Positions 1 to 40,810 of a stretch of DNA of 40,810 nucleotides are shown here, one piece after another. This DNA comes from Octopus bimaculoides. Taxonomy: Eukaryota. The DNA is taken from NCBI RefSeq assembly GCF_001194135.2, contig NC_068988.1, forward strand, positions 17,694,767-17,735,576, read 5' to 3'. The notes beneath the pieces were generated by a model. The model did not search any database, had not been told where the DNA came from, and saw only the letters and a list, made by a program, of their open reading frames with translations. Made by a program: the position numbers and the translations under genes. Within the stretch, counting starts at the first letter, position 1. The number at the start of each line of letters is the position of its first letter.

Positions 1-35
1 TATATATATATATATATATATATATAATGCATGTA

Positions 36-82
<47 letters not shown>
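1..82. repeat. (TA)n microsatellite with TG interruption
   Basis: Directly visible. Confidence 0.95.
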
Positions 83-85
<3 letters not shown>

Positions 86-929
86 ATATATGAGTGCGCG
101 GGCGTGTGTGTGTGATACATGTTTAGGACCAATAGAAAATTTAAATTGGTTAAAAGTACAAAAGAGTCTTTTGTATTGCGATCATCTTGTGTGAAATAAA
201 GCGATTGAAACGTGGAACTAATTTTCTATTTCATTAATTAGCAGTTCTGTGAAATAATGTATTTAGTAATTCATAGCAGATTAAGTAAGTTCATTTTCAT
301 AATTTCAAAATGAATCTTGAAGCTGATTTTTTATCGCATTAAACAGAAAACAACCATAACGATCTAGATCTAGAATTTGTCAAGTTTTTTTTTAATATTT
401 TCTAAGATTGAAAAATATTTGTGTTCCTTGTGCTGTGAATGGGCGGTCATTAGTCAGGTTTCGTAACCGTTTGGCTGTATTTCATCGAAGAATCTTCCAT
501 GATTCTCCATTAAGAAGAAATGGTTTTCTTCATTAAATTGCTTCTTTCAACCAAATGGAAACAACCTTTTCTATTTGAAATATTTAGTCTAACTACTCTT
601 AATTTTTATAATTGTTTTCTTTTTTAATACTTATTTCTTTCTAAATGCATGTCATATTTTATAATTGGTCTGATTAGTCAGTCTATAATTAGTTACTGTA
701 TTTTTTCTTCACTACACAAGTTAATAATTTGATTTTTAGAGAACCAATAGGTCACGTACACATTTTGCCCATTGATTTCGTGATGTGAGTGTATGCGTGT
801 GCGAATGTGTGTATAAGTATGTGTCTGTGTGTCTGTATGTCAGTGCGTGTGTGGTGGGGTGCTATGTGTGTATGCGTGTGCTGATATATGTGGTTAAGCA
901 CGTCTTTCCTATAATTCGTTTTTCAAACT

Positions 930-1090
930 ATGAAATCGGTCATCGGTCTGCAATAAGCTTGCAATTTCACGAGTGGTCAAGCAACAATTAATTTCGATAT
1001 TAGCACGAGCATTATTTGACGTTGGTTCTTCTGGCTTTTTGGACGTCATTTAAAGACGCATTACTTTTTTGTGAAACATTTTCTACTTAG
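930..1090 (-). mobile_element. Degenerate mariner transposase N-terminal (HTH) fragment
   Basis: Minus-strand translation with frameshifts gives RKCFTK..SNASLNDVQK..PTSNNARANIEINCCLTTREIASLL, resembling the mariner 'WF.KF..G..SL.D..RSGRP...LTTREIA' region. No TIR found. Confidence 0.45.
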
Positions 1091-2346
1091 AGAATATGAA
1101 TGAGTATTATTGCCTGTATATTTTAGGTTAATTATACAGTTGCGTATAAGTGCTACCGATGTTTCAACGTTTATGGTATAAACTACGGTGTATCATATTA
1201 ATATCCTTTCTTGGTGTATACTCGAAATTATAAACTTTCGCTAGGCAATGTATTCTACATATGAATCTAATAAATGATTATGAGAAAGTATGAAACCTTT
1301 TGCTTTTAGTTAAAAGGATTAAATACTTCTTGATATAAAGTTAGAATTATTATTTACCTTTCATAAATAATGTTTCATTTTATGAATTTTCCTTGCTAAA
1401 GTATAAATAATCCACAGGTATTTTATGGAAGCTGAGATCATCTGATTTATGTACATATTTTAATAAACATAACGTTAATTGCATACATGATTTAACGCTG
1501 TCCTACCGATAAATATCAATCGTCAAGAATATCAGTGATTCTTTCATTTTGTTGATAATGAAATTCACCATCAACATAACACACATACACACTCAAGCAT
1601 TAATAATCTTCTGTGCAAAACTAAACCACAGAGGATTTATACTTTCTGTACGTGGGTGTGTAACGTCTGCGTATAGTCATAGCCACAAATATAGCTAATC
1701 ATGGAGTTACATTCCTTCATGTAAAAGAGATAAGAAAACTATAGACAAGGGAATATTGTGAACGTAATTCCCTTGACTATAAGTTTCAAAGACATTAAAT
1801 TTCATCTCAATTACCACTATGATAATTGGAATGAAAGACACAATATTCTATCTAAATCTAAATTTGGCCTCCCAAATGCTGTTCATATTATTATATTGGA
1901 CCTCAATAATGAGATTAAACTGCTCTATTAGTCAGAAGTTATGCTTCTTTTTTTCTCTCTTTTTTTCAATTTAAAATCTATTCTTTCAAGAAATCATTTT
2001 ATCCGCTTTGTGCGCTCAATTATCGAAGAATTTACTGCATGCATATTTTCACTATTGGAAACTTTTATAATTAAAATACTATTAAAGTAGTTCTCGTTTT
2101 GATTGTGGCCAATATTTACTCTTTACTTGGAAGCCTTCCATTTAATTTTCTCATCGTTTCTCTTTATCTATCTATCTCCGGCTAAATATATGATTCATTT
2201 TAAATATATTTATACAACATATATACAGACATACATATTTCATGACAACCGTAACAACTATATACACACCTACACACACATGTATATCCATTTTTAATTA
2301 TGCCCTCTCTCTTTTCTCTCTCTCTTAACTCTGTCTCTCCATATGG

Positions 2347-2348
2347 GT

Positions 2349-2407
<59 letters not shown>

Positions 2408-2416
2408 TGTGAGTGT

Positions 2417-2449
<33 letters not shown>
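2347..2449. repeat. Compound (GT)n/(GA)n microsatellite
   Basis: Directly visible. Confidence 0.95.
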
Positions 2450-2452
<3 letters not shown>

Positions 2453-2944
2453 ATGTTCGTTTGTATGTAATGGCTACGGTTGTCACGAAGTCAGTGTTTA
2501 CAAATATGCATATCCATTAAATTATAGAATGAAAAGAACCTATAATTTAAAACAACACGTTAGTTATTCTTTCAATATCTGGTAAAACTTTGATTTCTAT
2601 TTTCACCTACACACACATTATATATAACAATAGTTTGGAAAGATAAAGAGATGTATAGCTCAATACATAGCTTAATACTATGGCCGTGCAGCTATATTCA
2701 GACACTTATACTTTGTAACGAAGAAGAGATTTATATAAGAATATATAAGCCGTTTTGAATGTCATTCTAGCGAAAATAGTTTTAAATAAGCCCTCTTATT
2801 CAAATTTGAGTCACCTGCAATTGTGTCTGAGGTATAAACTGTAAAATTTATATTCTTATTACTACATTCTCTATGTACCTATGTATACACACACACACAC
2901 AAACATATATATATATGTGTGTATGTGTATCTATGTATACACAC

Positions 2945-2997
<53 letters not shown>

Positions 2998-3151
2998 ACT
3001 GTACGCAAGTTTTATTTCATGAAGATAACTCGTGTATAGTTCTGCAAATTATATTGATTCTAGAACGATTGTGCCGATGCGAACACGGATATTGTTACGT
3101 AAGTAAAACTCTAATGTTCGAAACCTGGTACACAATTAATTCTTTATTCTC

Positions 3152-3216
<65 letters not shown>

Positions 3217-3484
3217 NNNNNNNNNNNNNNNNNNNNNNNNNNNNNNNNNNNNNNNNNNNNNNNNNNNNNNNNNNNNNNNNNNNNNNNNNNNNNNNNNNNN
3301 NNNNNNNNNNNNNNNNNNNNNNNNNNNNNNNNNNNNNNNNNNNNNNNNNNNNNNNNNNNNNNNNNNNNNNNNNNNNNNNNNNNNNNNNNNNNNNNNNNNN
3401 NNNNNNNNNNNNNNNNNNNNNNNNNNNNNNNNNNNNNNNNNNNNNNNNNNNNNNNNNNNNNNNNNNNNNNNNNNNNNNNNNNNN
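3217..3484. other. Assembly gap between (CT)n and (TA)n tracts
   Basis: N-run. Other gaps: 18116-18125, 23902-24249, 24677-24764, 28734-28929, 33051-33631, 35826-35954; most abut microsatellites. Confidence 1.
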
Positions 3485-3543
<59 letters not shown>

Positions 3544-6336
3544 AGCGATAGATTGATTGATATATAAAGTTGTATCTGTGCGTGGTTTGGGAAACACCCA
3601 TTGGACAATATTGATCTAGATATTCTTTACCTATGAAAAATAATGGTATCGCCATGACTGATAATAGCTCTGGTCGGTGTGTTGTGACTAGGTCTAAATA
3701 ACGACAACACCACTTCCTATTTCTCAATATATTATTATTTCAAGATTCCAAATTTGAAAATATATAATGATTTTGCATTCTTGATATTCTCGTGCGTGTG
3801 AATATCATTAATAAGAAGGAACTAATGGAGGTTTTATCGGAAATTTTAGCAAATATTATATCTTAATAAAGTAAAGTTCGACATTTTATCATACTTCTAA
3901 CGTTAAGTGTGAGTTAAAATATTACGAAGAATTTCATATATTTTTACTATAAACGAATTTCTAGAATATTCTCCGCTACAGTATTAAACGTTTCTATTTA
4001 TTCAATTGCGCGGAAATAATGCACAAACTCGACGACATAATTTCAAATTACAATCATAATGAACGAAAATAGATTCGTTTCAATATATATTTTCACTATA
4101 TGCAACATTCACTAACGCCTATCTTAATACTAAAATTATAGCAGCCGAACCATGCGTACAATATAGCGAATATAATTTATGTAAAACATAAATGGGGCAA
4201 CTACTTATGAGACTTTCATATAAAACGTATATATAACTTTAAGCTTATTTCTGTTTCAATGAAAGCCATTTTGTTCAATATTTATATATAATCACTCATT
4301 GATATCCAGTATGGCTTGGGTTTATTATTACCTAGAATAAACGCAATCGCATGACTTCACCATATTTTGGATAAAATTATTTAAAATACTGGCAATATTC
4401 AGTTAGTCTAGGAATACTTTGAGTAAATCAAATAACATTATTCAGATTGAGCTACATTAGGATACACAGTGATATGGACGAAGATATGATCCGAAAGCAA
4501 CTACATAAATATCAGAACTAAAGCTAGGAGATAGACAAATCTGAAGCTGGCTTAGAGTAGACATAACATATCAGTGAAGAGGTGAATGGCAACAAAAGAA
4601 TTTTGGAAAATAATTGTTTGGTTGATTAACCGAGTGATTAATCAAACAATCAATTACTTAGTTAAACTGTTAACCAATTGATGAATAAGTAAAATTGAAA
4701 CATTAGGTGTATTTATTATTTGAGTAAGGACATTTCAGAGGCATAGAATATTTAGTTTTACTCTTTTAACATTATCTATAACTTTAATTAAATTCAAAGA
4801 AATTTATTTGATAAACCATTAACAAATATATTACAAAAATATCTATAAAGAAAAAATATTAATTCAACTTTAATCAACCATTTAATACTAAACAATCTCT
4901 TACAATCTATATATGAAGCGTATCCCCCAATATTTAAATTAAAACAAAGCTACTAACATAATTAATGGTAACTAACACTAAAATGTAAAAATAAATAAAC
5001 TAGCTACTATGTAAATCGAATAGCATTTCACCACCATTGGAAGCAGAGTTATTTCAAAATACTGTGCAAACTTTCATAACTAATATATAAAAAGATTATC
5101 TATCTTATCAATGTAATGTCAATATTGCAATGCTTGATGATATGCAATATTATTAGTTAGTGTGTGTGTGTGTATGTGCGTTTTTATGTGTTTGTCTGTC
5201 TGTGTATCTGTGTGTGTGCTTATGTGTGAGATTAATTTTGAAAGAATACAACTCAGTAAAATCATTCTATGATTATCTCCTTGAAAAGCTGCTTTTGTGC
5301 AAAATTCCGCCTGTGTTTCTCAATAAGTGTAAACTATAACTTAGAGAATACATACTATTATTTATGTATATATATCAAGATTTTTGTTTTCTATACTTGC
5401 ACAATGAATTCGGTTTAATTCTAATGGAATTATTAAATCGTTTCATTCGCTTATCTATCCAACTCACTTTTGTATAATTTAATATATGCATTTTTGCTGT
5501 AGTTATCGCTTCAGTAATCAAACTAATGTTAATATCTGTATCCACATAATTAACAAGATTTTACATAACCTGTATTCCTATTGTGGGCGGAGTTATTTCT
5601 ATTTGATTAAATGAAATATAGAAACAAAAGTATATCTGCTGTCGTGGATTGGTCGATCAGTGTTTCAGATTTATAGCCGAGGGCAAACAAACGTGTTTTA
5701 GTCGGAAGAAGATTTACTGACATATTTCCAACAACCTCAATTACATTCTATCAGAGTAAATTGCTATTAATTTTAGTGACTGCTTCTAAGTAATGATGAT
5801 ATTCTATTTGAGTTCGTACTTTCTCACAATGTCAACTTGAATCACTTAATAAAGTTAAATAATTGTATAACAATGAAAGTTCAAATATCAGTATAAACTT
5901 TGTAGAGTAATTCAAGCTCGAAGTTCGAATTTATTTCATTTATCGCTTTTTTACTTTTTTGTTTGCAATTACTAAGAACTTCTGAAAGCCCTAGAAGCAC
6001 TCAATGTGCATACAAGCATTGTTATAATGTATATTACCAAACTCAGAGGTAAATGATATTAAGTGACGGGAAGTTCCATTAGACATGTGCATGCAAATAC
6101 GTTCGCACAACGCATGTATCTCTATATAAATGTGTGTGCGTGTGAAATATATTTCAATAGATGCAATGTGAAGTGCTCAGTCGTTTACACGCCAGTTCAG
6201 GAGTAAGTTATTCAGTTGATCTAATAATTTAAACCACAACTTCGAACGATAGAGACCCTCCTGTATCTATCTATCTATCTATCTTTCTTTCTCTCTCCCA
6301 GCATCTTTCTCCATCTCCTCGCTTTTTCTCTCTCTG

Positions 6337-6408
<72 letters not shown>

Positions 6409-7225
6409 CAATAATTATAACGATAGTGGATATGGAGACTGGTACATACTCAAAATTTATTTCCTTATATTTTACAATGTAATACAGCATATTTTAATGG
6501 TTACGACGACCTACACGTGTTTCCGTTGCACAGAGTATGATCAGTGGCATCTGCAGCCAGGTATAATTTCCTGTGCTTGATTCAGCTTAGTCTACTGGAG
6601 TTGTGTATTTAGTATACAATCTATTTGACCGAGTGAGGAAAACTTACTTGGTGGGCTGTACCGTTTGCTTAAATGGCCTACCTTCGTTTACATAGTACTT
6701 AGTTATAGAGTTCATTCATTATTATCACATTAACAGAATTTTTTGAATTATGGTTCTAGTAACAAAACAGTGAAGAACAACTGTAGTTTTCCACGCTCAT
6801 TAATCTATGCAAAATAGCCGGTGTATAATTTCACCCGCACTAAATTCATCCTTTCCGCAAACAGGGGTATTAAAAACGTAATTAAAATGACTTGCAGTTT
6901 AAAATAAGTTACCTGTCTCAGCACTTTGTTTAGTGTCAGGTTGTTTAGTTGTTAAACTTATAGAACGATCGATACCTAAGTTTTGTAATGTCAGTTCTGT
7001 TTATCATACCTTTATAAAAATAATCAGGCTTTATGACTAAGAAAGTTACATTTGGTCGATTTAATATTTTGCTTACAAAGTTAAAAATTTACGAAATATA
7101 CTTCTTATCGCTAGTCAAATAAAATATAACACACTCTGCAAAATCACTTCCTATACAACTTAACAATGTATTTTCCAGTTTACATGTTCAAGATATTACT
7201 AGTTACACTTTTCCAACAACATGTA

Positions 7226-7257
7226 TTTAATATTTTTTTTTCTTCTTGCAGGTAAGT
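7226..7257 (+). promoter_or_regulatory. Juxtaposed 3'/5' splice site (recursive-splice / ratchet-point-like)
   Basis: TTTAATATTTTTTTTTCTTCTTGCAG|GTAAGT: branch-like TTTAAT, long pyrimidine tract, CAG at 7249-7251, then a perfect donor GTAAGT at 7252-7257. Confidence 0.6.
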
Positions 7258-7894
7258 GCTGTCCATTGATTTCGATTTTACTTCAAAGAAACTATTGTAA
7301 TTGTAAAGACTATAACAGCCTGGGCAACAACGATATAACGTTTACTGTTATTAACGTTAAAAACAAAGACAGGTATATAATTTTTATATGTATATACGTG
7401 TATGTTTATGAATGAATAACTCCGTAAGTATGTATATTTTTAATTTTCTTATTCACGTCGCTCCTAACCACACTAATACAGATTTCAAAATTTCTTGCGT
7501 ATCTGCATAATTTTATTTGTTAGTTGAAATACGCCTTCAGCTTACTTTTTATGAAGTCGCTCGTCAAATGAGCACCAGACCCGTATTTTCTATCTTTCTG
7601 AGGTTTCTTCGCCGTGTTGGCTGCTTACGTGCTACATCTTCTCAGATACTCACAAATCATTCTTCTCATCATCAATGTTACGTTCATTTACTTTAATCTG
7701 CACTGCCTACTGCATCGAGGTTTTCATCGGTTTACTGGAAATCATTACCTGTTCGAGGTTTCCAGCTCTGAACGATTTCCATCTCTGTATCAATTAGAAG
7801 CAGCTAGAGGGATATAAACAATATCGAACACGCATACGCAGGGTATGGATTTTTCTCATGGATTCGTATACATAAAAGCACTCGGATTAATATA

Positions 7895-8175
7895 TTTCCG
7901 TCTGGTGCCAGTCCTTCTCAGTTGAAAGATTTGAGCAAAGACGACTCCAACAGCGGGACCAACTTCATGCAAGAATGAAGACGCGCTGGCAAAACGACGT
8001 TTCTCTAAATGGAAACCTTACTTGTCGTTGTGGTCTTGTGGAACGGAGCAAAGCAGGCCTTGTCGGTCACTCACGAAAACACGTAGCAAATGATCCATAA
8101 GCATACGTGCAAACTGAGTCCTCAACCTGTTCCATTTACGAAGGGGTAAATAGCACCAGCAGTCGTCAAGAGACA
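7895..8175 (+). mobile_element. 3' end of an RTE-clade LINE (ORF C-terminus plus 3' UTR)
   Basis: Frame reads SVWCQSFSVERFEQRRLQQRDQLHARMKTRWQNDVSLNGNLTCRCGLVERSKAGLVGHSRKHVANDP*, matching the RTE C-terminal pattern 'W...FE..R...RK....C..C.R...S..GL..H.R.H'. It ends at a CA-rich tract. Confidence 0.65.
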
Positions 8176-8280
8176 CATTCGTATCCATAAAACATAATCA
8201 CTACTTTGTTACTGAACCCACATTTGTCATTCACGACAAGAGAATCTAATACACCCACCCCCCACACACACACACAAACA

Positions 8281-8320
<40 letters not shown>

Positions 8321-8733
8321 CACACACATATATATACACATATATATACATATATACATTTGTATATATATATATACATATCTATACACAAACATACGCG
8401 CATACTTATATGTATATTATAGTAGTGTACGTTTCATGAACCGTTGTCTAATATATATAAATATTTGATTGTTTTGTTAAAGCAAAGCAATGCATATTAA
8501 AAATTAAGGTCGGTGGTTAGTACTATTACATAGCGTTTTAATATTCATATATGTCGTATATATACTTTTAACTGGCATTGTTTTGCCTTTAAAACATTTC
8601 TAATACTTATATATGTACGAATGTGTATCTGTGTGTGCGAGCAGCAGTGTGCCAGCGATACAGAAAAATCATCATTACTTTCAGTTCGTTTTATGTATTT
8701 GTTGCTCGTTGTTAACTTTGCCGGTTCTCACAG

Positions 8734-8820
8734 TTTTTCGATTTATGCATAACCTGAAAGAATACATAAGGTTGAATCTGTCAGAGAACCGCCAGAGTGT
8801 ACAAACAGCACCAATAGTAG
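8734..8820 (+). CDS. Candidate internal exon, 87 nt, phase 1-1, unknown product
   Basis: Acceptor GTTAACTTTGCCGGTTCTCACAG, donor TAG|GTATGT. Only one frame is open: xFRFMHNLKEYIRLNLSENRQSVQTAPIV(G). No homology recognised. Confidence 0.3.
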
Positions 8821-9930
8821 GTATGTATACACCAAGCTAACAATTACTGGATCTCAGTGTAATAAATCTGATTTCTCTTTCTGACTTTCGTTCATTTAAC
8901 CTTCAGCTTCGCACTAACTAAATTGTTTTCATAAATACTAACTTAATAAACTTTTAAACCAAATTAACGAAAAATACCAACGCTTCAACAGCAAACTAAA
9001 ATCAGTTTTATCTATAATGCTCTCTCCGTTGGTACAAAGTTCAGTGTTTGTTTCTGTGTGTCTTTGTGCCGTTTTGTATAGATGTCTACACATCCGCTGA
9101 TACACACAGGCAGATACACATACGCATAAACTCTTAGACACATACGTATGTATATGGGTATATTTATATGTATCTTCGTGTGTTTACATGTATGCAGTTA
9201 TGCCAGTATATGTATGTGTGTTGCAGGTATACACACACGCACACACACACGCACACGCACACGCACACGCACACACACGCACACATATATATATATATAT
9301 ATATATATGGTGGTTGTCTACTCCTTAAACAGAGTTTGACCACCTCCTGCACCTACACCTTAGCCCTTTCATGGCGTCTGATGTGGCTTTTTAAACCAGA
9401 CAGTGTTTTGAAAAAACACCCACACAGATTGCACCTCTGATTTGCACTACCAATACATATATATATATATATATATATATGTAGCTGAATAGCCTGTTGT
9501 TCCATGCTAGACCGTTCCTCTTGATCAGGACAGGTTTGTGGAGGATTTCTTTTCCTTTCAAAATATGTACATGTCTCTTCGACCGTTTCACATGACTTTA
9601 TTCATTAAAACTTATTAAAATTTCAGAAGTTCTTACAACTTAGGTCATCATAACACTTTGCTGTCGTTTGTTTAATAATAATTCCTCTTCCTAATAATTT
9701 TGCTTTCATTTAGTGATAGACAGCTATCATGCAGAAAATGCCAGCTTCCAAATACAGTTTTCTAATTATGTAAAATTGATTAAACTTTAAACCTCAGTAA
9801 CATTTTTTGGCAATTTTTCTGGAACAAATAAAATAACCAAACCGGATTTAACGTGGAACATTATTTCAATATACCAAATTTGAAAATCTTGACGAAATTT
9901 TAAAATCTCGAATCAGACAGTTATAAGACA

Positions 9931-9932
<2 letters not shown>

Positions 9933-10005
<73 letters not shown>
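9933..10005. repeat. (CA)n microsatellite
   Basis: Directly visible. Confidence 0.95.
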
Positions 10006-10007
<2 letters not shown>

Positions 10008-10760
10008 TGTACAAACGTACAAACAAGTAATCTCGAGTGTAAAAGATGTAAAGTAAACATAAGTATGTACGTACGCATGTATATATATGTATGTGTGCGT
10101 GTGTGTGTGTGTGGGGGGGGGGGTTCTTTCCGATGGACAGCAGAAAAGCCACTGAACCCCTTACTCCTTAAAGCTACGTATTCCTCACACCCACCCTTCT
10201 TTCTTTTCCTTGACGTTTTAAAGGTTACTTATGTGCATGCGTGTATTTACGAAAGTACGCTTATATAATAGCTGTATTAAGGTTATCATCCCACTGTCAT
10301 TCTATATTTGTCGCTAACGCAACGCTGTTCTCCCCTTCTCTGATAGCAGTCTCACTCACACTACTACCACATTTCCCTCACACTAATACTCTTTGCACCC
10401 TACTCATTTTATCATACAATTTGCCCAACCCCGCTAGGGACCCACTGTAGATTTTATTGAAATCCGATTAGTCTATAATTGAACTGGATGTTAGTTTGTA
10501 TGCAAAGTTTCGTAAAGTTGTGTTCGCTGGTTTAAGCAGCAAGATGGTAACAGACATAAAGATAGAAAATGCCATTTGTATATAAGATATATATGTGGAG
10601 AGGGGTATATTTTCATACATATGTGTGTATATCTTAATTTGGTTGGGATTAATTTTGTGTCATAATCTGAGGAGCTTGGCCTTCGTTTCTTGTTATAGAT
10701 ATATGGTGCTTATATATGTATATTAGTTTTCAACAGACACACATATATATGTATGAATGC

Positions 10761-10815
<55 letters not shown>

Positions 10816-11334
10816 ATGTATATACATATATACATACATAATGTTACGTGTGTGTGTGTGTGTGTCTGCCAGCGTGTGTGTTTGTGTGTGTTGAAAAATA
10901 ATTCTTTTCATCGAATTATATTTTTCCTGAAACGTTTGCCTGAATCTCCGAATCAGAAAACTGAAATTTGATAAACCAGGTTTCCAAGATAATATAATTT
11001 AAATCTATTTTAATTCCGTAAATTCTATAAAATTCTTTTTAACCTTCTCTCTATCTCTACATTAATATGAATTTTTCTTTCGGGAGACAAGTCCTATTCA
11101 ATATCAAAATTCTAAGACAGTCAAGCAGTTCAAGGTTAATGCAGATGCACTGAAGAGTTGTCTACCCTTGACAGAAAGGTTGAAGCTTCACGCTTGGAGT
11201 GACTATTCTTGACTTTCTCGATCTCTCTGTTCACAATATTCTGGTCTGTATGTATAGCTATGTCAATTAACATCCATTTTTGAACTCCTTCCGTAGCAGA
11301 GTGATATCTAGTCTGTTATGCTACAGCTTGTGAA

Positions 11335-11625
11335 GTGACGTGGCTTACAGGTTAGAGTATTCGATTTACGATGGTGAGTTCAATTCCTGGTGATGCGTTG
11401 TGTCCTGCAGCAGGTCACTTTATTTCATGTTCATTGAGACGGCAAAAATGAGAATTACCTGCCTTTCGAAGGGCCATCATTGTCATATTCTGTGTAACGC
11501 TGAGAACTACCTTAAGAGTACAAGTGTCTGTGGAGTGGTCAGCCACTTACACGTCAATTTCAGGAGTAGGTTGTTCCGTTGATCGGATCAACTGGAGCCC
11601 CTGTCGTTGTAACGGACAGGGTTCC
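11335..11625 (+). mobile_element. Diverged tRNA-derived SINE
   Basis: A-box-like GTGGCTTACAGG and B-box-like GAGTTCAATTCC, then TTGTGTCC..CACTTTATTTCATG. Tail TTCCGTTGATCGGATCAACTGG is shared with the minus-strand fragment at 26223-26320. Ends in a TA/CA microsatellite. Confidence 0.65.
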
Positions 11626-11663
11626 AGTATATATATGTACACACACACACACACACACACACA

Positions 11664-11742
<79 letters not shown>

Positions 11743-11749
11743 GCTACAG

Positions 11750-12120
11750 CTTCTTATGTAGGTTCCATCTGATCATTCTCTACAACCAGCAAAGGTTGCT
11801 GCTCATACCACGTATTGGGCGATTCTAGCTCATACTTCCTACACACTACCAGTGTATTTGCTCTGCAACTTCGTCATGACGTTTTTTTTTTAGGCCAGTT
11901 TTGAGCAACCACTAATTATGTGTCGAACTGCCTCAGATGATTTTTCACAAAATTTACGCAGAGAATGATACTGCTACATTTGACTCATTTGTTTTGTAAG
12001 GCCTGTTCTTGTGCAGCAAGGATCAGTCCTTTTGTTTGCTTCTTAAAAACTCTTTGTCTTGGCCATCTCTATGGTTCTGTATCAGCTTCGTCATATGTTT
12101 GCAGGAAAAAGTCTCCGTTT
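11750..12120 (-). mobile_element. R4/Dong-like non-LTR retrotransposon fragment (post-RT region and zinc knuckle), degenerate
   Basis: Translation with stops and frameshifts: FKKQTKGLILAAQEQAL ... RKFCEKSSEAVRHIISGCSKLA*KK.RHDEVAEQIHW*.CRKYELESPNTWYEQQPLLVVENDQ. This shows the 'GLI.AAQ.QAL', C-x2-C-x8-H-x4-C (first Cys lost) and 'RHD' motifs typical of R4/Dong-type REL-endonuclease elements. Confidence 0.75.
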
Positions 12121-12695
12121 GGGATACATCACACAACCCTGGCTTAAACCCATCTTCACATCAAATCACTCACTCACTTCATCACCCGCCCTAACACACG
12201 CCCTACTTTCTCTAAAAAAAACTCTGAGCAGCTCTCAAAAATCTACTCTCTGCTGCATACAACTGCAACACCTGCCACATTGCATCGCTATCCACACGGT
12301 CATATGCTTTCTCTAGGTCCAGAAAGGTCTAATACATCTCCACCCCCACTTTTTGCCAAAAACTTCTCACAAATCTACCTCACTACAAATATTTGATCTG
12401 CACACCCCCTTCCACTTCTAAAACCACATTTCTCCTCCCCTAATACGCTTACAATCAGAATTCTCCCATATAGTATACCAACCACACACAACAGACTTAT
12501 ACCTCCTAAAATTTCCACTCACATTTATCCCCTTTCCCCTTGTATCATTGCACTATACAGGCGCTTCACCAGTCCTTTGGTACTCTTCAAGCTATATAAC
12601 AAACATTCATAAGCCTCACTATCCATTCAATCACTGTCACTACTCCTTTCTTTAGGCATTCCTCTGTATACGCATCTATACCTGGCATCTTCCGG
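12121..12695 (-). mobile_element. RTE-clade LINE reverse transcriptase fragment, degenerate
   Basis: Motifs GKMPGID, IEWIVRLMNVC, VPKDW*SACIV, YKGKGDKCEC, CADQIFVVR*ICEKFLAK, FLDLEKAYDRVD..AMWQVLQLY and GLSQGCVM, with stops and frameshifts. Confidence 0.85.
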
Positions 12696-13402
12696 TTTAC
12701 ACACATGTATACATATACACGCAAGCACATACGGAGTTAGAGATTCTCTTCTACTGTTCAGATATTTCATCTAATTTACTTATTACAAGATTTATTCTTC
12801 TATTTCATCTCCACCGATGTACAAATCACCTGTTTAGTGCCTGTGATGCTATATTTGGTAATATATCAACCTATTTACCTGCTCCTCTGTTTTTGTCTCT
12901 GATCTTTACATTCTTTCTTATCGCAAACTATGTAGTTGATGCTCCACTCATTTTCTCCGAATTAGAATCTTGATTGTTTATAAAAGGTTTTGGTTAATTG
13001 TTGCTGTTATTGTTAAACCCTAGGTCACTGCTGGTCTCGCATAGTTATGAATGCGGTCATCCCATTATTAACACATCTTGACTTTATTGTCTAATGTATA
13101 GCTCTAATGAGGTAGAATGTTGAATATCATTTAAGGGAAAATTTGCTTCTATATCTATTTGGTTGCAACAAACAATAGAGGATTACTCATTGAGTTGTAT
13201 TCGGATTTATTTCAAGCTAATGTGTTTCATCTCCTCTGGTTTGGTATCTATTTCATCCATTTTTTGTTTCTTGCCACTCTCACCTACCCGATAACAGCTA
13301 GTAGGAATGATGTACATCTTCTCTATACTACAAGAGCTTCCTTTCTATATCCCTAATTCCCTTACTTTCTCTCTATACATATCTCACTCCCTCCTTATGT
13401 TT

Positions 13403-13410
13403 CTCTCTCT

Positions 13411-13497
<87 letters not shown>
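13403..13497. repeat. (CT)n microsatellite
   Basis: Directly visible. Confidence 0.95.
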
Positions 13498-13499
<2 letters not shown>

Positions 13500-15075
13500 C
13501 CTCTTTCAGTGTTTCTTTCTCTCAACCCCCGCTTCTCTCCTCCTAGGAGCATTATACTTGCTATTTAGCCGAAAGCCTTACAGAAATAGTAAATACATAT
13601 TCTTAACAGGATTGTTTTACTTTTAGTAATATCTTCAAGAAATATTATTCTAGAGTTTCGTATCCAGATCATTGCAAAGTTTATCACTTTTTCTGCATCT
13701 TCCACCTCTTATAATGTTCAGTTTGTCTTTAACTCAGTGGCATAGTTTCAAATTTATAGTGCCTGTTCACTTCCCCTATACGGATTTCAACATACATACT
13801 AACAATCGTTGTAAAGTATAAACAGTCCTATCGGAGAATTTGTTTACGAATCACACCCTGACCTCTTAAAAATGAAATATCTGTTCGTGCATATTTTTTA
13901 TTTACAAGACCCTTGATAAACGAAGAGCTTGTCATTTACAGATGGCGCGGATTTAATAATAGGTTTGTTTAATCAGTTCTCAAGTGGCTCGCCACCGCAA
14001 CCGAAGCTCTGCTGCAACTTGAATTCGAAATTAACAGCTATGAAATGTCACGATTTTCATACCAATACGCTTTAGTTGTTTATTTTTTAAGCATTGCTTA
14101 CATAATATTGTGTTTTTGAATATTTTTGCTTATTGTGAATTATCCATTTTCTCTCAAATACAATACATACATATTACATATAGGATTCAAAGTTTGGGAA
14201 TTTCCCCTATATATTGTTTTCCTTTTTCTAGTTTTCTTTCCACATTCTACTTCTAATGATAGCTGGGATATGCTAAACGAATAAACAGCTGAATCTACTA
14301 TCATATTTGTTAGTTTTACAGTTGATATTCGAGCAGTTGATAAAAGGAGAGAAGTTGACGGAACGTGCTTACTACTAAAATAGACGATCGAATGACTAAA
14401 TGGAGAATCTATCATATATTTTCTTGCTGATGGTCTCATTTTTGTAACTCGTACCTTATTTTCAAGATTTTGTTACTGGAATTAGTTTTGTTGAAGTTGC
14501 AGTAAAAGTTAAGAACAATATAAGGCTTGGATAATTCATTATTATGTTTGTGTTTGAAGGGTATATTAATTCATGCCTCAAGTTCACAGCTTATTACAAC
14601 ACACGTTTCCAAATGATTTGATTTATTCTTTCCCCAATATTTCCCTTGTGTGGAATAAAAATATTAAGATGCTTACACTTTGTATTAGTGATAAGAAATT
14701 ATTATAGCCGTAGGAGTATATTATTCATGTGATTGTGATGGTCTAGGTGCAGATGCATGATAATTAAGAAATACACTGTTGCTGACGATAATAATGGTAG
14801 TCATTGTGCAATGGTTAATATTAGTGATTATGTTTATTATTGATGTTTTTTACTGCTAATTCTGTAGAAGGAATTTTACTTGTGAGTTAAGAAGTATACA
14901 CTGAAATGTATATACTATTTTTGATTGTTCATACTACAATGTGATTTCTTTATTTCTCTCAAATATTCAAAACTAAATGTATTTAAAACTAATTATAGAA
15001 TATATATATTTGAATTTTAAATCTGATAAAATGTGTCTTTCAGGGAACAATGAAATTCTTTGAAATATTTAATAC

Positions 15076-15131
<56 letters not shown>
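15076..15131. repeat. (ATT)n microsatellite
   Basis: Directly visible. Confidence 0.95.
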
Positions 15132-15132
<1 letters not shown>

Positions 15133-16496
15133 CATAGTATTCCTATGAAATGAATTACAAAAGAATCTTTGCAATGGATACGATAGAGGGTAAATCTAGC
15201 CGAAAGTATATTGCAAGTATATTGCATTAGCAACAAATTTAATAAAGTTATTCTATCACGCCGTTTTCTAAATCAACAGCAGAAACGATGGAATAATTTT
15301 TCTTGAAGGTAATACTAAAAATATAACAGTCCTATTAATAATATATATTTACTATTTTTGTAATTCTTTCAACCAAATAAAAAGTAAAATGCTCTTAGAA
15401 AACGAGAATCTTAAAAATAAAGTAACCATGATACAGAAGAAAGCTTTTATATATTAAAAAAAAACACATAATTTCAGACCAACGTTTGAACATGTATATG
15501 AAATATAAATCATATAAGTTCACAAAGCATGTTTTCAATGTTTAAATTCTTCAAAAGTTTCTTTGAATATTGTAATATTGTTTAGAGAATAATTATATTT
15601 TCATCAGCTAAATGCTTATCTAATAACTTAACGAAAATGATTTTTAACAAACATGTTGCTTTGGTTCAGACATTTTCATAGGCAATATATTATGTAGTGT
15701 ACGTTCAAGTATGAAAAAGTATCACTTCATAAGGTAAGAAATTCGTTTACATATCTTAATCTACACTTTCAGCAATTACAGTGCAGAAGGTGCATATTAT
15801 CTGTTCAAAAACACAAATATTGTTAGCTTTACTTAAACATGTATTTGGTGTCAGAATTTCGTGGAACCTACTGTGTCATCTTCACTAAAAGACAGTCTCA
15901 GATCAAATCACTTGCTAGACAAGTACATCTCCGAAAAATCTACAAAATGCCTCCCATTTACATATCAAGTTAACACAATCTCTCTGTACATAGACAGTAT
16001 TCTGTATCCCACCCGATTCTCTCTCTCCCTCTCTTTATTTTTTTCTCTCTTTGTCTTAGTCTTTATCTATCTACCTCACTATGTATGTATGCATGTATGT
16101 ATGTATCTATATATCTGTATGTCTGTCTGTCTGTCTGTCAATCGACCTAGCTTTTCTCTACTGTATAGTGTTACTGTCTGTTACTAGCTTTTCTTCACTG
16201 TATATTCTGTTACTGTTGGGATAGCATTCAACAAGCGAAAGCACCAAGTTTACACACACACACACACACTCACGCACATACAGACAGCACACATATGCAC
16301 ACTGATACATAAGCCACACACACACACATTCCACACTCATCAACACACAAAGATGTGCTGGCATACATATTGATTATCTTTTCGTGTCAGATGCTAGCCG
16401 TCTCATATTACTCATATGTACATCAGTAGCTAATAGTGACTTTTGACTCTTAATATCTAAAACTAAATATCTGGTGACAAGCAAGAGCAAGATTAC

Positions 16497-16657
16497 CGGG
16501 ATGCATTAGACTTGCAGGTGTTATATCACAGGGCATTCGCCAAAACTTTTTTCTCTCAAAGGATATCCGCATCTTAATAATGATTACATTTTGAAAATTT
16601 TCCTCCATGAGTAGTTTTCCTACGCCCTCAAACACAAAGCTGAGTATTTCTACAACT
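16497..16657 (-). CDS. Candidate internal exon, 161 nt, unknown product
   Basis: Minus-strand acceptor TTTGCCTCTATCAG (AG at 16659-16658) and donor G|GTAATC. Open frame VVEILSFVFEGVGKLLMEENFQNVIIIKMRISFERKKFWRMPCDITPASLMHP. No homology recognised. Confidence 0.25.
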
Positions 16658-16667
16658 CTGATAGAGG

Positions 16668-16724
<57 letters not shown>

Positions 16725-16726
16725 TA

Positions 16727-16896
16727 CAGAAAAAAATTAAGGTACTCAGAAATCTGGATGTTTGTACAGATTTTTATTAATGTCACATATTAAATAAAGC
16801 GCTTTTCACCTAGTCTAAGCGCTTTATTTAATATGTGACGTTAATAAAAAATCTGTACAAACATCCAGATTTCTGAGTACCTTCATTTTTTTTCTA
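16727..16896. mobile_element. Near-perfect 170-bp fold-back, TA-flanked (MITE-like)
   Basis: Core arms 16739-16804 and 16817-16883 are reverse complements with 1 mismatch and 1 bulge around a 12-nt loop (TTCACCTAGTCT). Pairing extends to the ends CAG...CTA, with TA at 16725-16726 and 16897-16898. Confidence 0.75.
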
Positions 16897-16999
16897 TATA
16901 ATTTCTGTACATCACCTGCAAACCTTCCAATATATATATACATATACACATATACATATTCATATATGTATATGCATATACGTATTCATATATATATGC

Positions 17000-17033
<34 letters not shown>

Positions 17034-17230
17034 GCATGTATGTATATGTCCGTGCATGTGTGTCTATATCGATATGTGTGTGTGCGAGAAAGAGAGAAAG
17101 TCTCCGTGTGTATGTGTGTGTGTTTCTACGTATGTATATGTAATATATACCTACGTGTATACATATGTATTTATTATGTGTGTGTATATATGTTCACACC
17201 ATTATGTATATAAATATATACACACATGTA

Positions 17231-18109
17231 CAGGGTGCGGTTAATAAATTGCCGTCTAAATTGCGCAAAAATGAAAATAGCACTGACATCTCATTTTAAC
17301 AGATATATTTACAAAATTACATTAAAAAAATCTTGAAATACTGAAGAGTAAATTTATTCAATAAAACCACCATTAGCTTCAACCCAGGTCTCCAGACGAC
17401 TAAGGAATCTCCTGCAACTCTTCTGGACGGTCTCCTTGCTCAAGTTGGTGAGTGTTGCCATAATCCTTGCCTTCAGTTCATCTTTGGTGTTACAAGGATT
17501 TTTGTTGGTCTCTCGCTGAATTGCACCCTACAGATAATAATGAAGGGGGTTGCAGTCTGGGGAGTTACGCGGTCAAATGTTACGGGTGATGTGCTCGCAG
17601 AAATTGTCTGACAGCCATGACTGGTTTCTCCTGCTTGTGTGGCATAGCGCAGAGTCCTGTTGCCAGACCTAGGGTCTTCTAGCAGCCACCCTCTTGACGC
17701 AGGGCAGCATTACTTCCTCCAGGCACTTGATGCAGGCCTCCGTGTTCAGTCTGAGGCCGTGTGGGATGATGAATGGAGGTATAACTAGTGATCACTCCAA
17801 ACACCATGATGTTGACTGAATGTTTGATTTTTATCACTTTCGGTACATGTCCCCAGATTGCACTGCCCTCAGATTGACAACTAACCACTGTGAAATATTC
17901 ATATTGGTGTTTCCGGTACCAAGGTCAAGCAGCACAGCATGTCGTTTCCAAATTTCTGGCAGAGTGAATTGAATCATGGTGTTGGTTTTCTGACAGACAG
18001 TGCCCAACCGACCCTGCTATACTGTGTAGTCGACAAAATCAAAAAACAAACAATGCGCATGAGCGAAATAAAGAATATCAAATAGTGACAATTTACCCAT
18101 TGCACCTTG
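17231..18109 (-). mobile_element. Internally deleted DD37D (maT-type) Tc1/mariner transposon with both TIRs and TA TSDs
   Basis: TIRs CAGGGTGCGGTTAATAAATTGCC and CAAGGTGCAATGGGTAAATTGTC (16/23 identical); TA at 17229-17230 and 18110-18111. ATG at 17977 gives MIQFTLPEIWKRHAVLLDLGTGNTNMNISQWLVVNLRAV, joined to ..NIMVFGVITS..PPFIIPHGLRLNTEACIKCLEEVMLPCVKR..VWQQDSALCHT..NSPDCNPLHYY..KDELKARI..LETWVEANGGFIE* (stop 17356-17354). There are 37 residues between the QQD Asp and the third catalytic position, which is mutated D to H. Confidence 0.9.
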
Positions 18110-18167
18110 TATATANNNNNNNNNNTATATATATACACACACACACACGCACACGCACACACATATA

Positions 18168-18215
<48 letters not shown>

Positions 18216-18994
18216 TATGTATGTTAATGCATGTGAGTTCTTTCATCTTATTTCATCTAGAAATAATTTTATCTAGGAAGACTGAATAGTTAAAATAACT
18301 GTCTGCTAAAACGAAGTCAGTTTTGTCGAATAACTTTTAAAGAATCTTGCATTTAATTTTCAATTACGTAGTTGCTGAACGGCTTTAATCGATAGACGTT
18401 CTAATTAACAACAGACGCATCTATCTGCACTTAAAATTGGCAAGAATGTATTGAGATGTATGACATAATAGATGCATTAGTTAAACTTCTTACTTTTCTG
18501 CATAATTGATTTAGGTGGATGCACATAACTATTGTTAAAGAACAAAGTGTTTTTCTCTTCTTTGAAGACAGCGTGTCAAATAGAAATGTAAATGAGACAA
18601 ATATTTCTTTAGTAAAACATCTCCAGAAAAATCTCGTCCTATTTAAAATTATATCTTGGTAGAAATAGTGCTTACTTAAAATCTGAATTTTGTTGATGCT
18701 TTTCGATTTCTTGCCGCTAAGTGCATCTAGTGAAAACAGCGGTAAAATTGTCACTCAAAAATACGCCACAACATTCATGCAGCTTATCTTTACTTTATGA
18801 ACTTGCTATGAATTTTGTATCATATTCAGTGAAGTCACTGTTAGGTTTTATACATCACTCCCTTTAAATATGCAGTTTCATTTCCGTACACAGTGTTTAC
18901 TTACGTTGCCCATGTGTATTTGTCGGTGCATGCAAACATGCATATATTTACACACACAAATGCACACTTAAACCCTCACGGCCACGAAAACACA

Positions 18995-19172
18995 CACAGT
19001 GTTGGTGTGTTTATGTCGTCCGTAACCTCACGGTTTGGCAAAACGACCGATACAATAAGTACCAGGCTTTAAAAAAAAACGGTATCGGTATCGAGTCGCT
19101 CCATTAAAATTCTGCAAGGCGCTGTTCCTACATGACTGCGCTCTAAAGACTAAAACAATTAAAAGATAAATG

Positions 19173-19180
<8 letters not shown>
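18995..19180 (+). mobile_element. 3' half of SINE family B
   Basis: GTGTTGGTGTGTTTATGTCGTCCGTAAC..CGATACAATAAGTACCAGGCTT..AAAAGATAAA matches the 3' halves at 27490-27683 and 36818-36910. Confidence 0.65.
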
Positions 19181-19209
<29 letters not shown>

Positions 19210-20295
19210 GGCAACAATTCATACACAATTTCTATGCACATCTGTGCATCTCAAGAACTGGCTTCAAAGTAGTGTCGTAATTACATTTCTATGTGTCATT
19301 ACGGAATCACATTGAAATGCGTAGCTTTATATATGTATGTTTGTTTGCATAAACAAGTAACATTAAGCCTCAAACAGGTATATAAAGATCTTGTCTAGAT
19401 TGTGGTGCAGAAAAAAAAATATACCACTCGGAAAGATGAGTGAGTAATATCGTTTCTGTCTTACGCTGAAGTCTTTTAAATTGACACGTGCAGAAATAAT
19501 GTTAAAGTTAAGAATGTCATAATATCTCCCAACCTCTCTAACAAGGAGCCTTGTGTCTCGTATAAAGTAAATAAATATATAGTAAATATTGAGCTATAGG
19601 ATGAATTATATATTTTAGAATGTATAATTGCAATTATACGCTTATATTTGCTTTCCCCATTGTTGGTACTTAAGCTGATTATACACATACAAGATATTAA
19701 GTCTGTTTTAAAAGGACTTGTGGAAGGTTTTATGAGATAAGCTGATTAAGAACTAGCTTGTTGGTCAAACGTACAAATTCTAAATAATACTTGATGTATT
19801 CACCAATGTAAAAGAAACACAAATGATCAACATGAGTAACTAGTAATAACCTTGCACTTAAGAAATTCGTTTCGCAACTGCATCATTAAGGCTTCAGTCA
19901 TAGATTACAGCATAATGAGCAAATATGTTCCACTATAAGAGTGATTCTCAAAGAATTTGGTGGAAGAAAACTGATCCCAATATGTGTGTGTATGTGCATG
20001 TCTATCTGTGTGTATGTATGTATGTATGTCAGTCTGTATGTATGTGTCTGTGCGGGCATATAAACGTTTGTACTTATATTATAATAAAAACAATTTTACA
20101 TTAAACAGAAGCATTACTCAATGTATTTCGTACAGTAAATTTATTCTTTAACTAGAAGAGTTTTGAAAAGTGACTTCGAAGGCCTCGTCAGCAGCCGGGT
20201 GGAACTTCGATGTCACTGCCGATACTATACTATTCTTTTAAAGAATTGTACATATACACACACACATACACACACATATACACATATAGTTTAAG

Positions 20296-20351
<56 letters not shown>

Positions 20352-21243
20352 GTGTGTGTATGTATGTATGTATATATATATATATATATATATATCTATA
20401 TATACATACATAACATACAAATATACATATATGTGCGATACATATACGTATGCATTTACATATCTGTGTGAGTGTGTATATAACAAAAAAACCACAACAC
20501 CAATAACAATATATTCACGTACGGGTATATATTGCTGTTGGTGCTCTGCATTTTGATGTTTTCGTTATAATGATGATCCGATTTGTGTGACCGTTAAAAT
20601 TATTTTAATCCAACCATAATCTGAAATTATTCCGAACCTATATAAAAGTTTGCTGGCTACTTTAGTTTAATCCGATATTGGTGACTGAAGCATGAATTTT
20701 CTGAGGCGTATACAAACTTAACTGTAGTGTTGTTATATAAAGAATGAAAACGTCTTGCATGTATACTGCCGATCAAACATCTGTGAATTTTATGCGGATA
20801 CACTGACTTGAGGTTCTTCGTATTTTGGTTTATGTATTGAATTTATATAATTGTCTATGTGGTGTCGAGTTTTTTAGTATATGTTGCTATGGGCCCAGTT
20901 CATGAAAATTCATGATCTTGATGGACCGTCACCAAACAATTGACCAACTTTTTGTTATGATTGGTGAGTCAGGGAGCACCTGGCAACGAATTTTAAGCGA
21001 AGAATTCTTTTGACTATCATTTCTTACAGGACGGGTGACCACATAGAGATTTCCACACTGGCTCATTGCATCGTAGTGTTGTCGGTGGTGGTAGGGATGA
21101 TGGTGGTGATGGGTCGGTGCTGCTGCTTTTGCTGCTGGTGATGGTGATACTGTTGTTGTTGTTGTTGTTGTTGTGGCGCTGCTGCTGCTGCTACTGGTGA
21201 CGGTGGTATGGTGTGGTGTTCGTATGATTAAAGTCAAAACTTC

Positions 21244-21346
21244 TCAGTCTTGTATGATTTTGTCATCAGGTGTTTCTCCAGTTTTGAAGTATCGGTTTGC
21301 TTTTAAAGCATCTGCTTCAATAAAAGCTAAAGCAAGTAGTATAGAT
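21244..21346 (-). CDS. Candidate terminal coding exon, unknown product
   Basis: Acceptor TTCTGTTACTATAG (AG at 21348-21347), then x-SILLALAFIEADALKANRYFKTGETPDDKIIQD* (TGA 21246-21244). It has 6 Asp/Glu and 1 Ser, whereas the overlapping plus frame is Ser/Lys/Ala-rich, as expected of a shadow frame. Upstream exons were not identified. Confidence 0.35.
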
Positions 21347-21844
21347 CTATAGTAACAGAACATTTCATCGCTTCAACGTTACGTATTTGTGTAAAAGTTA
21401 TATATAATATTACAGGCATGAGCTCTTTGTATTTGGCATCATTCACAAGTTGCGTCCTCTGTATTTATAAGACAGCTTAGATATTAGTATACTGGTGTCG
21501 TTTTATCTGCTCGTGATATATCGAATTTAGTATGGATGTAGAAACTGATACACCAAACAAATACACCATTAAGTTTAGTAAATGAAAAGAGAACCCCAGT
21601 CAATTCCAATCTCTGTCCTTTCGAAACCATCCATCATAAGAATGTAATGTGAATTAAGAAGATACTCAATAATAATTAATCTTTCAGATGTTATGTTAAT
21701 TTTCTGTATCACTTTAGACATGACCGCAACTGATATAGCCCTCAAGTCACGAGGTGGTTTCATATTCCGACAGACAAAAGTGAAATGGATTCTGTCGTAA
21801 AATACTACGATTACTACTGCTGCTACTGCTGCTACTACTACTGA

Positions 21845-21898
21845 TAATAATAATAATAATAATAATTATTATTATTATCATTATTATTGATAATGATG

Positions 21899-21930
<32 letters not shown>
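21845..21930. repeat. (AAT)n/(ATT)n trinucleotide tract
   Basis: Directly visible. Confidence 0.9.
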
Positions 21931-21932
<2 letters not shown>

Positions 21933-22166
21933 AAATAACAGCATTAGTGTTTGTATAGAGGACACTGGATGAGATGTGCGTCGATTTTGCCCCAAAGCAT
22001 TTCAAATTCCAATTTATATGCTAAGATTTGTCCTCTATCCTCTCAAAACTGACACAAATCATATAAGTTATAATAAGGTAACTGAGAATCTAGATAATTC
22101 TTCCCTCCTCACAAAACAAATTCGTTGATAAAGATGTCGAATTGTCAACTTTCAGTCGATACATAT

Positions 22167-22197
<31 letters not shown>

Positions 22198-22209
22198 CTA
22201 TATATATAT

Positions 22210-22255
<46 letters not shown>

Positions 22256-22874
22256 AAAGACAGATGGAAAGAGAGAGTTACTCACACACACGCATATATT
22301 ATTCATCTTCTTTTGAGCTGTGCCGCCTGAATGTGGTATGCCTTGAGGTATATCCAATATATCATATGGACAAAAATCAAATATAACATTACCGCAAGAT
22401 ATCTATAATTGAGAGAAGTGACATACAAAAGTCACCTATTTCTCGAAGATATACAAGAAAAAATACAGCATCCTTAAACATCGGGGAATTGACAGTTGTT
22501 GTAAGCGCACACAAACATCACGTTGTGATCACCTTTGAGAAATAAGTCGAATTTACATCGTTTCCAATCAATTCAAAGTGTAAACAAGAACTACGTAACT
22601 AATCATTGTCTGACAACAATATCACGTATTCATTTTCGTGACGGCTGGATTAATTGCCACTGTAATTAGGAGCATGCCACGAGGAAACTGATTAAAATTT
22701 CATGCGTTTCCATCGTCTCATTTATAAATCTTTGAAGAGTGAAGTACAGCAATGCTGATAGTTTCTCGAATAATTCAGTACTTTGTAATGATTGTCACCA
22801 TACATCTTCATATGTAAATCTATGTGCCAGACAGTCTGTGTTTGTATGTTTGCATGCATGTATGTATACATATG

Positions 22875-23115
22875 TATGTACGAATTCTTTTATTCGTTTA
22901 TTTGTTTTAGTCATTTGACTGTGGCCATGCTGCAACACTGCTTTTAGTGGAAAAAACCGACACCAGGGCTTATTCTTTGTAAGCCTAGTACTTATTCTAT
23001 CTTTTTTTTTAAAGTTTCTTTTTTTTTTTTTGCCGGGCCACTAATTTGCAGGGGATATAGACACACCAACATCGGTTGTCGAATGATGGTGAGGGGACAA
23101 ACACAGACACACAGA
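22875..23115 (-). mobile_element. SINE family B, 3' half, minus strand
   Basis: Reverse complement of the family B tail (TTTTAGTCATTTGACTGTGGCCATGC..TAGTACTTATTCTATC..CACCAACATCGGTTGTC..GGGGACAAACACAGAC). Confidence 0.65.
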
Positions 23116-23136
23116 CATATAATATATATATATATA

Positions 23137-23393
23137 CTGTTGTGTCTGTGGAGAGTCATTCTCTTTTAGTGTCTTATAATTTAACACACTCACTAGTAAA
23201 ATTTCCATTTATTTGCTTTTTTATTTTTCTAAAATTTTCATTGCGTCTTGCAACCTTTTCAACTATTGGAAAAGTTGCGAGACGCAACGAAAATTTTAGA
23301 AAAATAATGAAGGAAATACAAGTGTAAATTTTACCGGTGTGGGTGTTAAATTATAAGACACTAAAAGATAATGACTCTCCCCAGACACAACAG
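23137..23393. mobile_element. 257-bp fold-back MITE-like element
   Basis: Outer arms 23137-23204 and 23326-23393 (68 bp, 6 mismatches; ends CTGTTG..CAACAG). Inner arms TTATTTTTCTAAAATTTTCATTGCGTCTTGCAACCTTTTC and GAAAAGTTGCGAGACGCAACGAAAATTTTAGAAAAATAA are also complementary around a short loop. Left flank is TA; right flank is AATA. Confidence 0.8.
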
Positions 23394-23810
23394 AATATGC
23401 TTCAACACACGACGTCGTAAGCGACGGAATACCAACACTATGAATATATATACAAACACGCATGTACGTATCGTATGCATCAGATACATAAACAGGGCAA
23501 ATTTACTAATTACTCCTTAAACTAGAAAAAAATTACGAACAGCCTTAATAGATTTTCGAACTGTAGATGATGCCTATGATGGATGTTAGGTAAAAAAATC
23601 TGCCAATTTGTGTATATACTCAGCAAATCTAGTAGCTACAGTGAACTGATACTATTAATTTGCATACCGTGTTTAAGCCTTTATCAATATCAGCGGTTTG
23701 TCAACGCAGATTCCATACTTGAAGGTATTCCTTCGTAGACACAACATTAAAAGATGAAATAGCTTTTATTGAATTATGAACTTTCTAGATTCCTCAGCAG
23801 AGGTGACAAT

Positions 23811-23846
<36 letters not shown>

Positions 23847-23865
23847 ACATATATATGTGTGTGTG

Positions 23866-23901
<36 letters not shown>

Positions 23902-24249
23902 NNNNNNNNNNNNNNNNNNNNNNNNNNNNNNNNNNNNNNNNNNNNNNNNNNNNNNNNNNNNNNNNNNNNNNNNNNNNNNNNNNNNNNNNNNNNNNNNNNN
24001 NNNNNNNNNNNNNNNNNNNNNNNNNNNNNNNNNNNNNNNNNNNNNNNNNNNNNNNNNNNNNNNNNNNNNNNNNNNNNNNNNNNNNNNNNNNNNNNNNNNN
24101 NNNNNNNNNNNNNNNNNNNNNNNNNNNNNNNNNNNNNNNNNNNNNNNNNNNNNNNNNNNNNNNNNNNNNNNNNNNNNNNNNNNNNNNNNNNNNNNNNNNN
24201 NNNNNNNNNNNNNNNNNNNNNNNNNNNNNNNNNNNNNNNNNNNNNNNNN

Positions 24250-24607
24250 TATATATATATATACTCGTGTGTATGTGTATATATATATATATATGTGTAT
24301 ATATATATATACTCGTGTGTATGTGTATATATATATATATATGTATATATATACTCGTGTGTATGTGTATATATATATATATGTATATATATACTCGTGT
24401 GTATGTGTGTATATATATATATATGTATATATATATACTCGTGTGTATGTGTATATATATATATATGTATATATATATACTCGTGTGTATGTGTATATAT
24501 GTATATATATATACTCGTGTGTATGTGTATATATATGTATATATATATACTCGTGTGTATGTGTATATATATATATATATGTATATATATATACTCGTGT
24601 GTATGTG

Positions 24608-24641
<34 letters not shown>

Positions 24642-24676
24642 CTCGTGTGTATGTGTATATATATATATATATATAT
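24250..24676. repeat. Minisatellite: 10 copies of ACTCGTGTGTATGTG separated by variable (TA)n spacers
   Basis: Cores near 24263, 24311, 24353, 24393, 24437, 24479, 24512, 24549, 24593 and 24641. Bounded by gaps on both sides. Confidence 0.9.
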
Positions 24677-24764
24677 NNNNNNNNNNNNNNNNNNNNNNNN
24701 NNNNNNNNNNNNNNNNNNNNNNNNNNNNNNNNNNNNNNNNNNNNNNNNNNNNNNNNNNNNNNNN

Positions 24765-24831
<67 letters not shown>

Positions 24832-25920
24832 GAGTATGCACATACACAAACAGAAAGGCATACTAACACGCATATATACGTATATATGAATATATATTTT
24901 TATTTATATCTATGTATGTGTGTGTGTCTGTGTGTGCATCATTATACATACTTACATATAAGTAAAGGAGTGAGAGAGGCGAGATGTGATGTGTGTATAT
25001 GTGTATGCGGACACGATGCCAACAATCAGAAGCAAAGCACATTATCAACCTAGATTTCTAAGCATTGAGATACAGAAATCAGTACCTCTGGCACGGAACT
25101 AAGCAATTCCCATTTGTTCTGAAGCAAGTTTCAAGATTCTCTTTTCTATATTGTTTTATGAATATGGACGAAAGTTTTGTAAATATTTTGCCCACGTAAA
25201 TATATGGGAGTTATTGCTTCGAAAATGTAGACTTAATTTCCTGCTTCTTATAATTCAATACAAGAGCGAGGGAAATTGTTACTAATAACGAAACAATGAT
25301 AAAAGATATTAATTTCCCTTCAGAATATTTTAGATGATGGACATTTGAAATATTAATAGTAATAATGATAATTTCAAAGTAATAAATTTATTAGAGCGTG
25401 TTGTAACAAAATCAGTATTAAAACAATAATTTTAACGAATGTGTGCTCAAATAATAAACAAGGTGTTGAGAGAATCAATTTCAAACCATTTAGAATCGTC
25501 TCTATCACACACGGTTGTAATTATGGAATAGGGATGTTGTCCTAACTAGCTATCTAAAAGATAGCGAGAGAGATATCAGTTAGGCACGTTGAGTGTTTTA
25601 GTAGCGAGGAGCACAGTGAGTTTTAGAAATTCGAGAAGTATACTGGTTTCAAAATTACTGTTGAGAAAAATACTGTACACTGGCAATTAAGGCCTTATGA
25701 CGATTTTGAAATATTTGTTATCTTATTTTTGGAAGAATCATATAAGATAAGATTTCAGAACTATGAACGATTACTGATACAGCAATTAAGTTTATTGTTT
25801 TTCACAGTTTATTTTATGTGTATAGGTTAGCATGTAAGGGTACATACATTTCTTGCATACATCTCTCTCTTTTTCTCCCTCACTGTACACACACACACAC
25901 CGACACACACATATCACGGA

Positions 25921-26217
25921 CTCTCCCGTCGTTAGACGACGTATGAGGGTTCGGTAATCCTTGCCGAGCAACTATACAGATGATTTGTTTATAGTGATCA
26001 AATGTTTGTGTGCACATAAGCACACTTCCTCCGTCAAAAGGACATTACCTGTAAAGGTGCACCGCGTGTCACATGTCAGATGATGAAATCATCGCAGAGC
26101 AACGTGAAATGAAGTGTTTTTCTCAAGAACACAACTCAACGCTCGGTCTGAAGATCGAACACACGATCTCGCAGTCGTGAGTGCAACACCCTAACCACAA
26201 AACCATGTGCCTTCACA
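25921..26217 (-). mobile_element. tRNA-derived SINE, full length, minus strand
   Basis: Reverse complement reads GGCACATGGTTTTGTGGTTAGGGTG (A-box), GTGTTCGATCTTC (B-box), GTTGTGTTCTTGAGAAAAACACTTCATTTCACGTTGCTC, and tail ..CGTCGTCTAACGACGGGAGAG. Confidence 0.7.
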
Positions 26218-26222
26218 AAAAT

Positions 26223-26320
26223 CAGGTACTCCGTCGGTTCCAATGACGAGGATTTCAATTGATCCGATCAACGGAATAGTCTGCTCGTGAAGTTAACGAG
26301 GAAGTGGCTGCGCATTCCAC
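26223..26320 (-). mobile_element. SINE tail fragment (same tail as 11530-11625)
   Basis: Reverse complement CAGCCACTTCCTCGTTAACTTCACGAGCAGACTATTCCGTTGATCGGATCAATTG matches 11541-11593. Confidence 0.65.
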
Positions 26321-26368
26321 ATATATGTATGTGTGTGTGTATAGGTGCGTGTATGTGTATGTGCGCCC

Positions 26369-26428
<60 letters not shown>

Positions 26429-26849
26429 AAATGCGTATGTATGTGACTTGTACTTCGTTTACTATTCGTGTAAAATATGAAACGCAAAATTGCAAAGTTG
26501 AATTTCACGCAGGTATCTCAATTGGGCATTATGATAACGACATAGTTTTGCCCGAATATACTAGTTCTCATCACACACGCACACACACACACGCCCACAC
26601 ATATGCACACACACGTATATGTATAATCATGGACGTATGTATATACACTTAAGCGCACATACTTGTAAACACGATACGTTTCCGCACAATTTTCACCTGT
26701 TAAATTTTACCCACAATTTTTCATTGGTCAACACACGGCTAATATAGAACATACTTGTTCAAAATACCGCACAATAATATCAGACTCGTGAACTTGTAGC
26801 AATGCGCATATCTTAACTGCACAGCTATGTCTTCATTTGAAATAATTTG

Positions 26850-27170
26850 GTGTTGAGGTTATATCAACCCCTGTACTTGCTTGATAACTTTTTTTATCCC
26901 TCCACTCTCACCAGAAGCATGAAAGACAAAGTTTATCTTGGCGAAATTTGAACTCGGAATATAGACTTTTCATCCGCTGCTTTAACGGTTTTTGCAATTC
27001 ACATTCTTTCCTGTACCCTAAATAATTTTTTCTACTATTGGCACAAGGCCTGAAATATTCGGGAAAGGCTCTAGTCAGTTACATCTAATCCACTGCTCAA
27101 CTAGTACCTATTTTATCGACCCCAAAAAGATCAAAAGCAAAATCATCCTGGGTGGAATTTGAAGTCGAGA
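26850..27170 (-). mobile_element. Two diverged minus-strand fragments of SINE family C
   Basis: ..AAAGTTTATCTTGGCGAAATTTGAACTC (about 26930-26956) and TAGTACCTATTTTATCGACCCC..GGAATTTGAAGTC (about 27100-27167) are reverse complements of the 30710-30924 element. Confidence 0.6.
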
Positions 27171-27285
27171 TATAAAAAGCCGGAAGAAATGCCGATATGC
27201 ATTTTGATCGGTGCAATAACGATTCTGCCAGCTCGCTGCCTTTCTGCAACTAAAATAACAATTTCAATGTTTCAGCACAAGGCCA

Positions 27286-27683
27286 GGTTTAGTCCCATTG
27301 CTTGGCACTTTGGAGAAGTATCTGCTACCATAATCTCAGGGCGAGCAAAGCCTTGTGAATAGGTTTGATAGACGGAAACTGAAAGAAGCCTATCCTATGT
27401 GTATGTGTGTGTGTCTGTGTGTCGGTGCTTGCGTGTGCGCGTGCGGTCATGTGTATGTGTCTGTGTGTGTATGGGACTCTGTGTTTGTATTTGCTCCTCT
27501 CTACCACTTGAGAATCGGTGTTGGGGTCTTTACGTCCTCGTAACTTAGCGATCATGCAAAAGAAACCGGTAGTATAAGGAGCAGATTTTACTTATTCTAG
27601 TTCTGAGGTTTAATCGTTCGATTACAATTCTTCAAAGCGGTGCTCCTGCATGTCAGCAATTTAATAACAAGCAAAAAGATAAA
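27286..27683 (+). mobile_element. SINE family B with internal TG-rich microsatellite
   Basis: 5' half ..GGCACTTTGGAGAAGTATCT..AAAGCCTTGTGAATAGGTTTGATAGACGGAAACTGAAAGAAGCC, a TG tract, then the 3' half ..CGTAACTTAGCG..AAAAAGATAAA. Same layout as 36637-36910. Confidence 0.7.
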
Positions 27684-28650
27684 TACACAATTATATACGT
27701 CATCCATGTGTTTATACAAAACACTAGAACTTGACAAGTAACATTCACAAACACGTTATGGCATATATAAACTGCTTTTCTTGCATGTGTATTTGCAGAT
27801 AGCAGCATGTATTTCCGTGCTTCGTATACACTGAGTACAGGTATACAATTGCCCTTATAATCTACATAGCTACTACATAATATTTACATGCGTAACTCAT
27901 ACAACTGAAACAACGTCAAATATACGAGCAGACAGAGACAGTCAGGCAAGATATTTTTTTTATAGAATTAAGCTATTGCTATGAGTAGAACAGCATGAAA
28001 TAGGTTATCACAGACCAATATAAGATTACTTAACATCTAGTTAGGTTTTAGAGTAAATGATAGCATATGATGATAGTGTACATCGTTGATAACACTTTCG
28101 GTAATCTTCAGCTACCAAAATTAATATAAGGTCATTCAGATAAGGTCAGTTAATAGATTAGGTAGAAAAGAATTAATTCTCTTTTCTCGTAGAAAATCTA
28201 ATGTTAAGAAAAACATTTATCCATAGTAAAAGAATAAATAAAATCTGGAGAATCTAGCGGATGCTTTTGCGCCGGTAAAATGTAATGCAAATAAATGAAG
28301 CTGTAGTATGTATTTTATGCCATGAAGAAGAAAAATCTAGCATTTTCAGAAAACTTCGTTAGAGTAAGATAGAATAGCAACTGGTTTTGAATGAAATTGG
28401 AATCAGTGAGAGAGAGAAAGAGAGAGAAGAGTGAGAGATAGTGAGAAAAAGACGAGAAGGGGAAGAAAACTGGAGCGTCTGGTAACAAGTGTTTTGTTTG
28501 TTTTTTTTCTGGAGAAAAGAAACGCCAGTACATTTGTAAAACGTTAATGAGCGGAAAAGTACACAAATATATAAATATACAGCACGATTTACATCTTTGC
28601 GCATACGCAGAAAACTCCGAGATACGCATATAAGATACATGTAAATATAA

Positions 28651-28733
28651 CTGCCGGAGCCTCGTGGAGTTTTAGGTGTTTTCGCTCAATAAACACTCAC
28701 AACGCCCGGTCTGGGAATCGAAACCGCGATCCT
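28651..28733 (-). mobile_element. Young tRNA-derived SINE (family A), minus strand, runs into a gap
   Basis: 81 of 83 nt identical to the reverse complement of 40669-40751. Confidence 0.9.
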
Positions 28734-29819
28734 NNNNNNNNNNNNNNNNNNNNNNNNNNNNNNNNNNNNNNNNNNNNNNNNNNNNNNNNNNNNNNNNNNN
28801 NNNNNNNNNNNNNNNNNNNNNNNNNNNNNNNNNNNNNNNNNNNNNNNNNNNNNNNNNNNNNNNNNNNNNNNNNNNNNNNNNNNNNNNNNNNNNNNNNNNN
28901 NNNNNNNNNNNNNNNNNNNNNNNNNNNNNTATATATATATATATATATATATATCTTTCTGAATTCTGAGACAAAATATTAATATATCAATACATATAAT
29001 CTTCACGTAACTCGTTGAGTGTCTTTTTCTGTCATTTATGCACCCTTCTCCTTCCCCGCGCTCTTTCTTTTTCTTACTCTGTTCGCATACACGTATATTT
29101 GTGTACTTTTCCGCTCATTAACGTATATTTGTGTATGTACACACATAATGTTTGTGTACATACTGTGTATGTACTGAAATGATCGTGTTAAAAATCAACT
29201 GTATTCGTAGCTTGTCACCTTTGGATGCTTTAAGTAGGATAGAGAAAACTATTTTAATGTATAGATTGTCCATCGGATGATTTACACTCAATACTGTAAA
29301 TGAACATGATATAAACTGCTGGTTTCCTCTATTTTCACCTTTCACTCTCTACACATTACAATGCATAGATTTGCGTTTAGAAATTTGATACGTATCGTAT
29401 TATCAGTGATCATGAGAAAGTACATAATTCGCATTCATTTAGAACACGGAAAGGAATTTGAATTCATGACTTCAGCTGGTAATCCAGAAATCTAGTTGTC
29501 AATATATGTGTGTATATAGGCATTTCGATTTATATATGTGTGTGTGTATCTGTGTGCGTACAATTTCAGCAGTCGGTTATTTACGGGGAAATTGTTTCAA
29601 AAGATCAGAAAATGTTTATACAGATGCTAATGTAAGTAAAAATGAACGTAAAGTTTGAAATATCTAAATGGTGTTAAATAGCTTAGATTTTAGAACTGAA
29701 ACGCAAGCAATTTGTTTATACCATTTCTTCTAAGAATCAAATGAGTGCAAAAACTTTGCATGTTCATAATTCCATGAGAATTCGGTCACTCTTTTAATAC
29801 AGATATACGTTATATTAAG

Positions 29820-29945
29820 GTGGCAACTTGTTAATCCAATATAACGGACTAATCACTTCTCGACATTTGTTCTGAGTCCTTCATCTCTGAGTTCAAACTG
29901 ACCATAAGTCAACTTTCTATTTTGCAGGTCGATAAAAAAATTGAA
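29820..29945 (+). mobile_element. Diverged SINE family C fragment
   Basis: GGTGGCAACTTG...TCTGAGTTCAAA..AAGTCAACTTT..GGTCGATAAAA resembles 30710-30924. Confidence 0.5.
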
Positions 29946-30709
29946 ATCCAAATCGGTGGTTGGGTGGAACACAACAAACCGGATGCTTCACGGTACTTTT
30001 ATGCCTCTGAGTCCAAATACAGCCCTGATACAGTATTATCAGTTTGTATCTTAGGTATCTTTAGCGGAGTCCCCTGTCTTGCAAGTTTTTGGACCCAGGT
30101 TTCTGAGTTAAGGTACTTATGGTTAAGAAGTGACTGCAGATGAAACCATTTCAAAAGCGAAGCGTACATACTAAGGGTCGAAACGCTTGTGACCGTGAGA
30201 TACAAACTGATGATACAGAGGGTATAATTTGGGTGTTATAATCAGTTCCACCCTCCATACCGATACGACACATGTTGTAAAACGACCACCATTTCGAGCT
30301 AGAGGTAAGCAGAGTTCGGGTCACTTTATATAGTATTAAGAAACATATAAGATGTGACTGGTATATTTAAGCTTTATATAATATACACGAGTTTCCATAA
30401 ACAATATCATAGCAAAAGTAACATTAGTTGGTTAGCGGACTCACGCGTATATTATCTAAAGCATCGGGGCGACTGAAAATCGTGTGGATCAGTTCAACAC
30501 AGTCGATTCACACCTAAGGAAATTCATACAGAGTTTTTCACATTTATATATCTTTTACTCCTCTCTTCATTGTACTTGTTTCAGTCATTAGACTATTGCA
30601 TGCAAGGGGAACTCACTTTATCCCTGTATCTATTCTTATTTACTTTAGGACTTAATGACTTGTAGGGGCACGGTAATTTCGTTCTACAGCCATAATATAC
30701 TGTAAAGTA

Positions 30710-30924
30710 AAGGCGGGGAGCTGGCAACAAAGTTAGCACGCTAGGCGAAATGCTTGGCGGTATTTCGTCTTTCTTTTCGATCTGAGTTCAAATTCAACCG
30801 AGGTCGACTTTGCCTTTCATCTTTTCAGGTTCGATAAATTAAGTACCAATTGTGTACTGGGGTCGACCTAATCGACTGCCCCCCTCCCCCAAAAATTTCG
30901 GGCCTTGTATCAAGAGTAGAAAAG
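30710..30924 (+). mobile_element. SINE family C, complete, with 16-bp target-site duplication
   Basis: Body AAGGCGGGGAGCTGGCAA..CTGAGTTCAAATTC..GTCGACTTTGCCTTTCATC..TCGATAAATTAAGTACC..GGCCTTGT..AGAAAAG, flanked by the direct repeat AATATACTGTAAAGTA at 30694-30709 and 30925-30940. Confidence 0.85.
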
Positions 30925-30997
30925 AATATACTGTAAAGTATATTAAACGTTTTTATAAGTCAATACTGCGTTCTACTATGTTAGCAGTACACTTTAC

Positions 30998-31096
30998 ATC
31001 ATTTGTTAAGGTTATCACTCCAGATATTCTATAGAAATTATCAGTACTGGCTATTATTTCTATAAAATATCTGTTGAGATAACCTTAACAAATGAT
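30998..31096. repeat. Inverted repeat: 41-bp arms, 17-nt loop
   Basis: ATCATTTGTTAAGGTTATCACTCCAGATATTCTATAGAAAT (30998-31038) pairs with 31056-31096. The first 19 bp are perfect, followed by an internal mismatch patch and one single mismatch. Confidence 0.85.
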
Positions 31097-31296
31097 ACTT
31101 TGAGACTGGTACATATTTGTCACTTTTTTATACCGTTCAGTTTACCGAACAATTAAGTTGCAATTATACGATAACATGGCTTTCAAATGATGCAATAAAG
31201 TCATATAGACACACACACGGGCACACAGATGGATATGTATGCACGAAACAAATACACGCGTGAGACTGAAAAACCTCTGCCTGAAAGTGTGTGTGT

Positions 31297-31418
31297 GTGT
31301 ATATATATAGATATAGATATATATATAGAGAGAGAGAGAGACATATATATATAGATAGATATAGAGATATATATATATATAGAGAGAGAGAGACATATAT
31401 AGATAGATAGATAGATAG

Positions 31419-31451
<33 letters not shown>

Positions 31452-31591
31452 CATATATATAGATAGATAGATAGATAGATAGATATAGATATATATATAG
31501 AGAGAGAGAGATAGATATAGATATATATATAGAGAGATATAGATATATATATATAGATATATATATATATATAGATATATATATATATATA
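31297..31591. repeat. Compound TA/GA/GATA repeat with higher-order units
   Basis: Recurrent (TA)n-(GA)n-CA-(TA)n-(GATA)n blocks. Confidence 0.9.
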
Positions 31592-34277
31592 TGGATATAA
31601 ATATTTCTATGTGTATATATGGTTATGTACATTACGTAAGCAATTATCTTTAGTTTTAAATAGTTACAGTCTCTGTGGTTGCTAAGAATGTATGGATATT
31701 ATGGAAATAGTTTTGTTTTGCTATTTTTCGTCGTAATTGTTTAAAGAGATTTCGAGAATATTATCATCCTAACTAGCGGAATATCTCCAAGATATTTTGC
31801 TAAATAGCTGTCTCGCCCCTCTCTCTTCTCTCTTGCTTTCTCTTCCGTCTTTCCTCTCATCTTTCTACACTTCTCGGTTTCTTTCTCACTCTATTCAATT
31901 CTGTCTTACTACTTATTTCCCTGTCTCATCACTCACTTTGCAGATTAAGTTTGTAAATGCTCTGCTCAGAAATAGACATATAAACACCTTCATCTAAATT
32001 AGATTCTCTCAGTTATGTTTTGTGCATAATTTGGCAGAGCATTTTCAATACTTTTACTGTTACTTTTCTGTTCTTGTTTTGTTTTTAATAACAACAACAA
32101 CAACTAAATTACTTCCTGCCACCAACATAGCGAAATAGTTTTCCATCATTTTCATTAATAAGCATGATATGCTGACAAAAATGATAAATTTAAAACAAGA
32201 TAAGTAACAAAAAGAGAACAATAACAACACTAATATGTAGAAACATCATTAAAGATAATTTCGTAGAAAGCATCCATCTGTTCTTTCAGTGAAAATCTAT
32301 GATTTTGAAGTTTAAATTGAGCAGAGAAATTAAATAAGATGTAGTTATGAAAGAATTGATTTGATGCTGGTGCCAAGTCGGTGGCTCAAATTGGACCTCT
32401 TTTATTTATTATTTTATTAACTAATGGTGTTACTATTTATTGGTGTAGCTATGGCTGTTGCTGCTGCTGATGGAGTTATTATTGGTGGGGCTGATTGTGA
32501 TGTTGGCGATTGTGGTGGTAGTAGTTGTGATTTTGTTTTCGCTGCTGCTTGTTAATGTCAGCTTGTTTCTGTATTTAGATGTTAGTTAAAGTAGTTGAAA
32601 TAGTTTATCTTAAGAAGAAATAAATAAAATGATAGAAAAGAAAGAAAGAAGAAAAGAGTGAGAGAGAGAAAGAGAGAGAAATTAAATCAGCTATTCATTT
32701 CTGCAGTCTATTTATACTGGATCTCTGCTCTTTGAAATACATTTGAAAAAGATTCCTTATCTGCCTTTCTGTTTATCAGTCTGTAACGATTTTCATTCTC
32801 ACTCTATTTGTTTATATTTTCTTTCGCTTCATTTTTGGCTACCCATCACTTCGTGTATGTACTTGTATACATAGGTAAATAGATGCATATACATAGGTAA
32901 ATACATGCACAAAGACACACAAATGTATGTGTACAGTAGGAGAGGGAGAATAACAAGTGATATTTTTTACTTCTGTTTCTTTTTTTTTTTTTTTGCTTCT
33001 TTTCTTCCTCTACACTTTTTTTTTTCTTTGTATTTTGTGATTCTCTAATTNNNNNNNNNNNNNNNNNNNNNNNNNNNNNNNNNNNNNNNNNNNNNNNNNN
33101 NNNNNNNNNNNNNNNNNNNNNNNNNNNNNNNNNNNNNNNNNNNNNNNNNNNNNNNNNNNNNNNNNNNNNNNNNNNNNNNNNNNNNNNNNNNNNNNNNNNN
33201 NNNNNNNNNNNNNNNNNNNNNNNNNNNNNNNNNNNNNNNNNNNNNNNNNNNNNNNNNNNNNNNNNNNNNNNNNNNNNNNNNNNNNNNNNNNNNNNNNNNN
33301 NNNNNNNNNNNNNNNNNNNNNNNNNNNNNNNNNNNNNNNNNNNNNNNNNNNNNNNNNNNNNNNNNNNNNNNNNNNNNNNNNNNNNNNNNNNNNNNNNNNN
33401 NNNNNNNNNNNNNNNNNNNNNNNNNNNNNNNNNNNNNNNNNNNNNNNNNNNNNNNNNNNNNNNNNNNNNNNNNNNNNNNNNNNNNNNNNNNNNNNNNNNN
33501 NNNNNNNNNNNNNNNNNNNNNNNNNNNNNNNNNNNNNNNNNNNNNNNNNNNNNNNNNNNNNNNNNNNNNNNNNNNNNNNNNNNNNNNNNNNNNNNNNNNN
33601 NNNNNNNNNNNNNNNNNNNNNNNNNNNNNNNNTGTGTGTGTGTGTGTGTGCGTAGCAATGTACCTGTCACGTACCATTTTTTTTTTTATTATTCAGCAAC
33701 ACCAAATATCAGTTTCGTTTTCTTTTAAGCAGACCGTTATTTTACGTTTCATTGATAAAGATATAATGATTTAAATTCATAAAGAATCACTACCATAAAG
33801 AGGCTCTATCATTTGTCAGACATTACAAAGATTTTGGCAAATTTTCTTAATATCAGTAATGTAGTTATATACATTTAACGAGAAGATAATACACAACATA
33901 TGTCTAAGTACACGTATTTCTAAATTTTGGCGAAACATAGTTCAGACACACCCGACTGAAGTGTTCAATCCATTATTGATATATGTTTTATAGAACCATA
34001 TCTTAGAGAAGAGAAACAGGAGACAAGTAATGATATCTGTATAGTTGAAAATTCTGAGCGTGATGTGCTGTAACTTCGAGCTGGATTTGGAGTATGAAAA
34101 TTTGTGCATATGCAGGCATATATACGTTTTTGTGTGTGTGTGAGAGAGAGAGAGAGTATGTGTGTATGAGAAAGAGTGTGTATATATATACTAGCGTGAC
34201 CTGTGAATATTTTATCGACCCTGAAATTATGAAAAATCGACCACGACGCAGCTGTTATTATCATTTTTATTATTACT

Positions 34278-34497
34278 ATTGATGATGATGATGATGATGA
34301 TGATGACTACGATGACGATGGTGATGATGACTACGATGACGACGATGATGATGATACTAACTACAACGACGATGATGATAATGATGCTGATGATAACGAT
34401 TCTGCTGCTGCTTCTGTTGATGATAATGACGACGATAGCGACGACGATGATGACCAAGATGACAACGGAAGCAACGTTGATGATATCTTTCGAGAGG
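34278..34497 (+). repeat. Degenerate GAT/GAC trinucleotide tract (poly-Asp in one frame)
   Basis: Reads IDDDDDDDDDYDDDGDDDY...SAAASVDDNDDDSDDDDDQDDNGSNVDDIFRE in one frame. Coding status unproven. Confidence 0.8.
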
Positions 34498-35523
34498 TTA
34501 AATTATCGCTTTTTAGCGGGACGTAATCTGTTTGATTGAATGATATCCATTATCAAGGCTGCATGTTTTATCATAAAAACTAGAAATTCTATGAAATACT
34601 TACCACAGCAGGAATTTAAATAAAGCATAAAACCATACCAGATATGGAAAGGCATCGGAGTTCTGACCATACGCTATTTATCTGAAACCCCTACATTGGT
34701 TTCTAAGGAATAATAACTTTTTATTTGTATTTCAAAAGCTCAGAAATGAGAAGTTGTATGGCAATCATGTCACTAAAAATTCTATGAAAAATTAATGAAA
34801 AATCAATGAAAGCAGAGGAATGAAATTGTACAACGTAAGAATTCAATATCTTTATATAAATTATGTATGTTATGTTCATAAAATATAAGAGAATTATATA
34901 TATAGAGTACTTTAAGACAAGGGTAACATACGTTGGTGTAGCTATAACTACATTATATTTATTACTTCAAGACAGACTGATAATGCATGAACATTTATAA
35001 AACATTGAAATATACCTAAATAGATTTATCCAAGTCTTTCATCAGACAATAGTAAATATGGTATTTGTTATAATGTATATCATAAATAGATTTTTACTAA
35101 GCTTGTTTCTAGAGGTTTCGGTTACAGATTTAACTACCCTACAGAGAGAAATTATGGAACTGAATATCAGATAGAGGATTTTGTCAACGAAATTTGTCTC
35201 GTATATTTGATATTTTCTTCTTGGAATCTTACGGCAATAACCGTCATGTACAGAAACGCAAATTTATATAAGCATATGCATAGAACCCCTTACAACACAT
35301 ATGTTTCTAAAAATATTATATTGTGTGTGTGTGTGTGTGTGTGCGTGCACAGTGTGAGAAATTCGGGAGAAAGTGTGAAAGAGAGAATAGGCGTGGTGCT
35401 TAGGCGCGCATGTGCATATGTGCGTGTATGGAGCTTTATTCAGGAATCAATATCGGTATTCCAGATATATCTTGTATTTAGTACTTTGTTCCGAAAATAT
35501 CAACATTCATGATGATGATACAC

Positions 35524-35526
<3 letters not shown>

Positions 35527-35606
<80 letters not shown>
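35527..35606. repeat. (TA)n microsatellite
   Basis: Directly visible. Confidence 0.95.
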
Positions 35607-35607
<1 letters not shown>

Positions 35608-36636
35608 TTGTATACATATACAAATGCATGTGTGTATGTATATGTATACAGAGATAGGTGAGAGATGAGAGACAATAAGAATCAGCTGATAAACGAATAG
35701 GAGTGTCTATATTTAGACACATATATGCTTGTATAATTATACATACGCGTACGTCTATATTTGTTTGTGTAGGTACGTGTTCCGTATACGATGGGAAAGG
35801 AATCACTTGCACACATACACACACANNNNNNNNNNNNNNNNNNNNNNNNNNNNNNNNNNNNNNNNNNNNNNNNNNNNNNNNNNNNNNNNNNNNNNNNNNN
35901 NNNNNNNNNNNNNNNNNNNNNNNNNNNNNNNNNNNNNNNNNNNNNNNNNNNNNNTATAAATAAATAAAGAGAGAGAGATAGACAGACAGAGACAGGAGGA
36001 GTCAGAGGTGGTCGGACAGGAAAAAAAGAAAGCCTTGGGCACTTACAGAGATTGATTTCAGATGTACGTAAAGTAAAAACATAACAGAAGGCTTGTTCTA
36101 TTATTCAGTGTTTGTTTTGAATTTATCGTGCACAGAAATCAAGTAAATCAAGACGTGACTTCATCAATCTATATGTGTGATGAAGAACCAATGTTGGTAC
36201 CGATGGCTAGATCACTGTGAGATATTACGATTTATCAGATAACACTGTTCTACTATAAAATGACTAATGCTATCAGATAACCTCACATTTTATCAGGTAT
36301 CGCAGATGTAGAACTATAATTTGATCTGAAGGCAGATAATGTACTTGCAAATGAAATGAATGAAACTTGGACGTGCAATGATTTATACAGAACTAAAATA
36401 GGTACTTGATGTTAATATTGTTTTTGTGTAAGCTGAGATGCATTAGATCAGTGATAATTTATATTGTACAATGCTACAATACTGATGTTCTTGTAAGCAT
36501 ACATCAAACATCAAGCATGAATCTACTTATTCATAGCAAAATATCGAAGGAATACAAATTCTACTCGCTAAAATAACATTATGTTACTTACCCGTACTGT
36601 GCCACTCTTTGAATTCTCAAGTTAGAAACCACTGTT

Positions 36637-36910
36637 GTTTGGTAAGAAGCTTGCTTCCAAACCACATGGCTTCGGATTCATTTCTACTGCGTGGCACCTC
36701 GGGCAGATGCCTCTGGCCTACAAACGCTTTGTGAGGAGATATGGTAGACGAAAACTGAAAGAATCCCGTCGTAGAATTGTAGATATATATTTATGTGTGT
36801 GTCTTTGTGTCTGTGTTTGTCCCTTCACCACCGCTTGACAACCGGTGCTGGTGTGCTTATGTTTCCGTAACTTAGCAGTACGACTTAAGAGGCCGATAGG
36901 CTTTAAAAAA
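36637..36910 (+). mobile_element. SINE family B with internal TG-rich tract
   Basis: GTTTGGTAAGAAGCTTGCTTCCAAACCACATGG..GGCACCTCGGGCAGATG..GGTAGACGAAAACTGAAAGAA, a TG tract, then TTTGTCCC..CCGCTTGACAACCGGTGCTGGTGTG..CGTAACTTAGC. Confidence 0.75.
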
Positions 36911-37808
36911 TTAGTCGGGTTCGATTCTTTTCATATGAAATAATATTCGATGTATTAATAAAATGCAGTTGGAAATTATCATTCTTTATTGTGGCGTTTT
37001 GTTGGATAATATTCTTAGTCTCAATTGGTCACGTTTAGTAATCCATCCAGAAAGCGTAATGATAGTTACTTCTTATAGGACAGTGCTATGTTCTGATAGG
37101 ACGCTTCAATAGAGAAGGCACCTGAGGACCCTCCCTGGAGTAATTGGTGAACAAAACGGATGGATTCTTTTAAATTGCTATATATGCATTTGATTAAGTT
37201 TAGATTATTAAACCCATGACTCACGCTGTTTTTGACCCATCCAAGGCAATATCACCAATAGAGTTTCTCTACAAATCTCTACCTAGATTCTGATTTGCAG
37301 TCGCACTCTGATCTCAGCAATCTCTGTTTATCGAAAGAATAATCAGGTAGTATACGGTCTAGGTTCAATAGAAAATATATACATATACAATATTTTGCCG
37401 TTTGCTATTCTACGAAGTCAATCACTATTCAATGCAGCTATACCTACTCAGGCGATGTTTTTCAGAGTACAATAAAGGACTCAACACCGTTTCAGTTTGT
37501 GTATATTTATTATGTGCAATATCTTACGGTATGCAGACCCGGCTCGTTGTTTTCATAGTTCTTCGTGAAATTTAAAAACAATTTATTTCGTGTCATTACT
37601 TTTATACTCGAAAACAAAAATAAATAATCCGTAAAACAAACAGCAAGAGAGATAGAATAGAGGGCGTATGATGAGGAAAAGAAACTGTTTGGAAAACAAA
37701 TGGAGAAATGAAGAAAAGAAATGACGAAAATAGAGAAATAAGAAACTTTTGATGGAAACAAGGTGTTGTTGTGTTAAATGATTACTTGAATGTGCTTTTA
37801 AAGTTGTA

Positions 37809-38959
37809 CAAGGGACGGTTGAAAAGCTCAATGGCTAACATACCTAGGATATGACCAAATGAGGTTACTTATTAACATAGTCCCTTTTGCAGTCCACAAA
37901 CTTCTTCCATTGGTGCTGGATTTCATTAGCGAAGAAGCTTTCATCCTGTTGGTAAAAAAGTTATCAACAGCAGATATGACATTATCATCACTGCGATATA
38001 GGTTCCCAGAACAAGTGGGGTTTTTTTTATGTTGAAGAGCAGACGATAGGTTCAAAGCCATAGTCACGCACAGCAGCCATTGAAGCAAACGATTTGTATA
38101 CTGGGAGTTTGGACTTGATCGCCTTTCGTAACTACCTCAGCAGGTAGGCATATTACTCTCTATTGCAGGACACTTTTGAAGATAGTCAATAAACACAACG
38201 ACTTTTGCATCTCCCAAAACTGAGGTCATCACCTTCCGTACAGATGAAACGACCTTGGCCTCCTTTGGAGGGAGTGAGGAGGGGTGTTTTTATTGCACGG
38301 ATTGTCTCTTTGTCTGTGGCTTAGGAAACTATGAAGGAAACCAGCTGGATCTGCCTGAACAACGTTAGATTTTCCTGTGATGTTATCAGCCTGTGGTTTT
38401 CATCAAATGTAAGAGGAGGTAGTACCCAGGAAAAACCTTCGACATGCCAAGCCCATTGTGCAGAATATTCTCAACTCGCTCATGGGCCAATGTTAACAGC
38501 ATTGGCTATTTTATTTATGGTCAATCGCCTTCCTTGCATCACCATGTGGCGAACACGATCAATGTTTTCTTCGGTAGTATCGGGTGTAGGACGTCCAGAC
38601 CTTAGGTAAACTTCAAGACTCTCCCTTCTTCTAAATTCAGCTGCTCCCTTTTGCACTGTTGATAAAGCTAGTGCGTCATCCCCTAATGTAGTAACCATGT
38701 CAGCATGAATGGCCTTGAGAGTTAAACTCTTTTTCTGCAGGTACTTGATAACATCACGATGCCAAATTTTGTCCATTTCCAAGACTAGTCTCTACTAGTT
38801 ACTTTTTATGTCTTCTTTGAACTGTCAGATGTGAGTTTACCTGGAAAGAAACAATGCAGTTTATTACTAAGGAGAGTTGAACTTAATGCATTCAAAATTT
38901 CGCAGCTCTAGCATCAAGCCTTCGTATATTCCGTCAATGAACATTTTAGCCCACCCTCG
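37809..38959 (-). mobile_element. Degenerate mariner transposon with both TIRs and TA TSDs
   Basis: TIRs CAAGGGACGGTTGAAAAGCTCAATGGC and CGAGGGTGGGCTAAAATGTTCATTGAC; TA at 37807-37808 and 38960-38961. ATG at 38776 gives MDKIWHRDVIKYLQKKSLTLKAIHADMVTTLGDDALALSTVQKGAAEFRR..RSGRP..NIDRVRHMVMQGRRLTINKIANAVNI, then a WVPRLL-like WVLPPL, KVMTSVLGDAKVVVFIDYL and ..YRSDDNVISAVDNFF..HQWKKFVDCKRDYVNK* (stop 37867-37865). Several frameshifts and deletions; catalytic motifs lost. Confidence 0.9.
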
Positions 38960-39356
38960 TAAGTAACAGCTTATTCCATTATTCAAATAATCATACAAAT
39001 TCGATCTCCGATTAGCTATGAAGCTTCATATGGTAAATAACTTTATAATTAACGTATAGCGTGTTTTTTTTTAAATCGTTGTACTAGTAGTGCTTTTTTA
39101 CAACAAAATACTAAATTTTCATTGTATACGCATCAATGTAAACATGATTTAATCAAGACTGTAAAGGGGATAACTTAGCATTTAAAAATGTGTATTTGAA
39201 ACATTATTTAATTTAATTATTTAATCACATGTTGTTTCTTTTGATCTTGAATTTAAATATTCTGATAATCTTGATTGTAATTTGATATATAAACCACACG
39301 CAATTCAAAGGCTCTGATATGCTAAATTTGAAGTCTTGCCAATCTTTATGTCACAG

Positions 39357-39864
39357 CATGCTTTTCAATCGATGTCAGTAGTTCAAGAGTATTTCCCCAC
39401 AATATTTCCCAATCCAGCGTAATTTTACTTCAGCTGGGAAAACTTACTGACCTTGAGTTTCCACGTAGCATTTGTAATAATATATTTACAAATTTGAGGG
39501 TGGAAGAATCTTGGAAAGAAGGTCTTGACGCATTCGCTGGTGGGGAAAATGCTTCTTCAGCTTTAATTGATTTTGAATATGTTACGATCAGACAAATTAA
39601 TAATGTAAGAAAAAAGGGGTAACCTTCTGATCGCAACAACAAAGTATTCAAACAGGGAAGTAAATGTTCATATATGGAGATTATGTCCAGTCTCAATGGT
39701 TTCAAGGTAGATGGTGAACGGTCCGACCCGTATTCAGCTCCGTCTCGTTCTGGTTCTATCCGCGCCAAGCGCCACCTGTCTTCCCCACTCCGCTTTTTAA
39801 CAGGAAGTACGAGATTACCTGACTTGCTCGTTAACAGGAAGTGAACGAGGTTACCTGCCTCGTA
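39357..39864. CDS. Probable exon-containing region, strand unresolved (long frames open on both strands)
   Basis: Minus frame open 39864-39430 (144 sense codons, only ATG at 39471, donors GTCAGT at 39451 and GTAAGT at 39447). Plus frame open 39332-39622, with acceptor TCTTTATGTCACAG (39356) and donor GTAAGA (39605). The two frames share third codon positions, so one may be the shadow of the other. Confidence 0.35.
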
Positions 39865-39881
39865 CTATGTTAACTTCCTGT
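39716..39881. promoter_or_regulatory. CpG-rich promoter-like island with three ETS-like ACAGGAAGT motifs
   Basis: About 9 CpG in 39716-39800 within an AT-rich background. ACAGGAAGT at 39800-39808 and 39834-39842; inverted ACTTCCTGT at 39873-39881. Confidence 0.5.
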
Positions 39882-40484
39882 ATATATATTTGGTTATTCA
39901 TACCGACGTTATTTAACTTCTGCCAAACGGTCGTTGACAAACGTTTATCTCGCCACCTTCGGAAAATATACTGTAAGTTCTCACCCTTCATTATCTTATA
40001 GGTATACATAACAAATATATGAATAAATTTATTATTAGATATTGCCCCTCGATATGATTATGAAATCTAATTTATTTAGTACAATTGGAATCGAAGAAAC
40101 ATTCAATATAATTTTTAACCTCTCTATATTCAATGAACTGTTGTCCCTCTAAATAATGTTCAAAAGTCTGAAAAGTTGGTATTAGATACAAAAAAATATA
40201 TCTACATATAGTATTTTAAATCCCTCCGTTGCCAGTTGTTTTATTATGATACAGTGTAAACTAAAATCACTAAACGAAAGATAGGGGAGTTAGTGTCAAT
40301 TGTAAATAACTTGAAATGGTCGGTTAAATTATGCGTTCGACATAAATGAATACCAGTAGTTCTTAAAGAACTACCTACATGTTTGTATATTAAAACAATT
40401 CAATTATTTTAACGTTCTACAATGAGTTATTTCAGCATTACAACTACATGTATATATATACATGTATATATATGCATGTATGTA

Positions 40485-40533
<49 letters not shown>

Positions 40534-40623
40534 ATATACACACAAACACACACACGAATATATATTATATACGAATGTAATGAACAGAATATATATGTGT
40601 GTATATATATAATATTCATATGT

Positions 40624-40810
40624 GGAGGCGTAATGGCCCAGTGGTTAGGGCAGCGGACTCGCGGTCATAGGATCGCGGTTTCGATTCCCAGACCGGGCGT
40701 TGTGAGTGTTTATTGAGCGAAGACACCTAAAGCTCCACGAGGCTCCGGCAGGGGATGGTGGCGAATCCTGCTGTACTCTTTCACCACAACTTTCTCTCAC
40801 TCTCACTCTT
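40624..40810 (+). mobile_element. Young tRNA-derived SINE (family A), continues past the window end
   Basis: A-box TGGCCCAGTGG (40634-40644) and B-box GGTTTCGATTCCC (40677-40689), followed by a tRNA-unrelated body. A near-identical inverted copy lies at 28651-28733. Confidence 0.9.

What the first reader, a model, noticed from the sequence alone, without database searches (positions are those of the whole stretch)
7226..7429. Recursive-splice (zero-length exon) site with downstream cryptic donors
Seen: a strong acceptor (branch-like TTTAAT, 17-nt pyrimidine run, GCAG) fused directly to a perfect GTAAGT donor. Downstream are donors AG|GTATAT (7373; would define a 121-nt exon with an open frame) and GTAAGT (7424; 172 nt). 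Known: polyY-AG|GTAAGT ratchet points mediate stepwise removal of very long introns in Drosophila and vertebrates, usually with a cryptic RS-exon defined by a downstream donor. Inference: much of this window may be a long intron of a plus-strand gene removed recursively. I know of no description of this in cephalopods but cannot check the literature.
Basis: partly seen in the sequence, partly recalled or inferred. Interest (0 to 1): 0.75.

Follow-up and report, generated by a model that had tools for sequence, protein, structure and literature searches.

The report
Recursive-splice-like motif, probably chance
A textbook splice acceptor fused directly to a perfect splice donor is present in this AT-rich, repeat-filled, non-coding (probably octopus) DNA, but a genome this size should produce hundreds of such motifs by chance, and nothing available here shows it is transcribed, conserved or used.

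Summary
The motif is at the stated coordinates: branch-like TTAAT (A at 7230), a 15-nt (not 17-nt) pyrimidine run at 7233-7247, GCAG|GTAAGT at 7248-7257, and downstream donors at 7373 and 7424. It is the only AGGTAAGT in the window and the best of 208 AGGT sites on both strands. Simulations expect 0.004-0.012 strict motifs per window, or 0.05-0.09 by joint score. That extrapolates to hundreds or thousands of chance sites in a genome of about 2.7 Gb. The downstream donors are weak and occur at chance frequency. The 121-nt "exon" has background GC (0.32) and no real protein homologue.

The interpretation cannot be tested with these tools. No eukaryotic genome, annotation or RNA-seq was reachable, and no orthologous sequence was found. 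No coding exon was recognised among the 93 ORF segments of 40 aa or more that were searched (all such segments in 6800-8200, and elsewhere those with GC of at least 0.37). The window could therefore be a very long intron or intergenic DNA, and the transcribed strand is unknown.

My estimates are chance juxtaposition about 0.55, genuine recursive site about 0.18, and acceptor of an ordinary unannotated or cryptic exon about 0.15. If genuine, it would be a new member of a known kind. The held literature has no report of recursive splicing in cephalopods. Interest is low until strand, conservation and junction reads are checked.

The parts
7227..7231 (+). Branch-point-like TTAAT (yUnAy), with the A at 7230, 21 nt upstream of the acceptor AG
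   Evidence: It is the only yUnAy match in 7191-7245. Matches like this are common in AT-rich DNA.
7233..7247 (+). Uninterrupted 15-nt pyrimidine tract TTTTTTTTTCTTCTT, with TT at -6/-5 relative to the junction
   Evidence: 17 of the 20 nt before AG are pyrimidines. The acceptor ranks 10 of 1915 AG sites on the + strand.
7248..7251 (+). Acceptor GCAG. The putative splice junction lies after 7251.
   Evidence: The nearest upstream AG is at 7201.
7252..7257 (+). Consensus donor GTAAGT abutting the acceptor (CAG|GTAAGT)
   Evidence: the only AGGTAAGT in the window on either strand; 13.0 bits, rank 1 of 2444 GT sites.
7252..7372 (+). Candidate cryptic recursive-splice exon of 121 nt (3n+1). It is open only in the frame starting at 7254, and its GC is 0.32.
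   Evidence: No homologue was found. It ranks 9th of 40 exon-like acceptor/ORF/donor combinations in the window.
7373..7378 (+). Weak downstream donor CAG|GTATAT
   Evidence: 5.45 bits, rank 112 of 2444.
7424..7429 (+). Downstream GTAAGT hexamer in a poor exon-side context (TCC|GTAAGT). It would give a 172-nt (3n+1) exon with stops in all three frames.
   Evidence: 4.35 bits, rank 198 of 2444. A second GTAAGT within 170 nt has p of about 0.03.

Best explanation
The site is most likely a chance juxtaposition. A T-rich tract ending in CAG happens to sit next to the hexamer GTAAGT in AT-rich, low-complexity, non-coding DNA, and the pair has no selected role. On this reading nothing recognises it, either because the + strand is not part of a pre-mRNA here (intergenic DNA, or the antisense strand of a gene) or because it is one of many unused decoy sites.

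One caveat, which is an inference and not shown here: if the + strand does run through an intron, a site this close to consensus would probably be seen by U2AF/U2 and U1. It would then behave as a cryptic or stochastic recursive site whether or not selection maintains it.
For: - The strict motif is expected 0-0.012 times per 39 kb, or about 0.004 from the window's own acceptor and donor frequencies. An equal joint score is expected 0.05-0.09 times per window. That scales to hundreds or thousands of chance sites per ~2.7 Gb genome, and a scan of many windows will meet them.
- The window is dense with T-, TC- and TA-rich low-complexity DNA, which generates acceptor-like tracts. Nine + strand AG sites outscore this acceptor.
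- There is no second recursive-like site on the + strand (next best 9.4 and 7.0 bits).
- The downstream donors are at chance density.
- The putative exon has background GC (0.32, against flanks of 0.30 and 0.38). It has no homologue. The single library hit is an artefact of five tandem repeats in a Bacteroidota surface protein: one repeat unit alone gives E = 2.2e3.
- The searched ORF segments of 40 aa or more matched no protein on either strand. The database does hold Octopus vulgaris proteins.
- In O. vulgaris the median intron is 2.5 kb and there are 8.4 genes per Mb (PMC10700109). By my estimate from these figures, an exon-free 40.8-kb stretch is more often intergenic than one giant intron.
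- In mammals only about 20 of millions of intronic AGGT sites are true recursive sites (PMC8797253).
Against: - Within the window the site is a clear outlier: donor rank 1 of 2444 and a joint score 4 bits above any other AGGT site.
- It carries every sequence feature of fly ratchet points that can be scored: a long pyrimidine tract, TT at -5/-6 (99.5% of fly ratchet points; bioRxiv 10.1101/006163), GTAAGT, a ratchet donor stronger than the downstream donors, and frame-shifting cryptic exons (PMC8605326).
- AGGTAAGT plus a pyrimidine tract is what separates true recursive from non-recursive AGGT sites in mouse.
- The null is a Markov model trained on a single 40-kb window, not the real genome.
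Confidence: 0.55

Rival explanations
1. It is a genuine recursive splice site (ratchet point) in a very long intron of a + strand gene. U2AF/U2 recognise the TTAAT branch point, the pyrimidine tract and the CAG. Exon definition is helped by U1 at a downstream donor (7373 or 7424). The upstream exon is ligated to 7252, which regenerates exon|GTAAGT. That stronger donor then outcompetes the downstream one, so the 121- or 172-nt cryptic exon is removed with the rest of the intron and leaves no trace in the mRNA.
For: - The motif matches fly and vertebrate recursive-site logos, including TT at -5/-6.
- The ratchet donor scores 13.0 bits, against 5.45 and 4.35 for the downstream donors. This is the expected direction of donor competition.
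- Both candidate cryptic exons are 3n+1 nt and carry stops in at least two frames, as is typical of fly cryptic recursive exons.
- It is the best AGGT site in the window.
- No coding exon was recognised in the ORF segments searched across the 40.8 kb, so a giant intron is possible.
- Octopus neuronal genes are long (PMC7222433).
- Recursive sites occur in most fly introns over 40 kb (PMC6110457).
Against: - There is no evidence for + strand transcription, for an upstream exon, for conservation or for junction reads. None of these is testable here.
- Chance alone supplies comparable numbers of such sites genome-wide.
- Recursive splicing is rare in mammals and was not widespread in lungfish. 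It has not been reported in any lophotrochozoan in the held literature.
- The candidate cryptic exon is longer (121 nt) than the ~50 nt typical in flies.
- The polyadenylation-signal counts and base skews do not indicate + strand transcription.
Confidence: 0.18
2. It is the acceptor of an ordinary but unannotated exon that happens to begin with GTAAGT. The exon could be alternative, poison, UTR, lncRNA or cryptic. It would be spliced conventionally and included (7252-7372 or a longer version) in some transcripts.
For: - It has a strong acceptor and usable downstream donors at exon-like distances (121, 148 and 172 nt).
- One frame is open across the 121 nt.
- In mouse brain, 46 of the 84 AGGT sites with junction reads were unannotated exons and only 19 were recursive sites.
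- Mammals are reported to have more than 6,400 expressed exons that start with a donor.
Against: - No protein anywhere matches the open frame, and Pfam gives nothing.
- GC is 0.32, equal to the background.
- As an exon candidate it ranks only 9th of 40 chance-level candidates on both strands.
- The downstream donors are weak.
- The transcribed strand is unknown.
Confidence: 0.15
3. This concerns origin rather than function. The pyrimidine tract would be the complement of the A-rich 3' tail of a - strand retroposon, which creates a pseudo-acceptor in the way antisense Alu tails do in primates. The adjacent GTAAGT would be fortuitous.
For: - On the - strand, 7233-7251 reads CTGCAAGAAGAAAAAAAAA, which is tail-like.
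- A 9-mer, TTTAATATT, occurs both at 7226 and at 8537, so it could be a target-site duplication.
- The window carries other interspersed repeats.
Against: - A 9-mer match of that AT-rich composition is at or below chance expectation.
- No other copy of 7000-7800 exists in the window.
- ORFs from 6800-8200 hit no transposable-element protein.
- No repeat library for this genome was available.
Confidence: 0.05
4. It is an intronic U1 snRNP landing site. The 9-nt complement to U1, CAGGTAAGT, would be kept to suppress premature cleavage and polyadenylation in a long, AT-rich transcript that is full of polyadenylation signals (telescripting). It would not be used for splicing.
For: - CAGGTAAGT is perfectly complementary to the U1 5' end (U1 pairing noted).
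- The + strand carries 77 A[AT]TAAA hexamers in 40 kb.
Against: - This does not explain the adjoining strong acceptor.
- It is the only such site in 40 kb, whereas telescripting relies on many sites.
- The transcribed strand is unknown, and polyadenylation hexamers are not significantly depleted on the + strand (77 against 93).
Confidence: 0.03

Closest known systems
Drosophila intronic ratchet points ('zero-nucleotide exon' recursive splice sites: Hatton 1998; Burnette 2005; Duff 2015; Joseph 2018)
   Same: - Acceptor and donor juxtaposed around AG|GT, with a long pyrimidine tract.
- TT at -5/-6 and a GTAAGT donor.
- A weaker downstream donor that could define a cryptic recursive exon.
- Candidate cryptic exons that are out of frame.
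   Different: - Fly sites are defined by ultraconservation, location in the sense strand of introns usually over 40 kb, saw-tooth coverage and junction or lariat reads. None of these is shown here.
- Fly cryptic recursive exons are about 50 nt. Here the nearest usable donor gives 121 nt.
- The taxon is different and has no reported recursive splicing.
Vertebrate recursive-splice exons in long neuronal genes (Sibley 2015; Blazquez 2018; Moon and Zhao 2022)
   Same: - The AGGTAAGT core with an upstream pyrimidine tract, which is what distinguishes true recursive from non-recursive AGGT sites in mouse.
- An exon-definition model with a downstream donor.
- A cryptic exon that would break the reading frame if included.
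   Different: - Vertebrate sites are very rare (9-20 strict cases). They are highly conserved and lie in first or second introns over 51 kb of genes over 294 kb.
- Here the host gene, intron rank, intron length and conservation are all unknown.
Decoy or cryptic splice-site pairs and unannotated, poison or cryptic exons in long introns
   Same: - An isolated strong acceptor followed by usable donors at exon-like spacing.
- No coding homology and background base composition.
   Different: A perfect consensus donor placed exactly at +1 of the acceptor is not a feature of ordinary cryptic exons. In mouse 'recursive-like' cryptic exons the strong donor is the downstream one, not the regenerated one. 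Here the strengths are the other way round.
Exonisation-prone acceptors created by antisense retroposon poly(A) tails (the Alu-type mechanism)
   Same: A T-run followed by AG on the strand opposite a possible A-rich tail.
   Different: No element body was identified, no target-site duplication beyond chance, and no second copy.

Membership tests
Recursive splice site / ratchet point | Strong acceptor and donor juxtaposed around AG|GT (pyrimidine tract, YAG|GTAAGT) | tested here: met
   TTTTTTTTTCTTCTTGCAG|GTAAGT at 7233-7257. The donor ranks 1 of 2444, the acceptor 10 of 1915, and the site is the best of 208 AGGT sites.
Recursive splice site / ratchet point | TT at positions -5 and -6 of the acceptor (196 of 197 fly ratchet points) | tested here: met
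   Positions -6 and -5 are T and T. The criterion comes from bioRxiv 10.1101/006163. It is weak evidence, because TT is common in any T-rich tract.
Recursive splice site / ratchet point | Lies on the sense strand of a long intron (flies usually over 40 kb, mouse over 51 kb) of an expressed gene | not testable with these tools
   No annotation or genome of the source organism was reachable. The searched ORF segments of 40 aa or more matched no protein, which fits both a giant intron and intergenic DNA. The strand proxies are indecisive.
Recursive splice site / ratchet point | A downstream donor defining a cryptic recursive exon, weaker than the regenerated ratchet donor | tested here: met
   The donors at 7373 (5.45 bits) and 7424 (4.35 bits) are weaker than the ratchet donor (13.0 bits). 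Donors of that strength occur about every 200 nt by chance, so the test has little power.
Recursive splice site / ratchet point | The cryptic exon is frame-disrupting or stop-containing and has poorly conserved content | tested here: met
   121 and 172 nt are both 3n+1. Two of three frames have stops within 121 nt, and all three within 172 nt. There is no homologue. This is also what random DNA would show.
Recursive splice site / ratchet point | The acceptor|donor core is conserved as an island in orthologous introns | not testable with these tools
   No orthologous DNA was obtainable. Exact-protein look-ups found nothing on record. The one 20-mer hit in a metagenome has no flanking similarity.
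Recursive splice site / ratchet point | Splicing intermediates: junction reads from the upstream exon to the site, saw-tooth coverage, recursive lariats | not testable with these tools
   No RNA-seq access.
Ordinary protein-coding exon | An open frame with detectable homologues or a coding-like composition | tested here: not met
   - 0 hits among 5.8 billion proteins.
- 1 hit among 1.84 billion representatives, shown to be a tandem-repeat artefact: one repeat unit gives E = 2.2e3.
- No Pfam match.
- GC is 0.32, equal to the background.
Interspersed repeat / transposable-element-derived sequence | Other copies, transposable-element protein remnants or target-site duplications around the site | tested here: inconclusive
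   There is no second copy in the window and no transposable-element protein hit for 6800-8200. The only candidate duplication is a chance-level 9-mer. A genome-wide repeat library was not available.

The most novel reading that the evidence does not exclude
The site is a conserved, constitutively used ratchet point in a giant intron of a + strand gene, plausibly neuronal, of an octopus. That would be the first recursive splice site documented in a lophotrochozoan. It would imply that stepwise removal of long introns through pyrimidine-tract-CAG|GTAAGT sites with cryptic recursive exons is either ancestral to Bilateria or was recruited again when cephalopod introns expanded.
Probability: 0.15. 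Interest if true: 0.55.

Novelty: not a real feature. Interest (0 to 1): 0.17.

Why it matters
Recursive splicing has been demonstrated only in Drosophila and a few vertebrates. The held literature contains no paper that links it to octopus or cephalopods. Cephalopods independently evolved large genomes and long, neuronally expressed genes.

A verified ratchet point there would extend the mechanism to the third great bilaterian clade. It would also bear on whether recursive splicing is an ancestral solution to long introns. One unvalidated motif in one window does not do that. Its value is as a prompt for a cheap genome-wide test: the sense/antisense excess and the conservation of such motifs in long octopus introns. 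If it is chance, as I think most likely, it is ordinary.

Tried and rejected
1. Orthologous or same-locus DNA through exact-protein look-ups. I tried ORF 7221-7415 (which spans the site), ORF 20929-21237, the mariner ORF and a 112-aa ORF. None is on record.
2. Homology search with every ORF segment of 40 aa or more in 6800-8200, both strands: 0 hits. My guess that 7891-8097 is a LINE zinc-knuckle tail is therefore unsupported, and Pfam also finds nothing there.
3. Exon hunt with 79 ORF segments of GC at least 0.37 across the rest of the window: 0 hits. Lower-GC ORFs and ORFs under 40 aa were never searched.
Its one hit, P0009 (E = 6e-6), is a Bacteroidota type IX secretion surface protein with five tandem Ig-like repeats. 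The best single domain scores 9.7 bits and one repeat unit gives E = 2.2e3, so I rejected it as an artefact.
5. A metagenome scan for the 20-mer across the junction gave one contig (L001, GC 0.48) with no similarity beyond the 20 nt. This is a chance hit.
6. Strand-of-transcription proxies: polyadenylation hexamers 77 (+) against 93 (-), AT skew -0.037 and GC skew -0.013 after microsatellite masking. These are indecisive and uncalibrated for this taxon.
7. Antisense-retroposon-tail origin: only a chance-level 9-mer candidate for a target-site duplication.
8. Rfam and ARAGORN found nothing in the window.
9. Organism identity: mariner remnants match an Octopus vulgaris protein at 74% but also a cichlid protein at 75%. 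The octopus origin is plausible from the microsatellite-dense, 33% GC, gap-ridden sequence, but it is not proven.
10. The repeat finder on the whole window returned only microsatellite noise.
11. MaxEntScan was not available, so all splice-site scores are my own generic metazoan weight matrices, not octopus-trained models.

Full report
THE SEQUENCE. The window is 40,810 bases at about 33% GC. It has seven N gaps and dozens of TA, TG, TC and trinucleotide microsatellites. The only taxon-bearing evidence is a decayed mariner/Mos1 transposase. Its relatives include an Octopus vulgaris protein at 74% identity and also a cichlid SETMAR-like protein at 75%. The origin is therefore plausible but not proven.

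THE OBSERVATION.
- TTTAAT at 7226-7231. TTAAT fits the branch consensus, with the A at 7230, 21 nt from the acceptor.
- A pyrimidine run at 7233-7247.
- GCAG at 7248-7251, fused to GTAAGT at 7252-7257.
- CAG|GTATAT at 7373 and TCC|GTAAGT at 7424.

Two corrections are needed. The uninterrupted pyrimidine run is 15 nt, not 17 (17 of the last 20 nt are pyrimidines). The 121-nt segment is open in only one of three frames, and the 172-nt version has stops in all three.

IS IT MORE THAN CHANCE? Within the window the site stands out:
- It is the only AGGTAAGT on either strand.
- Its donor ranks 1 of 2444 GT sites and its acceptor ranks 10 of 1915 AG sites on the + strand.
- Its joint score is 13.6 bits, against 9.4 and 7.0 for the next best of 208 AGGT sites on both strands.

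Sequences simulated from Markov models (orders 1, 3 and 5) trained on the window give 0-0.012 strict motifs per 39 kb. They give 0.05-0.09 sites with an equal joint score. Multiplying the window's own acceptor and donor frequencies gives about 0.004. So p is roughly 0.01-0.09 for one window. Scaled to a ~2.7 Gb genome of this composition, that is about 300-6000 chance sites, and a scan that reads many windows will meet them.

The downstream donors carry no weight. They score 5.45 and 4.35 bits, and donors that good occur about once per 200 nt. Only the bare hexamer GTAAGT recurring within 172 nt is mildly unusual (p about 0.03), and it sits in a poor exon-side context.

WHAT SURROUNDS IT.
- No other part of the window resembles 7000-7800 (dust-masked self-BLASTN).
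- All 14 ORF segments of 40 aa or more in 6800-8200, on both strands, found no homologue among 5.8 billion proteins.
- 79 higher-GC ORF segments (GC at least 0.37) from the rest of the window also found nothing. The database does hold octopus proteins.
- In O. vulgaris the median intron is about 2.5 kb (PMC10700109), so a typical gene would have shown several exons in 40 kb.
- The window is therefore either intergenic or inside one or two very long introns. From the reported gene density (8.4 genes per Mb, median gene 20 kb), I estimate that intergenic DNA is the more common source of an exon-free 40-kb stretch.
- Strand-of-transcription proxies are indecisive: polyadenylation hexamers 77 (+) against 93 (-), AT skew -0.037, GC skew -0.013.

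THE CANDIDATE EXON ITSELF.
- The stretch 7252-7372 has GC 0.32, the same as its flanks.
- It ranks 9th of 40 chance-level acceptor/ORF/donor combinations found on both strands.
- An exhaustive HMMER search with the ORF that spans it returned one protein at E = 6e-6. That protein is a Bacteroidota type IX secretion surface protein with five near-identical tandem repeats. Each repeat scores only 8-10 bits, and a single repeat unit gives E = 2.2e3 at library size. The hit comes from summing one weak resemblance five times.
- There is no evidence that this is coding sequence.

COMPARISON WITH KNOWN RECURSIVE SITES. The literature defines ratchet points by these features (PMC8605326; PMC6110457; PMC8797253; bioRxiv 10.1101/006163):
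- a tandem acceptor|donor with a prominent pyrimidine tract;
- TT at -5/-6 (196 of 197 fly sites);
- a downstream, weaker donor that defines a short, poorly conserved, usually out-of-frame cryptic exon;
- ultraconservation of the core;
- residence in very long introns (flies over 40 kb, mouse over 51 kb);
- junction reads and saw-tooth coverage.

The four sequence-level criteria are met here. The candidate cryptic exon is longer than the fly norm. All four are also cheap for random AT-rich DNA to satisfy. The three discriminating criteria are genomic context, conservation and RNA evidence, and none can be tested with the tools at hand.

Base rates differ sharply by lineage. More than 500 intronic ratchet points are known in flies, whose long introns mostly have one. 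Mammals have only about 9-20 strict sites. In mouse brain, 46 of the 84 AGGT sites with junction reads were simply unannotated exons and 19 were recursive. A lungfish study found no expansion of recursive splicing with intron size. No held paper mentions recursive splicing together with octopus or cephalopods.

WEIGHING THE READINGS. My prior that an exon-free 40-kb octopus window is a + strand giant intron is below about 0.1. I put the chance that cephalopods use fly-like ratchet points at about 0.3, under which such a window would often contain one. The chance expectation is 0.01-0.09 per window. Together these give roughly 0.15-0.2 for a genuine recursive site. I assign:
- 0.55 to a chance juxtaposition with no selected role;
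- 0.18 to a true ratchet point;
- 0.15 to the acceptor of an ordinary unannotated or cryptic exon;
- small remainders to an antisense retroposon-tail origin (the only candidate target-site duplication is a chance-level 9-mer) and to a U1 landing site.

If the + strand is transcribed through here, I would expect a site this close to consensus to be spliced at some level whether or not it is selected. That is an inference, not something shown.

VERDICT. On numbers it is more likely a chance motif. If real, it would be a new member of a known kind in a new phylum, which is moderately interesting. The decisive checks are simple and external:
- map the window to an annotated octopus assembly;
- look for junction reads and saw-tooth coverage in total RNA-seq;
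- test conservation in other octopods;
- test the genome-wide sense/antisense excess of such motifs.

Noticed in passing
window 37831-38791 (- strand): A decayed mariner/Mos1-type transposase split over at least three frames. Pfam Transposase_1 matches at E = 5.7e-4, below the cut-off. Homologues at 67-75% identity include an Octopus vulgaris hypothetical protein and a cichlid SETMAR-like protein.
   Followed up: partly
window 28651-28733 and 40669-40751: An 83-bp interspersed repeat at 97.6% identity, in inverted orientation. The first copy is cut by an N gap. It carries a B-box-like GGTTTCGATTCC on the complementary strand, so it may be a tRNA-derived SINE, but ARAGORN and Rfam call nothing.
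   Followed up: partly
window 23132-23398; 16670-16960; 30998-31096; pair 13543-13659 / 15282-15398: Self-complementary stretches that look like foldback elements or MITEs (for example 85.5% over 269 bp at 23132-23398), and a 117-bp inverted pair at 81% identity bracketing about 1.6 kb, possibly terminal inverted repeats of a DNA transposon.
   Followed up: no
window ~21040-21200 (ORF 20929-21237, - strand): A GC-richer island (0.45-0.53) made of CAG/CAA/CAC-type triplets. It is open in all three - strand frames (polyQ, polyThr/Ser, His-rich). There are no convincing - strand splice signals and the ORF is not on record. Its homology was never searched. If it were a - strand exon, site 7252 could lie antisense to that gene.
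   Followed up: partly
window 9356-9601 (- strand): An ORF ending in a C2H2-type zinc finger (CNLCGCFFKTLSGLKSHIRRH). Pfam zf-C2H2 matches at E = 4.6e-5, just below the cut-off. It may be a remnant of a transposable element or a zinc-finger gene.
   Followed up: partly
window 24250-24676 and 31301-31591: Minisatellites with units of 42 bp (10 copies) and 60 bp (5 copies), embedded in TA-rich arrays and flanked by N gaps. There are seven N gaps in all (268, 10, 348, 88, 196, 582 and 129 nt), mostly inside microsatellites.
   Followed up: no
window 17357-17924 (- strand): A GC-rich (0.45-0.57) patch with overlapping ORFs whose C-terminal piece reads like a Tc1/mariner transposase tail. Neither Pfam nor the homology search confirmed this.
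   Followed up: partly
L001 (metagenome contig Ga0123356_10864226) 201-220: An exact 20-mer match to the junction sequence CTTCTTGCAGGTAAGTGCTG in an unrelated contig of GC 0.48, with no flanking similarity. This shows how easily this motif arises by chance in large sequence collections.
   Followed up: yes
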